Shown one piece after another: positions 1 to 64,000 of a DNA stretch of 64,000 nucleotides; the first letter of the stretch is position 1, and every line of letters begins with the position of its first letter. The DNA is taken from contig CAVVOP010000019.1 in assembly GCA_963749915.1 (NCBI GenBank), forward strand, positions 64,001-128,000, in the 5' to 3' direction. The notes under the pieces were generated by a model. The model saw nothing but the letters and a program-made list of their open reading frames with translations, did not search any database and had not been told where the DNA came from. The DNA comes from an uncultured cyanobacterium. Lineage in GTDB: Bacteria; Cyanobacteriota; Cyanobacteriia; Cyanobacteriales; Cyanobacteriaceae. The position numbers and the translations under genes are program-made.

Positions 1-30
1 TTTAACTGATATTCAATTTTGCAAGAGGTC

Positions 31-202
31 TATTCTCATTAAAGGTGAAGTTATTGACAATGAGATTTTAATTTGAGCAAAGTTCGCGAATACAAAACGC
101 GAATAAAGAAGATATTGAGTATTATTACTTATATTTTGTCCAAAATAAGTTGCTTGGTTTTAATACTTTTATCATCTTACAAAGTGACGTGCGGAATGTG
201 GG
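31..202 (+). mobile_element. Isolated right end of an IS1634-family element
   Basis: Near-identical to 46387-46558 downstream of the IS1634 transposase, ending in GCGGAATGTGGG. On the left it abuts a different element end (TTTTGCAAGAGGTCTA, 17-32; also seen near 27247). Confidence 0.8.
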
Positions 203-630
203 TTTAAATTTGCCAAAAAATGGGTATATTTCAGATAATTCCTACCTAATCCACGGCTTTCCAAACTATAACTAATATTAGCTTCATCGAGAATCCATTG
301 AGCATAAGTGTTACTATTGGGTCCAGGATAATAACGATAAAGATGATTATAGGGATATTTTGAGGGACTTTCTCTGATAATCTCGGTTAATATTTCCGCG
401 GATTCTCCTTGCCACCGAGTTTCTCGCCAACTGTAACCGTTACCGACGCCTTGGGTAACGGTCATAAGATTTTGATGTAAATGTCCCCAACTTGTGGTTA
501 CCAAATGTTTACTTTGCCAAATTTCCCAACGTTCATGATAGTCATAGTCGAGAATGACAAACCAATAATGTATAGCAATTAAACCTAGGTAGGGAATTTT
601 TGCCGCCCTTAAATCAACTTTTAAATTCAT
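172..630 (-). CDS. DUF3750-like protein; last ~10 codons supplied by the IS end
   Basis: HYWFV, RWEIWQ and YPGPNSNTYAQW motifs; the C-terminal NPHSARHFVR reads out of the IS terminal sequence. Confidence 0.65.
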   Translation of the reverse strand: MNLKVDLRAAKIPYLGLIAIHYWFVILDYDYHERWEIWQSKHLVTTSWGHLHQNLMTVTQGVGNGYSWRETRWQGESAEILTEIIRESPSKYPYNHLYRYYPGPNSNTYAQWILDEANISYSLESRGLGRNYLKYTHFLANLNPHSARHFVR

Positions 631-728
631 AAAAAGGGAAATAATAATGTAGAATGAAATCCGTACTTATTATCACTGATAAGTACAAATAGCAATTTTA
701 GTTGATTCAAACAAACTCGTGAGGAGTA

Positions 729-1364
729 ATGTCTAACCTGATAACAGTATTAACTCGATCTATTAAAGGATCATTAAATCCTAGAAATTGTTTACATTCA
801 TCGGGTTTACTGATAACTACGTTAATTCTAATTATTACTAATAGTTTAGTTCCTGTCAAACTCAAATTAACCCAAGCTCAAACTATTCCTGTTACAGCAT
901 CTTGGCGACAAGCATCTTTCCCCGTCGAGAATTTTCAAGCCTATACTTCTGGTTTTGGCTATAGAATACACCCAGTTACTGGAACCAGACAGTTCCATCA
1001 AGGTTTGGATTTATCCGCCCCTTTAGGCAGTTATGTGCGTAATTGGTGGAGTGGGCGAGTGGTCGAGCTTTCTGATCATACTGCCTGTGGTACTATGATT
1101 AAAATTCAATCAGGAAAATGGACTCATGTTTATTGTCACCTGATGGGTTCTGTAGAAAATACACCTAAAGGTAGAGTCTTAGTTGATCGAAGTGGGGGCA
1201 TTGTATTGTGGCAAGGACAAAGTGTTCCTGCTGGTGCAAGAATAGCTAGAGTGGGGATGACAGGCAGAACCACGGGTCCTCATTTGCACTGGGGACTTAT
1301 GTATAATGGTAAGTATGTTGATCCTGCTAACGTGTTACGTCAAATGTTCGCCCAAAGAATCTAA
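729..1364 (+). CDS. M23 family metallopeptidase
   Basis: HQGLD, YCHL and TGPHLHW motifs; hydrophobic N-terminus. Confidence 0.92.
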   Translation: MSNLITVLTRSIKGSLNPRNCLHSSGLLITTLILIITNSLVPVKLKLTQAQTIPVTASWRQASFPVENFQAYTSGFGYRIHPVTGTRQFHQGLDLSAPLGSYVRNWWSGRVVELSDHTACGTMIKIQSGKWTHVYCHLMGSVENTPKGRVLVDRSGGIVLWQGQSVPAGARIARVGMTGRTTGPHLHWGLMYNGKYVDPANVLRQMFAQRI

Positions 1365-1843
1365 TTTGCCAATAAAAGATCAAAAAAACTATCCTCTAAA
1401 TCGTAACCGAAAATTTGAGCCATGGCTTTAAGTCGGGAATTACCCTTAATATTTTGTTGTTTTAACCAACGATGAAGGGTAAAAGTTTTTGCCATCACAA
1501 AAATATCGAGAGCTTCTGTATTATACTGTATTCCTTCAACGCGGTTAAAGCTGTGAGGAACAAGCATTGCCGCATATCTTGCTAATTCACCATCTCGCCA
1601 GTTAAGACAAAAAGGCAACCAAGGGTAAAGACTATCTAAGGCAATAAACCAAAGTCTTATGTCTGGTATTTCTGACAATTCACGAGGATCGGTTTCTTCT
1701 CTCGGATAATCGATATTGAAAACCAATTGTTGTTCTAATATTAAAATTTCTTGATGTTTTTCTGAGTCTTCAATAACCTTCTCCACAGGAGATAAGTCTA
1801 GTTGTTTAATATGGTTTTGATTAATTTTAATGGTAATAGCCAT
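1361..1843 (-). CDS. crr6: CRR6 family NDH-1 maturation factor (DUF1817)
   Basis: DPRELSEIPDIRLWF..YPWLP and ARYAAMLVPH motifs. Confidence 0.85.
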   Translation of the reverse strand: MAITIKINQNHIKQLDLSPVEKVIEDSEKHQEILILEQQLVFNIDYPREETDPRELSEIPDIRLWFIALDSLYPWLPFCLNWRDGELARYAAMLVPHSFNRVEGIQYNTEALDIFVMAKTFTLHRWLKQQNIKGNSRLKAMAQIFGYDLEDSFFDLLLAN

Positions 1844-1919
1844 GTGGAATAATTGACAATTGAAATTGATAATTGATGGTTAAGGAAGGAGATAACAGAA
1901 AATACTTATTACTTATTAC

Positions 1920-2606
1920 TTATTGTCCATTCCAGACAGGATGAGAAAATAAGGCATTAATGACTCTGACACCGCGCAATTGATTTGACAAGGGTAAATG
2001 TCCCGTTGGTGCACTTAAATCCCAGATAAATTCTTGGGGGTATTTTGTCCATTTATTGCCAGATTTCCACTGTAATTTTTCCCATAATTGTGTATAGTCT
2101 TTTCCTAAAGATAACCATATTTGACGCTGTATTTGATAACCAAATTTTCCTTCTGAATATACTTGCCATAACAAATCTATTATTTTTAAATCTGTGGACG
2201 GAAATTTATCTACTTCGGTGAAATATACCCATTTTCTTTCCAGGGCAGTTTTTCCTGCTAATTCACATAATTTTATCCTTGTGAGTGCGTCGGCTTCTTG
2301 ATATTTTTTATTAATTAATAGTTGCTGTAAATCACTATAATCAATGTTTTTTTCTGATGTTAATTTAACAATCCCCTTCGGAAAATATAGATTTATAAAT
2401 TTCTCATTTTCTTCTTCATTGCTCTGTTTTAATAATTGATAGATTTTACCAGTGACAGGATCGGCTTGATCTTTTTTATTTAAAAAAAACTCTTTTAAAA
2501 ATTGATAGCCATCTTCTCCTTGAGCAATTAGTTCGCTCATGAGTGAGAGTTTATTTTTTTCTGATATTTGCTTAAACTTTTCTTTAAGAGTTTGTAAATC
2601 ATTCAT
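1920..2606 (-). CDS. gun4: GUN4 porphyrin-binding Mg-chelatase activator
   Basis: RKWVYFTEV, DLLWQVYSEGKFG and APTGHLPLSNQLRG motifs, plus N-terminal helical domain. Confidence 0.92.
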   Translation of the reverse strand: MNDLQTLKEKFKQISEKNKLSLMSELIAQGEDGYQFLKEFFLNKKDQADPVTGKIYQLLKQSNEEENEKFINLYFPKGIVKLTSEKNIDYSDLQQLLINKKYQEADALTRIKLCELAGKTALERKWVYFTEVDKFPSTDLKIIDLLWQVYSEGKFGYQIQRQIWLSLGKDYTQLWEKLQWKSGNKWTKYPQEFIWDLSAPTGHLPLSNQLRGVRVINALFSHPVWNGQ

Positions 2607-2755
2607 TTTATTATTAATATTAAAGTTATTTATAAGAAGAAAAGAGCGAATTGTGATAATATTTTTAGAGCTTTTTATCGTTAATTATTTGATTGATGAC
2701 AATTTCTCAAAATACTTGTAGATAAACTCATGATATTTTGGCTGAACTATAAGGT

Positions 2756-3523
2756 TTATAGGGAGAAGATAATAAGATAAATATAAGTGCAGAAAATAGC
2801 AATCATTGCCCCCATAAGAGTATTCAAAATATTGACTATTTCATTAGTTAACCAGTGAAACTTAGTTTGTAAAGTTGCCCCAATTACACTTTCTAAGTTA
2901 GTAGCCACAAAGGCTGATATTAGGCAGATAATTACTCCTATACCGTTAATCATTCCTATACCATAAGCTAAGAAGGCGATCGCAATACTAGCAATAATAC
3001 CAGCAATAGTACCTTCAAGACTCACTGCACCTTCTGTGCCTCTGGGGACGGGTTTAAAAGTGGTAATCAAAAAAGTGCTTTTACCGTAGGCTTTACCTAT
3101 TTCACTGGCACAAGTATCCGATAATTTAGTCGCAAAACTAGCCACATAACCGATCAAAAAAAAATGTTGCCAAGAGGGAGGAGAAAAAACATAACCTAAT
3201 GAGCATATGGTGGCAATTAAGGCACTCCCCCAAACATTTTCAGGCCCCCTTATACCTGATCGTTTTTCGGCGATGCCTTCCGCTTCTTTTTTCTTGATGC
3301 CTACACGAGTAATTCCCGACCCTACCAAAAAATAAAACATGACCACCAAATAACCCTGCCATTGTAAACACCCCCACACAATTACCCCCAAAACCCAGGC
3401 ATGAAGATAACCCATTACGGTTAACAATTTTTTCGGGGAAATCAAAGCGATGATGATGAGAATAGTATTTAAAATAGTGGCAATTAACCAAGCATTAGAC
3501 CAATTAACATTAAGGTTTATCAT
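2756..3523 (-). CDS. TIGR00297/DUF92 membrane protein (VTE6-like)
   Basis: RGPENVWGS, KLSDTCASEIGKAYG and GTEGAVSLEGT motifs. Confidence 0.88.
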   Translation of the reverse strand: MINLNVNWSNAWLIATILNTILIIIALISPKKLLTVMGYLHAWVLGVIVWGCLQWQGYLVVMFYFLVGSGITRVGIKKKEAEGIAEKRSGIRGPENVWGSALIATICSLGYVFSPPSWQHFFLIGYVASFATKLSDTCASEIGKAYGKSTFLITTFKPVPRGTEGAVSLEGTIAGIIASIAIAFLAYGIGMINGIGVIICLISAFVATNLESVIGATLQTKFHWLTNEIVNILNTLMGAMIAIFCTYIYLIIFSL

Positions 3524-3710
3524 AGTTATTTGGCAAGTTTAAAAGATGCTTTTTTGAGGCTAAAAGTTTACTAGCACTTCAATTTACTGGATTAAGTCCT
3601 CCTTGCTTCCCCAATCTCATCAGAGGAATATCCCCTCTAACTAACATTCTTTCTTTTGAAAGAGAGGAAATTAATTTGAGAATTTGAGAAAGCTAGTAAT
3701 TGAATCCTGA

Positions 3711-4259
3711 CTAGATAGCAATGGGTTGAGATAAATAACCGAGTTTTTCTAAACCTTGTAATACTTTATTTACGCTCTCCTCTAATTCTTCTAAGTCAGT
3801 ACGACACTCAATTTCAGCATTAGCTGGTGGCTCATAGGGATCGCTAATACCCGTAAACATTTTAATTTCACCACTACGGGCTTTCTGATACAAACCTTTA
3901 ACGTCTCTGCCTTCACAAACAGAAAGAGGTGCATTCACAAAAACTTCAACGAAGTTACCAATTTTTCCCCTGACTTCTTCTCTAATGGCACGATAAGGAG
4001 AAATAGCCGACACAATAACGATAACACCATTACGGGTAAGTAAATTAGAGACAAAACCGATACGGCGAATATTCTCGTCTCTATCTTCCTTGCTAAAACC
4101 TAATCCTTTTGTTAAGTTAGTGCGAACTATATCACCGTCTAAGACTTCTAATTTGTAGCCTTGTTCTCTTAATTTTAGTTCTACTTGGTGACTAATAGTG
4201 GTTTTCCCCGCACCGCTTAATCCTGTAAACCAAATGGTTACACCTTTTTGTTCCATCAT
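3711..4259 (-). CDS. cysC: Adenylyl-sulfate kinase
   Basis: WFTGLSGAGKTT P-loop, LDGD, RDVKGLY and FTGISDPYE. Confidence 0.97.
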   Translation of the reverse strand: MMEQKGVTIWFTGLSGAGKTTISHQVELKLREQGYKLEVLDGDIVRTNLTKGLGFSKEDRDENIRRIGFVSNLLTRNGVIVIVSAISPYRAIREEVRGKIGNFVEVFVNAPLSVCEGRDVKGLYQKARSGEIKMFTGISDPYEPPANAEIECRTDLEELEESVNKVLQGLEKLGYLSQPIAI

Positions 4260-4509
4260 ATTTATTATATTTATTAACTAGTGGGCTCTAAATATCCCTA
4301 AAGTATTTTACAGGTGAAAGAGGCAATTAACAACTTTATTGTACCTCAATACTGCTCGATTAAGTCCGAAACGACCATTCAGGAGTAATTTTGCAAGTAT
4401 CTATCGAACATTTGTCCCCATATTTGTTCCAGAACGTGTTAAAACCATGACAATTACAATGTTTGATATAAAAAAGAGCTAATGCTAACTCATCTGCTGA
4501 ATGTAGATT

Positions 4510-5265
4510 CTACTTTTTACGTTCGGGAAAATGATCGATTTCGGCAGTGCCATAAAACACGAACTCCTTATCTTTAACCCTAGCACGATCGACTCTTAAT
4601 CGAATGCCATCAAGGGAAAAGTTATCTAAATCCAATAAATTATTAACATGATCAAGAATAGCTTGTCCTAATGCTTGACCTTCATTATTTCCTTGATATT
4701 GAGGGTTAGTAAATTGAATTTTTGTTCTACCTTGTAACTCTAAATCTGTCTTAATATCTATGGTTGTCATTTCCTCACTATCTCCTACTTTTATTTGAGA
4801 TTTAATAGTTAAAGATTTATCCTCATTTACTGTCATTTCCGTATGTTGAAAATGGAGGGGTTTTCCTTGATATTCTAGTCTTTGTAGCTTTTCGATGATA
4901 AAAGGAGTATTAAAGGAAGTGGTTAAATCTTCCTCCGTAAGCACAATCCTCATAGTGGCTTGAGTGGGTTGTCTTAACTTCACTTTACCGCTAAAAATCG
5001 CACTAAAATCGATGGAAACCGCTTGGAGATACAATTCCATCGCCTCTAAGCGTAAACCATTATACATCAACATACCGTTACCAACGAAGTCGAAGCCATC
5101 AACACTCCCTTGTAAAAGTTTGGCTACAGGCTCGACTCTAAGATTCGCTTGTAATTTGCCCGTCTTTTTAAACAAGGCGGCAATAGCTGTTGTTATTGCT
5201 TTGCTGACGATTTGATCGCCACTTTGTCCGGAAAAAGGTAAGCTGCCAAACACAATTGCTGTCAT
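4510..5265 (-). CDS. DUF2993 (LmeA-like) protein
   Basis: KLLQGSVDG, LRQPTQATMRIVLTEEDL and NLLDLDNF motifs typical of cyanobacterial DUF2993. Confidence 0.8.
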   Translation of the reverse strand: MTAIVFGSLPFSGQSGDQIVSKAITTAIAALFKKTGKLQANLRVEPVAKLLQGSVDGFDFVGNGMLMYNGLRLEAMELYLQAVSIDFSAIFSGKVKLRQPTQATMRIVLTEEDLTTSFNTPFIIEKLQRLEYQGKPLHFQHTEMTVNEDKSLTIKSQIKVGDSEEMTTIDIKTDLELQGRTKIQFTNPQYQGNNEGQALGQAILDHVNNLLDLDNFSLDGIRLRVDRARVKDKEFVFYGTAEIDHFPERKK

Positions 5266-5575
5266 CGTCCTGATTTACTTTTACAACTACCTATCTTAAC
5301 ATTAAGAAATATTAAAATAAGTAAATTAATGTTAACAAACTGAGTGTCTAGTTAGGGTTTCGGAGTTCAGGGTTCAGAGTTACAATGTTTTTTGTTCCCT
5401 AAAATAAGGGATACAGAGTTTTTCTTCTTTTTAATGTATTCCAGATATTTCCCCATATAGGTCAGGTAATACAATTATAGGAAATCATAATTCTCAAACC
5501 AAGATTTCCAGGGAATTTACCTTTTCCCTTGTCTCCTCTGGCTTTTGCGATAATAGTTTTCTCAACCACCCCAGT

Positions 5576-6706
5576 TTAGTTTATAAGAGTTTTTACTGTC
5601 AATTCTAAATCTTCCTTGGTGGTATGACGATCGAAACTGAAACGAATACCCTTTACGGCTTCTATTTCTGAGTAACCTATTGCTAACAATACTGGAGAAG
5701 GTAAAGTTCGACCACTACTACAAGCTGAACCAGCACTGATGGCAATATCTTTTAAACTTAATTGTCTGACGATTGTTCTCCCTGTCATGTTTGGAGAGGG
5801 ATGGTTAATGATAAAACTGGCGTGGTGGGGTAAGCGATAATATTTGTCGCCGGTTAGGGATAAATAAGGACATTGAGATAAAATTAAATCAATAAAATAA
5901 TCTCTTAATTCTCTTAATCTGAGGCTTTCCGACTCTATTTCTTTTTGTGCTAGACTGGCGGCCAATCCTAAAGAGGCAATGGCAGGTAGTGCTTGTGTTC
6001 CGCTTCGCAATCCGTTCTCTTGTCCTCCTCCATGACAGAGGGGTTGTAATGGTACATCTTTTCTACAATATAATGCTCCCGCCCCTTGAATACCATAAAA
6101 TTTATGTCCAGAAAGGGATAATAAGTCAACTCCTAAACTGTCAACATCGATGGGTAAACGAGCGACAACTTGCACTGCATCAGTGTGAAATAATGCTTGG
6201 CTATAGTTTTTCGTGATTTTTACCAATTTTTTTATGGGTTGAATTGTGCCAACTTCACTTTGTCCATAGATAATAGATACTAAGACAGTATTAGATTGGA
6301 GGGCATTTTTTAAGTCTTCAGGGTTAACCCTTCCTTCTCGGTTTACAGGCAATTTTGTTACTTGCCAACCCTTTTTCTCCAGAAACTCCACAGGACGAGC
6401 GATGGCCGAATGTTCTACACTAGAGATAATCAAATGTTGCGGGTGTTCATAATTAGAAGTTACGCCAAAAATCGCCAAATTATCAGCCTCTGTGCCACCG
6501 GAAGTAAAGATAATATTATCAGGAGAAGAAGCATTGAGTAAATCTGCCACTTGCCATCTAGCTTTTTCTAGGGTCATAGCCGCCCTTTCCCCCCAAGAAT
6601 GTAAACTGGAAGGATTACCCCAACCTTTTGTTAAAATGTCGGTAACTAATTGGATAACTTCTGCACGGGGTGCAGTGGTGGCACTAGAATCAAGATAGAT
6701 TGGCAT
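5576..6706 (-). CDS. Cysteine desulfurase (NifS/IscS family)
   Basis: YLDSSATT, TSGGTE, HTDAVQ, SGHKFYG (PLP Lys) and SAGSACSS. Confidence 0.95.
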   Translation of the reverse strand: MPIYLDSSATTAPRAEVIQLVTDILTKGWGNPSSLHSWGERAAMTLEKARWQVADLLNASSPDNIIFTSGGTEADNLAIFGVTSNYEHPQHLIISSVEHSAIARPVEFLEKKGWQVTKLPVNREGRVNPEDLKNALQSNTVLVSIIYGQSEVGTIQPIKKLVKITKNYSQALFHTDAVQVVARLPIDVDSLGVDLLSLSGHKFYGIQGAGALYCRKDVPLQPLCHGGGQENGLRSGTQALPAIASLGLAASLAQKEIESESLRLRELRDYFIDLILSQCPYLSLTGDKYYRLPHHASFIINHPSPNMTGRTIVRQLSLKDIAISAGSACSSGRTLPSPVLLAIGYSEIEAVKGIRFSFDRHTTKEDLELTVKTLIN

Positions 6707-6804
6707 TCTTTAACCGTTAACAGTTAATAGTGAATAATTGATAATTAGAACGAATTCAGAGAATATGATAATAGAAGTTTTAGCTTATCCAAAACTGAGA
6801 TTAA

Positions 6805-8088
6805 TTAACCAAATTGTTCGCTAATTTCAAGGTTAAATAAAGTTTGTAATGTTTGTAATGCTTTTCTTCTGGCTTCTATATCCTGTTGTGCCCTCAGTTG
6901 TACCATGGGATCATGCAATATTTTATTGACGATACCTCTGGTTAAAGCTTCGATTACTTCTTGATGTTTTTCGGCAAATTCTGATCCTAATCTTGATAAG
7001 GCTTTCTCTAATTCTTGTTCTCTAATTTCTTCGATTTTACTGCGCAAACAGCTAATAGTAGGCACGGTTTCCAAAGATTGCCACCATAGTTCAAAAGCTT
7101 CGATTTCTTCTTCCAATAATGCCTCGGCTTCCCTTGCCATTTCTCGGCGACTGGCGTGATTTTGGGCAACTACTGCCTTTAAGTCATCCACATTGTAGGA
7201 AACAATAAAGTTCAACTCGGCAACATCACTAGATACATTTCGAGGTACAGAAATATCCACTAACATGATAGACTGAAATACTTCCATGTTCGAAAGATTC
7301 TTTTTATCAAGAATCGGTTGAGTTGCCCCAGTACTTGTAAATACTACGCTAGACTGACTTACTACCATCATCATGTCTTCGAGGGGATGGAGTTGTAAGT
7401 TGACTTGAGGAAATTGCCTGGCTAATTCTTGGGATCGACTAGCGGAACGGTTTACAATGGCAATGTTAGAAACCCCTTTAGAGGCTAGATGTTGCACCAG
7501 TAAACGGGACATTTTTCCAGCACCGATAATAGACACTTTTTGACAGGATAAATCGTCGATTTTCGTATCGACTAATTCCACCGCCGCTGAACTAATAGAT
7601 ACGGCCCCAGTACCGATATTTGTCTCTGTGCGTACTCTTTTTCCCGCACTAATAGCTTGTTTAAATAATCGATCTAGTAATCGCCCCATACCCTGATACT
7701 TGGTGGCTAATTTATGGGTATTTCTTACCTGGGCTAGAATTTGTCCTTCTCCCAACACTAGGCTTTCTAACCCCGCTGAGACGCGCATCAAGTGACGAAT
7801 TGCATCTTGGTGTAAAAGCATAAATAAATGCCTTCTTAATTGTTGTAAAGGAACATGACCAATTTCTGCCAAAAACTGGCTAATTTCTTTGATTCCTTGT
7901 TCTGTTTCTTTTACTATTGCATAAATTTCTAAGCGGTTACAAGTACTCATAATTCCCACTTCTTCAACATGAGGATAGTTAAGAAGATGATGAATAGATT
8001 CTTGGATTTTGGCTTCAGGAATACTCAATTTTTCTCTTACCTCAACCGCGGCGGTTTTATGGGAAAGACCTACTACAATAACGTTCAT
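6805..8088 (-). CDS. hemA: Glutamyl-tRNA reductase
   Basis: [23 protein letters not shown] and DISVPRN. Confidence 0.98.
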
Positions 8089-8270
8089 TTCGTGATCTTA
8101 AGTATAAATAATCTGGTCACTATAAAAATGCTTTCAAACAATTTTAATCATCACTGATGTTGCGGTATTTGGCAATTTCTTCTTAATCTTTTGCAATGAA
8201 ACTTTATATTGCAACGAGTTCCCATTATGGGGAAGACATTAAAATTGTTAATTGTTAATTATTTTGTTAT

Positions 8271-9611
8271 TTATTGTCCTGTAATAGATAAACTATCAAT
8301 CCAAATATAAGGACAAACACCGCCGGGAGTTATTTCGGCTTCCCCTCCCACAAAAATAATCGATTTTAAAAGGTCGAGAAAATCCCCCGCCACCGTTGCG
8401 GCTTCAATGCTGACTTTTTCTCCTTTATTCACTAACCAACCGTCAAAGGGTAATGAAAACGATCCTTGTAAAGAATTAACTCCAGCATGTAAGGCTTGTA
8501 CATCATCGATTAAGATCACATTTTCAGCGCTATCCAAATTATATTCGGTGGTGGGCTCTTGACCACGAAAAACATGATAATAATTCGGGCTAATACTTAC
8601 CTTTGCACCAATACTAGCGTGTCCTGTGGGAGTTGCATTCATTCTTTTGGCGGTGACACTACTATGTAAAAAATTCACTAAAACCCCGTTTTCGATAATT
8701 GGTAAATTGCGAGTAGGTGTGCCCTCGCCGTCAAAGGTTTCCGCACTCACATTCCCCGAATGTAAGGGATTATCACTGACCGACAGTAAGGGGGAGGCGA
8801 TTTCTTGCCCTAAAGACTCCGGTGTAGATAGACTTTGTTTATCGAGAATATTTTGAGCGTTGTAAAGATTATCAAATGCTCCAAGGAGGCTTAAAAAGGC
8901 TTCGGGAGAAAAAACTACTCGATATTTTCCTGATTTTATCCCTTTATAATTGAGATGACTAATGGTTTTGTCAAGGGTTTCTTGATAACAACCATCAATG
9001 TCCAATTTTTGTAGGGTATTGGCTACTTTATACGCCCCACCGCTACGAGGTTTTCTGTCTTCTTGTTCGGTGGTAGTATATAAATAAATAGAGAAAAAGG
9101 AGCGGGTTTCTTCCCTCAATGCACCATCACTATTAAGATAAAATCGTTCTATTTCTTGTTCTGATAATCCATTATAGGGCACAGAGGCGATCGCCTCATG
9201 GGAGTTTAATAAATCCTGTTCAATTTTCAATAGCTTATCAATCAACTCCGAAGCGGGAGAGGCAGGGCCTAATTCGCTGTTTACTGGTGATAAAGGAGAT
9301 TTAGCCTGATTGCTAAAATCGGGAATATGATCAGTAACCCCAAAGTTACTAGCTTCTAAAGCCGTTTTTAAAGCTAATTCAATGCCCACAGGATCAACAT
9401 CCGTAGTTGATGTGACACCAATCTGTTTTTTCTCGTTCCAAACTCTGACAATCACATTAGATTTTTGGGAGGCTTTTACCTGTTTTGGTTCTCCCTGAAA
9501 CACTTGTACGCTAGTTTGATCAGTTGCTGAACCGTATATATCAAATTTTTTTATTCCTAATTGAGAGGCTTTTTCGGTTGCAGTTTGAGCAATAGTCTGA
9601 ACTTTTGACAT
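8271..9611 (-). CDS. TldD/PmbA family protein (TldE-like)
   Basis: FDGEG motif and GSFSLPFDGW; no HExxxH. Confidence 0.88.
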   Translation of the reverse strand: MSKVQTIAQTATEKASQLGIKKFDIYGSATDQTSVQVFQGEPKQVKASQKSNVIVRVWNEKKQIGVTSTTDVDPVGIELALKTALEASNFGVTDHIPDFSNQAKSPLSPVNSELGPASPASELIDKLLKIEQDLLNSHEAIASVPYNGLSEQEIERFYLNSDGALREETRSFFSIYLYTTTEQEDRKPRSGGAYKVANTLQKLDIDGCYQETLDKTISHLNYKGIKSGKYRVVFSPEAFLSLLGAFDNLYNAQNILDKQSLSTPESLGQEIASPLLSVSDNPLHSGNVSAETFDGEGTPTRNLPIIENGVLVNFLHSSVTAKRMNATPTGHASIGAKVSISPNYYHVFRGQEPTTEYNLDSAENVILIDDVQALHAGVNSLQGSFSLPFDGWLVNKGEKVSIEAATVAGDFLDLLKSIIFVGGEAEITPGGVCPYIWIDSLSITGQ

Positions 9612-9878
9612 GATCTAGTTTTTTACTGGTCTTTTGGTCATATTATAACCGATGCTGCTAGGGAATAAATGATCTTAGAATTGCTGACAAAAATGTCAAA
9701 AAATTGGTAAGATTATCCATCTATGATATCTTTTTTCTTCTAATTTTTGTCTAATTCGTAATCAGATGCAATTCATTGTCTAAAGCTGAAAATTTGTCTC
9801 AAACTCTTACACTGTTGCCCGTTCCTCGTTCCTTCCCGACTTCTTCAAGAAGTCTATTAATTGAGAGTATAGTAGTTA

Positions 9879-11867
9879 ATGTGCGATACTTTTTTGGTTT
9901 GTGGTTTAGGTAGTCTAGGGCAAAATTGTGTGGTTGCTCTGAAAAAATTTGGCGTGAAAGTAATTGCCATTGAGCAACATCTGCCTCTGAGTTGGGAAAT
10001 CAAAATACTACCTGATTTACTCGAACAACTGATTATCGGTGATTGTAGCGATAAATTGATTTTAACTAAGGCTCGGATTGAACGATGTCGGGCGGCTTTA
10101 ATTGTCACCACAGCGGAAAAAATCAATGTCAAAACGGCGATCTCCATTCGTCAACTTAACCCGAAAACGAGACTGGTATTGAGATCAGCCCAAGAGAACT
10201 TGAACGAATTATTAAGTCAGGAGTTGGGTAACTTTATTGCTTACGAACCGACACATTTGCCAGCCAATGCTTTTGCTTTATCGGCGTTGGGCACGGAAAC
10301 CCTCGGGCTTTTTTCCTTAGACAATCAACAACTTCGCATTAGTCAAATTAAATTATCAGCCTCTCATCCCTGGTGTAATTTCCGTTTATTGTCGGAATTA
10401 AATACTCGCACTCGTCGTATTATTGATCATTCTCGATTGGGGCAATCATTCCTAACCAGTTTTTATCAATGGCAACCGGAGACCAAGTTATTAGCTAACG
10501 ATCGGATTATTTACATTGAAACTGAAGATAATTTTCGCCTCAATCCTCATTTTAATGCTCACCAAAAATCTCATTTTTCCCCCCCAAGATTAGGACAAAC
10601 TTTAGCAAATTTCCCCCTTAATTTAGCTCATTTACTGACTAAATTTTGGCAACTTAGCCTTCAACAACAAATTAGAAGAGTTGCCCTCTTTTCTGGCTTA
10701 ATTATTATCTTGTTAGTGATAGTCGGCACATTTTTATTTAAAAATTACTATCAAGGAACAACTTTTTTCTCGGCCTTTTATGTAACTGCTACTTTATTAT
10801 TGGGGGGTTATGGTGACTTATTCGGCAGTTTTGAACCGATCAGGGAGCTACCTCAATGGTTACAATTATTTAGTCTCGGTTTAACTTTAACCGGGACGGC
10901 TTTTGTAGGGGTAATTTATGCTTTATTGACGGAAGCCCTTTTATCTTCTAAGTTCGAGTTTACCCACAAACAGCCAGCTATTCCGACGGAAAATCATCTG
11001 GTAGTTGTTGGTTGTGGGCGAGTGGGAGAAAGGGTAGCTAAATTGCTACGGGAATATAAACAGACTGTTTTAGGGATTAGTTTTAATTCTCAAATTGATC
11101 AATCGAAATGGCAAGGTTTGCCCTTAATTATCGGGAATGTACAGGAAAGCTTGAAAAAGGCTCATCTGGACAGGGCGAAAAGTGTGGTAGTGGTTACTGA
11201 TGATGATATTGTTAATCTCGAAGTAGCCTTGATTACTCAATTAACGAATCCTCGCACCAATTTAGTGATTCGCAGCAACGACGAAGATTTAACGGAAAAT
11301 TTAACTCAATTGTTACCTCAAGCTAGCGTGATTGGGGTTTATCAAGTATCGGCGGAAGCATTTGCCGGAGCAGCTTTTGGGGAGAATATCCTCCATATTT
11401 TACATTTTGCCCATCAAACTATTTTAGTGACTGAATATCAGATTAGCCAAGAAGATACTCTCAACGGTTTATTATTATCGGAAATTGCCTATGGTTATGG
11501 AGTCATGCCAATTTTATATCAAGCCTATGATAGCTATAGCCCGACTTTACTGCCGGGGGATGATTTACAGGTGAATATTGGCGATCGCCTGATTATTTTA
11601 GGGACTATAGAAGGATTAAGACGAATAGAAGCAGGCAACAGAGAAAGGCAAACATGGGAGTTAGTGATTCAATCGGCGTACTCTAATGATGCCTTGTTTG
11701 AAGGGGCAAATGCGATCACCCGCATTTCTGGTTGCCCCCTGGCGGTAGCCAGAGAAACGATGAATAATTTACCCCAGACTTTACCAGTTAAACTTTACCA
11801 TCATCAAGCCGTGAGATTAGTTAAAGCACTAGGCAAAAATCGGATTAAAGCAGAACTGAAACATTAG
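9879..11867 (+). CDS. Potassium channel-like protein with TrkA/RCK domains
   Basis: Two GxGxxG Rossmann motifs (GLGSLG, GCGRVG) flanking a TM-pore-TM segment containing GGYGD. Confidence 0.85.
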   Translation: MCDTFLVCGLGSLGQNCVVALKKFGVKVIAIEQHLPLSWEIKILPDLLEQLIIGDCSDKLILTKARIERCRAALIVTTAEKINVKTAISIRQLNPKTRLVLRSAQENLNELLSQELGNFIAYEPTHLPANAFALSALGTETLGLFSLDNQQLRISQIKLSASHPWCNFRLLSELNTRTRRIIDHSRLGQSFLTSFYQWQPETKLLANDRIIYIETEDNFRLNPHFNAHQKSHFSPPRLGQTLANFPLNLAHLLTKFWQLSLQQQIRRVALFSGLIIILLVIVGTFLFKNYYQGTTFFSAFYVTATLLLGGYGDLFGSFEPIRELPQWLQLFSLGLTLTGTAFVGVIYALLTEALLSSKFEFTHKQPAIPTENHLVVVGCGRVGERVAKLLREYKQTVLGISFNSQIDQSKWQGLPLIIGNVQESLKKAHLDRAKSVVVVTDDDIVNLEVALITQLTNPRTNLVIRSNDEDLTENLTQLLPQASVIGVYQVSAEAFAGAAFGENILHILHFAHQTILVTEYQISQEDTLNGLLLSEIAYGYGVMPILYQAYDSYSPTLLPGDDLQVNIGDRLIILGTIEGLRRIEAGNRERQTWELVIQSAYSNDALFEGANAITRISGCPLAVARETMNNLPQTLPVKLYHHQAVRLVKALGKNRIKAELKH

Positions 11868-12042
11868 TGTTCCTATGATAAAGTCGGTTACAAAGTTAGT
11901 ATTAATAACAATACCTTCGTCAAAAAAAGATCATAAACTCAACCGAAATGTAAAGAAATGTGTGCGTTTGCCCTGCTCACTGGGCCGATGCTCTAGTACA
12001 CTAGAGCTAAACAATGGTGTTTCTGGAAAGTCAGGATTATCG

Positions 12043-13503
12043 TTAGGGTATTTTAACTTTTGTCCCCGACTGGATTTGTTCGGTCGGATGAAGAATTACT
12101 TTCTCTTTAAGTTTTAATCCAGTTTCAATTACGGCCTCAAAATTACTGCGTTGACTGACTTTCATCTGACGTTTTTGAGCTTGATTATTTTCCACCACAA
12201 AAGTACACCAAGTATTAGATAAAGGCTGATTATTTTCTTGGTCACAGCGAAATAAGGCACTCAAGGGAATAACTAAAACATCTTCTCCTGACCAAATCAC
12301 AGTTCTCGTTTCCACTCGATAGCGATCTCCCAAAGATCCGCCTTGGGGGACACCTAAAGGTATTTCCGTATCAATTAAATCGGCGATGACATTTACCCGT
12401 TGTTCTTCTACTCCCAAAGCTGAAACTTTAGTGAAAGCAGAGGGTTCTATATAACGCACCTTTGCCTTGAGAGTTGATTCCCCACCCCAATGATCGAGAA
12501 ACATAATCGCACCGGGTTTTACTTTCACCGCATCGGAAGAGAGTAAATCGACAAGGATTTCTAAGTCTTGGGGATTTCCTAATTCTAAAAGTTGAGTACC
12601 TGCTTCCACATATTTGGCACTTTCCAGGTAAATTCTGAGTACATAGCCATCAATGGGAGAGGTAATATGAGTACGATTAGCATCATCAGTTAGTTTAGCC
12701 AGTTCTGCTTTAACACTATTGATGCGAGCATCATAAACATCGAGGAGATAATCTGGATCTTTTTGTTTAGCACGAAGAATCAAGAGTGCTTCTTGGGCGA
12801 CATTAACTTGAGCGGCGATACTGTCAGCTAATCTTTGTTCAGCTTCTAAAGCTCTAATTTTAGTGATTTCTTCTAATTCTGCCCGTTCTTTTGCCTGACG
12901 AGAAACCACCCCGTCAACGTATAACTTTTGGTTCCGCTCGCGATCGCGTATTGCCTGTTCTAATTCTGCCCTAGCTTGTTCCACCCTGGCAACGGCCTCT
13001 TTTTGTTCGGCCACTACGGCTCTAATCCTAGCTTCCCCTTGAGAGATCGCTTCTGGTTTAGGACGCAGAGTTGCCACTCCCGCTTTTTCGGCTTGCCACT
13101 GACGTAATCTGGCTTGAGCTTCCCGTATATCGGACTCTAGGGGTAAAGGATCGATTTGAGCAATTATTTCTCCCTTAGTAACACGATCACCTTCTTCTAA
13201 ATCAATTCTAGCCAATCTTCCTTCCACAGGAGCAGAAACTAGATAACGTTTGCGGATACGGGTTTCCCCTTCTTCATCTACCGTTACCACCACATCACTT
13301 CGTTTTACTTGTGCTACATCAACGAGAATTGGGGATGGACGAAAAGCCCAGAATAAAATTCCCAGTATGGTCAATGCCCCTAAAACATAGATTAACTGCC
13401 AAGGTAGATATTTTTTTTTCGGTTTGCTTTCTGTTTGAGGGATCCATTGTTTGGCTTCTTCCTCTTTAGTCCATTGAAATGCCTCTGATGATTCATCGCT
13501 CAT
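12043..13503 (-). CDS. Efflux periplasmic adaptor (HlyD/RND MFP)
   Basis: N-terminal TM, SAPVEG/SPIDG lipoyl halves, long coiled coil, TKVSALGVEEQRV. Confidence 0.9.
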   Translation of the reverse strand: MSDESSEAFQWTKEEEAKQWIPQTESKPKKKYLPWQLIYVLGALTILGILFWAFRPSPILVDVAQVKRSDVVVTVDEEGETRIRKRYLVSAPVEGRLARIDLEEGDRVTKGEIIAQIDPLPLESDIREAQARLRQWQAEKAGVATLRPKPEAISQGEARIRAVVAEQKEAVARVEQARAELEQAIRDRERNQKLYVDGVVSRQAKERAELEEITKIRALEAEQRLADSIAAQVNVAQEALLILRAKQKDPDYLLDVYDARINSVKAELAKLTDDANRTHITSPIDGYVLRIYLESAKYVEAGTQLLELGNPQDLEILVDLLSSDAVKVKPGAIMFLDHWGGESTLKAKVRYIEPSAFTKVSALGVEEQRVNVIADLIDTEIPLGVPQGGSLGDRYRVETRTVIWSGEDVLVIPLSALFRCDQENNQPLSNTWCTFVVENNQAQKRQMKVSQRSNFEAVIETGLKLKEKVILHPTEQIQSGTKVKIP

Positions 13504-13631
13504 GGTTCACTGCTGTCTTATTATTTAATTCAGCCCCAAGGAATAATATACCACTTCATTCGTAACTAAAAACTGAGAAGAAAAAAGTACCAGAATAAAT
13601 AACTGAACCGCACTTTTTTAACAAACCATAT

Positions 13632-14663
13632 TTAAAAATGAATCTTACCTTCAGGCATCGTCACCCCGTCTAAAATAGTCTCAGATAAATCTACCCCGGA
13701 CAAATCCGCATCTCGGAGATTTGCACCGCTCAAGTTAGTATTTTTCAAGATTGCACCATTAAGACAAGCACCCCATAAGTAAGCACCCTGTAAATTAGCA
13801 TTTGTTAAATCTGCCCCCGTTAAATTGGCTAAATTCAAATTAGCAAAACTTAAGTCTGCCGATCGCAAATCAGTTTCACTCAGGTTACTTTTCATTAAAT
13901 TAGCTTGGATAATCTCAGCACCCCTTAATTGTCCATTTTGTAGTTGAACATCTTTCAAGTTAGCCTTATTTAAAACACTACGACGCATGATGATATTGTT
14001 GAGGTTACTACCCGATAAGTTACTACCGTATAACTTGGCACCGCTCATTTTTGCCTCGGTTAAATCCATCCCGCTAAAATTCACTCCCTGTAAGTCCAAA
14101 CCATTGAGAAATGAGCCTTTGAGCTTAATTCCATATAAACTTGCACCCCGTAAATTAGCACCGCTTAACCTTGCATGGTTTAAATTACTCCAGTTTAAGT
14201 TTGCACCCTCTAAATTAGCACCCCTTAAATTAATGCCGTCTAAATTAGCCCCACAAAGATTAACACTAGGTAAATTAGCCATGTAGAGACTAACCCATGT
14301 TAACACTGCACCGCTTAAAGTCGCCCCCTGAAGATCAACTTTATTTAATTGTGCACCATGTAAATCCGCTTTTGTCAAATCTGCCTCAATTAATAAAGCC
14401 TCTTTTAACTTAACAAAACTTAAATTTGCACCATATAAAAAAGCACCTCTTAAATCAGCTTCCAGAAGAAAACAACGTTCTAAATCTGACCATGCTAAAT
14501 GTGCTTCAACCAGTTTGGAACGGGACAAATTTGAGTGACTAAGTTTCATGCCACTTAAATTAATTTTACTAAGATTAACATTGCGAAAATCTCGATCCCC
14601 TTCCTTATATCTTTTAAGTATATCATTGACGATCATGGCATTTTCTCCAAAAAATGTTCTCAA
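13632..14663 (-). CDS. Pentapeptide repeat protein
   Basis: Continuous A(N/D)LxG repeats; starts RYKEGDRDF and ends MPEGKIH. True start may be at MIVND. Confidence 0.95.
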   Translation of the reverse strand: MRTFFGENAMIVNDILKRYKEGDRDFRNVNLSKINLSGMKLSHSNLSRSKLVEAHLAWSDLERCFLLEADLRGAFLYGANLSFVKLKEALLIEADLTKADLHGAQLNKVDLQGATLSGAVLTWVSLYMANLPSVNLCGANLDGINLRGANLEGANLNWSNLNHARLSGANLRGASLYGIKLKGSFLNGLDLQGVNFSGMDLTEAKMSGAKLYGSNLSGSNLNNIIMRRSVLNKANLKDVQLQNGQLRGAEIIQANLMKSNLSETDLRSADLSFANLNLANLTGADLTNANLQGAYLWGACLNGAILKNTNLSGANLRDADLSGVDLSETILDGVTMPEGKIHF

Positions 14664-14867
14664 CTGAATTAATAAAGAACCATGTTGTCTTAATAATTAA
14701 ATAACAAAAGGAACTTTTACTTACGATTGTATTGTTTTTTTTCTCAAACTTCTTTAGCATAAACTAATTAGGCGTTAATGTTAAAAATTACGGCTCTTCT
14801 AGAGTAAGTAGCTGTGGTAAACTACACACTCAAATCAGAAGAGCCAAAATTACCTACTAATAAAAAG

Positions 14868-14884
14868 AGTGGGCATTGCCCACC
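14868..14884. repeat. REP-like palindrome / possible terminator 3' of gltB
   Basis: GTGGGCATTGCCCAC palindrome about 30 bp past the gltB stop. Confidence 0.5.
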
Positions 14885-14915
14885 CTAAGTTCATTAATTG
14901 TTAGTTGATTTTTAC

Positions 14916-17900
14916 CTAACTTCCGCCGACTCTTGCCACGTCCTGAGAGTTAGCCGTAAAGGCGGCATTTAGGGCATCATCTCCGCTTAAACCTGAGTCT
15001 ATGGCTTGTTTTAATGCCTCTAAAACTCGTTTATAATCTCTTGGCATTACTTTAACAAATTTACCAATATTTTCCTCCCAATTATTGAGAATTGTTTTGG
15101 CTTTTTTACTATTAGTAAATTCGGCATGTTTAGTAATTAATTGTTTAATTTCGGCAATCTCGGAAGCATCCTCTAGGGTTTCTAAACCGACCATCTCGGT
15201 GTTGCAGTGGGTAGCGAAATCGCCTTTTTCGTCGAAAATATAAGCGACGCCACCACTCATCCCTGCGGCAAAGTTACGTCCCGTTGAGCCTAAAATCACT
15301 ACTTTTCCGCCTGTCATATATTCGCAACCGTGATCACCAACACCCTCAACGATGGCAGTTACACCCGAGTTACGCACACAAAAACGCTCCCCAGCAACAC
15401 CAGAGATATAGGCTTCGCCACTGGTTGCACCGTAAAAGGCCACGTTACCGACGATTATATTTTGGTCGGCCTCAAAGGTGGCTTTTTTGTCAGGATAAAC
15501 AATGATTTTGCCACCGCTTAGACCTTTACCAATATAGTCGTTTGCATCTCCTTCTAATTCGAGGGTAACTCCTTTGGGTACAAATGCACCTAAACTTTGT
15601 CCTGCACTGCCGACAAAATGTAAATGTACAGTATCTTCGGGTAAGCCTTCCCAATGTTTTTTTGTAATCTCATTGCCTAAAATTGTACCTACCACTCGGT
15701 TGGTATTTTTGATAGGTAAAGTGGCTTTTACTTTATCACCCTTTTCGATGGCATTTTTACAAACATCAAGTAAAGTGGTTATATCGAGGGATTGATCCAA
15801 ACCGTGATCTTGTTTGATGCTACAATGACGAGGCATATTGGGATCAACATCAGGCTGATAAAGAATAGGAGAAATATCAACACCTTTAGCCTTCCAATGA
15901 TCAACAGCTTTTTTCGGTTCTAATACATCAGTACGCCCTATCATCTCATTAACTGTGCGGAAGCCTAATTCGGCCATAATTTCCCGCATTTCTTGGGCGA
16001 TAAATTTCATGAAATTAACGGTATAAGCTGGATCTCCCGTAAATTTAGCTCGTAGTTCTGGGTTTTGAGTGGCAACACCCACAGGGCAAGTGTTAAGATG
16101 ACAAACCCGCATCATGATACAACCTAAAGTGACCAGAGGTGCGGTGGAAAAGCCGTATTCTTCAGCACCAAGTAAAGCCGCCACCACAATATCACGCCCT
16201 GTTTTCATTTGTCCGTCAGTTTCGACGACGATACGACTGCGAAGGTTATTTAATAACAAGGTTTGATGAGTTTCTGCCAATCCCAACTCCCAAGGTAAAC
16301 CGGCGTGTTTGATAGAGGTTTTAGGAGATGCACCAGTGCCGCCATCGTAACCAGAAATCAAGACTACATCGGCCTTCGCCTTAGCCACTCCAGAGGCGAT
16401 GGTACCAACTCCCACTTCTGACACTAATTTGACGTTAATTCGTGCGTCACGATTGGCATTTTTCAAGTCGTGGATTAACTCCGCTAAATCTTCAATGGAG
16501 TAAATATCATGGTGAGGCGGAGGGGAAATTAAACCTACGCCAGGGGTAGAATAACGTACTTTGGCAATCCAAGGATACACTTTTTTACCTGGTAATTGTC
16601 CACCTTCTCCGGGTTTCGCCCCTTGTGCCATTTTAATTTGTATCTCTTTGGCTTGAGAGAGATATAAACTGGTGACGCCAAAACGCCCACTAGCCACTTG
16701 CTTGATGGCACTATTTTTCGAGTCTCCTTGGTCATTAGTCCAAGTATAGCGCTTTGGGTCCTCCCCACCTTCTCCTGTGTTGGATTTACCACCGATGCGA
16801 TTCATGGCGATGGCAAGGGATTCGTGGGCTTCTTTGGAAATCGAACCGTAACTCATAGCACCGGTTTTAAACCGCTTCATGATGTTTTCAATGGGTTCAA
16901 CTTCTTCAATAGGTATGGATTCCCGTTGTTTAAACTCTAATAAATCCCGTAAACGGAAATAATGTTTACCATGATCGTTAATCATCTGAGAATACTTCTT
17001 AAATAGTTGATAATCTCCCTGTTGTACCGCTTGTTGTAAAGTGTGAATAGTTTGGGGATTAAACAGATGTGCTTCACCATCTTTGCGCCATTGATACTCA
17101 CCCCCAACATCGAGGGTGTGCCCGTTAACCTGTCTTTCAGGGAAGGCATGTTTATGACGCATAATGGTTTCTTGGGCGATAACTTCTAAGTCAACCCCTT
17201 CCAAACGAGAAGCAGTACGAGTAAAGTATTTTTCGATGACCTTATGATTTAAGCCTACTGACTCAAAAATTTGTGCACCCCGATAGCTTTGGATGGTGGA
17301 AATACCTATTTTGGCGGCGATTTTAATAACCCCTTTGGTAATAGATTTGATGTAGTTATAAACAGCGGTGTCATAATCCACCCCTGTCAATAATTTCTCG
17401 TCTATCATCTGGTGTAAGGTGGAGTAAGCCAAGTAGGGATTGATAGCACCACAACCATAGCCTAACAACACGGCAAAATGATGGACTTCTTTCGGTTCAC
17501 CCGATTCTAAGATTAAGCCCACCTTCGTGCGACTTCCGTTACGAATAAGATGATGATGTAACCCCGCAACAGCTAATAAAGCAGGTATGGGTGCGTTATT
17601 AAAATCTACACCTCGATCAGTTAAAATAATGTGGGTGCAGCCCTCTTTTATTGCTTTATCTACTTCGCTAAAAACAGATTCTAAGGCTGATTCCATACCT
17701 TTTACACCATCTTTGGGGTTAAACAGAATTGAACAGGTGTGGGCTTTAAATCCATGACTGTTTAAATTTTTCAGTTTGGCTAACTCTTCATTAGTGATAA
17801 CCGGAGTTTTGAGGGCGATGAGATGACAACTTTCAGGCTCAGGTTTTAATAAGTTTCTCTCACCACCGATAGTGGTTTCTGCAGAGGTAATAATGGCTTC

Positions 17901-19505
17901 CCTGATGGAGTCGATCGGGGGGTTTGTTACCTGTGCAAACAGTTGTTTAAAGTAATCATATAACAATTTCGGGCGATCGCTCAACACCGCTAAAGGAGTA
18001 TCAATGCCCATGGCACCCACCGCCTCAACTCCTGTTTGTGCCATGGGCACTAATAACATCCGTAAGTCTTCAAAAGTATAACCAAAGTTTTGTTGTAAGG
18101 GCATGATATCATCTTCGTGAATTGCCCCTCCCATGGGTGCAGAGGGGAACTTATCTAGAGTGTATAAGTGCTCATCTAACCATTGTTGATAAGGATGTTG
18201 GGTAATAATAGGGTGTTTAACTTCTTCATCAGCAACGATGCGCCCTGCTTCCATATCCACTAAAAACATTTGCCCTGGTTGTAGTCTTCCTTTCGATTCC
18301 ACTCTTTCGGGCTCAATGGGTAAAACACCCGCTTCTGATGCCATGATCACCAATCCATCTTTAGTGACGGTGTAACGAGAAGGACGTAATCCGTTACGAT
18401 CGAGTATAGCTCCAATTTGCTTACCATCGGTAAAGGCGATGGAAGCGGGACCATCCCAAGGCTCAATTAAACAAGAATGATATTGATAGAATGCTTTTTT
18501 CTCAGCACTCATGGACTCATGACCACTCCAAGGCTCAGGGATCATCATCATCACCGCATGAGGAAGACTGCGCCCACTTAGTACTAGCATTTCTAAGGCG
18601 TTATCGAAAATCAGGGAGTCGCTACCTTCCATGTTGATAATGGGTTGAATTTTCGCCATGTCTTCCCCGAATAACTCAGATTCGAAAAGGGCTTGACGGG
18701 CGTGCATCCAATTAGTATTGCCTCTCAAGGTGTTGATTTCACCGTTATGGGTGATGTAGCGGTAAGGGTGTGCTCTTTCCCAACTCGGGAATGTATTGGT
18801 GCTGAAGCGAGAATGTACAAGGGCGAGGGCCGTTTGTAATTCGGGATTGCTCAAATCTAGATAATATTTCCCTACTTGCTCAGGGCGCAACATTCCTTTA
18901 TAGACGATGGTACGGCTGGAAATTGTAGCTGGATACCAATATACATCAATATTACTCGCTTTGATAACGGAGTGGGATTGTTTTCTAATCACAAACAATT
19001 TACGCTCAAACGCCAAATTATCAGTAATATCAGGATTTTTAGCGATGAAAACCTGTTGCACAAAAGGTTCACAAATCAAAGCACTTTTACCTAAACCCGA
19101 GTTATCCGTCGGCACGTCACGCCAACCTAAGACTTTTTGCCCTTCTTCAGCGACAATTTGCTCAAATAATGCCCTTGCTTTTAATCTCACACTTTCATCA
19201 GGGGAGGTAAACATCATCCCCACTGCATAGTTATCTACTTCGGGCAATATAATCCCTAATTTTTCGGCTTCCTTGTGCATAAACTCATGGGGTAACTGCA
19301 TTAAAATTCCTGCACCATCTCCTGTATTTGGCTCTGCACCACAGCCTCCCCGATGGTCTAAATTGATCAATATAGTCAATGCCTGTTTTACTATGTCATG
19401 GGATTTTTTCCCGTATTTGTGCACCACGAAACCCACACCACAGGCATCATGTTCATATTGTGGATCGTATAATCCTTGTTTTTCAGGTATTCTATGTACA
19501 GTCAT
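14916..19505 (-). CDS. gltB: Glutamate synthase large subunit (probably NADH-GOGAT type)
   Basis: EHDACGVG amidotransferase start, [36 protein letters not shown]e-S motif and GXGXG C-terminal domain. Confidence 0.96.
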
Positions 19506-19905
19506 AATTGCTTCCTAAATTTTTGGTGTTAATCGCTGAAATATAAAGAAAATCCCAAGTTTGGCTTTTTTTTCTTTACTCGTTTATTTTCACATTATAG
19601 GAAGATTTATCAGTAATCTTGATCTTTTTTGTCAGAAAACTACTAAATAATAAAGTTTTTTAAACTTTTAGGGGCGATCGTTGAGAGTTCGTTACAATCT
19701 ACCACAATAAATTATCTACGTAATAGTTTAAGATGAGGGGTTGGACTTTCTTTAAATTTATAACGGAACAAAAATACTATTGACGGAATCTATATCTATG
19801 ATTAATCTATGATTAAAAATTCATAGCATCATCGAAAATAATTAAACAGTAATCGTATCCTTAAAACTACAATACTGATCAAAGAAAATACATATTTAAT
19901 TAGTT

Positions 19906-21024
19906 ATGTGGCAAAAATTTCTCTTAAAAACAACCTCTAAATTGGGTTTTATCTCTTTATTTTTGTTGATTTTTTCTACCCCTGCCCAAGCTGCCCTGGA
20001 ATTGAGAGTAGCCATAAAAAAAGGGGTTAATAACCTACAAATTGGTAGCTCAACTCCTGCTGTCATTAGAGACAATACAGGACAGAATATTGGTCAAGTA
20101 GAAGGGATGAACTCCTTTGTAGCTAAAGCTAATGGTAGTAATGTCAATCTTGCACAGTGGAACTCGAACCGTATATGGTTAGAGCCTAGTGGTGATGGTG
20201 TTATCTGGATTGGCGATCGCTGGTATCGTGGTAGAGTCTTACTAACTCGTCAAGGAGGTGGCATCACTGCCGTTAATTATGTAGATATAGAAGATTATTT
20301 ATATAGCGTAGTGGGAGCAGAAGCAATAGCCAGTTGGCCCCAAGAAGCTTTAAAAACTCAAGCTGTCGCCGCCCGAACCTATGCCTTGTACAAACGCAAC
20401 ACCAGTAAAAACAGTATATTTGATCTTGATACGACTACTGCAACACAAGTATATAAGGGGTTAGGTAGTGAATACACCACCACCCACCAAGCCGTAAAAG
20501 CCACCGATGGGCAAATCATGACTTATAACAATCAACCTATTTTAGCGGTATTTCATTCTTCATCAGGTGGACATACCGAAAACGTCGAAGATATTTGGAC
20601 TTCCCCCCTACCTTATCTAAGAGGTGTAGTTGATTACGATCAAACAGCTCCCGTGTTTCAGTGGAGTAAAACCGTTTCCCCTGCTTCTATTAGTCGAGTT
20701 GCCGGAAGTGTGGGCAATATTCGTGCCTTAGTACCTCAAAAAACCACCCCTCAAGGTAGAATTGTCACCATGCAAGTAGTGGGCGATCGCACTACTAAAA
20801 CCGTTGCCGGCAGTGATTTAAGAAGTGCCTTGGACTTACGGAGTACATTATTCCGAGTTTCCTCTGGGGGTAATGGTTTACAGGTATCAGGGAGAGGATT
20901 TGGCCACGGTTTAGGTTTAAGCCAATGGGGTACTTATTATTTAGCTCAAAACGGCGTTGATTATCGTCAAATTCTCGGACATTACTATCAAAATGCACGA
21001 CTTGCCACCATGAGAACAAGATAG
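19906..21024 (+). CDS. SpoIID/LytB domain protein
   Basis: YLYSVVGAE, EALKTQAVAARTYA and GFGHGLGLSQWG; signal peptide. Confidence 0.93.
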   Translation: MWQKFLLKTTSKLGFISLFLLIFSTPAQAALELRVAIKKGVNNLQIGSSTPAVIRDNTGQNIGQVEGMNSFVAKANGSNVNLAQWNSNRIWLEPSGDGVIWIGDRWYRGRVLLTRQGGGITAVNYVDIEDYLYSVVGAEAIASWPQEALKTQAVAARTYALYKRNTSKNSIFDLDTTTATQVYKGLGSEYTTTHQAVKATDGQIMTYNNQPILAVFHSSSGGHTENVEDIWTSPLPYLRGVVDYDQTAPVFQWSKTVSPASISRVAGSVGNIRALVPQKTTPQGRIVTMQVVGDRTTKTVAGSDLRSALDLRSTLFRVSSGGNGLQVSGRGFGHGLGLSQWGTYYLAQNGVDYRQILGHYYQNARLATMRTR

Positions 21025-21095
21025 GTAAAAATTAACTATACTTTTAATATCACCTTGATATTGAAAATTTTATTGTTAATTTACGAAGATCAATT

Positions 21096-21668
21096 ATGAA
21101 TCCTTATCTAACCATTGAAAAAGAAAAATTAGAGAATCCTCCTCTAGATTTGCATTATTTAGGGGATAAAGTTTTACGTCAATCTGCCAAGCGCGTTGCT
21201 AAAGTTGATGAAAGTATCCGAGAATTAGCAAAAGAAATGTTACAAACCATGTATAGTGAAAATGGTATCGGTCTAGCCGCACCTCAAATTGGCGTAAATA
21301 AACAGATAATAGTCATCGACTGTCAACCGGATAGCCAAGCTAATCCTCCTATGATTTTAATTAACCCGGAAATCAAGAGATTTAGTAAAGATTTATGTAT
21401 CATGGAAGAAGGATGCTTGAGTATTCCACAAGTTTTCTTAGAAGTTGTTCGTTCTCGTACCATAGAAGTTGCATATAAAGATGAATATGGAAAGCAGAAA
21501 AAAATGAAGGCCATGGGTTTATTATCCCGTGTCATTCAGCACGAAATAGATCATCTAAATGGAGTATTGTTTGTGGATAGAGTACAAAACAGTTTTGCCT
21601 TAACAGAAGAATTAAACAAAAAAGGCTTTTCCATTTCCGCAGTAAAACCCATAACAATTAACAGTTAA
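21096..21668 (+). CDS. def: Peptide deformylase
   Basis: GIGLAAPQ, EGCLS and QHEIDHLNG. Confidence 0.97.
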   Translation: MNPYLTIEKEKLENPPLDLHYLGDKVLRQSAKRVAKVDESIRELAKEMLQTMYSENGIGLAAPQIGVNKQIIVIDCQPDSQANPPMILINPEIKRFSKDLCIMEEGCLSIPQVFLEVVRSRTIEVAYKDEYGKQKKMKAMGLLSRVIQHEIDHLNGVLFVDRVQNSFALTEELNKKGFSISAVKPITINS

Positions 21669-21802
21669 TGGTAAATAATTAAAGAACCATCAATAATCAT
21701 CGAGTGTTATCACGGCTCACTTACCCTATCATTGGTAATGAATATCAAAAGATATAATTTTGTTGTTAACTTATAATATTGGAAAATATCAATTCGTAGA
21801 AT

Positions 21803-22150
21803 ATGAAAAATAAAGGACAAGGATTCGGTTTAGGTTTAGGTAAAATGAAAGAACTAGCCCAAGCCTTTCAAAAAGCCCAACAAATTCAAGATGATGCCAA
21901 AAAACTGCAAGAAGAATTAGAAACCTTGCGTATTGAAGGGCAAAGTGCCGATGGTTTAGTCGTAGTAACAGTGAGTGGCAACCAGGAACCCCAATCCGTC
22001 GAAATTAAGGAAGAAGCCTTAAGTAAAAGTGCAACCGAATTATCTGAGATTGTCTCTAGTGCGGTAAAAGATGCACATCAAAAATCTACTGACGTCATGC
22101 GAGAAAAAATGGAAGCTTTAACTGGTAATTTAGGCTTACCCGGAATGTAA
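21803..22150 (+). CDS. YbaB/EbfC nucleoid-associated protein
   Basis: [22 protein letters not shown] and [13 protein letters not shown]. Confidence 0.92.
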
Positions 22151-22164
22151 CTTCCCCCAAATCA

Positions 22165-22190
22165 GCCCCTAAATCCAGGAGGATAGGGGC
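22165..22190. terminator. Hairpin between convergent ybaB and cobJ
   Basis: GCCCCT..ATCC..GGAT.AGGGGC stem in the 50-bp convergent gap. Confidence 0.5.
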
Positions 22191-22200
22191 ATTTCTTGCT

Positions 22201-24198
22201 CTATTGTTCATTGTTTAAGTATCCTCTAGGAGTAATCAATAAATCATGGTAACGTTTTGTACTGCTATTACCAATCATGACCGTAGTTAACATATCAATG
22301 GGATGGTTTAACATTTCTTCAAGAGTGGTAATAATAATATTTTCGTCATCCCTGGTAACGGAACGGGCGATGGCAACGGGGGTGTTAGGATGACGATACT
22401 GTAAAAAAATAGCCTGAGTTTTAATAATTTGTTGGGTGCGGGTTTGGGAACGGGGATTGTAAATAGCAGTGACAAAATCAGCACTAGCGGCGGCGGTAAT
22501 ACGCTTCTCGATGACATCCCAGGGGGTTAATAAGTCGCTGAGACTGATGGCGCAAAAATCGTGCATTAACGGTGAACCAATTTTTGCCGCTACAGTTTGC
22601 ATGGCAGTAATACCAGAAACGATATGTACAGGGGGATGTTTTTCGTTCCAGTTTTGGTTTGCCAAAACTTCTAAAACAAGTCCTGCCATGCCATAAATTC
22701 CACAATCTCCCGAGGAAATTACGGCTACCTTCAACCCCCATTTTGCTAACTCGATCGCCCGTTCTGCCCGTTGTCTTTCTTTGGTAATTTGAGAAGGCTC
22801 GATAATTTGCTCAGGACGTAATAGACTTTTAATAAGCTCAATATATAAACCATAACCGATGATTATATCCGCTTCTCTCAAGGCAGTTTTGGCGGCAGAA
22901 GTCAGATATTCAAGACTGCCCGGACCCGTGCCAATGAGATATAATTTACCCTCATGATAGTTATATTCTAAAGCAGATTGGGCGATCGCTACGGTAACGG
23001 CACCTTTTTCTCCATCTTGGCGTATAATTTGTTTAGGTGCAATTAAATTAGGTGATTTCCCTTGATTTTCAATTAAATTAGCAAATAAAGCGGCTTTTAA
23101 TGCCGAAGCCTCAGCAACGCTAGAAGTACCAACTTCTTGCTTAACTATCCTCGAGGGATTAGGTACGGAAACCTGGTTTAATTCTTCAGAGGAGAAAGTT
23201 TGAAGGGGTAAATGCCATTGATCAGCTAAGGCTAAAATACCGACTTCATCTCCTTTAATGTCAATGGTGGCTAAAGAGGCGATGGCTTTTCGTTCCAAAT
23301 TATACTTATCGAAAACTTCCGTAACGGCGGATTCAATGAGAGAAGGAGAAGTACCTCTTTCGCAACCCATACCCACCCATAAAACACGGGGATGCCAACT
23401 TATACTAGGAATGTTGACAGCAGGGGTTTTTTCTGCGCCAATATAAACCATTGCTTTGGCCGCAAAATTATCGATTTTCGTCTTACTCTCCCTAGTTAAT
23501 AAGGATATATTTTCTTCTATTTCCCCCTTGACTAAGGGAGGTTGGGAGGGATCTAAATAACCATCATTTGCAAAAATAAAAGGATGAGAAGGAGGTAAAG
23601 AATTTTGCCACCAATTTAACCCTGATGTTTGCTTAATTAAAGTGGGTTGGTTACGGGCAATACTGACGCTAACTTGCGTCCAATCACCTTCTCCTTTTTG
23701 CCATCCAAACATATCGCCAAAAGTATCGATAGAAGGTAAATTAAGATTATAAGAAGCACTGGTAATAATGGGCCTTGCGTCTAATTGATGGGCAATTAAC
23801 TCTGCCAATTTATCAGCATTTGCTTGATGACCACCCAGTAAACTAATGACATATTGAGTATGAGGATCGATAACTATAATAGCAGGATCGTTTTTTTTGT
23901 GGGTTAAGAAAGGAGAGATTAAACGCACTACAGCACCGATGGTTAAGCTAAAGACAATTCCTTGAGAATTATGCCAAATATTAGCTAAATGTTGGGCTAA
24001 AGAGTCACTATAATATCGGACTTTTTTTTCTGCAAATTTTACGGTAGAATTTTGCCTCTCAGTTTTTAATTTTTCAGGCAACCACAACACACTGTCAGTA
24101 ATTTTGGCTAAATATCCTAATGGAATAGCATTTTCTTCGGTAACGGCAATAAAATGTAGTGGTTGAAAATCAGCAAAAATAATTGACATATAGAACAA
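22201..24198 (-). CDS. cobJ: CbiG-CobJ(CbiH) fusion, precorrin-3B C17-methyltransferase
   Basis: N-terminal CbiG motifs (ISLLGGH, GMGCERG, SVAEASA); C-terminal GTGPG, SSGDCGIYGMA, ISLSDLLTPW and TPRGY. Confidence 0.93.
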   Translation of the reverse strand: MFYMSIIFADFQPLHFIAVTEENAIPLGYLAKITDSVLWLPEKLKTERQNSTVKFAEKKVRYYSDSLAQHLANIWHNSQGIVFSLTIGAVVRLISPFLTHKKNDPAIIVIDPHTQYVISLLGGHQANADKLAELIAHQLDARPIITSASYNLNLPSIDTFGDMFGWQKGEGDWTQVSVSIARNQPTLIKQTSGLNWWQNSLPPSHPFIFANDGYLDPSQPPLVKGEIEENISLLTRESKTKIDNFAAKAMVYIGAEKTPAVNIPSISWHPRVLWVGMGCERGTSPSLIESAVTEVFDKYNLERKAIASLATIDIKGDEVGILALADQWHLPLQTFSSEELNQVSVPNPSRIVKQEVGTSSVAEASALKAALFANLIENQGKSPNLIAPKQIIRQDGEKGAVTVAIAQSALEYNYHEGKLYLIGTGPGSLEYLTSAAKTALREADIIIGYGLYIELIKSLLRPEQIIEPSQITKERQRAERAIELAKWGLKVAVISSGDCGIYGMAGLVLEVLANQNWNEKHPPVHIVSGITAMQTVAAKIGSPLMHDFCAISLSDLLTPWDVIEKRITAAASADFVTAIYNPRSQTRTQQIIKTQAIFLQYRHPNTPVAIARSVTRDDENIIITTLEEMLNHPIDMLTTVMIGNSSTKRYHDLLITPRGYLNNEQ

Positions 24199-24315
24199 GA
24201 AAATAAATAATCAAATAAATATGGTGGGCAAATATCCCCCATTCTCTACCTTGACCAAAAATTGGTGGGATAGTTGCAAGATCTAAGTATAACCAAATCA
24301 AGTTAATATTACTTA

Positions 24316-25452
24316 ATGAGGCTATCATTGATAAAGTTTTTATTTTTCAACCCCTCAGAAATAGTCATGAATGGAGAATTATTCCACGCCAACGAAATCT
24401 ACCATCTTATTGCCTTTCTTGTTGCTATGAACCTGGTTTTGTGGAGTACCCCGGTGGTTAAAAGCATCGGTTTAAAAAGTGGTCATGTAGATAAACCAGA
24501 TCCTCGAAAAGTACATCGGAAACCGATCGTACGTATTGGAGGAGTAGCTATTTTTGCAGGAACAACGGCGGGCGTACTAGTAGTATGGTGGTTAGGGGGA
24601 TTTGGGATATTATCACCGGAAAAAGACGCAGAAATTTGGGGAGTAACTATTGGTGCTATTTTCTTCTTTTTTATTGGTTTAGCCGACGATTTATTCAATT
24701 TATCCCCTTCTTCCCGTTTACTTATGCAATCTATCGTCGCGGGTTTTGCATGGTATAAGGGAGTAAAAATCGACTTTTTTACTATTCCCTTCGGTGATTT
24801 AATTAGAATTGATATGTGGTGGTTAAGTTTGCCTATTACCATTATTTGGTTAGTAGGGATGGTAAATGCTATCAACTGGATTGATGGTTTAGACGGATTG
24901 GCGGCAGGGGTTTGTGGTATTGGTGCAGTCGTTATGTTGATTGTTAGTTTATTTATGAATCAACCGGCGGCGGCATTGTTAGCGGCGGCTTTAGCCGGAG
25001 GTGCATTAGGATTCTTAAAATATAACTTTAACCCGGCTGAGATTTTTATGGGGGATGGTGGCGCTTATTTTATGGGGTTTATGTTGGCGGGAGTGGGAGT
25101 CATCGGTTTAGCGAAAACTGCTGCTGTTACCGCCGTGATTTTACCTTATATTATTTTGGCCGTGCCGATTGTGGATATGTCTTGGGTGATTATATCCCGT
25201 GTCATGCAAGGAAAATCGCCCTTTTTAGCGGATAAACGTCATTTACACCATCGTCTTTTAGATGCGGGAATTTCTCAGCGTTTAACGGTATTATTCATTT
25301 ATTCATTAACCCTTTGGGTGGGTAGTTTTGCCTTAGTTTTTTCAGGATTTCCCAGCGGTGGAGTTTATGCTTTCGGTGCAACGATGTTATTAATCTATAC
25401 GGCTTGGCAAGTTTGGCGTAATCGGAAGGTTGAGACAAACACTAATGATTAA
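24316..25452 (+). CDS. WecA/MraY-family undecaprenyl-phosphate sugar-1-phosphate transferase
   Basis: GLADD, NAINWIDGLDGLA, FMGDGGA and DKRHLHHRL; multi-TM. True start may be 24367. Confidence 0.93.
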   Translation: MRLSLIKFLFFNPSEIVMNGELFHANEIYHLIAFLVAMNLVLWSTPVVKSIGLKSGHVDKPDPRKVHRKPIVRIGGVAIFAGTTAGVLVVWWLGGFGILSPEKDAEIWGVTIGAIFFFFIGLADDLFNLSPSSRLLMQSIVAGFAWYKGVKIDFFTIPFGDLIRIDMWWLSLPITIIWLVGMVNAINWIDGLDGLAAGVCGIGAVVMLIVSLFMNQPAAALLAAALAGGALGFLKYNFNPAEIFMGDGGAYFMGFMLAGVGVIGLAKTAAVTAVILPYIILAVPIVDMSWVIISRVMQGKSPFLADKRHLHHRLLDAGISQRLTVLFIYSLTLWVGSFALVFSGFPSGGVYAFGATMLLIYTAWQVWRNRKVETNTND

Positions 25453-25520
25453 CTTACAGCGTTTTTCAGATCACAAACTAGTGGTCTGTCAAGATAGTTT
25501 TGAGGGACTGGGAACGGGTA

Positions 25521-25563
25521 ATTTCGGATTTTGGATTTTGGATTTTGGATTTTGGATTTTGGA
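25521..25563. repeat. STRR-type 7-bp tandem repeat (ATTTTGG)n
   Basis: About 6 copies; the same unit recurs at 31887-31948. Confidence 0.85.
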
Positions 25564-25813
25564 GGATTGTTTTATCCCTCATTTCAAAATTGGCAGACCA
25601 CTAGGCAGAATCAAGCCATAGTTGTTAGAATCTTTTTTTAGAAATTCAAGATTTAGATCTTCCGAAATTCAAAGGCTCTCCTTTATTATAGAGAAGATGG
25701 TACATTATTCGACCCAATTCAATAAACATTGACTGTATGTTATTTTTGTAAAATACTCCATACACCTGCTCAAAAAAGAAAAAAAATAAATATCTAACTT
25801 AAGGAGATGTTCG

Positions 25814-26848
25814 ATGTCAGATCCAAGCCGCCTCACTGCCATAGTAACTCATGAAAATAGACCCGAACACGAAATTGGTCTCAAGCTTCTTGCCTACAGT
25901 TTAGAAATGAATAACCAGGAAGTAGATGTCCATGTCTTTGCACCTAATGCGACATCAGGCTTTCAAGATTGGATTGGCAATCGCCGTGCTCATCTACATC
26001 TGGAACTTCCTACTGAAACTAGGGGCTGGAATGTTAAACCAGATCTCTTCGTTTGGGCATTAGAGAATGGTTATTCAAGAGCAATCTGGATAGATCATGA
26101 TATCATTGTTGCCCAGCCTTTACCAAAACTTCTACTCGAACAGCCTAACGGTGTTTTGATCGCCTCTGAACTTGCTGGTCGATCAGGCGTTACCACTTGT
26201 CAAAATACAACATCTTGGGGGTTAAATCCAGATCCTAACCGTTATTCTTGGGGAATTCGCAGGCCTTCTAACTGCTGTTCTTGTGCGACCAAATCGCACC
26301 TGCCTTTGATTCATCGCTGGCAGGCAATGCTAAGAGATCCGGAGTATCAACATTGGCAAACCCGACCAGGCCATGAGCGACCTGCACATTTTTATGGTGA
26401 TGATTCGGTTTTCACTGCCCTAATTGGTTCTAAGGAATGTGAGCAAATTCCCATAAAATTATTAAAATGCGGTCGAGATATTGCCCAATGTCTAACTCCA
26501 AGAGGTTATAGTGTCAGCGAGAGATTAAGGAGCTTGGTGGATGGCCTACCTCCTCTAATTCATGCCCAAGGGGTAAAGCCTTGGTTAGCAAGGGGTTCAG
26601 AAAGGTTCTATCAGTCTGTTTCCCCTTATGCTTGCGTTGCTCGACGCTATCAAGATATTCTCGATGAGACAGAACGAGATTGGCTCGAATTGCCCGAAAA
26701 TTGGGTAAAGTTATGGCATGACATAGTTAAGGGACATCCTGCTTTAAGTGGCCTTCCATTTGCACTTCAATCCTCAGTTCAAAATATAGGAATTCGCTCG
26801 TCACTCAAAAAAATAAAAAATAAAATAACTCCCAACCAAAGCAATTAG
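25814..26848 (+). CDS. Putative GT-A fold nucleotide-sugar transferase
   Basis: VKPDL followed by WIDHDII (DxD), then GDDSV and IHAQGVKPW; directly follows wecA; visibly more GC-rich than its neighbours. Confidence 0.6.
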   Translation: MSDPSRLTAIVTHENRPEHEIGLKLLAYSLEMNNQEVDVHVFAPNATSGFQDWIGNRRAHLHLELPTETRGWNVKPDLFVWALENGYSRAIWIDHDIIVAQPLPKLLLEQPNGVLIASELAGRSGVTTCQNTTSWGLNPDPNRYSWGIRRPSNCCSCATKSHLPLIHRWQAMLRDPEYQHWQTRPGHERPAHFYGDDSVFTALIGSKECEQIPIKLLKCGRDIAQCLTPRGYSVSERLRSLVDGLPPLIHAQGVKPWLARGSERFYQSVSPYACVARRYQDILDETERDWLELPENWVKLWHDIVKGHPALSGLPFALQSSVQNIGIRSSLKKIKNKITPNQSN

Positions 26849-27006
26849 TTAACATTAAGGAGAAAGTTTGGTATCATAATCCAAACTTCTACTTTTTAAT
26901 TAAGGACAATACCTTCGCTAAAATGAAGAAGGAAAATAAAGTTTGAAGTCAAGAGGGCTTTTGTAGGAAACTAGATAGATGTCAAACATCAGTTTCCACA
27001 AAGCCC

Positions 27007-27040
27007 ATGCCAGATATTTTAACACTCTTAACCTGCTTGA
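27007..27040 (+). pseudogene. 5' stub of an IS4-like transposase (MPDILTLL)
   Basis: Start resembles cyanobacterial transposases of the type whose C-terminus lies at 42293-42696; broken immediately. Confidence 0.35.
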
Positions 27041-27380
27041 TTTTTGAATTTTTCTAACTTTTTTAACGCCTGAATTCCTGATTCTCTCGTTGAAAAAAAT
27101 TGTCCTGAGCGGGGAAAGGATCTAACTCCGAACCCCGAACCAATACTGTTCGGAAGCGTACCGAAAACGTTGAGATTGCCACTGAAAACATTAAAGCGAT
27201 CGCCTGTTACACTAGAGCAAAAGTTTTGATTTTAATTTATATTTGATTTTTGCAAGAGGTCTATTGATTTCTTTGGTCGATATACTATAATTGATAATCC
27301 CTTGGTTGAATCAGCTTAATATTTTTGAGCGGAAGATGATCGCCCCTTGCAACTAAATAGTTTAGATAAGCAAATAAAAA

Positions 27381-28163
27381 ATGACAAATGTAATAATTGC
27401 TTCCCAGCAAACTCTTCCCGATCATACCCAGTTACCCGAGTCAGACGGTACCTTTGTGAAAAATTTTCAAGAACATCCCCAGAGCGTTTTACTTACCTCA
27501 TCGATTTGGTCTAGACTACAGGAGATTCACCCAGATGGACAATTTTGTCTTGGTCAAGATAGTGGCATCTATTGGCAGATTACTGAGCCACCAGAGAAAG
27601 GCGCAGAAGCCCCAGATTGGTTTTATGTGCCAGATGTTTCACCTACAATAGATGGACAAATACGCCGTTCTTATGTAATGTGGCAAGAATTAGTTGCTCC
27701 TCTAATTGTCCTCGAATTTGTGTCCGGAAATGGGGCAGAGGAAAGAGATAAAACGCCTTACCGAGGTAAGTTCTGGGTCTATGAAAAAGCAATTCGCGTT
27801 CCGTTCTATGGAATTTATGAAGTCAAGAAAGCAAGTATTGAGCTATATCATTTGCTTGAGGGAAAGTACGAACAAGTGCCAGAAAATGAGCGAGGACATT
27901 ATCCGATTATCCCTTTAGGGTTAGAATTAGGGATTTGGCAAGGAACTTATCAAAATGTAGAATTACCTTGGTTACGCTGGTGGACAATGGAGGGAGAGCT
28001 TTTGCTGACAGGGGAAGAAAAAGCCGAGCAAGAAAAGCAACGGGCTGAACAGGAAAAACAGCGTGCTGAACAAGAAAAACAACGGGCAGATAAAGTGGAA
28101 AGAGAAAATGAGAGATTAAGGGAATTATTAAAACAAGCAGGCATACAAATTCCCCAGGAGTAA
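27381..28163 (+). CDS. Uma2 (DUF820) family endonuclease-like protein
   Basis: LPESDG, APDWFYVP, LEFVS, YEKAIRVPFY and WLRWW; C-terminal (EQEKQRA)x3 coil. Confidence 0.92.
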   Translation: MTNVIIASQQTLPDHTQLPESDGTFVKNFQEHPQSVLLTSSIWSRLQEIHPDGQFCLGQDSGIYWQITEPPEKGAEAPDWFYVPDVSPTIDGQIRRSYVMWQELVAPLIVLEFVSGNGAEERDKTPYRGKFWVYEKAIRVPFYGIYEVKKASIELYHLLEGKYEQVPENERGHYPIIPLGLELGIWQGTYQNVELPWLRWWTMEGELLLTGEEKAEQEKQRAEQEKQRAEQEKQRADKVERENERLRELLKQAGIQIPQE

Positions 28164-28182
28164 ATTATTGAACTAGGATTAA

Positions 28183-28213
28183 GTAGGGTGTGTTAGCGAC
28201 AGCGTAACACACC
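28183..28213. repeat. REP-like palindrome
   Basis: GTAGGGTGTGTTA-GCGACAGCG-TAACACACC stem-loop preceded by GTAG. Confidence 0.6.
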
Positions 28214-28400
28214 GAACCCAAGGGTAACCTGAGTTCGGAGTTCGGAGTTGATTTAGAAGGGGTTTAGCTGGGTTTACTAATCTACTTTTGGTTAGTTTGT
28301 GATCGTTTTGTCTAATTAATCAGATAAATTGGGAATGAGGATTAAATAAAATAGCAAAGTTTTGAAAAAAATCAATAGTATAGTTGTTGGGGAATAAGAG

Positions 28401-28531
28401 AAAAAGGCGATCGCTAAACCTAAAAAGTGATCGCTAAACCTAAAAAGTGATCGCTAAACCTAAAAAGTGATCGCTAAACCTAAAAGGCGATCGCTAAACC
28501 TAAAAAGTGATCGCTAAATCTAAAAGGCGAT
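28401..28531. repeat. 20-bp tandem repeat (6.5 copies) built on HIP1
   Basis: Unit is TAAAAAGTGATCGCTAAACC or TAAAAGGCGATCGCTAAACC, with no spacers. Confidence 0.92.
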
Positions 28532-29262
28532 ATTAGGATGTCGTCCGGATACAATCAAAAGAGGATTGTCAGAATTAGAATCGAATGAATTAATCAATGA
28601 AGATCGTATCAGAGAAAAAGGAGGCGGAAGAAAAAAATGTATCGAGTTAATTGAAGGTATTAACGAGGCCTTTTTAAGAGTAATAGATCGACATATTGCC
28701 GGTTCACCGATGAATGAATCAGAAAGATGGACACATTTAACTCGCCAACAAATAGCGGATTTACTCTTCGAGGAAGAACAAATAAAAGTTAGTGTCACAG
28801 TTATCGATCAGCTCTTAACAAAGCATAATTTCCGTCGTCGTCAAGCAGAGAAAACAAAAGCTACCGGAAGTAATCCTCACCGAAATCAACAGTTTGAAAA
28901 AATTAATAGTTGGATTGAATCTTATCAACAACAAAAGAATCCAGTCATCAGTATCGATACAAAAAAAAAGAAAATTTAGGGCAATTATATCGAGAGGGAA
29001 AAACTAGAAACCAAAAGCCAATTAAAGTATATGACCATGATTGGCAATCTTTAGCAGAAGGAAAAGTTATTCCTCACGGTTTGTATGATCTAAACTACAA
29101 TCTAGGATATATGAATCTAGGTACATCTCATGATACAAGTGAGTTTGCTGCTGATTCAATTCGTCATTGGTGGGTTAATTATGGTTCAATACTTTACCCA
29201 TTTGCTACTTCCATTTTACTCTTATGTGATGGAGGAGGGAGCAACAGCTCTCGTTCCTACTT
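28532..29262 (+). pseudogene. ISAzo13-family transposase, internal fragment
   Basis: RIREKGGGRK, ISIDTKKK (frame break at the A-run ~28961), HDTSEFA and CDGGGSNSSR; both ends missing. Confidence 0.85.
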
Positions 29263-29465
29263 ATCGCTCTTCTGGGACTCTAGGAAAACACTTGTCCTTG
29301 CTGAATCGTAGAACTCTTTGATAGTAAGCGATCGCCCCATTATTTTCTAACAAAAACTCAAAATCCTGATTTCTGTTAGTTTGCGATCGCTCTAAAGCTT
29401 ATCCCAAAAGAAGCCCAGAGTTTAGAAACTGTAAGGCTTAAGCCTAAAGTCCCAGAAGAGCGCTA

Positions 29466-29768
29466 ATGGTTTCAAAAATAGACTCTGTGTCTAAGTGGTT
29501 TATAGTAGAGGTTCCAGATTGTAACAATGAAGAAAATACATTATTATCTAGTACTGCTCCCCATGTACATTTTTTCAATCAGTTTAGTTTTGAGAAGGCT
29601 TTTGAAAATGTTGAATGTCGAATGAGTCGAATGACTATCCGCACTAGTAAGGATATGCTTGACGGACGAAGCGTTTTGGTTGCTTATCGCCTTCCGATAA
29701 ATATGAGTTTGAAAGATATCCAATTGTGGAAACCCTTAGTAACTATAGCAGTCCTAAATAGGTTGTAA
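29466..29768 (+). pseudogene. Methyltransferase C-terminal fragment truncated by a MITE
   Basis: IVEVPD..PHVHFF pattern of class I SAM methyltransferases; no motif I; the 3' end runs into a MITE inverted repeat. Confidence 0.4.
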
Positions 29769-29881
29769 TAAATTAAAACTTAGCAAAAATAATGTTAGGC
29801 ATTGAAACATCTGCCTCCTGCCCTCTGCCTCCTGCCTTTTAACTGTTAATTTTTGCCACAACTCAAATAGGATTGCTATAG
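29743..29881. mobile_element. MITE (139 bp)
   Basis: Imperfect 24-bp terminal IRs CTATAGCAGTCCTAAATAGGTTGT / ACAACTCAAATAGGATTGCTATAG; internal CTGCCTC STRR. Confidence 0.75.
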
Positions 29882-30064
29882 ATCAATAATAGATAGCAAA
29901 TATTTTGCACCCACAGGTCGTATTGCTAGAGGTCTAAAGCGTTGTGCAAAAAAATTGCTTTTTAAAGACAATTATAAGGTTTAATCAAACACAATTACAA
30001 AAATTAACTGGCTTTCCAAATCTTGGAGATGCCTGCTGGCGAAGCCAGATCAGATCCCTTTTGT

Positions 30065-30332
30065 ATCGCTTTTCAGGAGTGGATAGATCGTGCTAAAATG
30101 AGTACAGTAAAATGTACTTGTTTACAAATAAAATCAGTAAATTATACGGAATTCAGAAAAAATTTAGCCGGGTATCTGGATGAAGTAGAAAGCGATTGCA
30201 TACCGCTAATTATTACTCGGTCTAATGGCAGGCGTGCTGTGCTTATTAGCAGCTTTGACGATTATATGGAAAATGAAGCAACTCTTCATCTAATGTCTAG
30301 CCAAGAAAATATCCGAATCATTGATGAAGCGA
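30065..30332 (+). pseudogene. Truncated duplicate of the yefM promoter and gene
   Basis: Direct repeat of 31313-31577; ATG changed to ATA, 3-bp insertion, 3' end lost. Confidence 0.85.
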
Positions 30333-30420
30333 CCGCCATCTGAGATTTAACAATGCGATCGCCAGAAAACTCCCATTGACCTTAAGATAAAATCACTGGA
30401 CAGAGCAGAGGGGAAAATTA

Positions 30421-31281
30421 ATGGTCAAAAAAGCCGATTTAGGCAGTAAACGGCTGATTAGTCTCGCTCCCAACAACTGGGTCAGATGGCTCACCCAACA
30501 AAGTGAATTAGAGGTGCTCGAATTTCTGGACTCAGAATTCCAATGGATAGGGAGGGAAAATGATGTTCTCATCAAAGTAGCCAATCCTCAACAAGAACCA
30601 TTCCTGCTCCTGAATGAAATCCAACTACGCTACAACAAGAAGATGCCACGGAGGATGAGAGCCTATGCCGCTTTAGCCGAAGAACGTTATAATTTACCTG
30701 TGTATCCTGTTCTGATTAACATTTTGCCCCCATCTAAAACCGAAAAGATACCATTAGGCTATCAATCAGAGTTTATGGGGATCAAAGCCACTCAAGATTA
30801 TCGAGTAATTAATCTGTGGGAAGTAGAAGCCAGTATTGTATTTGAGCAAAAACTTGCCAGTTTATTACCATTTGTCCCCATTCTCAAAGGAGGAGGGGAA
30901 GAGTCCGTCGTCAAACAGGCAGTCCAAGAATTAAGAGCGAATGAGGAATTAAGCGAATTAGAACCCCTCTTATCGTTTTTTGCTTCATTTGTCTTAGAAA
31001 TACCAGTAGTACAACAAATAATGAGGTGGGATATGACCATATTAAGAGAATCGCCTTGGTATCAAGAAATACTCCAAGAAGGAGAAAAGCAAGGAGAGAA
31101 AGCAGAAGCGATTATTCTGATTAGCCGTCAACTAAAAAAACGTTTTGGGAGAGTTGAAGAGTCAGTTCAGGAGCATATTCGCCAACTGTCAGTGCCTCAG
31201 TTAGAAGAGCTAGGGGAAAGTTTATTAGATTTCTCTAGTTTGAATGATTTGCTTTCTTGGTTAGAAAACGTTAACGCCTAA
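30421..31281 (+). CDS. Rpn-family (PD-(D/E)XK) recombination-promoting nuclease with DUF4351 tail
   Basis: RENDVL, LNEIQLR, LPVYPVLINI, LRESPWYQEI and LEELGESLLDF. Confidence 0.9.
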   Translation: MVKKADLGSKRLISLAPNNWVRWLTQQSELEVLEFLDSEFQWIGRENDVLIKVANPQQEPFLLLNEIQLRYNKKMPRRMRAYAALAEERYNLPVYPVLINILPPSKTEKIPLGYQSEFMGIKATQDYRVINLWEVEASIVFEQKLASLLPFVPILKGGGEESVVKQAVQELRANEELSELEPLLSFFASFVLEIPVVQQIMRWDMTILRESPWYQEILQEGEKQGEKAEAIILISRQLKKRFGRVEESVQEHIRQLSVPQLEELGESLLDFSSLNDLLSWLENVNA

Positions 31282-31338
31282 AAGCAGATCAGTTCAAGGC
31301 TGGCATTGTGCGATCGCTTTTCAGGAGTGGATAGATCG

Positions 31339-31366
31339 TGCTAAAATGAGTACAGTAAAATGTACT
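31339..31366 (+). promoter_or_regulatory. Extended -10 element and TA operator palindrome
   Basis: TG-C-TAAAAT followed by AGTACA-N6-TGTACT just upstream of the yefM ATG; second copy at 30091-30118. Confidence 0.7.
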
Positions 31367-31375
31367 TGTTAACAA

Positions 31376-31621
31376 ATGAAATCAGTAAATTATACGGAAT
31401 TCAGAAAAAATTTAGCTGGGTATCTGGATGAAGTAGAAAGCGATCGTATACCGTTAATTATTAGTCGGTCTAATGGCAGGCGTGCTGTGGTTATTAGCTT
31501 TGACGATTATATGGAAAATGAAGCAACTCTTTATCTAATGTCCAGTCGAGAAAATATCCGAGTCATTGATGAAGCGATCGTAGAATTAGAAAGTGGTGGA
31601 GGGATTGAAGTCGAAATTTGA
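31376..31621 (+). CDS. yefM: Phd/YefM antitoxin
   Basis: NYTEFRKNLA..LDEV..PLII.R and EATLYLMSS.EN. Confidence 0.9.
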   Translation: MKSVNYTEFRKNLAGYLDEVESDRIPLIISRSNGRRAVVISFDDYMENEATLYLMSSRENIRVIDEAIVELESGGGIEVEI

Positions 31622-31872
31622 AAATCAAATTTTCTACCTCTGCTTTTAAGGATTATCAGCAGTGGAAAAAAGATAACCAAAGGATATTTAAAAGAATTAA
31701 TCGGTTATTAGAAGATATCAAAAAATCTCCTTTTAATGGTATCGGCAACCCTGAACCCCTGAAATATAACTGGCAAGGATACTGGTCTAGACGAATTACT
31801 CAAGAACATCGCTTAGTCTATTCGGTTAAAGAAGATACTATTTTTGTGGTTCAATGCAAGTTTCATTATTAA
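31618..31872 (+). CDS. yoeB: Txe/YoeB toxin
   Basis: GIGNPEPLKY..GYWSRRITQEHRLVY..KFHY; 4-nt overlap with yefM. Confidence 0.93.
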   Translation: MKIKFSTSAFKDYQQWKKDNQRIFKRINRLLEDIKKSPFNGIGNPEPLKYNWQGYWSRRITQEHRLVYSVKEDTIFVVQCKFHY

Positions 31873-32463
31873 CAAAACCTGAGTGTGATTTTGGATTTTG
31901 CGCTGCTCCTCGCTTTGCTACGTGCGCGGCGGTTTTGGATTTTGGATTGGCAATTTACTAACGAGAGAATCAAGGTTTTAGCATTCCGTCGAACTAACTT
32001 TAACGAGCGTTTGATACTTTTCAAACAGACTCTGAGATTAATAATCCGTTAAAATATAAGTTTTACGATCACAGCCATGCTGTGGCGCTGCAAAATCGCA
32101 TCCTGGTTTTTTCTGAGCCAAAATGGGGGTGGTAACTTTTGTTACTTGCATTTTCACAACAATTCTATGTATGGTAAAATCCGAAAATTATTAGTGCCAA
32201 TCACCTTTCCTTTTTCAATATACAAACAATTACATTTTCTCCTGACGACAAACAATTACTATCCTTCCCCTGAAATGCATCTGGATGCGGCAAAGGTTCT
32301 TTTACCAATTTGCCATCAGTATTTGTCCTTTTAATCTTATACTCCGAACGGGTAAAAACTGGACTTTTGGCGATCGCCTTAAATACTTGCCGTATAGGCG
32401 ATAAGCTCTATTTGGAAAAGTTAAGCTCTCAACCGTTTACAGTATAATCAAGTCAAAAACAAT

Positions 32464-32630
32464 ATGGGAAAGTGCGATTACATCTTGTCACTATTGATTA
32501 CTACTTATATCGTTGTCTTTCGGTTCTGGCAGAAAATATTTTTACAAGCCCCTATAAATTCATCTGTTCTCTTGTTGCCGGCAGCATCAGTCCGAGGCAA
32601 TCTCGGAGATGATGCTTTAGTAGTTGCAAC
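32464..32630 (+). pseudogene. Polysaccharide pyruvyl transferase N-terminal fragment
   Basis: GNLGDDAL motif, followed by an abrupt switch to unrelated sequence. Confidence 0.5.
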
Positions 32631-32633
32631 AAA

Positions 32634-32815
32634 CAAATGTCATCGTTGTACGCACGCAATCCTCAAATCGGTGAATTACTGGAGCAAGGAATCAATGAAG
32701 GGCGCTTAAAACTTGATCCCATTACGGCTGATGAAGTGGCTCGCTCCCAGAAATCAGGTTTTGTGCATCGGCGTGATGGATTGGCTTACCGACTCTCGAT
32801 GGAGATTTTGGATTG
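32634..32815 (+). pseudogene. Fragment of a coenzyme F420 hydrogenase beta-subunit-like (FrhB) gene
   Basis: Manual translation: TNVIVVR / NPQIGELLEQGINEGRLKLDPITADEVARSQKSGFVHRRDGLAYRL, with a 4-bp duplication frameshift. This family commonly accompanies pyruvyl transferases. Confidence 0.5.
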
Positions 32816-32951
32816 AGTATTTCTGCTTAGTCAAAAAGTTGGATGCTCCCAAGAAAATCAATCACGTTAATGACTGAAAATGTGTGCTATCATTCTCGTT
32901 AAAGCTTAAAGTATTTATACTTCCATAATGAAACTGGGGAATGTGGGTTGT

Positions 32952-33122
32952 ATGGGTGCTTTATTCGAGTTTATCAGCACGGCAGACGCTAAACATTTTC
33001 AACCCATGCCTCCTAATTTTGGCATTATTCCCGTTTTTACTGAAAAAATACGCAATAAACGAGAACGTTATCAAGCTTATGCTATAGGATCATTAAATGC
33101 CATTAATCAACTGGTAATTTAA
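32952..33122 (+). pseudogene. trmFO: 3' fragment of tRNA m5U54 methyltransferase TrmFO
   Basis: MGALFEFIS...[11 protein letters not shown]...IRNKRERY is the TrmFO C-terminus. Confidence 0.8.
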
Positions 33123-33822
33123 TTTCTGAGATAGCTACTATACTCCCAACGGCTAAAAACCTAGACACGATTTTTTCACCATCTAAACTTACAACTCAAA
33201 ATTTTATCAAAGTTACACTTACTATATAAATCAACATACTCATGGAAAAACCAATCATTGCTCTCTATGGCGCTTTTGACCGATTTAATTTCGGGGATAT
33301 TCTGTTCCTAACTGTTGCACGCCACTATGCTCCAGAAGTAATCATAGAAAAAGGTGATTGGCGTCCTTATGGGCTTGTCGATTCAGACCTCCGGGACAGG
33401 GGCGGCTTCAAAAATTTTGCTATCAGCCATTTAATTCATGACAAGCCAATGGCACCGGGAAGTATGTTGATTGTACCAGGAGGAGAAGTTTTAACGGCTT
33501 CTATTACTAGCTTATATAGATGTCTTTTTACTGATTTCCACGAACCTGATAGAACTTTTGCCAGTCTCATTCGGAGCAGATTAGGAAAGAAAGAAGACCT
33601 AACAAAAAGGGCAATGAATCGTTTAGGAGTTCCATGGAAATACCCATTCGTTCCCATGGAGAATCAGATTCCTGGCAATCCTTTGACTGCTTTTTTAGGT
33701 GTTGGAGGAAGGACTCTCTCTCAATTTTCACCAGATAATCAGCAACAAATTTGCTCAGCACTATCTAGTGCGAAGTATTTATCTGTGCGAGACCCTCTTA
33801 CACACAAAGCCTTAATTGAATC

Positions 33823-35440
33823 GTAAACGTTCAGAGGGTTACGCAACTAAAGGGATAGACTCATTTTCTCTTTCAAGATTTGAGGTAACGATCGCATCTT
33901 CTCGATCTTCAGAGTTGATCGCTGTTGGGATTAAAGATGGTGTGGAAATTCCCTGTCTATGAGCTGTGATAGTTTCTCGGATAAACTCTAAAACACTACG
34001 ATTTTGAGAACGCAAACTACTAACCACCGTGAGCATTCTTGCCACGAAAATGCTCCCATTCTCACTTTGAGAACCAAAACTGGTCTTTTTCCACAAAACA
34101 GCAGGACGAATCGCTCTTTCCGCCGAATTATTAGTCGGTTCTAGATCTTCAACTTCGATAAATAGCCATAAGGCAGTTTCCACCTTCAACAATTGTCGGC
34201 AAGTACGCACCGTTCTTGCCCACGGTGTTTTTTCCCTTGAACCAATCTCAAACTTGGCTGTTTCTGTCAATATTTTTTGAACACGACTCCTAATTGGTAA
34301 TACTAACAATTTACATTCCTTTCTACTCAAGGTTCCATCTCTGACTCTTCGCCATAACCTAAACAACTTTTTCTCTTGTGCCATTAAATCTCTGCCTACT
34401 TGTCTGGATGCACCGCTACGCTCTGATATTTTCTGAAACTCTCGTTTTAGATGTGCCCAGCATAACTGTCGTCTGGAAACATCCACCCAGTTGTAACTTC
34501 TATATCGATCACTCCCCAAAAGACCCCCAAAGTTCTCTCCCAATAAATCCATTGCCGCACTGGTACAACGAGATAAAGTGACTTGAAAGTATGTAATCAA
34601 TGGTGTCACCGCTACCCATAACCAAGCCTTTTTACCCAGAGGATTTTTGCCATCGGTATTACCTTGTGAAAAACCTGTTTCGTCGGCATTAACCATTTCT
34701 GCTGATTGAATATAAGTTTTTGCCTCTTCTACAGCTGATGACAATGCTACACTGGCTTCTTTTCTAAGACGATTTACTGTACCCAAGGACATTTTCACTC
34801 CAAAAAAGTCTGACATTCCACTCACAATCATACGGTGAGAATGACGATATACTCCACTCATCAAAGATACCAAGGCTACTACTGTTGAACCATAGCCACT
34901 CTCGGAGACATTTTCAGGTAATTTTGCTCTCGTTAAACTACCACAATGATTACATTCTAATTGGTGTAAGCGATGTTCTACTATTTCTAGTTCTATGGGT
35001 GGTATTTCTACTACTTGGTGTCGGTAAGGATTTTCATCTGTACCTGAGAGTTTTTCCCCACAACATTTACAGGTTTCTGGTAAGTGATTTTTGGTACTTT
35101 GACATTCGGATTCTGGGTATAATTCTCGACTGTTACCAGTATGCCCCTTTTGTCCGCCTCTTTTTCTTTTCTTTCTTTTCAGGGGTTTTTTCGAGAATGG
35201 CTTAACTATTTCTGTAGATGGAGGAATACTCGAATTTTTCGAGTTACAATTAACTTTTTCTTGCAGATTTTCTAATTGTTTTTCTAGTTCTTCAATTCTT
35301 TGTTTTTGTTGCACTACAAAATTTTTAACTCCTTGAGGAGTCGAATCCCATTCTTCTGTGGTGAAAAAATTCGTTTTTAGTAGTTGCTCTTGTTCCATAG
35401 CTTTAAACTACCATATTTTCGTTCCCCCCTGAACGCTTAC
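33823..35440 (-). mobile_element. Intact IS66-family element (single ORF, 1618 bp)
   Basis: IRs GTAAACGTTCAG / CTGAACGCTTAC; 8-bp TSD ATTGAATC at 33815-33822 and 35441-35448. Confidence 0.95.
33839..35398 (-). CDS. IS66 family transposase
   Basis: NSSIPPS, CxxC..CxxC, ADET, QLCWAHLKR and TNNSAERAIR. Confidence 0.95.
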   Translation of the reverse strand: MEQEQLLKTNFFTTEEWDSTPQGVKNFVVQQKQRIEELEKQLENLQEKVNCNSKNSSIPPSTEIVKPFSKKPLKRKKRKRGGQKGHTGNSRELYPESECQSTKNHLPETCKCCGEKLSGTDENPYRHQVVEIPPIELEIVEHRLHQLECNHCGSLTRAKLPENVSESGYGSTVVALVSLMSGVYRHSHRMIVSGMSDFFGVKMSLGTVNRLRKEASVALSSAVEEAKTYIQSAEMVNADETGFSQGNTDGKNPLGKKAWLWVAVTPLITYFQVTLSRCTSAAMDLLGENFGGLLGSDRYRSYNWVDVSRRQLCWAHLKREFQKISERSGASRQVGRDLMAQEKKLFRLWRRVRDGTLSRKECKLLVLPIRSRVQKILTETAKFEIGSREKTPWARTVRTCRQLLKVETALWLFIEVEDLEPTNNSAERAIRPAVLWKKTSFGSQSENGSIFVARMLTVVSSLRSQNRSVLEFIRETITAHRQGISTPSLIPTAINSEDREDAIVTSNLERENESIPLVA

Positions 35441-36245
35441 ATTGAATCTGGTCTTTCAGAGTGCGAGTTGGTTCCCGACCCTGTTCAGGCAATTCGCCGG
35501 ATTTATACAGTGAATGAGGTCTGTTCCCTCGCCAGCCAAGCCACCCAACTCATTATCAACTCCTATCAAGAAAGTGGATATTTTTGTTTTCAATCTGCCC
35601 TGAGACACTTAAATGGAAACTCAGAAATCGTTGCAGAACGATTAGACAAAATTGCTGAGGAAACTGGTTTAATACCAGTATTGGTCTCAGCCGGCACTGC
35701 TCTACTTCATGAAGATCATTTGGGGCTGTATGCTGTTTCCATCAAGATGAAGCAGCCTCATGTTTTGATAACGATGCCAAGCGTCATGGATATAGCGTCA
35801 CTGATTGCATGTTCTCGATTGGTGATTTCAACCAGTCTCCATGCAATGATTCTTGCAATATCCTACGAAGTTCCGAGACTCGTCTTAAGTGGACTAGAGG
35901 CAAAAACTGCGAATTATGTTAAACATTGGGATCCGGTAAATTTTGTAAATGGGGTTGACTATAGCAATGTTGTTGAATCAGCTCTTGTTGCACTTCAATC
36001 GGAACCAGATTGGAGGCATAATCTTGCAGAAAGTATGGCATCAAAAGCAGAGGGCTTTATCAAGGAAATGTGGGAAAGAATGTTGCGTTTAGCCAGATCT
36101 CGAACCAGTTCCTTCGATTAGGGAAGGATAGTTCTGGGATAGTCTCTGGTATTATGAGCTTCTAGTAAAAGTGGTCTAACTTTTTTAATCCAAAGGATAA
36201 CCGTTATGAGGTGAACTCATTTGATTCTCTCAAAGCGACGTAAAC

Positions 36246-36372
36246 TAAGCTAAAACGCATTTAACTTGCATTTTTTTAAATTAGTAAAAAATCAAAGAAA
36301 CTCTTATCCATTGCCTATTGCCCATTGCCCATTGCCTACCCTCATCAGTAAACTTAGATGCGTCTGAGCTTA
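36246..36372. mobile_element. MITE with ISAs1-like ends
   Basis: IRs TAAGCTAAAACGCATTTAACTT / AACTTAGATGCGTCTGAGCTTA; internal CCATTGC STRR. Confidence 0.65.
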
Positions 36373-36622
36373 TTCGCATTGATATACTTTGTGAGATACT
36401 CTTGCTTCATTTTATCACTGTAACCACGCTGAGTTGTATACTGGTCTTCGATCCAGGTTTCCACTCCATAAACAAGTCATAAGCTAAGCAGTCCATATCA
36501 ATTTGCTTTAGACATCTCCATAAATTCTCTTTTTGGTACGGTAGAATTAGCATTTTAACCCCCTTTTTCTTAAATGTGGTCGATGTCTTTTGATGATTCC
36601 GTTTTCATGTACTTATCCAATC

Positions 36623-36853
36623 TCAAGTTTTAACAGCTTCAAGGGTTGCTTGGAGATAGGCATGACCGTACTGACTATCAGGTTCTAGATAATTTCCCTC
36701 AGCCCATTCATTCCATGACTTGAGAAAGATGAGTTTATGTTCAGGTTCCCTATCCTCTACTTTCTTAATTGCACTCTCAAGCCAACGGCGATAAAGTTCT
36801 GGTGTACTTCCCTCCAGGACAATCCCATTATATCCTGATCGGGGGGTGTTATC
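36623..36853 (-). pseudogene. WbsX-like (GH99-like) glycosyltransferase C-terminal fragment
   Basis: DNTPRSG..GSTPELY and SWNEWAEGNYLEPD; cut at the IS end CAGGGCAAACGCATCTAA (36854). Confidence 0.8.
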
Positions 36854-38034
36854 CAGGGCAAACGCATCTAAATTTTGAAGAAGGGAAAATGATAAGCTCA
36901 GAGGGTTTCCGTAAATTTTGGTTAACTCCAAGCCCTTAGCATATTTCCAATCAATGAGAGTGTATAGATAATCTGGCATTAGGGCGATCGCTGCTTCAAA
37001 AGGCGATCGCTACTTCAAGAGGCGAGCTGACAAGGTTAGTTTTTTTACATTCTGGTGAGGGTAAGACATCTTTTGAGGGGGAAGATTGGTAGACAAGGAA
37101 GATTGTTCAACGGAAAAATAGGCTTTTCAGTCAGTTTGTCTGTTTAAATTCTTAACACTTGTGCAAGATATTGGTCATCCCAAGCAGCTTGAAGACGTTT
37201 ATTTTGAATACCCATCATCGCAGTTTTTTCTTGAGAAAGAAGATTGAGAGCAATATGACGAAGTAAAGCAAAATTCTCAGGAGAGTTATCTCGGCGAATT
37301 CGACACTCATCTTCACGAACTGTACTTTAGACTAAATAAAATTTGACATAGCAATAACTCAGCTAAATAAAATTAACTGAAATCAAACATAATTTTCCTA
37401 AATTATGATCTTAAGCTGCCTTTTTTGCTGATTTTTTACTTTTTGATTGTCGCTTTTTCACCAGTGGATATCTCTTTCTTTTCATTCTTTTTTTACCTTT
37501 CTTGCATCCAACTGATTTTCCTCTGGTTTTAGCTACTTTGGTGGGTGAGCCAATCTCGATTAAAAGTGAAAACATTGACTGTGCTACTCTTTGAGGTGTT
37601 AAATTCTCCTGTGGTTTTTGCCAAGGTAGATGATTTTCTTCTACTAAGTCTTTTCCCAACCATAACTGCCATGTCATATTCACTATCAAATCACTCCATC
37701 TTTGACATTGAGCGGTTGTTCCCAACTTCGGTAAATTCCAATGTAATCTCTGTTTGGCAAATCGATACCAATGGTCTACTCCAAATCTTCGAGCATATTG
37801 CGACCAGATTTTTTCTAACTCTAAAAATTGTTTTCCTACCCAGATCAACCATAGTGGACGATGTTTTTCCCCTGTTTTCTTTTGCGACAATCTTTCTATT
37901 TTAATCAAACTCAGTTTTTGCTCATAAGCATTACGAAAGTGCAAGTTACTCCATTTACTGATTTTGATTAACCCTAAGGACTCATCATTTACTTCTGCTA
38001 TTTCATCTGCGGTGAAATGAGTGGAAAGATCATT

Positions 38035-38589
38035 CTGACTTTTCACGGTATCTTTTCCCTGAGAAAGGGTTTGGGTGTTAGGGGTTGGGTGATAGGGAAA
38101 ATTCAGTTTTTGTTTTCGAGGGCACGAATCAATGCTGATAATAATCTTCCGAGGGATTCACATCTATTTAAAAGAGAATCAATGACTTTCCCCTCTCCTA
38201 ACTTTACCCTTTTCGACAATAAAAGATGAGTTTCTAATTCTTTAAGAGAGCCTTGTGCTATGTATAAAAACTGTATATATTCTTTTCGGGTTTTTCGACC
38301 ATGCCCCTCAGCGACATTGGCGGGAATAGAGGCTGATGCTCGACGAATCTGAGAAATTAACCCGTAAAGTTCTTCTTTGGGGAAATTGCGAGTAACTAAG
38401 TAGCATTCTTCTGCTAAATCCATGCCTGTTTGCCAAACCTTTAAGTCTCTATAGGATTGTATTCCCATCAGTTTCTAAGTGTTTTTTTTGACTGTTCAAC
38501 TATTAAAGCTTATCCTCAATCCCTAATCCTAACACCCAACCCCTAACACCTAACACCTGTCAACCGAAAAAGATGCCGTGAAAAGTTAG
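38035..38589. mobile_element. 555-bp IR-bounded non-autonomous element carrying a four-helix-bundle gene
   Basis: IRs CTGACTTTTCACGGTATCTTTT / AAAAGATGCCGTGAAAAGTTAG, plus inverted STRR blocks inside both ends. Confidence 0.75.
38103..38468 (-). CDS. Four helix bundle protein (23S rRNA IVP / bAvd-like)
   Basis: YRDLKVWQ, FPKEELYGLISQIRRASASIPANVAEG and AQGSLKELETHL. Confidence 0.93.
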   Translation of the reverse strand: MGIQSYRDLKVWQTGMDLAEECYLVTRNFPKEELYGLISQIRRASASIPANVAEGHGRKTRKEYIQFLYIAQGSLKELETHLLLSKRVKLGEGKVIDSLLNRCESLGRLLSALIRALENKN

Positions 38590-39727
38590 GTTGCTTTAGA
38601 GATTGCGGTTTCAAATGAGGTAATTCTTTCGTGTCTGAGGGGTAATGTCCAACTTCCCTTTGCCTCTAACTGTGGTAACCATGCAATGGTACTATATCCG
38701 AGTCCCTTGATTGATGAATTCATTGATGAACTCTTGTATTGATAGCCTCTATCTTTCATGGTGGGAGCATCTTTCAATTCCCAATGAGTATTGTCGATAC
38801 CCAATAAGATATATTCGAGTTGAGGTATTTCTTGAACATATCTTTTCATCAGTTTATTGCTATTGGGGCGAGAATCTTGGATTGCCTCATAACAACTATG
38901 CCATTTGCGACCAAATAGTGAACAAAGAGAAAATTCAGCTAGCGAATCAGCATTTTTAGTGGTCATAATACTATCCATTAATTCAAATGTGGCATCACGA
39001 GCTTTAACCAACATTTGATAAGTATCTTGACGAAATTTTTTTAACCTGTCATATTTTTCCATAGAGAGAATGTTGATTTTGAGGATAATTTTTATTTTCT
39101 CTCTATTTTTTCTTGATGTCTATTTCCTTCACGTTTTTTCTTTAATTAGTCTAAACTACAGTCACGAAAGCTAACATCTAAAACCCAATGAAGAGAATTT
39201 TCTATTCCCCAATGACTACGAACCGCTTGGCCAAAGACTTCGGCATTACTGGGAAAACTGTTCAAATAGTAGCGAGTTTCTAAGGTAGTTTCTCCTTTAA
39301 TAGTGCGCTGTGATTCAACCATGCCAATACTCTGAAGTCCCGCCCATTTATCGCTATCAAGCAAATATTCCACATTTCCCATTGTCCAATAACGACGAAT
39401 TTCCATTCGACCATGACCTTTTTCTATGGTTTGAAAGAAACTATGATCGATGTTTTGCCATTGTTGAGACCGGGCATACTCAAATAGTTGCTCCACATCT
39501 TCATGAATGTTCCCCTGATTGCCCTTCAGGGCCAGACAATAGTCAGCTCCCTTAGAAATAATCTGTTCAGCAATCTTTTTTTGAGTCCCCATCCCATCAA
39601 TGGTTACCAAACATCCTGATAATTCCAAGACTTTGATTAATTGAGGAATGGCAGTAATTTCATTGGACTTTTCATCTACCTTTCTTTGTCCAAGCACTAA
39701 TTTTTGAGAACTTGCCCAAGCACTAAC

Positions 39728-39860
39728 CAGGGCAAACGCATCTTAATTTTTAACTCTTGATATTGATAATCTTTGAGAGCGATCTGCTTCTCGAACTATT
39801 TGAACTGGTGGGGTATTTCCGCGAGGCTTTACTAACCGGTAACTTAGATGCGTCCGAACT
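39728..39860. mobile_element. MITE/remnant with ISAs1-like ends
   Basis: CAGGGCAAACGCATCT ... TTAGATGCGTCCGAACT; same end family as 36246-36372 and 36854. Confidence 0.55.
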
Positions 39861-40876
39861 TATCCCCTATTCAGATGACTTTCATATTTATTGTAGACAT
39901 CTAATCCTGGTATTTCTTCGGTAAAAATGGGGGGTTGTTTAAATTCTTCAGGGGGATATTCTTTGAGAATGGCAATTAAAGGATTATAAAAGTTTTCCCA
40001 TTGTTTTAATAATCCTAATAAAGATTGGAATTGGCCAAAGGATTTTGCATGTCGATTTCTTAAAGCAATATATTGCAACATTAAAGCATAGGTTTCCGGT
40101 TTATTTTTACTGTTGGGAACTTGAATAATTTGCCCTAATTTTAAGAAAATATCGACATTCACCTGTACAACCACCATAAATTCCTTGAGGCTGTCTAAAT
40201 TTTTATCATAAAAAGTATCAGCAATTCCGGCAACGGTACGCAACAAAGCAAAATTACTCAAGTCGTATTGTTTGAATAAATAAAGCAGTTTCAAGCCCAG
40301 TTTATCTTTACAAACAATTTCTAAGGAATTGACATAGGATTGAATTGCCGCCTTACCTTCATCGGTTTTAATTTGAGGGATAATATCGGTCAATTTACCT
40401 TCTACTAATTCTTTGAACTGAGCTACGTCCAAACCTTGTTGTAAATATTCATAGATACAGTTATAAAATTCCTGTTGTGCATAACTGCGATAACGAGTTT
40501 CCGTAGCTTCAATCTTTAAAAAACTCTCCTTTGTTTCTAAGGCTACCCTTAACAAATCCAGACTATATTTTAAACCCTCATAAGGGCCATTATTCTCCTC
40601 CAGTTGATGATTTATAGTTAAAAAATGGACGAATTCTCGACTGGTAAACTTCTCATTATCAATAGCTCTCACCATGACGGACACATTTTTCAATGAATTA
40701 AAACAATCACGATATAGAACCTGTGTACTCTCAGGGATTTCTTCTTTACCCGCAAAACCTTTATTTAAAAGAGATTGAAACCATAACAAAAAAGATTGAT
40801 TACCCCATAAAGGGCGATTCCACCAAGGGACAGAGTTAACTTCTTTGAGATTCTTTTGTTTAACGTTTGCATCCAT
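39860..40876 (-). CDS. Hypothetical protein (cyanobacterial-type, PWWNRPLWG N-terminus)
   Basis: Long ORF with host-like composition; ATG at 40876 preferred over TTG at 40882. Confidence 0.75.
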   Translation of the reverse strand: MDANVKQKNLKEVNSVPWWNRPLWGNQSFLLWFQSLLNKGFAGKEEIPESTQVLYRDCFNSLKNVSVMVRAIDNEKFTSREFVHFLTINHQLEENNGPYEGLKYSLDLLRVALETKESFLKIEATETRYRSYAQQEFYNCIYEYLQQGLDVAQFKELVEGKLTDIIPQIKTDEGKAAIQSYVNSLEIVCKDKLGLKLLYLFKQYDLSNFALLRTVAGIADTFYDKNLDSLKEFMVVVQVNVDIFLKLGQIIQVPNSKNKPETYALMLQYIALRNRHAKSFGQFQSLLGLLKQWENFYNPLIAILKEYPPEEFKQPPIFTEEIPGLDVYNKYESHLNRG

Positions 40877-40885
40877 AATCAAACT

Positions 40886-40969
40886 TTAAGTATTGCCATA
40901 ATTGATATGCTAAAATTATTCACAGTATTACATAAAATATCGAAAAAAACCATTAAATTTTTATCAGAA
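40886..40969. repeat. 84-bp direct repeat, copy 1 (upstream/promoter region)
   Basis: Identical to 42108-42191. Confidence 0.92.
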
Positions 40970-41156
40970 CTCGACTGTTGTGAAATCCTATATTCTCCCG
41001 TTGGCGATCTGCGAAGCAGGCGCTTTCAGCGATCTCGAAGAGGACGGCGAAGCCTCGCACAGAGTGCGAGCGCAATGTTGCAATTCCAAATGAGCCAAAA
41101 TCAAGCCCCAGACCAGTTGATATCTAAAGGTTTAAAAAATTCACAACAGTCGAGTT
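40968..41156. mobile_element. MITE (189 bp)
   Basis: Perfect 17-bp IR AACTCGACTGTTGTGAA / TTCACAACAGTCGAGTT. Confidence 0.82.
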
Positions 41157-42096
41157 AATTAGACCAATGAGATAAATCTCGATTTAAAAATTCTGCTAAT
41201 TGACGATTTGGTTCAGCAAATTTTTCTATGAGCATTTGTCTGGTTTCTAGTAACATTGGTTTCGGAATATATTGTTGGGCTAATACTTCTTGATCGGACA
41301 TTTTTGCCAAAATTTTGTATCCCATGTCTCGTATCACATCGGGAACAGTTTTGTATATATTCTGAATCAGTGGTAAAGAGCGGAGTTTTTCTGTAGTTTT
41401 CGATCTGAGATGCCATTGATGGTAATCTTTTGAAACATTAGCAATGATTGGCTCTTTACTAATGAAATCAATTTGATTATCAATTCCCAAAAAATTACAC
41501 ACCTCCGATAGTAATATTTGAGGTTGTTTTAACAAATCCTCAAACAGCAAAAACAAGAGTGACTCACGAGGAAAATATTTTAAGTATAGTTCAATTTGTT
41601 CGATATATTTACTGACTGATACTACATTAATTTTTTTCATATAGTCATCAGTGTCAGTGACGGAATTTCCCCTAGCTAATAACGCCTCAAATGTTTCTGG
41701 TAAGGCAGATGACAATCCTAGTTTTCTCTGTTTTCCTTGGAATAATTTGATCTGTTGCAGATATTGAGAATATGCCCTATCGACAGGATGTCTCATTATG
41801 TATATCATCTTGACATTTGGAACTACTTCTCTGATTAATTTGGGAATATCTGGTTTATGACAAGTTTGGTGCGTGTATGGAGTGGAAGCTTCTCCACAAA
41901 TTTGCTTTGGTTGCGCATCGTTAAAAAGAGAAACATACCAGTTTAAGTCTTTTCCATAACCACTGGCAAAATCAGCAAAGTAGGATGGTTCTTTTGGTGT
42001 TGTCATAAATATCTGTGGATGTTGACACAGGTACTTGTATAAAGTTGTTGTACCAGACTTCGCCGAACCAATAATCATAAAATCAGGTAAACGCAT
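41155..42096 (-). CDS. Sulfotransferase
   Basis: PDFMIIGSAKSGTTTL (5'-PSB), KEPSYF, GEASTPY and RHPVDRAYS (3'-PB). Confidence 0.94.
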   Translation of the reverse strand: MRLPDFMIIGSAKSGTTTLYKYLCQHPQIFMTTPKEPSYFADFASGYGKDLNWYVSLFNDAQPKQICGEASTPYTHQTCHKPDIPKLIREVVPNVKMIYIMRHPVDRAYSQYLQQIKLFQGKQRKLGLSSALPETFEALLARGNSVTDTDDYMKKINVVSVSKYIEQIELYLKYFPRESLLFLLFEDLLKQPQILLSEVCNFLGIDNQIDFISKEPIIANVSKDYHQWHLRSKTTEKLRSLPLIQNIYKTVPDVIRDMGYKILAKMSDQEVLAQQYIPKPMLLETRQMLIEKFAEPNRQLAEFLNRDLSHWSN

Positions 42097-42107
42097 AATT
42101 GAAAAAC

Positions 42108-42191
42108 TTAAGTATTGCCATAATTGATATGCTAAAATTATTCACAGTATTACATAAAATATCGAAAAAAACCATTAAATTTTTATCAGAA
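42108..42191. repeat. 84-bp direct repeat, copy 2
   Basis: Identical to 40886-40969. Confidence 0.92.
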
Positions 42192-42292
42192 TATCTTCCA
42201 CTAATAGCAATACCTTCGCCAAAAAAAAATCACAAAAAGTTGTCCGTGTCAACTCTTTTTGTCACAGAAATTAATTTTTTTTGTTTTTTGAG

Positions 42293-42696
42293 CTACTCAG
42301 GGAAAATATTACTAAGAGAAATAGGATGAATTGCCCCAATATTTGCCACTCGATTGAGAATCCGAGACATCAAAAATAGTTCTGGTTTTTGGGGAAGCAA
42401 TTTTATCAATTCATCAACGTATCTAAAGCCACGATAAAAGGCTTTGAGATCTAAAAGACTAAAATCATTCACACAATCACGACGAAAACGTTGCAATATT
42501 TTTTGGGAAAAATTAACCATGAAAAAAGCTAAATTCGCCATATTTGTGACGGCGATTTCGGATACATTCATAAAATCTTCTAAACCCCAAAATTGTTTGG
42601 CATCCCGAAAATTGAACTCAATCTGAAATCTTAATGAGTATAGTTCTACCAGTTTTTCAGCGGTGAGAGTTAAGTCTGTAGAAAATAAAATTACAT
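42293..42696 (-). pseudogene. IS4-superfamily transposase C-terminal fragment
   Basis: LFSTDL..YSLRFQIEFNFRDAKQFWGL (YREK-like signature). Confidence 0.85.
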
Positions 42697-42950
42697 CCCA
42701 CATTCCGCACGTCAATTTGCACTATGCCATGTAATACCTTAACGCCTTGTTTACAAAATATTCCCCAAGTAATAAAACAACGAAATTGAGATTAAACAAA
42801 TATAAATACTGTAAAAATCTGTATATGGCGATGCCAAAGGCACAGCGAAGCTGCTCGCAAAAAACAATAAATATATGTATTACCTATAGTAAAGTTGCGT
42901 AAAAGTCATTAAAATATGATTGTTTTCTAAAAGAACATGCGGAATGTGGG
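42697..42950. mobile_element. MITE with IS1634-type ends (254 bp)
   Basis: IRs CCCACATTCCGCA / TGCGGAATGTGGG, identical to the IS1634 end at 46546-46558. Confidence 0.8.
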
Positions 42951-43019
42951 ATCTAACACCTTTTATTAAGTATTTATGTACTGGTGCAATATCTGAATCA
43001 AAATATTTTTTGATATAAA

Positions 43020-43877
43020 TCAATCAAGTTCTACAGTATCAGCATAGCTATAAATTTCAATCCCGAACTCTTGAGCTATAGGTTTAGCTCGTTCATCTAC
43101 CATGGGAGAAATAACTAGTTTACGATTCGCTTTTCTGTCATGTCGCTTTTCATAAAAAGCCACTTTACGGCTAAAGATATACATATCAGATTTGCTGAAG
43201 GAAGATTTGATTTCACAAATAATCAATAGACCATTTTTGATAATTACGTCTAATTCTATTTGATCTGGTCGACCAAAAACTTCCCCAGCATCATCATATT
43301 CATTGATATTTAGAACCTGTATTTTGAAAGATTCTTCTAAAATTCCTTTGAGTGCATTACGAAAACTTGCTTCTGAATATAAACCCCATCTTGAACCTAA
43401 AGCTCCAATAGTACTATCATGTTTACGGTTCATCTCTTTTATTTCTGCCAACATCTGCTCAAAGCGGCGATCGCTTTCTTCCCATTTACGATCTTGTTCC
43501 TCCCATCGACGATCTTGTGCTTCAAATTTACGATCCATTCGAGCTAATATTTCATCAAAGCGGCGATCGCTTTTATCCCATTTGCGATTTTGTTCTTCCC
43601 ATTTGTGATTTTGTTCTTCCCATTTGTGATTTTGTTCTTCCCATTTGTGATTTTGTTCTTCCCATTTGTGATTTTGTTGTTCCCATTTTATTTGTTGCTG
43701 CTCACGATCGCGTCTTAATTCTTCCATGATTTGATTGAAGCGATCTTGAGTTTCATCTTTTGGAGCATAATAATTAGAAACAGTACGTAAAATGAAATCC
43801 CGTATCTGACTATCTTCTGCTATTATCTGGGGTAATTGTTGTTGAAGCAGGGCTTTTATCTCCGCGTTGGTCATCAT
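43020..43877 (-). CDS. DUF3782-type coiled-coil PD-(D/E)XK protein
   Basis: IGALGSRWG..SEASFR and ELDVII..CEIKSS; heptad-repeat coil. Confidence 0.85.
   Translation of the reverse strand: MMTNAEIKALLQQQLPQIIAEDSQIRDFILRTVSNYYAPKDETQDRFNQIMEELRRDREQQQIKWEQQNHKWEEQNHKWEEQNHKWEEQNHKWEEQNRKWDKSDRRFDEILARMDRKFEAQDRRWEEQDRKWEESDRRFEQMLAEIKEMNRKHDSTIGALGSRWGLYSEASFRNALKGILEESFKIQVLNINEYDDAGEVFGRPDQIELDVIIKNGLLIICEIKSSFSKSDMYIFSRKVAFYEKRHDRKANRKLVISPMVDERAKPIAQEFGIEIYSYADTVELD
43576..43688. repeat. 21-bp coding tandem repeat (KWEEQNH), 5+ copies
   Basis: TCCCATTTGTGATTTTGTTCT units. Confidence 0.92.
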
Positions 43878-44046
43878 TTCAGCTTTTATTTGTTTATATA
43901 TATATTGTACAGAGGAAAAAAGTAATGGTTATTTAGAAATGAACAGTCCCGAAGAACTGAGCAAAGTCAAACAAATAGGATTAAAATTAATCTTACATCA
44001 GTTAATAATTGGCGAAAAATTAGAAAAAATACTTTGATCGAGACTT

Positions 44047-44733
44047 ATGATTGCTCAAGCACAAAATAGCTTAACATTACCAACCCAAGATGAATTACCT
44101 AGTGATGATGGTATTCCCATGGAAACACAAAGACATAAATTACAAATGGATTTGTTGATTTATCCTCTGATTCCTTGGTTAAAAAATCGAGAAGAGGGAT
44201 ATGTAGGCGGAAATATGTTTGTTTATTTCAGTTCGGCACAAGTGAAAAACCAAGACTTTCGAGGACCAGATGTTTTTGTGGTTCTCGGTGTACCAAAAGC
44301 AGAACGAAAAAGCTGGGTTGTCTGGGAAGAGGGAAAAGCTCCTGATGTAGTAATTGAATTACTTTCGGAAAAAACTGCTACCGAAGATAAAACAACCAAA
44401 AAGCAAATTTATCAAGATCGATTGAGAGTTCCTGAGTATTTTTGGTATGACCCTTTTTATCCTGAGGATTTAGCTGGCTTTGCTTTAACTGAGGGCATTT
44501 ATCAACCTTTATCCTTTGATAGTCAAAATAAATTGATTAGTCAACGTTTAGGTTTAAGTTTAGTCCGTTGGCAAGGCACTTATCAAGAAGTTAATACAGT
44601 TTGGTTAAGATGGGCAAATTTAGATGGCGCTGTTTTACCTACAGGTGAAGAAAAAGCTCAAGAAGCGGAACAGAAAGCAAAAAAATTAGCTGCTAAACTC
44701 AGAGAATTAGGAATTAATCCCGACGATGTTTAG
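44047..44733 (+). CDS. Uma2 family endonuclease-like protein
   Basis: LPSDDGIPMET, GPDVFVV, PDVVIELLS and VPEYFWYDP. Confidence 0.92.
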   Translation: MIAQAQNSLTLPTQDELPSDDGIPMETQRHKLQMDLLIYPLIPWLKNREEGYVGGNMFVYFSSAQVKNQDFRGPDVFVVLGVPKAERKSWVVWEEGKAPDVVIELLSEKTATEDKTTKKQIYQDRLRVPEYFWYDPFYPEDLAGFALTEGIYQPLSFDSQNKLISQRLGLSLVRWQGTYQEVNTVWLRWANLDGAVLPTGEEKAQEAEQKAKKLAAKLRELGINPDDV

Positions 44734-45089
44734 CAAAATTAGTTTAAATTTTAATGAGTTCGGTTTTAATCGTAAAAAAAATAAGTACGAAGGATGGTTA
44801 ATTGATGAATAAATGCACAGTATGGACTCACATACACATACCAAAAAGTCGTTAGTGTCTTGAGTTTTTCGCCATAAATATTTAGCTACTGGGCCGCCCA
44901 TTATTTCAAGAAGCAAAGAAAAAACCTCAGGGAAAGGGTCGGTTGTGTTTCGCATGTTCTCCTTATAAATTCAGATTACGAGGTTAGAGGTTGAACAGTG
45001 ATTGACTACGACAAGAAATACTCAGTGATTAGTTCTCTAGCTTATAAAGAGAACTCAGATAAATTAGTAGAAAAATGAGCAACGTTCCA

Positions 45090-46558
45090 TTAATCATTTA
45101 GGATTAATTGCTGGAGTTATAGATGAAATTGGGATTGAAGAAATTATTAATGATGCCCTCGGTATTGACGAGAGGGAAATCGTGACAGCAGGTCAAATAG
45201 TCAAAGCAATTATTCTGAACGGATTAGGATTTATTTCTCGACCTCTTTATCTATTTCCACAGTTTTTTAAAGACAAAGCCACAGAACATTTAATCGGAAA
45301 AGGAATACTACCTGAGCATTTGAACGATGATAGAATTGGAAGAATAATGGATAAACTTTATGAAAAAGGATTATCTTCATTATTTTTAATTATTGCTTTA
45401 GCCACAGTAAAAAAATATAATATCAACATAGATTTTTCTCATTTAGATTCAACTTCTTTTGCGGTAGAGGGGAAATATAGTCAGGAAAAAATCACCAAAA
45501 ATTTGGTGAAAGAAAATGCAGAATTAGAGTTAATTAATCAAATTCCAATTAAGATAATTAAAGGTTATTCTCGTGACCATAGACCAGATTTAAAACAATT
45601 TATTTTGGATTTAATTGTGAGTGGTGATGGTGATATTCCACTATTTTTAAGAGTAGCCTCGGGTAATGAAAATGATAAAGCAATGTTCGGAAAAATAGCT
45701 AAAGAAAAAAGCTCAGAAACATTGAAGAAATTGATGAGGGAAGAATTTAGGTCATCAGAGGGAGCTTATGAAACAGTTTTGAGACTGAATAAGACTTTAA
45801 AATATCATTACATAACAGAGCTAAAAATTAAAATAAACGAATCAAAAAAAAGAGCAGGAAGATTTGTGTTAGCGACAAATAGATTGGATAAAAGTAAATT
45901 TAATTCTGATGAAATTTTAATTAAGTATAAAGAGCAACAAGCCGCAGAAAGAGGTTTTAGTTTTCTGAAAGAGCCATTATTTTTTGCCGATAGTGTGTTT
46001 TTAAAAACCCCAAAAAGAATCGAAACAATGGCAATGTGTTTTTGGGGTTATGCCTGTTGGTATATTCTTTGGGGCAAAGAGAAGTGCGTCGCTTATTAGA
46101 GGAGAGAAAAACGGGGATAAAAAATCAGCTAGGAAAACTAACGGAACGTCCGACGTTAAGATGGATATTTCAAAGTTTTCAAGGAATTCATTTAGTAATA
46201 AATGGAGGAATAAAACAGATAGTAAATCTAACAAATGAACGAAAACTAATTTTAAGTTTTTTCCCGATTTCTTGTCATAATTATTATATTTTATCTGGAT
46301 AACTTATGGGATTTAAGAGTCTAAATATTCTCAATTATAATACCATAAATAAAGAATAGAAAACTGATAGATTTGCTCTGTTTATTTATTCTCATTAAAG
46401 GTGAAGTTATTGACAATGAGATTTTAATTTGAGCAAAGTTCGCGAGTACAAAACGCGAATAAAGAAGATATTGAGTATTATTACTTATATTTTGTCCAAA
46501 ATAAGTTGCTTGGTTTTAATACTTTTATCATCTTACAAAGTGAAGTGCGGAATGTGGG
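45090..46558 (+). mobile_element. Degenerate IS1634-family element (internal deletions, frameshift)
   Basis: HLGLIAGVIDEIG, HLDSTS, GYSRDHRPDLKQ, GRFVLATN and ERGFSFLK. The central part (ADSALY region) is missing; frameshift near 46040; right IR present. Confidence 0.88.
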
Positions 46559-46591
46559 TTTAAAGAGCATTGTATCTTAGCTGTAGCTTAT

Positions 46592-46906
46592 CTAAGTTTT
46601 TTGATAAATAAAACGGGCATAGTTGAGGATTTCTTCTTGTTTGTTGGGAGCTAAGTTATGAATAATTGCGGTGATTTTATCGCTAGTAGGTAGCCATTGT
46701 TTAGTTGCTGATTTCCACACGACAATAAATTGTTTATCGGATAGGTTACATAGAGCAGTAGTTTCTCCTTCTTCATTGGTAAACTCTACCTCGAAATTAT
46801 GGTCATCGTGGCATTCCACTATTGCACCTTGACTACCTATAAATTGCTGATATTCTGCTAGATTGACAAGGAGTTCGACAATATCAAATAGTTCTGGTTT
46901 AATCAT
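46592..46906 (-). CDS. DUF4926 domain protein
   Basis: PELFDIVELL..GSQGAIVE..FEVEF; ATGA-coupled to the upstream gene. Confidence 0.8.
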   Translation of the reverse strand: MIKPELFDIVELLVNLAEYQQFIGSQGAIVECHDDHNFEVEFTNEEGETTALCNLSDKQFIVVWKSATKQWLPTSDKITAIIHNLAPNKQEEILNYARFIYQKT

Positions 46907-47253
46907 GATTTTCTCTTGATGTAAGCGGTGATTAGTCGGGCTTGTTTTGAGTTGGGAGGTATTAGCCAAGCAGTACGGACGTTTTCTCTTTGTTCAGGCT
47001 TGATTCCTTGAATGATTATATCTACTTGGTATCTTCTGCCATATTTATCTTCAAGGTTCGGGATTGCTTCTGTATCAAGGGCTTTGTCTTTGATTTGAGT
47101 TAACAAGGCTGGGTAGTTTTCTTGATTGTATCCCAGATGTTTTTGAAACATTATGGCTTTATCTTTACCTTTGGGGTTTTCAGAGTCGAGGACGTAATTA
47201 GTAAGTTTTCTCGTATCAATAATGATCTCATCGGCATATTCTCTTAATTTCAT
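46903..47253 (-). CDS. DUF6883-like protein
   Basis: RKLTNYVLD....GKDKA.MF...LGY, YGRRY, VRTAW and RLITAY. Confidence 0.75.
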   Translation of the reverse strand: MKLREYADEIIIDTRKLTNYVLDSENPKGKDKAIMFQKHLGYNQENYPALLTQIKDKALDTEAIPNLEDKYGRRYQVDIIIQGIKPEQRENVRTAWLIPPNSKQARLITAYIKRKS

Positions 47254-47256
47254 CTT

Positions 47257-48687
47257 TTAGTCTCTCACTCGCAATTTTCCACTCATTAGTTTAGGGAGTA
47301 AGGTATCACGGGTTTTTGTTAGGGTTTGAATTTGTTGATTATTTAGATGATATTTTTTAAATATTGGTAGAATTATTTTTCTAAAAGAGTCAATAATCAA
47401 AGAATTAGGAATGATAATGGGCATCTCCCGTAAAGATCCTAAAGTTATATAAGATTGTGTAGTTCCTGCGAGCCTTGTTCTAAAGTAAGATTTTCCATAA
47501 GTTGAATTTAAAAACAAATATAAAAATTCAGAATATTCTAGATTTTGAGATGTTTTAAACAAGCCAATATTTTTAATGGCAAAATCAATTTCCTCATCTA
47601 AGACAAAATATAAAATTCCAACTGTTCCAATCATCGATAGTAAGATATCATATCTATCCACTTTGCTCCTTTTATTAATATCGATATAATCAGATTCGGA
47701 AATCAAGTAAGCAGAATTAAAATCAATTCCTTCTTTTTTTAGATGTTTTGAGGTTATCAAATAAAAACCTTTTTCTGATTGTTTAGGAGAATCATGTGTT
47801 CCATCCCTAACATCAATAATCTTTTCTAAATTTCCCACTGGCCAACCTGCGGGAATTTCGCCTAGCTCAGACGGGAGCGAAGCGCTGCTGCAAGCAGTTC
47901 GCATTTCACCACCAGAGGATTTATAAGGTTTACCGTCTTCATTAGGAAACTCAAAATCTATAAACCAATGCTTAAATAATGTCTGGGCAATCGCTTCTAA
48001 GCTTTCATTCTGCCTTCTCAAATTGTCAATCTTCGCATCTAAACAAGATAATACATCGGCAATTTTCTTTTGTTCTTCTAAATCAGGTACTTGAAGCTTA
48101 ATCTGACTCAAAATAGATTGATTAATGAGAGGTTGACCTGAACCGCCTCTTAGCCTATCTAATTTATAGTTATTGAGAAAATAGTAAAGAAACACTGAAT
48201 CAGAAATACCTTCTATACTACTTCCAATAATTGCGTTATCAGTAACCCAGCATTCTTCTTTACTCTCTCCAATAAACCAATTCTCAACCTTTAAACCATT
48301 AAAATCTTCAAAATCACTAACATTATTGGTCACCAAAACCAAATCATTACAAAAAGCAATACCCGCAATTTGTCCATCGGCAAAAGCAGGAATTTTTCCC
48401 ATCTTCGATAACCTCGCCCTTTCCTCACCGTGCCACCGTGCCGCTCGTAAATCATAATCAAAAACAGGCATCTTTAAAGGTATCTGCTCAATATAATCCA
48501 GTAAAAATTTTCTTTTTGCCGACTCAGGAGGTAATCGCAAATAACCATAGAATAGTTTATGAATTACTATTGAATCCGTTGCAACTTCCCTCTGATAACG
48601 GTTCATTTTTTCTACCACAAATTGATTGGGTATTTTTTTATTGATTTCAGAAATAACATTGGTGTCTAAGAGATACTTAAAAGTCAA
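47257..48687 (-). CDS. hsdS: In-frame fusion of a VapC/PIN toxin and a 5'-truncated type I specificity subunit HsdS
   Basis: Residues 1-138 are PIN (YLLDTN, FADGQIA, LVTNN..DF, VENW). They are followed by GSGQP, EQKKIA..LDAKI, LFKHWF, GEIPAGW and RDTLLPKLMSG. Confidence 0.88.
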   Translation of the reverse strand: MTFKYLLDTNVISEINKKIPNQFVVEKMNRYQREVATDSIVIHKLFYGYLRLPPESAKRKFLLDYIEQIPLKMPVFDYDLRAARWHGEERARLSKMGKIPAFADGQIAGIAFCNDLVLVTNNVSDFEDFNGLKVENWFIGESKEECWVTDNAIIGSSIEGISDSVFLYYFLNNYKLDRLRGGSGQPLINQSILSQIKLQVPDLEEQKKIADVLSCLDAKIDNLRRQNESLEAIAQTLFKHWFIDFEFPNEDGKPYKSSGGEMRTACSSASLPSELGEIPAGWPVGNLEKIIDVRDGTHDSPKQSEKGFYLITSKHLKKEGIDFNSAYLISESDYIDINKRSKVDRYDILLSMIGTVGILYFVLDEEIDFAIKNIGLFKTSQNLEYSEFLYLFLNSTYGKSYFRTRLAGTTQSYITLGSLREMPIIIPNSLIIDSFRKIILPIFKKYHLNNQQIQTLTKTRDTLLPKLMSGKLRVRD

Positions 48688-48959
48688 AGCTTAACCTCCC
48701 TTCCCGGACTGCGATCTCTTAAATCAGCAAAATCTTCATCAGTAAATTCTATCCCTTCGCGTTCCATCCGTTCACGAAATCTCAGGGTCATTTCCCAAAA
48801 CGTTTCTTCCTTAAAGCTTTCTGCTTCTTGTGTAGTTCCCTTATCCCCATTACCAGAACCTCTTTTTTCCTCCCGTTTTTTGAGCAGAATTGCCAACAAA
48901 GAATCCTGTTCTTCTTCAGATAAACTCTCAAAAGACTTAATCATTTCCTGTAACTTCAT
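48684..48959 (-). CDS. Putative antitoxin for VapC
   Basis: Small acidic ORF ending DLRDRSPGREV, overlapping the PIN gene start. Confidence 0.7.
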   Translation of the reverse strand: MKLQEMIKSFESLSEEEQDSLLAILLKKREEKRGSGNGDKGTTQEAESFKEETFWEMTLRFRERMEREGIEFTDEDFADLRDRSPGREVKL

Positions 48960-49240
48960 TTATACACCTCATCATGACTACCAATATCAATCAATAAAAT
49001 CATTATTTCTAAAAATTCTCCTTCTTCTGAGAAATCAAAAATAATTCTACAATCATAAGCAACAGAACAAGACCAAAGACCAGCCAAATTACCACTTAGT
49101 TTATAGGATTTAAGAGAAGGAGTAAATGGATCATCAGCTAAAAGCCTAAGTACAGCAAAAATTTTGTTTTTTAACTGAGGATTTTTTTTGATAACTTTTT
49201 TATAAGAACGCTTAAACCCTTAACTCCAAACAACCTTCAT
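48956..49240 (-). pseudogene. RelE/YafQ-type toxin pseudogene
   Basis: Manual translation MKVVWS*GFKRSYKK..DPFTPSLKSYKLSG..WSCSVAYDCRIIF / LIDIGSHDEVY; nonsense at codon 7 plus a frameshift. Confidence 0.85.
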
Positions 49241-49484
49241 CTTCAGCCTCGCTCAAGTCAGCAATCAAATCATCCACTGTTCCTACTTTAGCAGTGCCAG
49301 AAGCGGTCAGCGTAGCTGCGCTGGCAATCGCTTCTTTTAATTCACGGGCATTAGCCAAGATTTCCGTCTCCCTTGTTTTCGCTCGATGTTGACGCAGAAT
49401 TTCTAACAAATCATCTTGTTCGTCTGGGGACAACTTCTCAAAAGACTTAATCATTTCTGCGATTGTCATTACTCCACCTCCCAA
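49212..49484 (-). CDS. Putative antitoxin for the RelE/YafQ toxin
   Basis: Small ORF directly upstream of the toxin; G.AK.GTVDDLIADL tail. Confidence 0.7.
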   Translation of the reverse strand: MGGGVMTIAEMIKSFEKLSPDEQDDLLEILRQHRAKTRETEILANARELKEAIASAATLTASGTAKVGTVDDLIADLSEAEDEGCLELRV

Positions 49485-49551
49485 GCAAAACTAACATTAT
49501 CCATCCTCTCGAATACCAAAAAAACACCATTACCGCAGATTTCCTCCAAAA

Positions 49552-49785
49552 TCAACCAGAAAAAGCAAAAACATCAACCAGAATTGATCTTTGAGGTGAT
49601 GGATTATTATTGAGCATTAAACGAATATTCTCTGCTGTTTCTGCGGTAAAGATTATTTCTCCACAACGAGAGCATACTTGTGCTGGGATATTTTCCACCA
49701 AAACTAACTTATCATTCAAATTAAAAGTTTGATTAACTAGAGTTTCCTGCCAATCATTAGCATTACAAACATGACAATTATCCAT
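49552..49785 (-). CDS. YgiT-type zinc finger protein
   Basis: CHVC...VLVENIPAQVCSRCGE. Confidence 0.88.
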   Translation of the reverse strand: MDNCHVCNANDWQETLVNQTFNLNDKLVLVENIPAQVCSRCGEIIFTAETAENIRLMLNNNPSPQRSILVDVFAFSG

Positions 49786-50099
49786 TATGTCCTCCTTTGT
49801 TTATACTTAATCCATTCTTCAGATGATGGTTCATATAAAGTAATAATAGTTAAAAATTCTCCTTCTTTTCTCGATACCTGCAAATGTAAAACCCGATTAT
49901 TAATTGTTAACCCTAATAGCAAACAACTAGGAGAATATTTATCATCTGGGTAATTTTCAATAATAATCGCATTTTTTCCCGTTTCTTTAATCTCCTCTAA
50001 ACTGATATTCCTCTCTACCAAACGCTGTAAACCATGACGGGTAAATTGAATTTTGCCCTTAGTTAGTTGTTGCCTAATTTGCTTAAGGGATTTCATCAA
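49785..50099 (-). CDS. DUF4258 domain protein
   Basis: TRHG..R..ERNI, IENYPDDKYSPSCLLLG and ITLYEP. Confidence 0.88.
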   Translation of the reverse strand: MMKSLKQIRQQLTKGKIQFTRHGLQRLVERNISLEEIKETGKNAIIIENYPDDKYSPSCLLLGLTINNRVLHLQVSRKEGEFLTIITLYEPSSEEWIKYKQRRT

Positions 50100-50823
50100 A
50101 AATCCCCCAAAGAAAAACCGACTTTCTCTAACTGTATTTTAATCTCTTTATCCAAAGCCAAACCTTCTCGCATTTGTTCTGCTAACTCTTTGGTTAAAAC
50201 TTCCATCGTCTCCTCAAAGGAAATACCATCATCCTCTTCATCAGGAATCCCTACATAACGCCCTGGAGTCAAGACAAAATTATGCTTCTCAATCTCCGCT
50301 AACGTTGCCGACTTACAAAAACCCTTAACATCCTTATAATTCCCCTCGCTCTCTGGGAGAGGGTTTAGGGGTGAGGGCTTCTTCTTCCACTCATGATAAG
50401 TATCGGCAATTTTGGCAATATTCTCATCACTAAAAGCACGATTACGACGATTGACCATATAACCTAACTCCGAAGCATCAATAAATAACACCTCACCCTT
50501 ACGAGATCGACTCTTATTCACGTTTTTATAGCGACTGAGGAACCATAAACAAGCAGGAATACCAGTGTTATAGAATAGCTGTGTCGGTAACATGACAATA
50601 CAATCCACCAAATCAGCTAAATCCTTATGAGCATCATTGAGAAAAGAACCTTCAGGATTCCACTTAATATTCGAGCCATCAATTCCCCTAATCGCCAAAT
50701 TCATCCGACATAACTTATAGGTGGTTTCGTTGCTCTCCTGCCCATAGATAGAAATATCATCCAACCGCCCTTGGTGAGCTTCAATAAACTTCTCACTCTG
50801 AACAAACATTCCCCCCGAACCGC
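50096..50823 (-). pseudogene. hsdM: Type I R-M methyltransferase HsdM, truncated and internally deleted
   Basis: CGSGGMF, YGQESN, LFYNTGIPACLWF and LTPGRYVG are present; the N-terminal half and the NPPF catalytic motif are absent. Confidence 0.88.
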
Positions 50824-51320
50824 AAAGGTTAATCTTACAGTTTCTCAGCCCCAACTGTCGAAAATATTATTTGCTCTGTTAGGTAACCTGCCGAATGTAG
50901 GTTCTAATTGTTTATTTGTGGGCATTTATCTTTTGACATAAAGTTTACTAAGAAGTCATTCAAATCTTCTATGTGGTTGTCAAAATCTATTATCGAGAAT
51001 CACTTTTGACCAAAATATCTGAGCAGGAAAACCAGTTATTAGAGGTTTAAGAATTTCTGTGACGATGATTTTAGAACTTTTAAGCTCAATCTATTTCATC
51101 TTAGAAATTACTCACATTCAATTGGTTAAACTAAGAACCCAATCATTAGGCTATTATTTGTGGGAATTTCTTTTTTACTGGTTAATATTTGCATTTATAT
51201 TTTATGGTCAAAAATATCTAAACCAAGACGAGGTGAACGTTTAGTTTATCATCATTTATTTTCTCTAAAACAAATGCTAGCATTTTTATCGAATGTAGTT
51301 AATCAAATTTATTAGGATTG

Positions 51321-52367
51321 TTATAAATCTATTATTCCATATGTATATAACATAATAACAACCAATCCTATAGAGATAATTAATAATATAACCACGATAA
51401 AATTTAAACAACCTAAATTTCCTTTTATACTTTTAATAACATCTTGTAGCTTCTTAGTTTTTACAGAAAACAGATCATCTATTTGAACTATTTTTTCATC
51501 ATGAATTTTAAGTGATTGACGTATATTAAATATATTCTCAGAATTTAAACTTTCATTATTCTTAATGAGTTCATAAATATCTTTTATGTGTTCACTAATT
51601 TTATTGGTAAAATAGATATTTAGTTTATTTATATCTTGATCAACTTGATATTTGATATCAATTAGTTCACTTGTTATTTCTGATAAATTTTGTTCCAATA
51701 AATTTTGTTTATCTTGGGTTTGTAAATTACTATTATAGTGTTCATTTAAAAGTTTTATTAAATCTTGAATATTTTTGGGTATTTTACCCTCTTTGTTAGT
51801 AAGTTTTTCTAATTCTTCCAATAATTGATTGGCGGGAGAAATCTTACTGCGAATATCACCTTTAGCTTTTAATTGCCAAGATTCTCCACCGGGTAAAATA
51901 TCAACTTTACATGGTTTTTCTATACTGAAATTATTACTAATTGGGCTTACATCTCCTTGAATAATGAATAAAGATTCTATCTGATTTTTTAAACGATTAA
52001 AATTAATTTTACGATCACCATTGAATACTAAATAATAAGATTTACCATTTTCATTTTCTATTAAAATAATCCAATAATAACCACTATTTGTATATTCTAA
52101 ATAAATATTTTCATTATTATCACCCCTATAAGTATCTGCCGTCACGGAAACAGGAGTCCCATATTCCGCTAATATTTGAGGGGCATAATTATAAATATTA
52201 ATTAACTCCTCTTCACTAATATTTATCGGCTTTGGTTGGGGGTTAGATTTTCCACCTGTAACGATAACTCTTTGAGTCGATATTTCTAGTTCTTTTAGTT
52301 TTTTATCTACTTCTTGGAATTTGTTATATATGAGTTCTAGATTTTGACTTGGGGTGTTTTCATTCAT
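51321..52367 (-). CDS. Tubulin-locus accessory protein A: repeated domain, coiled coil, C-terminal TM anchor
   Basis: N-terminal half clearly paralogous to 62106-63176; hydrophobic C-terminal helix. Confidence 0.75.
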   Translation of the reverse strand: MNENTPSQNLELIYNKFQEVDKKLKELEISTQRVIVTGGKSNPQPKPINISEEELINIYNYAPQILAEYGTPVSVTADTYRGDNNENIYLEYTNSGYYWIILIENENGKSYYLVFNGDRKINFNRLKNQIESLFIIQGDVSPISNNFSIEKPCKVDILPGGESWQLKAKGDIRSKISPANQLLEELEKLTNKEGKIPKNIQDLIKLLNEHYNSNLQTQDKQNLLEQNLSEITSELIDIKYQVDQDINKLNIYFTNKISEHIKDIYELIKNNESLNSENIFNIRQSLKIHDEKIVQIDDLFSVKTKKLQDVIKSIKGNLGCLNFIVVILLIISIGLVVIMLYTYGIIDL

Positions 52368-52427
52368 AGTTTTTATATGGAAATAGTCAATAATTAATAA
52401 TGAAAATTATAAAAATTACCAATTAAA

Positions 52428-53891
52428 TTAATTTACTAAATCTATTTCTCCAGATTGAACTAATGCCCATTTGTTTTTAGTATTTTGTTTAACGATGGCA
52501 GGTTTTATTATACTAATTTGATTTCCTTTCAATGTTTGAGATAAATTACCATTACAAATAAATAATTGTGACTTTTTAATTTGTTGTAGAGTTTGAGAAT
52601 TAAATGGAGTATGAGGATCTAAAAATAGATAAAAGTCTCCGTTATTACTATTACTTGCCACAATATAGTATTCTCCTTGACGGTTGTTATTTTCTAATTC
52701 TACTAAACCTTCCCATGTACCCGCTAAAACTTTATTAACAGTATCTTTTGTCATACTTACCCGAATAGCATTTTTTAATAAGCCTTGAGGATTTTCTCTA
52801 TATAAATTTATCAATCTCACATCTTCTGACATTGGGGGAGGCGGCGGTGGTGTTTCTTTATGAATGGTATTAGAATATTGTTGTTGCAAAGATGTGGCAT
52901 CTCTATCACTATCATTCACTGATGGAGGGTTATTTATTTGAAATTCTAATTGTCTGAATTGTTGCTGAACTATAGAGAATTGTGTTTGAGAAAAAGTATT
53001 TAACTCATTAACTTTATCTTGTAAGATTTTTATTTGCTGGTTAAGATATTGATCTTTTCCTTCAAATTCTTCCATGGCATTTTTTTGATGTTTTATTACT
53101 CTAAGTAATTCTCCATTTTTCTTTTTTAGATCCCTAATTAGTAAAGTATTAATAATTGATAATATGGTAACTACTAATCCCAAAACTGAACCAGTTATTA
53201 TAAGTATTAAGACTAGTTTATTCCCTTGATTCTTGTTGTCATTTATATCTACTAAGTTTTCGCTATTAACTGATTTATTTATTGTTTTTATATGGTCTTC
53301 TATTTGTTTGTTTTTTTCGGAGAAAAATGTTGCTAAATTATCATAGGTTTTGTCAGTAAAATTACCGCAATCATTATCATTTTTATTCTGAACAACTCCT
53401 AACGGTATTTGAATATTCTCGCAAATTTCCTTTTCATCTAATTTACCATCCTCGAATAATTTAATAATAGAAGCTATATTTGGGTCTTTTGTTTCTCCTT
53501 CAGTTGCATCGTTGGGTATTTTTATTAACATTAATAAAGATTCAATGTTATTATCATCAACAACTATAGCTTTTAAGCTGTTTGTTGCAGTTGTTAAATT
53601 CTCCAAATCTTTTGGGATTTTCGGGTCAATATTTTCAATAATCTTCGGTTCTGGTGATTTTTCACTTTCTTTTTTTAGTTTTATTAATAATTGTCCATTT
53701 TCTTTGATATTTTCAGCAAAAATTTGATACTTATCTTCAATTTCTTTATTTAATTTTTCAATTTGGTATTTTTTCATTATTTCTTGTTGCGATATATCAT
53801 TCTTCCCAAAAATTGATTCCAAGTTACATCCTGTTAAAAGGAAGGGAAATAAAAAACTTAATAAAATTAATTTAATGGCTTTATTGTTCAT
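52428..53891 (-). CDS. Tubulin-locus accessory protein B: lipoprotein signal, internal TM, coiled coil, poly-Pro, repeated domain
   Basis: LLTGC lipobox; TM LVLILIITGSVLGLVVTILSII; PPPPPP; C-terminal IKPAIV..WAL..G.I. Confidence 0.78.
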   Translation of the reverse strand: MNNKAIKLILLSFLFPFLLTGCNLESIFGKNDISQQEIMKKYQIEKLNKEIEDKYQIFAENIKENGQLLIKLKKESEKSPEPKIIENIDPKIPKDLENLTTATNSLKAIVVDDNNIESLLMLIKIPNDATEGETKDPNIASIIKLFEDGKLDEKEICENIQIPLGVVQNKNDNDCGNFTDKTYDNLATFFSEKNKQIEDHIKTINKSVNSENLVDINDNKNQGNKLVLILIITGSVLGLVVTILSIINTLLIRDLKKKNGELLRVIKHQKNAMEEFEGKDQYLNQQIKILQDKVNELNTFSQTQFSIVQQQFRQLEFQINNPPSVNDSDRDATSLQQQYSNTIHKETPPPPPPMSEDVRLINLYRENPQGLLKNAIRVSMTKDTVNKVLAGTWEGLVELENNNRQGEYYIVASNSNNGDFYLFLDPHTPFNSQTLQQIKKSQLFICNGNLSQTLKGNQISIIKPAIVKQNTKNKWALVQSGEIDLVN

Positions 53892-53907
53892 AATAACCTC
53901 TGAGTAA

Positions 53908-54813
53908 TTAATAATTAAAATTTAAAATACCTTTATCGGATAACCGCCATTGATTTTGATTAACTTCAAAAACTTTGGCCGGCTTAATTACTTGAAAATT
54001 TTTGGATAAATGTTCTTGATAACCTCGTAACTCAAAAATAGTCTTGACCGTTTTAAGATTAGTATTAATTTTTAAATTTAAATCTGGTAACAAATAATAG
54101 CCCCCAGTTTCTAACTTTACAATCCAATAATCACTTTGATTCGAGTCTTGAAAAATTATTTCATTAGCTTTGTTTAGGTAAATATCTTCTAAAGTTTTTT
54201 TAGTGGGGGTAACTTTATAAGCATAATTAGCTAAAAAATTCGGATTATTATAATATTGCTCAATTACATATTGTTCATAATGATCTAGTTCCTGGTAAGG
54301 GGTTATATGTGGAGAATTAGTATTTTCTGAATTAGGGTTATTCTCGGTAAATTTTGTGTCCCCTAAATTGATAGAGTTAAAAGTTTCCATAGATGTTGAT
54401 TGGGTTTGAATTGATAAATCCTTAAGAGATTCTCTGACAATTTTTTTTATTCGACTGTATAAATCTGCTAGAATTTCTTGTTTCAGATTGCTAGATTGAC
54501 TATCCTGATTGGATAAATCATCTACTTGCTTTTCAAGTTCAGAAAGACGAATTTTTAATTCTAATAACTCATTGACCAAATTCTGGGATTCTTCCATTTT
54601 TTTTCTCAACTCATTTCTTTCTTTTCTATAATTATTTGCCCTGTAACAGGCAATTCTTGCCCAATCTTCATTTTTTTTGAGGATTTGTGCCGATGAAATT
54701 TTTTGATTTCCTGAATATAAAGTTAAATCCCAATTACAATATGCACATTCCCCTTGATTTTTTACATATTCAACACCACAAATAGGACATTTTTTTTTGT
54801 TAGCTGAAAACAT
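53908..54813 (-). CDS. Tubulin-locus accessory protein C: Zn ribbon, coiled coil, repeated domain
   Basis: CPIC..CAYC; heptad segment; C-terminal IKPAKV..WRL..KGIL. Confidence 0.78.
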   Translation of the reverse strand: MFSANKKKCPICGVEYVKNQGECAYCNWDLTLYSGNQKISSAQILKKNEDWARIACYRANNYRKERNELRKKMEESQNLVNELLELKIRLSELEKQVDDLSNQDSQSSNLKQEILADLYSRIKKIVRESLKDLSIQTQSTSMETFNSINLGDTKFTENNPNSENTNSPHITPYQELDHYEQYVIEQYYNNPNFLANYAYKVTPTKKTLEDIYLNKANEIIFQDSNQSDYWIVKLETGGYYLLPDLNLKINTNLKTVKTIFELRGYQEHLSKNFQVIKPAKVFEVNQNQWRLSDKGILNFNY

Positions 54814-54916
54814 AATTTCATGGACTAATGTTAATAGTATTTACCCTAAAATGGAGGCTAATTTTGATCCTCCCAACCCCCCCATCACATCAATAAGGGG
54901 GCAATGGATAGGATGA

Positions 54917-57900
54917 TTAATCTTTATAAGAGTCTGCCCATCTTCTGCCTAGAACATGGAGTAAGGATTTTAAACCCATAATAAAGGGGGTTTTTTCCCT
55001 GATATTTTTGGCATCTCCTCTCACATCTAGTAATTCATTTTCCAGGTGATATTTGACCTCTCGCCACAATTCACTGTTTTTATCCTCTTGAGCCGAATCT
55101 TTTTCGTTTTTTTCCGCCGGTTTTTGGGGTTTATAATCTGATTTTGCTAAGGGTTTAATAGTTTCCAAATTTAAAGATTTGATCCCCCCATGAAACTCGT
55201 ATAAAAATCGCTCTAAATGATCGAGGTTAGGAATATCAAACTTGGTAATATTACCCTCTAAATGGAGGCGAGATTGCCAGTTATTTTTCTCCTGAAATTC
55301 CTCATCATCATCATGATATTCGACATAGTAATCCTCTCCGGCGATGGGTTGTTTTTCCTTGTTTTCAGTCATTCCCGTTAATTCCGTTTGACTGAGAACT
55401 AAACCACAGGCTACTTCATGTTTCGGACGAGTGCTAAGGCGTGTTTTTTCGTGAGTATCTTTGAACCCTGAGCCTTTACTTAACATCAGACTAAGTAGTT
55501 TATTAAACTCGGTATTTTGGTCAAATTTACCCGTAGGAGAAAGCCAATGTAAGAAGCGAGACGCATTACCGCCAATATAAACAGGGGTAATCTGATCCTT
55601 ACTATATTTGCCTTGTTTATGAAGTACTTGCAAAATTAGACCAACATAGTAATATAAACCAGCAACTCCGATGGCCGTGAGGGTGACTAAACGCTGAAAA
55701 TACTCATCCTCATTTTTGTAGATCCGTTTTTTATTTAACCATTCCTCTGCCTTATGACGCAAAGCCACATCAATATTGGTCATGATGGAATATTCGCTTA
55801 AACCTGTCCAATCATTGGGGGTAAATTCCTTCATCAACTTTTGGGCGTAACGGGGATTCATGGCGATAATCTCCGAAAAAATATTTCTTCCAGCTAATAA
55901 GACCGAACATTGATAAACGATTTTGCGGTTTTCCCAAATAGATATATCTGAAGTGCCGCCTCCCATGTCAATACAAGTACTGCGAATTAGAGGATGTTTT
56001 TCTTTATCGTTGAAATATTGAGCTAAGGCTACGCTTTCTGTACAAAAACGCTGAGTATCATCAATGGTAGGACAAGAATAGGTTATCCCTGTTTTCGGGC
56101 TTAATTCTTCGGCAATTTCTTCCCAGTTACGATGAAATGTGGTCACGTTGGTATTGGAAAAAGCACTGGGATAAGATATACACCATTCAATAGTATTCAT
56201 CCCGGCATGAACCGCTAAAGCCGAGATTTGTAAGGATAAATGACGGAGAAAAACCTTAGAATATCTAAGATTTGACCATTTCAGATCTAATTTTATCCAT
56301 TGTTTATTGGGATCAAATTCCGTGGGATCGGGGACAAAGATACGACCATCTAAAATGGGTTGTAATTCTCCCTCATCTTCACCGTTTTTCGTGGTAAGTA
56401 CTGTGCACAATGGTAAAGGATCCTCAGACGGCAGAAATTGGGCAGGGATAAAACTTTCAATTAAAGCAGGGAAACGAGTGGCGATAGGACTTTCAGTTAT
56501 ATTCAGTTGTAAATTTTTGTTGATATCCAGGGGAAAATCACCGCTATTGTCACCTTTAACATAAACGTTAGTAAAAGATGTACCAAAGTCAACCCCCACT
56601 CGCCATGTACCTCGTGAGTTAATTTCTGGAGGAGTTGACAGTAAAATTAAGCCAATGTCCCGATAGTAGCTATCTTTACACACCACATGGGTAGGCATTT
56701 CTTGAAGGGTGGAAAGTTGGTATGATCCTGTACCATCAGGGGCTTTGAAACTTCGGGCTTGTTGGTTAGGGAAGTAAACTTTAAAGGTCTCCTCTCCATA
56801 GTCACCATCATAGTAAAAAGTATAGTATTGTTGCCAATTTTTTGCTCGAAAGTTAGGCCAAACCGTTAACACAGGTAAATATTTGATGGCATTTTCTTCC
56901 TGGAGAATATACTCTTTTTGGAGGCGGTAACTTTGGAATTGATTTTGATTAGGGATACCTGATAGGGGAATGGTCAAGGTTATACGAATTCCCTGCCCAT
57001 TAATATTATTAAAAGGCTCTAATTGAATTTTACCGATCAGATCTTCGGGGGTAAAGTACCTTAATAAAATCGGATTGAGGGGGATTAGGGGAGTTACTTT
57101 TTCGCCGTTAAAGGTTATCGGTAGGGTTGTTTTTGGTAGTAAACCTCCGGGTAATGCGTCTTCGAGATCTAAAAATCCTAATTCTTCTAAAAATAATTCT
57201 TCGGAGGTAATCCAATTCACATCATCCCAAACTAATGTGCCATCTCGCAGATCTTTTACGTTTAAGGAGGCTAAAGTGCGATCTTTGTGTACCCAAATAT
57301 TTTGTTTGGGTTGTCCCCAATATTCAGCGATATTCTCATCGATGATAATCAGGGGTTTAGCGTTAGTTTTGATGGCACTGGGAATTACTCTAAGATTAGA
57401 GGGTTTAGGGGGAATTTTGATGGGTTGATTGAGTAAAATTAACGCTCCTCGGTTAATGGATTCACCGAAAAAGTTGGGATTATCACTAAGATTTAAAGGG
57501 GGTATTCCTTGATCATTGATTTGTAAATCCTTACGGAATTGACTGATTAACCCCATCATTTTATTGAGGGCGATCGCAGTGCCATTATAGGCGACGAGAT
57601 TATTTTGGATATTTTCTAACCAACGCCACAATAATTCCTTCGATTCTTGATTCAAATAAGGTTCAGGGCTTACTAACATCCCATCTTGCCACCACCGCAA
57701 CCCGTCCCATTTTCCTTCCTCCGAGGTACAAACAAGGGTACTCGGGCTTGTCATTCCCACTGTTTTACCATTCCACAGGAACACATAAACTTCTTCCCAA
57801 GGGTTTTTATTATCTCTGGTGTAAAGGGCGTTAACAGGTTCAGGCATTAGTTGATAAAGGGCATCTCCAAAGGGTTGGAATCGTTGTTGAGAGAGATCTA

Positions 57901-58207
57901 AAAACTGGACTTTTAAATCGAATCCTTCTACTTCCGCCAAGGCGATCGCGGCCATCATCCCTCGCCATTGTGCCACCATCGCCTTATGAATGGGGTGATT
58001 AGTGTCATAAAGTGCCATTTCCATGATCAGAGGACGTGCCCACATGGTAGGGACGGAACTGACACTTTTAATAACTCCTGGGGCTTGATAATCGAGGCTA
58101 TCGGCTACATCTCGAAAGGCATTATCCCCCCTGCCTTCCCATTGTCCGGGTTGCCCTCTAGTAATGTTGGTATCGTCTTTTAACTTCGATAACAGTAAAT
58201 CTGCCAT
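54917..58207 (-). CDS. Large protein with a C-terminal actin/Hsp70-fold ATPase domain
   Basis: Phosphate-1 VGVDFGTSFT, SYPSAF, connect-1 TESVA, phosphate-2 IDMGGGTSD, adenosine IGGNASR, connect-2 PKHEVACGL; ~530-aa unknown N-terminal half. Confidence 0.85.
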   Translation of the reverse strand: MADLLLSKLKDDTNITRGQPGQWEGRGDNAFRDVADSLDYQAPGVIKSVSSVPTMWARPLIMEMALYDTNHPIHKAMVAQWRGMMAAIALAEVEGFDLKVQFLDLSQQRFQPFGDALYQLMPEPVNALYTRDNKNPWEEVYVFLWNGKTVGMTSPSTLVCTSEEGKWDGLRWWQDGMLVSPEPYLNQESKELLWRWLENIQNNLVAYNGTAIALNKMMGLISQFRKDLQINDQGIPPLNLSDNPNFFGESINRGALILLNQPIKIPPKPSNLRVIPSAIKTNAKPLIIIDENIAEYWGQPKQNIWVHKDRTLASLNVKDLRDGTLVWDDVNWITSEELFLEELGFLDLEDALPGGLLPKTTLPITFNGEKVTPLIPLNPILLRYFTPEDLIGKIQLEPFNNINGQGIRITLTIPLSGIPNQNQFQSYRLQKEYILQEENAIKYLPVLTVWPNFRAKNWQQYYTFYYDGDYGEETFKVYFPNQQARSFKAPDGTGSYQLSTLQEMPTHVVCKDSYYRDIGLILLSTPPEINSRGTWRVGVDFGTSFTNVYVKGDNSGDFPLDINKNLQLNITESPIATRFPALIESFIPAQFLPSEDPLPLCTVLTTKNGEDEGELQPILDGRIFVPDPTEFDPNKQWIKLDLKWSNLRYSKVFLRHLSLQISALAVHAGMNTIEWCISYPSAFSNTNVTTFHRNWEEIAEELSPKTGITYSCPTIDDTQRFCTESVALAQYFNDKEKHPLIRSTCIDMGGGTSDISIWENRKIVYQCSVLLAGRNIFSEIIAMNPRYAQKLMKEFTPNDWTGLSEYSIMTNIDVALRHKAEEWLNKKRIYKNEDEYFQRLVTLTAIGVAGLYYYVGLILQVLHKQGKYSKDQITPVYIGGNASRFLHWLSPTGKFDQNTEFNKLLSLMLSKGSGFKDTHEKTRLSTRPKHEVACGLVLSQTELTGMTENKEKQPIAGEDYYVEYHDDDEEFQEKNNWQSRLHLEGNITKFDIPNLDHLERFLYEFHGGIKSLNLETIKPLAKSDYKPQKPAEKNEKDSAQEDKNSELWREVKYHLENELLDVRGDAKNIREKTPFIMGLKSLLHVLGRRWADSYKD

Positions 58208-58223
58208 TTTTCAAACCTCTTGA

Positions 58224-59723
58224 TTAAACTTTACAACAAACATAAATCGCTTTAGCCAATCCTGGGACTCCCTGATTTGGTTCGCCAAAATTACTGATAT
58301 CTAAATCACCGATGGCATTTTTGAGGGTCACTGCCGTATCTTGATCGACAATTTCCTTGGTACGGGAGTCATCCCATAATAAATCGCCGAACTTTTCACC
58401 TTTTAAACTACGAGGGTTAACAAAATACTCCCTTGCTTTAAATAAGCGTATGCGTTCGTTATCACAATAGTGAATATCCTTTAACCATCGCAAAAAATCC
58501 ACACACCAGTTATCAATACTTTTAATGGCTTCCTGTTGGTCAGAATCACTCAAATCGGGCAAATGTTTACGGGTTTTCATAAACAAGCTAATTCCCTGAA
58601 AGAATTTATCGAACCAAGCTAAACCGTTTAACTCCTTAATTCCTTGAACTTTAGCTGACTGTAACTGAGGTTGAAAATCCGCTAACCAAATAAAGGCAAA
58701 ACGGGCGGCATTGACCAACTTAATTTTTACCTCCTCAACTTGGGGTATATCATCCCATGTTAAAATCCCTGCCTGGGCACGACTCATGACATGGACACCT
58801 TTTTGGGGATGATCACAGAAAAAATGACGGGCGGCCAAACTGGCATAAAATTCCACAAAATGAGGGCGATTCACTTGAGTATCTTTCCCAACGCTAAACT
58901 CTCCCAATTTTTCCATACTCTGATTGCCGATTAAGTATTTGGTGTCAAATTGTTGGGCTTGTTCTCGGTAATACCTTAAGGCTGCCTCAGTATTCAGTAA
59001 AAACAGGTCTGAACTGGCGTAAACTTGCTCATTACCATTACCTTTGGGAAAATTAAAGTAAGGAAGGGCAAAAATACAACCGATTTTCACTCTATCCCTA
59101 ACGCCGTCTTTTTCTAATTTATTGGCAATCAACCGCCCAACAGTTGGCAAACCTGAAGCACCTGTTCCGCCGAAAATTGAGCCACACAGTAAAACTTTAG
59201 CATTACTGCCACTACTCGCATTGTTTTCGATTTCATTGATAAAACTTCGCCAAGGTTCTTCTTCTAGCCGTTCGAGATTTATTTGAGTCATAATACTCGA
59301 TCCAATGGCTGGTCTGCCTCGAAAACCAACTTCTAAAGAGACTTTTCGCTCATTCTCAGTATAGAGAACATCGAATAAATTAGCTAAGGATGGAGAAGTT
59401 TGTTTGAGGGTATCATAGGCAAAAAATGACCCCAGTTTGCGATCGGCATTATTTTTAGTAAAAGGTGACCAAACCCCATAAGATTCAATGTTAGTGGTCA
59501 TCCAAGGGCATTCTTGATGTTTTCCCTGCAATAACTGATAACATTTTTGATAGAGACTGAGGCTCGTTTGTGATCGCTGTAAATTACCGTTAGTTTCATC
59601 GGCATCAATAAATAAAATTCTTAACTTATTGGTAGGAATTAAACCCACGGAGGTCAATTGAATAATTGCCTCAACACATTTAGCACCTGTACCACCAATA
59701 CCCACAACATAAAAACTCATCAT
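58224..59723 (-). CDS. Divergent tubulin/FtsZ-superfamily GTPase
   Basis: VGIGGTGAK (T1), IDAD, GFRGRPAIG (T3-like), SIFGGTGASG (T4 signature) and LPYF. Confidence 0.88.
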   Translation of the reverse strand: MMSFYVVGIGGTGAKCVEAIIQLTSVGLIPTNKLRILFIDADETNGNLQRSQTSLSLYQKCYQLLQGKHQECPWMTTNIESYGVWSPFTKNNADRKLGSFFAYDTLKQTSPSLANLFDVLYTENERKVSLEVGFRGRPAIGSSIMTQINLERLEEEPWRSFINEIENNASSGSNAKVLLCGSIFGGTGASGLPTVGRLIANKLEKDGVRDRVKIGCIFALPYFNFPKGNGNEQVYASSDLFLLNTEAALRYYREQAQQFDTKYLIGNQSMEKLGEFSVGKDTQVNRPHFVEFYASLAARHFFCDHPQKGVHVMSRAQAGILTWDDIPQVEEVKIKLVNAARFAFIWLADFQPQLQSAKVQGIKELNGLAWFDKFFQGISLFMKTRKHLPDLSDSDQQEAIKSIDNWCVDFLRWLKDIHYCDNERIRLFKAREYFVNPRSLKGEKFGDLLWDDSRTKEIVDQDTAVTLKNAIGDLDISNFGEPNQGVPGLAKAIYVCCKV

Positions 59724-59846
59724 TTTTCCCCTATTTTATTTAGACATCTCCAAAAAATTCAACTCGAAATCAATTGTAGGATTGGGAATCATTAATTTTA
59801 TCCACTATTACCTATCTATTCCCCGACTTCTGAAAAAAGTCCATGG

Positions 59847-60335
59847 TTAATTTCTATTCATGAGGCCATTAACCATTATCGCCCCAGGTACGGTTTTCTT
59901 TTTCAATAGTCCTGGGGTACTGGTAACGGTGGGTAGCCAATAAAGTAAAAATAAAGAGTTGAACAAGAATAACCCCATCATGGAAATTAAAGTTTCTTGA
60001 ATTAACTCCCCATTCTGATCTTGATTATTAAAGTAAACCGTTGCACTGACGATGATTACCAGTAGTAATAAACCTATATACCAGAGTAGCTTAAAGGAAC
60101 TGGCATTACCATGTTGATTTTTTAGGAGTACAACATACCATAAAATAGTAAAGCTAAGGGAAAAAGCAAAAATAATCCAAGCCGCTAAGGTATATTGTTT
60201 AACCCAATCACTGAAAGGAATACTCCTAATTACCCCGAAAAATTTTTGCTCATAAAGTAACGGTTGTAACCACATCATAAGTATAAAACCCACTAAGGCA
60301 AAGATGATGATTCTAATAATTTCGCCGACTTTCAT
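59847..60335 (-). CDS. Four-TM membrane protein, first gene of the tubulin operon
   Basis: Four hydrophobic segments; co-oriented upstream of the tubulin-like gene. Confidence 0.72.
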   Translation of the reverse strand: MKVGEIIRIIIFALVGFILMMWLQPLLYEQKFFGVIRSIPFSDWVKQYTLAAWIIFAFSLSFTILWYVVLLKNQHGNASSFKLLWYIGLLLLVIIVSATVYFNNQDQNGELIQETLISMMGLFLFNSLFLLYWLPTVTSTPGLLKKKTVPGAIMVNGLMNRN

Positions 60336-60504
60336 TATTTTTAATGTCGATAATTAGGTTTAGTTTTGATACTAAAGTTGTTATACTGTAAAATATATAA
60401 AACTTCAATATCTATCTCAAATAAGAAACGCTATTTAATACTTATTCGACAACTTACGATATATTTACATTGTAAACGAACATATAGAAAACGATAGTTA
60501 ATTC

Positions 60505-62064
60505 ATGGGTAACGTTGGTAAAAATACCTTTAAATCCTTACTTTTTATTATTTTGTCCATATCTCTGTTGTCGAGTTGCCAAAAAACTCCCGAGGAAGAG
60601 TTAGCCTGTAATACAGATTCGAGACCAGCAAAAGTTAATATAGAAAATACCGATAGTAAATTAGATATATCCGTCAATGTGGATGGTAGTGATTCGATGG
60701 TGGGTTATGTAACTATTCCTAACAATAACTATAGTAAAGTCTTAGAATTAATAGCCAATGCCGTTATCAGTACCAATACGGTGAATGTAGAGTATAAGCG
60801 CATTGGAGATGATAAAACCCTCACCCGTAACGATTTCCGCAAAGACGCCACCTCTAAGGTTTTTTATGGTGGCAATGATAGCATTTATAAACCTGTTTCT
60901 AGTCCTATTCACTCTGCCATTACTCCCCCAGTGGCGGGAAAATATAAGTTAACGATTATTGTCACGGATTTAGAGGGAGATGATGGAGGAAAAATTGCCG
61001 AAATTTTAGCACAAAATTACTTAAATAATGATGAAAAAAATCGAGATTATACTGTCGGTATTTGGGGGGTAAAAAGTCAGTTTAACGGTACTATTTATGA
61101 TCCCAATACTGGCAGGGCTAAATTTAATTATAGTACCCAGGGAAAAAAAGCCGATGGTTTTCGTCCTTTCTATGTTTTATTTGTGGGTAAATATGATCAC
61201 ATCGCTAAATATTTTGATGAGTTTAAAAAACTAGATACTCAAATTCAAAATGATAGTCATATGTTTATTTTTCCTACTCAAAAAATGGTAGAAAATCCCA
61301 TTAATTTAGGTACTCTTGACGAGAGAAAAAATAATAGTAAATTACCACAAAATCAGCAATTAGAAAGAGTTTTTGCTCTACAGGATAATCATGTTATTGT
61401 TGACGTAAAAAATCCTCACAATCAACCTTACGAATTATTAAGTATAGTTAATGATAGCGATCCAAAACCGACTATTCATTATCAAGTTTCTTTTCCCCAA
61501 ATTAATAATATTAAAGAGGATAGTTATTCGTTATACATTGACGAAAACAACTTAAAAACTAAAACCAAAGTATTTACTTTTAACTCTAATAATCAAGTTA
61601 ATAAAGTAACGGAATCTACTCCCGAAGAATCAGAATCGGATACTGAGGAAAAAAATACTAAGAAAAAAGATCAACCTAAAAAAGTTGATAATGAATTAAA
61701 TAATGCCTATGAAAAAAAGTTCTTTAAACTCAATTCTAGTAATTCTTTACAACAGGGATTAGTAGTTAAAGATTTAAAGTTGGATAAGGAAAAAGAAACC
61801 TTACAATTTATCACCGATATTAATTTAAATAGTTTGCCAAATTCGGAAATTTATTTATTTGAAGTTGATTTAATTTTAACAGATTTAACAGGGTTAGACT
61901 GGTGGAATAGTTGGAGTACTAATAGTCAAAGTAATGATGGCTCAAAAACACAAAATTTGTCTATTTTTATGAATAAATTAAAGAGTTTAACATTGCAAAA
62001 TTTCAGCAATCAGGATGGGGATCCAGTCATTGGTACTTTTTGTTTTGCCCTTCAAAAAAATTAA
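60505..62064 (+). CDS. Lipoprotein with a vWA/MIDAS-like domain
   Basis: LSSC lipobox; VDGSDSMVGY (DxSxS); IIVTDLE; RPFYVLFVG. Confidence 0.72.
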   Translation: MGNVGKNTFKSLLFIILSISLLSSCQKTPEEELACNTDSRPAKVNIENTDSKLDISVNVDGSDSMVGYVTIPNNNYSKVLELIANAVISTNTVNVEYKRIGDDKTLTRNDFRKDATSKVFYGGNDSIYKPVSSPIHSAITPPVAGKYKLTIIVTDLEGDDGGKIAEILAQNYLNNDEKNRDYTVGIWGVKSQFNGTIYDPNTGRAKFNYSTQGKKADGFRPFYVLFVGKYDHIAKYFDEFKKLDTQIQNDSHMFIFPTQKMVENPINLGTLDERKNNSKLPQNQQLERVFALQDNHVIVDVKNPHNQPYELLSIVNDSDPKPTIHYQVSFPQINNIKEDSYSLYIDENNLKTKTKVFTFNSNNQVNKVTESTPEESESDTEEKNTKKKDQPKKVDNELNNAYEKKFFKLNSSNSLQQGLVVKDLKLDKEKETLQFITDINLNSLPNSEIYLFEVDLILTDLTGLDWWNSWSTNSQSNDGSKTQNLSIFMNKLKSLTLQNFSNQDGDPVIGTFCFALQKN

Positions 62065-62105
62065 ATAGATTTATGTAAATTTTATCGACGAAAAATTTAT
62101 AATCT

Positions 62106-63176
62106 ATGACTAATAATTATGATTTAGAAAAAATCTTCAGTTATGTACAAAAATTAGAGAAAAGAATTACTAAATTAGAATCAGAAAAAGCAATAATTGT
62201 TCATGGTCATTTAGCAAGTCAATCAGCAAAATCCCTGACAATTTCTTTGAATCAATTAATTAATGTTTATAACGATGTTTCTCATATTTTAGATGTTTAT
62301 GCTGTAACAGTTTCTTTATCCGCCGATAGTTATCGTCAACAAGTAAAAGATCAAGTTATATTAAATCAAGTAACAAGAGGAAATTATTGGGTTATTTTAT
62401 TGGAAAATGAAGAAGGAAAAAACTATTATTTATTACCCAATGCTAATATTAAACTCAGAATATACAGATTAAAAACTATCAGTAATTTATTTGCAATCAA
62501 AGGTGAAAATGATGGAAAACAAGAAGAATTTACTTTAATTAAACCTGCTAAATTAGAAATTTTATCCAGTGGTAATGAGTGGAGAATCAAGGAAAAAGGA
62601 GAGTTATTTTTAGGTAAGAAAAGCTCTACCCAAAGGTTAGTATCAGAGTTAGAAAAATTTACCGCACATGAAGACAAAATTCCCGCTAGTTTACAACAAT
62701 TGTTAAAAATTTTAACCAAAATAAATCAAGGTAATTCTCAGTTAGCCAAAGAGATTGAATTATTAGATAGTAGATTACAAAAATTAGAGCCTCAATACGT
62801 TAGGTTAATTAATTTATATTATAAGAATCCCCAAAAATTTGCTCAGTTAGAAGGAGGTAGTCAACGATTAAAAGTAACAAAACAGACGATTAAAGATTTT
62901 ATTCAAAATACCATGAATTCCGTTTATTTAGAAGTTAATGAAGCTGGAGAATATTTACTTAAAAAAGGAGAAAAAGATGAATATTTATTTCCAGATCCTC
63001 TCTTAATTTTTGATAAAATGACTTTATTATTTGCCCGTCAAGGAAAATTATTTATCATTGAAAATGAAATACCGATCGCGATTTTGGGCAAGGATATGAA
63101 AATCAAAAAACCTGCTAAGGTAAGAAAAAATGGTGATGTTTGGTTATTAATTGAATCGGGAGAAATAAGTTTATAA
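62106..63176 (+). CDS. Tubulin-locus accessory protein D: two copies of the repeated domain joined by a coiled coil
   Basis: Two IKPAK(L/V)..W..I..GE motifs; N half resembles protein A and C half resembles protein B. Confidence 0.78.
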   Translation: MTNNYDLEKIFSYVQKLEKRITKLESEKAIIVHGHLASQSAKSLTISLNQLINVYNDVSHILDVYAVTVSLSADSYRQQVKDQVILNQVTRGNYWVILLENEEGKNYYLLPNANIKLRIYRLKTISNLFAIKGENDGKQEEFTLIKPAKLEILSSGNEWRIKEKGELFLGKKSSTQRLVSELEKFTAHEDKIPASLQQLLKILTKINQGNSQLAKEIELLDSRLQKLEPQYVRLINLYYKNPQKFAQLEGGSQRLKVTKQTIKDFIQNTMNSVYLEVNEAGEYLLKKGEKDEYLFPDPLLIFDKMTLLFARQGKLFIIENEIPIAILGKDMKIKKPAKVRKNGDVWLLIESGEISL

Positions 63177-63363
63177 CAATTCTAAGTATAGCTATTCGCC
63201 ATGTGGTATTGACAATTTAATGATCAACTTACCTGAGTGAACTATAAAATTGTTGATAAGGGGAGGTAATAGGTAATGGCTAATGGGTAATAGGTTCGAG
63301 AATTTAGATAAACTCTTTCATTTATCCAAGTATAAGACTAAGATAAACACCTTAATTTATAAG

Positions 63364-64000
63364 CTATGCCTTACCCATAAGTGCTGAAATACCTACTATG
63401 ATTGTATTCTAGAAAAGTTAGTTTAAAGGAGAAAAATCATGCAATCATGGGCAGCAGAAGAACTAGAATACACTAATTTACCGGACAAACGATTAAACCA
63501 AAGATTGATAAAAATTGTGGAACAAGCAAGTGCGCAACCTGAGGCAAGCGTTCCTCAAGCAAGTGGTGATTGGGCTAATACTAAAGCCACTTATAATTTC
63601 TGGAATTCAGAAAAGTTTAGCAGTGAAGATATAATTGATGGTCATCGACTCAAAACAGCACAAAGAGCTTCACAGGAGGATGTAATCCTAGCCATACAAG
63701 ACACCAGTGACTTTAATTTTACTCATCACTTGAGCAAAAATTGGGACAAAGGCTTTGGACAAACCTGTTCTCAAAAATATGTGAGAGGGCTAAAAGTCCA
63801 TTCAACCCTTGCCGTCAGTTCACAAGGAGTTCCCTTAGGAATTTTAGACCTACAAATCTGGACCAGAGAGCCCAAGAAAAAGCGCAAGAAAAAGAAATCA
63901 AAAAGTAATACCAGTATTTTCCACAAAGAAAGTAAAAGATGGCTGAGAGGATTAGTTGATGCTGAATTGAATGGCGCTGACTTAGCCATTCCATCAACGA
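63364..64000 (+). mobile_element. IS4-family (IS50/Tn5-like) element, runs off the window
   Basis: Probable left IR CTATGCCTTACCCATAAGT at 63364-63382, resembling the IS50 outside end. Confidence 0.8.
63439..64000 (+). CDS. IS4-family transposase (partial; not in the ORF track)
   Basis: Manual translation MQSWAAEEL..DKRLNQRL..SVPQA..AIQDTS..GLKVHS..KESKRW; open to the window edge. Confidence 0.9.
   Translation, partial: MQSWAAEELEYTNLPDKRLNQRLIKIVEQASAQPEASVPQASGDWANTKATYNFWNSEKFSSEDIIDGHRLKTAQRASQEDVILAIQDTSDFNFTHHLSKNWDKGFGQTCSQKYVRGLKVHSTLAVSSQGVPLGILDLQIWTREPKKKRKKKKSKSNTSIFHKESKRWLRGLVDAELNGADLAIPST

Follow-up and report, generated by a model that had tools for sequence, protein, structure and literature searches.

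A putatively GrpE-head-related domain as a candidate docking module for the Hsp70-fold ATPase of a cyanobacterial tubulin operon

A domain carried by four differently anchored proteins

The stretch of DNA analysed here (the window; 64,000 nucleotides, positions 64,001 to 128,000 of contig CAVVOP010000019.1, assembly GCA_963749915.1, from an uncultured cyanobacterium) raises the question of why one small domain should recur in four proteins with different anchors, encoded beside a tubulin-like GTPase and an Hsp70-fold ATPase, and what it might bind. The carriers and their domain copies are:

51321..52367, minus strand: protein A (348 aa), with a short coil, the domain at aa 50-175, a long coiled coil and a TM anchor at the C-terminus
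51843..52220, minus strand: domain copy A, conserved N-terminal subfamily
52428..53891, minus strand: protein B (487 aa), running from lipobox Cys22 through an exported region, a TM at ~aa 226-250, a coiled coil and a Pro-rich linker to the domain at its C-terminus
52431..52829, minus strand: domain copy B, predicted ATPase binder
53908..54813, minus strand: protein C (301 aa), in which a Zn ribbon, a coiled coil and a linker precede the C-terminal domain
53911..54282, minus strand: domain copy C, AlphaFold2 model with pLDDT 92.5
53911..54105, minus strand: C-terminal half of copy C, for which GrpE beta-domains give the best structural matches (Z 4.2, 3.9, 3.6, 2.5)
62106..63176, plus strand: protein D (356 aa), soluble, with a coiled coil between two domain copies
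62241..62615, plus strand: domain copy D1, which belongs to the N-terminal subfamily and shares 41% identity with A
62790..63173, plus strand: domain copy D2, which groups with B and C and shares 38% identity with B

The five copies of this ~125-aa domain share 22-41% identity across all 10 pairs. Every pair can be aligned, with z between 5.3 and 37.8 relative to 500 shuffles, and the pair score exceeds every shuffle in nine of ten cases, D1/D2 being the exception; an HMM built from the five copies recovered exactly these five from the 4.69-Mb genome. The family first seen in a sequence-only reading of the window is thereby borne out: its copy limits were accurate to within about 12 bases, its consensus was essentially right, and each anchor that it described is present, namely a tail TM in A (aa ~323-341), a lipobox Cys22 with an internal TM in B, a CxxC..CxxC Zn ribbon in C, and a doubled domain in soluble D. 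Its statement that every copy adjoins a coiled coil is true of A and D (heptad windows 10-37 and 221-313, and 196-223, respectively) but fails for B and C, where the coils (266-300 and 69-110) lie 55-70 residues from the domain in the heptad scan, separated from it by a Pro- or Ser/Asn-rich linker. Proteins A and D are paralogues across their first ~250 aa (36% identity), and copies A and D1 make up a subfamily of their own, whose predicted binding face differs; the layout of protein B is that of the single-copy carrier in the most divergent loci. A repeat at the DNA level was rejected, the sole match being 71 bp at 77% between A and D1.

The domain founds a family of 799 representatives, whose carriers elsewhere include proteins with WD40 (14 of the 60 scanned), FGE-sulfatase or trypsin-PDZ domains, as well as inactive ATPase copies. 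The earlier description of the domain as unrecognised stands, as it has no Pfam, NCBIfam, PADLOC or PDB-sequence match: the whole proteins gave merely weak coiled-coil, Zn-finger or sub-threshold rows against the first three; 106 copies hit 19 Pfam families with one member apiece and no consistent family; and the best E value in the PDB sequence search was 0.19. Foldseek searches with the whole domain and its C-terminal half against the PDB, and against viral models, gave no match at E 0.001, a tblastn search of phages with copy C found none, and the ESM Atlas returned only unnamed clusters apart from one Usg row (0.85), which was treated as noise. Neither the domain nor the operon appears in the literature found, the search having extended to neither most subscription papers nor the source-data files of PMC7159879.

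A whole-domain structural search returned zero rows at Z ≥5, which does not in itself demonstrate a new fold; the highest-ranking matches are toxins of the RelE/HigB type, at Z up to 3.6 over 55 aligned residues. These matches, together with toxin-antitoxin genes in the neighbourhood, might suggest a catalytic or toxin-like effector such as a RelE/barnase-type RNase. We regard this as highly improbable: the matches are partial and of low Z; across 106 copies conservation falls on hydrophobic, Gly or Pro residues, with neither invariant catalytic residues nor a conserved set of His, Arg or Glu; and a single genome can hold up to eight matches to the domain, many on membrane anchors.

The domain gene follows an Hsp70-fold ATPase gene

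The operon to which the domain family is tied encodes four further proteins:

54917..58207, minus strand: protein of 1096 aa that has its actin/Hsp70-fold ATPase domain at aa ~535-940
56426..56494, minus strand: residues 572-594 of the ATPase, the central part of the predicted docking site, probable subdomain IB equivalent
58224..59723, minus strand: tubulin-like GTPase of 499 aa with an invariant GSxFGGTGAxG (Pfam Tubulin_2, E 1.7e-7)
59847..60335, minus strand: small conserved multi-pass membrane protein, 162 aa
60505..62064, plus strand: lipoprotein, invariant Cys25; vWA-like DxSxS motif at D60-S64

The motifs of the 1096-aa protein are those of the actin/Hsp70 superfamily. It carries D540 (phosphate 1), E724, D747-G751 (phosphate 2), G879-N881 and K929-G935, and the phosphate 1, connect 1, phosphate 2, adenosine and connect 2 motifs are invariant or nearly so in 25-60 relatives. 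The protein can be aligned with DnaK (E 5.6e-6), a SYPSAF/VPAYF match being among its Hsp70-type motifs, and its profile weakly matches actin, MreB, FtsA and Hsp70 chains; no substrate-binding domain was recognised in it. The vWA assignment of the lipoprotein is weak (hhalign probability 23%, E 9e-4). An ordinary GrpE and DnaK are also encoded in this genome.

Searching genomes for linkage to tubulin/actin-like genes, as had been suggested, revealed near-obligate linkage to the ATPase gene. Within the phylum, 32 of 401 genomes contain the domain, 33 the tubulin and 29 both; a wider profile found the domain in two further tubulin genomes, so that 31 of 36 genomes have both. The operon occurs in about 8% of the sampled genomes, and plasmids of cultured strains carry it as well. 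In 72 of 74 loci the gene after the full ATPase carries the domain, and in loci picked by tubulin alone a domain-bearing gene lies directly 3′ of the ATPase in 48 of 50, or 39 of 41 once near-duplicates are removed. In six divergent loci with further genes in view, a single domain copy stands beside the ATPase. Exceptions include one locus with no domain gene behind its ATPase (L001) and two genomes with a B-type gene in which neither ATPase nor tubulin was found. In locus L005 the domain is fused to a motif-dead ATPase copy; fusions to an active ATPase or to tubulin were absent from the loci examined. Domain identity correlates with ATPase identity (rho 0.75), which we do not take as evidence of co-evolution because kin share both. 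In Prevotella, the position of the domain gene is occupied by a 186-aa protein with a coil and a small C-terminal domain; hhalign gave no link between it and the family or GrpE (probability about 1% or less, from a shallow alignment with members >80% identical), and it is kept as a positional analogue.

Predicted likeness of the C-terminal half to the GrpE head

When the AlphaFold model of the C-terminal half was compared with 48,161 chains, six reached Z 2, and the top four are GrpE beta-domains, which align end to end with the model (50-53 of 65 residues, rmsd 3.2-3.6) at Z 2.5-4.2, values below the tool's own level of trustworthiness and obtained with a predicted model as query. Foldseek, which had been proposed for a comparison with GrpE, found nothing in the PDB. 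None of the 106 copies matches PF01025 (GrpE), and hhalign of the domain against GrpE covers 10-11 columns at a non-significant probability of 3-12%. The domain further differs from GrpE (with the DnaK nucleotide-binding domain, PDB 1dkg, 9bls, 3a6m, 4ani) in its additional ~60-residue N-terminal alpha/beta half, in its several copies and anchors per cell, and in its partner, which has no recognised substrate-binding domain and ~530 extra N-terminal residues. Both it and GrpE occur with coiled coils; however, GrpE's head sits on a stalk and four-helix bundle, whereas the heads of B and C appear to follow a flexible tether, the heptad scan showing no contiguous stalk or four-helix bundle ahead of either.

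Predicted complex of copy B with the ATPase

Multimer modelling with the NTPase had also been proposed, and was carried out for copy B alone with the ATPase minus residues 1-299, tubulin being left out. The predicted complex scored 0.79, compared to 0.00 for the best of 3 controls; among solved pairs 116 of 157 reach the score mark, among mismatched ones 2 of 215 (counts valid only roughly, own alignments having been used), and a passing score can reflect likeness to solved GrpE-DnaK complexes. The runs agree in at least 92% of contacts, with a partner pLDDT of at least 85. The predicted ATPase contacts at 572-594 and 625-630 correspond, by alignment with DnaK, to the stretch equivalent to subdomain IB, which the GrpE beta-domain touches in DnaK according to the portion of PMC10803776 consulted. 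The site would lie at the mouth of the nucleotide cleft, with H818 as the sole contact on the helix equivalent to IIB, that is, 1 of 32 ATPase contact residues. On the domain, the N-terminal half would supply about half of the interface, and the terminal hairpin (B 100-133) has no listed contact. Interface positions are barely more conserved than other polar positions (p 0.04). In some inactive ATPase copies the predicted site is kept (29 of 32 and 23 of 31 positions, compared to about 60% overall), and in others it is not (19 of 32, 15 of 31).

The reading that we favour, at a probability of roughly 0.55, is that the domain is a GrpE-head-related docking module, which binds the ATPase of its own operon and tethers it to membrane anchors and cargo. 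The domain would be an autonomous alpha/beta module, its C-terminal half resembling the GrpE beta-head, that grips the cytoplasmic ATPase on the subdomain-IB side of the nucleotide cleft. Fusion to the envelope-spanning B, the tail-anchored A, the Zn-ribbon C and the two-headed D would then hold the ATPase, and probably the tubulin-like GTPase too, at the inner membrane and at variable cargo. The common docking module envisaged by the sequence-only reading is supported by the gene linkage, the fusion to a pseudoATPase and the predicted copy B complex, although the A/D1 subfamily presents a different predicted face; the remaining copies would also bind the ATPase, and all heads would be cytoplasmic. 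The domain may in addition tune the nucleotide state of the ATPase, and the assembly might serve in defence or membrane remodelling. For the unstudied tubulin-plus-Hsp70 machine, the predicted grip offers an initial lead on assembly, in the form of a specific candidate interface between two soluble proteins.

A stronger version of the GrpE likeness, already raised speculatively from sequence, is that the domain is a working exchange factor that opens the ATPase cleft, frees ADP and activates the ATPase wherever its carrier resides. The head-like C-terminal half, the cleft-mouth site with its H818 contact and the Hsp70-type motifs of the partner all point in this direction, as does the presence of HSP70 plus GrpE in related conflict systems (PMC7159879, in the part consulted). 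However, according to the consulted part of a review (PMC4753570), all Hsp70 exchange factors target subdomain IIB, where the model places a single contact; the terminal hairpin with no listed contact and the apparently stalk-free heads of B and C also speak against such a role. Given the insignificant profile similarity, the low Z, the apparent flexible tether and the one IIB contact, exchange-factor activity stays putative, and we consider it unlikely. The same review portion gives GrpE as the only type of Hsp70 exchange factor known in bacteria; a multi-copy, membrane-tethered module whose GrpE-like head serves an Hsp70-fold ATPase outside the chaperones would broaden this view. Still further, and in our view doubtful, the domain could represent a second bacterial GrpE-related branch, in which a stalk-free, extended head spread over membrane anchors, sensors and decoy ATPases makes a spatially addressed exchange switch for a tubulin-partnered ATPase, turning it on solely at sites where a carrier is engaged, an envelope defence or remodelling machine of several lineages.

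Relation to known systems

The GTPase-centric conflict systems of Kaur et al. 2020 (PMC7159879) resemble this operon, as far as the consulted part of that paper extends, in their tubulin, vWA and HSP70-fold parts, their inactive enzyme copies and patchy spread, and a small adaptor joined to FGS, WD40 or trypsin domains. They differ in that neither a double GTPase nor a GAP1 gene was recognised here, in that their tubulin theme does not overlap with their HSP70/GrpE theme, both occurring in Firmicutes and Actinobacteria, and in that the present domain matches no model of the effector-associated domains (EADs, EAD1-10). The likeness raises the alternative that the domain is a homotypic adaptor like the EADs of ternary conflict systems, or binds tubulin or the ATPase N-terminus, the modelled interface being incidental. 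Following the pattern described in the same portion of PMC7159879, the domain is small, non-enzymatic and terminal, its copies are closer within a locus (38% identity) than otherwise (26%), and it is fused to effector-type WD40, FGE-sulfatase and trypsin-PDZ domains; an iSTAND-AAA-vWA system is also nested in locus L014. Against this, a two-partner homotypic scheme does not require the lone copy beside the ATPase in six divergent loci, no copy in the examined loci is joined to an active ATPase or tubulin, and the predicted complex favours the ATPase as partner. Pfam contains EAD models, and 0 of 106 copies match any of these families at E up to 0.05. We hold this alternative to be rather improbable and retain the docking module as the preferred reading.

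The FtsZl1 (Tubulin_2)-vWA operons described by Makarova and Koonin 2010 (PMC2875224) similarly have a Tubulin_2-type GTPase whose neighbours are membrane proteins and a vWA-like gene. In the part of supplement 5 consulted, the cyanobacterial FtsZl1 rows are 1090-1101 aa, with vWA, and B7 and OmpA/MotB-type neighbours occur at 2 of 3 cyanobacterial loci. The FtsZl1 hallmark of a ~1000-aa FtsZ-like protein with a coiled coil and a helical C-terminal domain is absent from this operon, where instead a tubulin of 499 aa (relatives about 500 aa) is followed by the separate Hsp70-fold ATPase and the domain.

A real, unnamed domain family

The sequence-only reading had placed a domain of ~120 residues five times in four proteins, and the alignments bear this out: pairwise identities are 22–41% (z 5.3–37.8 against shuffles), with nine of the ten copy pairs scoring above all 500 shuffles. 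No additional copy was found by profile search in the host genome beyond the window's five (A, B, C, D1 and D2), and apart from one short DNA-level match between A and D1 the repeat exists at the protein level. A profile of the five copies matched 799 representatives (E 0.001; 1.84 billion proteins searched); the domain has no match in Pfam, NCBIfam, PADLOC or PDB sequences, and we found nothing on it in the literature searched. The family is real and unnamed. The AlphaFold2 model is a confident alpha/beta fold (pLDDT 92.5), and the conserved positions (Y10, L64, P66, F83, P101, A102, W112 and G118 in copy C numbering) are structural in character, which argues against an enzyme. A coiled coil had been described beside every copy; it closely flanks those of A (tail-TM anchor) and D (soluble, two copies), but lies 55–70 residues off, beyond linkers, in B (lipoprotein plus TM) and C (Zn ribbon). 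Judging from the TM segment positions and adjacent basic residues, the five heads are all expected to face the cytoplasm; the ATPase and tubulin of the same operon, neither of which shows a signal peptide, are expected there too.

A 246-copy tree places A and D1 together in a clade (support 0.994) whose 38 members, drawn from 33 loci, are mostly N-terminal heads; B, C and D2 cluster with copies of their own lineage (20 copies, support 0.884). Among 60 longer matches taken from the best 150, WD40 repeats occur in 14, and an FGE-sulfatase, a trypsin-PDZ and a peptidoglycan-binding domain in one each; FGE-sulfatase and TM2 each occur in one of 36 locus proteins. At single loci, the gene directly after the domain gene encodes a dynamin-family protein (L135:11750-14410) or an FGE-sulfatase protein (L138:17580-18593).

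Linkage to ATPase and tubulin genes

The genes between C and D encode a protein of 1096 aa carrying the full set of five actin/Hsp70 ATPase motifs, a 499-aa Tubulin_2 protein, a small membrane protein, and also a lipoprotein whose DxSxS motif carries a weak vWA likeness (probability 23%; controls <0.2%). The closest named relatives are Cyanobacterium and Geminocystis species. Linkage of the domain to tubulin- and actin-like genes, proposed earlier as a check with a five-copy HMM, was found: of 74 loci that show the complete ATPase plus 1.5 kb of downstream sequence, 72 have a domain gene immediately after it (seven further loci were too short). The count is 48/50 for tubulin-selected loci only, or 39/41 without near-duplicates. 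The exceptions are L001 and one Prevotella locus. At L074:10002-18499 (Prevotella, NC_022111, Bacteroidota) gene order is conserved, an unmatched 186-aa coil plus small-domain protein takes the domain gene's place, and a Zn-ribbon-TM protein also lies 3' of the ATPase.

In 401 phylum genomes, counts that include kin and hence are non-independent, the domain occurs in 32, tubulin in 33 and both in 29; a wider domain profile rescues two of the four tubulin-only genomes, giving both in 31/36. One of the five exceptions, G094, is a 4-kb contig. Two genomes hold a decayed island (the operon with its domain genes): in G059 a transposase-like ORF splits the ATPase and the domain was not found, and in G180 an ATPase fragment persists and tubulin was not found. 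G174 and G334 each have an orphan B-type gene, with neither ATPase nor tubulin found in either genome; in relatives the island is retained, on a different replicon or contig. B-type genes located on the chromosome, outside the island, occur at L024:8118-9704, L025:9054-10664 and L027:8634-10256. In G230, of the window's genus, all island parts were absent in these searches; elsewhere the island is present on plasmids too.

Because a single copy of B layout followed by unrelated genes is seen in six metagenomic loci that are among the most divergent, the core probably comprises five genes, the last of which expanded in the window's lineage. In close relatives, orthologues of A are found at a distance from the island (L036:6219-7139 and L037:6478-7521), so that its position beside B is not fixed. 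The region beyond A holds remnants of a type I restriction system together with toxin-antitoxin-type genes and pieces of transposases; the restriction-modification remnants, just downstream of A at window positions 46592-50854 among DUF4258, DUF4926 and DUF6883 genes, include an HsdM fragment and one ORF fusing a PIN-like domain to part of HsdS. At L092:5781-9464 (likewise L093, L094 and L126) a gene of ~1220–1260 aa, with no NCBIfam match at E 1e-20, sits between the lipoprotein gene and that of the small membrane protein.

Predicted docking on the ATPase

The proposal of a common docking module gained support for one copy. Copy B, modeled with ATPase residues 300–1096 using row-matched alignments from 60 loci, scored 0.79 against 0.00 for the best control, which supports binding; runs shared at least 92% of contacts, with partner pLDDT at least 85. 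The score mark, reached by 116/157 solved and 2/215 mismatched pairs, is only roughly valid for our own alignments, and the pass might reflect model memory of GrpE–DnaK, although both sequences are far from GrpE and DnaK. Predicted docking of this copy on the operon's Hsp70-fold ATPase is computationally well supported.

Predicted contacts on the ATPase involve residues 572–594 and 625–630, a patch of the preceding domain (348–494) and H818. When the ATPase is aligned to DnaK proteins of the same genome (E 5.6e-6), motif anchors suggest that the first two stretches correspond to subdomain IB and 818 to a IIB helix. The domain contributes its N-terminal half (25–38, 50–53) and its GrpE-like half (75–86, 97–99), in which residues 76–78 resemble the GrpE FDP loop by eye only; the terminal hairpin contributes none of the listed contacts. 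Conservation at the interface exceeds background only slightly (p 0.04). Three contact-helix residues are missing from A and D1, which may therefore bind differently from B. In M. tuberculosis, the beta-domain of GrpE touches residues 44–60 of DnaK IB, and further contacts hold IIB (PMC10803776); every exchange factor is described as acting on IIB (PMC4753570).

Five loci carry ATPase paralogues of ~730–750 residues, starting at about residue 325, that lack the phosphate-1, connect-1 and phosphate-2 residues.

Motif-dead ATPase paralogues
L003:17461-19686
L005:4449-7379, fused behind a domain copy
L007:14943-17141
L039:8513-10714
L101:930-3182

Of four cognate pairs, two keep the predicted docking residues at a high rate and the other two at a rate close to or under background, so the evidence from these copies is mixed; they could be decoys or scaffolds.

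Likeness to GrpE

A GrpE-like nature had also been suggested. In the structural search with the whole-domain model no row reached Z 5; GrpE chains accounted for three of the 47 rows (Z 2.4–2.7) and ranked under RelE-type partial matches. With the C-terminal 65 residues modeled alone (pLDDT 89), 6/48,161 rows reached Z ≥2, led by four GrpE beta-domains aligning 50–53 residues (rmsd 3.2–3.6) and followed by G5-type repeats (Z 2.0–2.1).

GrpE beta-domain matches of the C-terminal half
9bls_B, Z 4.2
1dkg_B, Z 3.9
3a6m_B, Z 3.6
4ani_A, Z 2.5

This match is selective and spans the whole C-terminal half, yet is weak in absolute terms; Foldseek against the PDB returned nothing for the same model, and when the profile was compared to 27 GrpE sequences it matched over just 10–11 columns. 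The likeness is plausible but weak, and we judge shared ancestry with the GrpE head a little more likely than not.

Possible mechanism and purpose

Most likely, the module would dock the ATPase via lobe IB. B would span the inner membrane, linking an exported domain to the ATPase, and A would add a further tether to the membrane; D, with its two heads, could join two ATPases, and sensors or cargo would be brought in by C or by the WD40 and FGE fusions elsewhere. Faster ADP release as the main role of docking has perhaps one chance in four.

As to purpose, we lean towards defence or conflict: the island is patchily distributed, decays and occurs on plasmids, and it comes with decoy-like ATPases, fusions of effector type and, in one locus, a nested iSTAND-AAA-vWA system; envelope remodelling is possible. 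Analogous conflict systems with adaptors are described in PMC7159879. The FtsZl1-vWA tubulin operon of Makarova and Koonin (PMC2875224) differs from this operon in its ~1100-aa tubulin. The nested ternary conflict system (iSTAND, AAA and vWA-CoxE) sits between the tubulin and ATPase genes at L014:4910-8879, and likewise at L100; the L014 ATPase has grown to 1353 aa.

Follow-up and report, generated by a model that had tools for sequence, protein, structure and literature searches.

The eight genes studied here lie in the window, the 64,000-nucleotide stretch of DNA from an uncultured cyanobacterium that was analysed as a whole (Table 1). Their ORFs are open and stop-free at the positions and in the orientations given to them by a previous sequence-only reading, with intergenic gaps of, in order, 60, 16, 103, 16, 123, 169 (divergent) and 41 bp. 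The intact locus of six leftward and two divergent genes described in that reading is borne out by these frames and short gaps. The left flank contained an HsdM fragment, a PIN/HsdS frame, toxin–antitoxin-like DUFs and IS fragments, and the right flank is a transposase, in agreement with the proposed position between a decayed island and an IS. The sigma70-like sites of the divergent region (60366-60394 on the + strand, 60420-60392 on the - strand) are a weak signal, since it holds 64 such sites versus 54.7 ± 8.1 in shuffles. No CRP site above chance was found in this region, and a CRP site conserved across loci was rejected, as one of the 35 regions tested exceeded the shuffles.

Table 1. Genes and features of the studied locus (positions in the window)
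Feature	Positions	Strand	Remarks
Adaptor A, 348 aa	51321..52367	-	shared domain 51-174, predicted coiled-coil region, C-terminal TM 323-341
Adaptor B, 487 aa	52428..53891	-	lipobox-like LTGC (Cys22), TM 226-244, coiled-coil region, shared domain 356-485
Adaptor C, 301 aa, soluble	53908..54813	-	N-terminal CxxC-x10-CxxC, coiled-coil region, shared domain 179-299
ACT, 1096 aa	54917..58207	-	actin/Hsp70-fold ATPase at residues 532-947; Sll0446 orthologue
TUB, 499 aa	58224..59723	-	Tubulin_2-type GTPase; Sll0445 orthologue
4-TM membrane protein, 162 aa	59847..60335	-	four hydrophobic segments; Sll0444 orthologue
Divergent intergenic region, 169 bp	60336..60504		overlapping sigma70-like sites
Lipoprotein, 519 aa	60505..62064	+	lipobox Cys25, MIDAS-like motifs; Sll0443 orthologue
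Adaptor D, 356 aa, soluble	62106..63176	+	shared domain twice: 47-169, 230-356

TUB scored above the curated cut-off of Pfam Tubulin_2 (E = 1.7e-7; 31.2 bits, cut-off 27) and contained motifs T1 (GIGGTG), T3 (GFRGRP), T4 (FGGTGASG) and T5 (PYF), which places it in the FtsZ/tubulin superfamily and upholds the tubulin fold previously proposed. Its C-terminal ~190 aa could not be aligned to FtsZ, and the T7 loop could not be placed. The two NTPase polymers proposed in the sequence-only reading are a putative feature only. Homologues are ~460-570 aa long (n = 128 aligned), identity with Sll0445 is 36% over the full length, and a PDB sequence search with the TUB profile returned nothing below E 0.3. 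The host's own FtsZ is encoded on another contig, and the locus is indeed distinct from ftsZ/ftsA, mreB and tubZRC, as had been claimed.

The AlphaFold2 model of ACT (mean pLDDT 87) resembles MreB, FtsA and Hsp70 across residues 532-947 (Foldseek best E 1.4e-7; against MreB, VIA Z 16.5, rmsd 3.6, 281 aligned), with 11-18% sequence identity in the structural matches. The nucleotide-site motifs are intact (D540-FGT, E724, D747-MGGGT, G879-GN), and full-length homologues retain the phosphate-1 Asp (83/85), the catalytic Glu (84/85) and the phosphate-2 Asp (85/85). Fold, phosphate-1, connect-1 Glu, phosphate-2 and adenosine motifs are all those of the ASKHA (actin/Hsp70) group, so that the fold assigned earlier holds; according to the model ACT has an intact actin-fold ATPase site. 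No family profile of MreB, FtsA, ParM or DnaK scored above its cut-off, and ACT was rejected as MreB or FtsA proper (MreB 17.9 bits versus 27; FtsA 17.6 versus 31.8). The N-terminal ~480 residues were modelled confidently as part of the larger model and have as yet no fold assigned. Second ACT copies occur in related loci, with the phosphate motifs destroyed in all five, and in locus L035 the N-terminal part of adaptor A is fused to such a dead copy.

The four adaptors have one ~120-residue domain in common, in five copies (BLAST E down to 5e-40, and profile), so the shared domains said to tie both arms together are confirmed for A, B and C on the leftward arm and D on the rightward one. By profile search, the domain is confined in the host genome to the adaptors of this locus. 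Its first copy in adaptor D folds confidently (pLDDT 89); the best Z against PDB structures was 3.0 among 48,161 chains, which is not proof of a new fold, and neither a fold search of PDB and BFVD (E ≤ 0.001) nor a PDB sequence search with the profile (below E 0.3) gave a match. Homology to the head domain of GrpE, a nucleotide exchange factor, was not significant: VIA Z was 2.4 and 2.0 to GrpE chains, HHalign probability 1.4% and 3.2% with one of 60 column shuffles equally high, and only a short P-A-x-V motif is in common. A complex prediction of ACT 333-1096 with the domain returned 0.00 ("no answer") and carries no evidential weight. Compared with four close orthologues, adaptor B is 66-72% identical in the shared domain versus 33-40% in the predicted periplasmic part (23-225) and 26-30% in the coiled coil; likewise, adaptor C reaches 73-74% in the domain versus 37-46% in its middle part. 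The adaptors are a constrained shared domain on fast-drifting stalks. Adaptor A in its present form was seen only at the studied locus, and the cysteine motif of adaptor C has weak zinc-ribbon profile matches.

The lipoprotein contained MIDAS-like residues (D60-G-S-x-S64, T154-D155); C25, D60, S64, T154 and D155 are conserved in at least 90% of 30 aligned rows, and among the homologues 77/90 have a MIDAS-like motif and 69/90 a lipobox-like one. No Pfam or PDB match was found, a profile search of PDB giving nothing below E 0.3. The earlier view of a vWA-like lipoprotein is therefore kept for its conserved lipobox and MIDAS-like motifs but lacks profile or PDB support, and we call the protein vWA-like by motif only. 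The 4-TM protein gene adjoins TUB in 36/38 loci.

TUB was found in 33 of 401 cyanobacterial genomes, all 33 of which also encoded ACT; three further ACT matches were weak or fragmentary. Genome G230, of the same genus, has neither. Because of this co-occurrence and of natural TUB–ACT fusions (P0283, P0323, P0364), the two are obligate partners, and the claim that the genes recur as a unit across genomes is upheld. Among metagenome and viral loci, ACT follows TUB in 56/60 informative cases and the lipoprotein was present in 52/58; these counts leave out the four of 90 loci (high GC) in which ORF calling missed TUB. Gene order was maintained across a GC range of 0.30 to 0.73 and in non-photosynthetic bacteria of multiple phyla, including a Prevotella record with McrBC one gene away. 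A scan of genome contigs with a single protein gave three loci only. The conserved unit consists of five kinds of part that travel together: the vWA-like lipoprotein, the 4-TM protein, TUB, ACT and a variable number of adaptors. All eight genes of the studied locus are intact, but the eight-gene form itself is lineage-specific, and a unit of eight fixed genes gives way to four core genes with a changing set of adaptors. The single trans-envelope module proposed previously is supported by the joint travel of the parts and the obligate TUB–ACT pairing, and the parts very probably form one machine.

The unit is also mobile and prone to rearrangement. Copies were found on five cyanobacterial plasmids and ten IMG/VR viral contigs (an integrase lies upstream in the one inspected), several others on multi-megabase contigs, and loci L042 and L046 are broken. 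In L047 TUB and ACT are separated by an iSTAND–MoxR–vWA trio, Uma2, MNT/HEPN or HNH genes occupy the same place in several loci, and P0232 is a fusion of ACT with trypsin+VMAP-M1. A ZorAB-like motor has been added in many lineages: of 61 related loci whose downstream sequence extends for 5 kb or more, 16 contained ZorA-like and ZorB-like genes, several of these loci being near-identical (L187-189, L191-192) and all outside the studied clade. The ZorA-like genes are co-oriented in 16/17 cases, 0-3 genes after ACT, with gaps mostly below 200 bp, and the plug Asp of the ZorB-like proteins is invariant. On a quick tree of the 86 loci in which TUB and ACT are both near full length, motor presence on the TUB branches is scattered (10 changes, at least 7 forced). 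A ZorA/ZorB motor is absent from the studied locus, nor did a search of the host genome find one. Since MotB/ZorB-like genes occur widely in the phylum anyway (259/401 genomes, in a search too unspecific for a co-occurrence test), the motor link may be island co-location.

By the features tested, the locus is not FtsZl1/FtsZl2, a DO-GTPase system or Zorya I-III. The sequence-only reading had named FtsZl1/FtsZl2, and there is some likeness: these are also divergent proteins of the Pfam Tubulin_2 type in which T7 is not identifiable, with vWA and membrane neighbours and, in some lineages, OmpA-domain neighbours. The architecture differs, however: FtsZl1 is ~1000 aa with a long coiled coil, a helical C-domain and a P-loop GTPase partner, whereas the much shorter TUB is partnered by ACT, and FtsZl2 is proteobacterial and without partners, whereas TUB is cyanobacterial and multi-phylum in a strict operon; Sll0445 is not among the 22 cyanobacterial FtsZl entries (Makarova and Koonin 2010, PMC2875224). 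A divergent P-loop GTPase or protein kinase of the FtsZl1 type was found neither in the core nor in recurrent neighbour clusters, and the vWA component of FtsZl1 loci may have a counterpart in the lipoprotein, whose MIDAS-like motifs are conserved but which has no profile or fold match. The conflict systems of Kaur et al. 2020 (PMC7159879) resemble our module in an NTPase core with variable partners, in a membrane-proximal combination of vWA with tubulin or Hsp70, and in inactive enzyme copies comparable to the dead ACT paralogues, and their iSTAND and VMAP parts are physically joined to some TUB/ACT loci. Unlike the ternary systems of DO-GTPase/GAP1 and MoxR-vWA, which are nearly absent from cyanobacteria and whose tubulin and Hsp70 themes do not overlap (PMC7159879), the studied core lacks DO-GTPase, GAP1 and MoxR; neither DO-GTPase nor GAP1 had a Pfam match among the eight proteins or the scanned neighbours. 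The relatives' long ZorA-like 3-TM protein and their ZorB-like protein with plug Asp, mostly with an OmpA domain, correspond to Zorya as described in PMC11946911 and PMC11890865. Their motor partners are TUB, ACT and adaptors rather than Zorya effectors; ZorC/D/E/F/G had no match in the eight proteins or in the 90 neighbours selected for scanning, and the studied locus is motor-less. None of the eight proteins matched a PADLOC model below E 1e-4, an ESM Atlas search gave only unnamed clusters, and literature searches found no description of the system.

The recurrent motor and the dead ATPase paralogues favour the conflict or defence option among those raised earlier, and the module may be one that protects or reshapes the cell envelope and evolves like a conflict system. 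Our preferred reading, to which we give somewhat less than even odds, is an envelope-surveillance or conflict machine whose tubulin and actin partners come together at the membrane under nucleotide control. Mobile carriage, broken copies and the inserted or fused iSTAND, VMAP, Uma2, MNT/HEPN and HNH parts also speak for it. On the periplasmic side, the MIDAS lipoprotein and the outer portions of B-type adaptors would recognise a ligand from the cell wall or of foreign origin, the 4-TM protein would anchor the TUB–ACT complex to the plasma membrane on its cytoplasmic face, and the shared domain, presumably cytoplasmic, would dock the adaptors on the NTPase pair. GTP and ATP cycles could gate local assembly of a membrane scaffold upon envelope disturbance, such as phage injection or cell contact, with the ion motor, where present, triggering or powering it. 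As the core contains no nuclease or other effector, the output may be mechanical: to seal, pinch off or arrest. The studied lineage is motor-less and has expanded adaptors. Several results count against this surveillance reading: no motor occurs in the studied clade (31 tree rows), TUB had no match among 50,697 phage records, many loci sit amid housekeeping genes, and the only wet data concern motility and photosystem II, not defence. The lack of PADLOC matches and of a core effector, the wide occurrence of MotB/ZorB-like genes and the link of the Synechocystis operon to a CRP site and the minor-pilin regulon weigh the same way. A bolder version appears doubtful, namely an ancient machine for immunity or envelope repair, spread over several phyla, in which a breach would be sensed by a Zorya-type motor that drives a tubulin–actin heteropolymer to seal the damaged patch of membrane or pinch it off, with a new-fold adaptor dock and no nuclease, the dead ATPase paralogues acting as decoys or brakes and the studied locus being a motor-less derivative with expanded adaptors.

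The wet data come from the orthologous Synechocystis operon sll0443-sll0449, which shares the lipoprotein, the 4-TM protein, the Tubulin_2 protein, a 1072-aa ATPase and adaptors; there the lipoprotein gene leads one operon, whereas in our case it lies on the divergent arm, with adaptor D next in line. According to Xu et al. 2021 (PMC9880817), phototaxis was impaired and PSII fluorescence altered in insertion mutants of sll0445, sll0446 and sll0447 (annotated Tubulin_2/FtsA/DivIC), so the statement that no function is known needs qualifying: mutant phenotypes had already been described. These phenotypes suggest a machine for surface motility, adhesion or aggregation, in which the lipoprotein would be adhesin-like, TUB and ACT would place or reshape pili or focal contacts, and a MotAB-type motor would supply force where present; such motors also power gliding (PMC11890865). 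Xu et al. (PMC9880817) report a CRP site in the operon and group it with the minor-pilin regulon slr2015-2018. Operon transcripts rise ~4-6 fold in a lexA mutant, and Sll0445/6 are deregulated in a comFB pilus mutant. Nevertheless, we regard this motility reading as rather unlikely. The insertions could be polar, and the text at hand mentions no complementation; Sll0445 co-elutes with Sll0446 (score 0.593), but both Sll0446 and Sll0447 are missing from the Sll0445-GFP pull-down in Table S6, and Slr2018, a pilus protein, was recovered with the unrelated Slr0149-GFP as well (PMC9880817). A CRP site was not above chance in 34/35 loci tested, and dead paralogues and mobile carriage are unexpected for a motility core. 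TUB was not found in 368/401 phylum genomes, including most in families that we take to have gliding members, and this distribution suggests that the primary role may lie elsewhere than in motility. On the surveillance reading, it could be a side effect on the cell surface.

The altered PSII fluorescence could also point to housekeeping membrane remodelling or export (vesicle release, secretion or thylakoid–plasma membrane contact), along the lines proposed by Xu et al. and for FtsZl1 operons. In other systems, membranes are shaped by proteins of both NTPase folds, and some loci have Hsp70, trypsin or dynamin-like neighbours. Such a role is improbable for a system that is patchily distributed, often decayed and found in non-photosynthetic bacteria, and no conserved outer-membrane channel or cargo gene occurred among the clustered neighbours; the photosystem "partners" of Sll0445 are abundant proteins also present in control pull-downs (PMC9880817). 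Carriage on plasmids and viral contigs would suit DNA segregation by a TubZ-like and ParM-like pair, both folds being known from partition systems. This is very improbable, because the core contained conserved periplasmic lipoprotein and TM proteins instead of a DNA-binding adaptor, the Gloeothece plasmid with a copy encodes its own ParA/ParB, and the copies on multi-megabase contigs do not fit.

Besides FtsZ–FtsA, we know of no characterised prokaryotic machine with an obligate, sometimes fused pair of tubulin-fold and actin-fold proteins. Here the pair is tied to a periplasmic lipoprotein, to adaptors with no assigned fold and, in many lineages, to a Zorya-type motor without Zorya effectors. 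This would broaden the range of processes driven by ZorAB-type motors and of roles for Tubulin_2 proteins, a question dating from 2010. For one strain the gene pair has been published; in the passages available, PMC9880817 treats the three genes as single-strain hypotheticals and presents neither the shared domain nor the motor nor the system of five parts. Mutants exist and Synechocystis PCC 6803 expresses the orthologous operon, so these ideas are directly testable. An N-terminal part of ~235 aa is common to P0241, P0249, P0355 and the L047 ATPase; it had no Pfam match and no other copy in the dataset, and, judging from its position, our guess would be the tail of an iSTAND vWA protein.

All eight ORFs of the module are intact, with intergenic gaps of 16–169 bp, in agreement with the sequence-only reading. 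The host genome carries one copy of each gene, and Cyanobacterium and Geminocystis are the nearest named relatives of the window's proteins. The Tubulin_2-type GTPase (TUB) was found in 33 of the 401 genomes of the phylum and the actin/Hsp70-fold ATPase (ACT) in 36, comprising all the TUB-positive genomes and three with weak or fragmentary matches. Among 38 genomic loci, 36 contained the four-TM membrane protein gene, 33 ACT, 30 the lipoprotein and 29 at least one adaptor; several missing genes reflect contig ends and a few reflect split or orphan loci, and the adaptor numbers (0–4 per locus), counted inside 20-kb stretches, are a lower bound. TUB was called in 86 of 90 metagenome and viral loci (GC 0.30–0.73); where sufficient sequence was available, ACT came next in 56 of 60 and the lipoprotein was encoded in 52 of 58. 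A Prevotella record keeps the same gene order, and TUB and ACT are fused in three proteins. These locus counts, the kept order and the fusions define the system as lipoprotein, TM protein, TUB, ACT and adaptors. The expected co-occurrence as a unit therefore stood for the core and adaptors, which recur across phyla, but the eight-gene divergent layout including D was seen in close relatives only. The module is real, intact and multi-phylum.

TUB scores above the Pfam Tubulin_2 cut-off and retains T1, T3, T4 and T5 relative to the host's own FtsZ, which upholds its tubulin assignment; its C-terminal half is unalignable with that protein and the T7 loop could not be placed. The actin-fold assignment of ACT is likewise supported by a predicted model (pLDDT 87, folded with 98 homologues), in which residues 532–947 adopt the actin/Hsp70 fold, and by catalytic residues near-invariant across 85 full-length homologues. 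The lipobox Cys, DxSxS and TD of the lipoprotein are all conserved, whereas profile and structure searches returned no match, so that 'vWA' is a motif-level assignment. Adaptors A–D together contain five copies of a ~120-residue domain with a confidently predicted fold (pLDDT 89) and nothing matching in PDB or BFVD. The 133 proteins with this domain comprise 63 soluble ones, 66 with a TM segment ahead of it and four with one behind it, a tally consistent with a cytoplasmic location. Against four close orthologues, the domain of B and C is 66–74% identical and their stalks or outer parts 26–46%, a pattern that would fit a docking role; D showed no such contrast.

The proteins of one related locus (L058) are identical to NCBI Sll0443, 0444, 0445, 0446, 0447 and 0449 of Synechocystis PCC 6803, and TUB shares 36% identity with Sll0445 over its length. 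The earlier statement that no function was known holds only in part, because the available text of Xu et al. 2021 (PMC9880817), which assigns Tubulin_2, FtsA and DivIC domains, describes three insertion mutants with impaired phototaxis and altered OJIP fluorescence, and co-elution of Sll0445 with Sll0446 (0.593). The link of the operon to pili is weak, since that text makes no mention of complementation, Sll0446/7 are missing from the Sll0445-GFP list in its Table S6, and Slr2018 was also recovered there with an unrelated bait. Tabulated data place a CRP site at the operon (PMC2633013), its conservation not being found at other module loci, and an increase of about 4–6 fold in a lexA mutant (PMC4759255); the operon is also listed as deregulated in a comFB mutant (bioRxiv 2023.11.27.568819). 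In the print sources as available, one member appears, as three hypothetical proteins, and no whole-system description was found in the literature searched, which largely excludes subscription journals. New here are the counts for the motor link, the dead ATPase paralogues and the identification of the Synechocystis operon, with its mutants, as a relative of the module.

Kinship with FtsZl1/FtsZl2, as raised in the sequence-only reading, was not borne out by architecture: in the portion of Makarova and Koonin 2010 available, FtsZl1 are long coiled-coil proteins partnered by vWA and P-loop GTPase, FtsZl2 are solitary, and the listing, checked for all but one PCC 7822 entry, lacks Sll0445. In DO-GTPase systems, nearly absent from cyanobacteria, tubulin and Hsp70 are non-overlapping themes according to the accessible part of Kaur et al. 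2020, whereas the present module joins TUB and ACT. Tubulin_2 proteins serve solely as outgroup in the available text of PMC9871819.

Of the 61 loci that extend 5 kb or more downstream, 16 contain ZorA-like genes (E from 2e-14 to 4e-5) and ZorB-like genes (E from 2e-21 to 2e-5; PADLOC, best match per protein), some of these 16 being near-copies. The ZorA-like genes are co-oriented in 16/17 cases, 0–3 genes after ACT, and the plug Asp is invariant across 14 aligned ZorB-like proteins; mapping the motor label onto a quickly built tree of 86 TUB rows requires 10 changes. The Zorya motor is described, in the sections available, as sensing envelope perturbation and recruiting cytoplasmic effectors (PMC11946911, PMC11890865). 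Among 90 selected neighbours, no Zorya effector was found. Counting against a conflict role, no motor was detected in the loci of the window's 31-row clade or in the host genome, MotB-like genes are widespread regardless (259/401 genomes), and many related loci adjoin housekeeping genes. In L187 and L188, a single ZorA-like gene is followed by a tandem pair of ZorB-like genes and, next, by a trypsin-like protease; L187 also has an integrase upstream.

We tentatively favour, at somewhat under even chances, a membrane-docked TUB–ACT complex that adaptors would connect to the periplasmic MIDAS lipoprotein, nucleotide control driving its assembly at sites of envelope disturbance and its output being mechanical; direct binding by the adaptors and polymerisation are presumed. 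An accessory of motility or adhesion, which has the sole wet evidence on its side but fits the distribution poorly, is less probable. Housekeeping remodelling or export is unlikely, and DNA segregation appears very improbable.

Besides the motor genes, the module shows further signs of conflict: five cyanobacterial plasmids and ten IMG/VR contigs carry it, and broken copies occur in two loci (L042, L046). Five loci have a truncated second ACT, mostly beginning near residue 333, with wrecked phosphate motifs in all five and no catalytic Glu in four; one of the five has an A-like adaptor as fusion partner. Genome G160 has a further second ACT, on a separate contig. One ACT (P0232) is fused to trypsin and VMAP-M1, with Lys replacing the catalytic Glu. 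One and the same unnamed domain of ~235 aa precedes ACT as a fusion in L047 and TUB in P0241, P0249 and P0355. Uma2, nucleotidyltransferase/HEPN and HNH genes have been inserted repeatedly at the TUB–ACT junction (L053, L054, L056, L057, L119, L120). L141, L175 and L180 form a subtype in which the usual place of the adaptors, downstream of the ACT slot, is taken by a true Hsp70 paralogue together with a large TM protein; in L141 the latter bears TPRs.

In keeping with the sequence-only reading, the module in the window adjoins a decayed island and an IS. The island combines type I restriction with toxin-antitoxin remains, the restriction remnants lying among ORFs for DUF4258, for DUF6883/DUF4926 and for small antitoxin-like proteins. 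Proteins of the 23S rRNA-intervening-sequence kind, one of which is encoded in the window, are possible companions of diversity-generating retroelements.

Coordinates of the window and of features in it and in related loci
Feature	Position	Strand	Remark
Window	G000:C19:64001-128000		host genome
Type I restriction-modification remnants	window 47257-48687 and 50096-50854	-	decayed; PIN-like domain in-frame with HsdS specificity domains; HsdM fragment
23S rRNA-intervening-sequence protein	window 38103-38468	-	four-helix bundle; beside transposase fragments
Second ACT copies	L003:17461-19686, L035:449-3379, L040:17543-19741, L050:10975-12747, L107:930-3182		ATP-binding motifs destroyed
iSTAND-MoxR-vWA trio	L047:10810-18966		inserted between TUB and ACT
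Tandem ZorB-like genes	L187:17543-18952		
Plasmid copy of the module	L102:2677-9420		Picosynechococcus plasmid; phosphonate transport genes and an alternate F1F0 ATPase operon nearby
Divergent GrpE-like gene	G000:C8:897292-897534		additional to canonical grpE; like matches in Nostocaceae-type genomes
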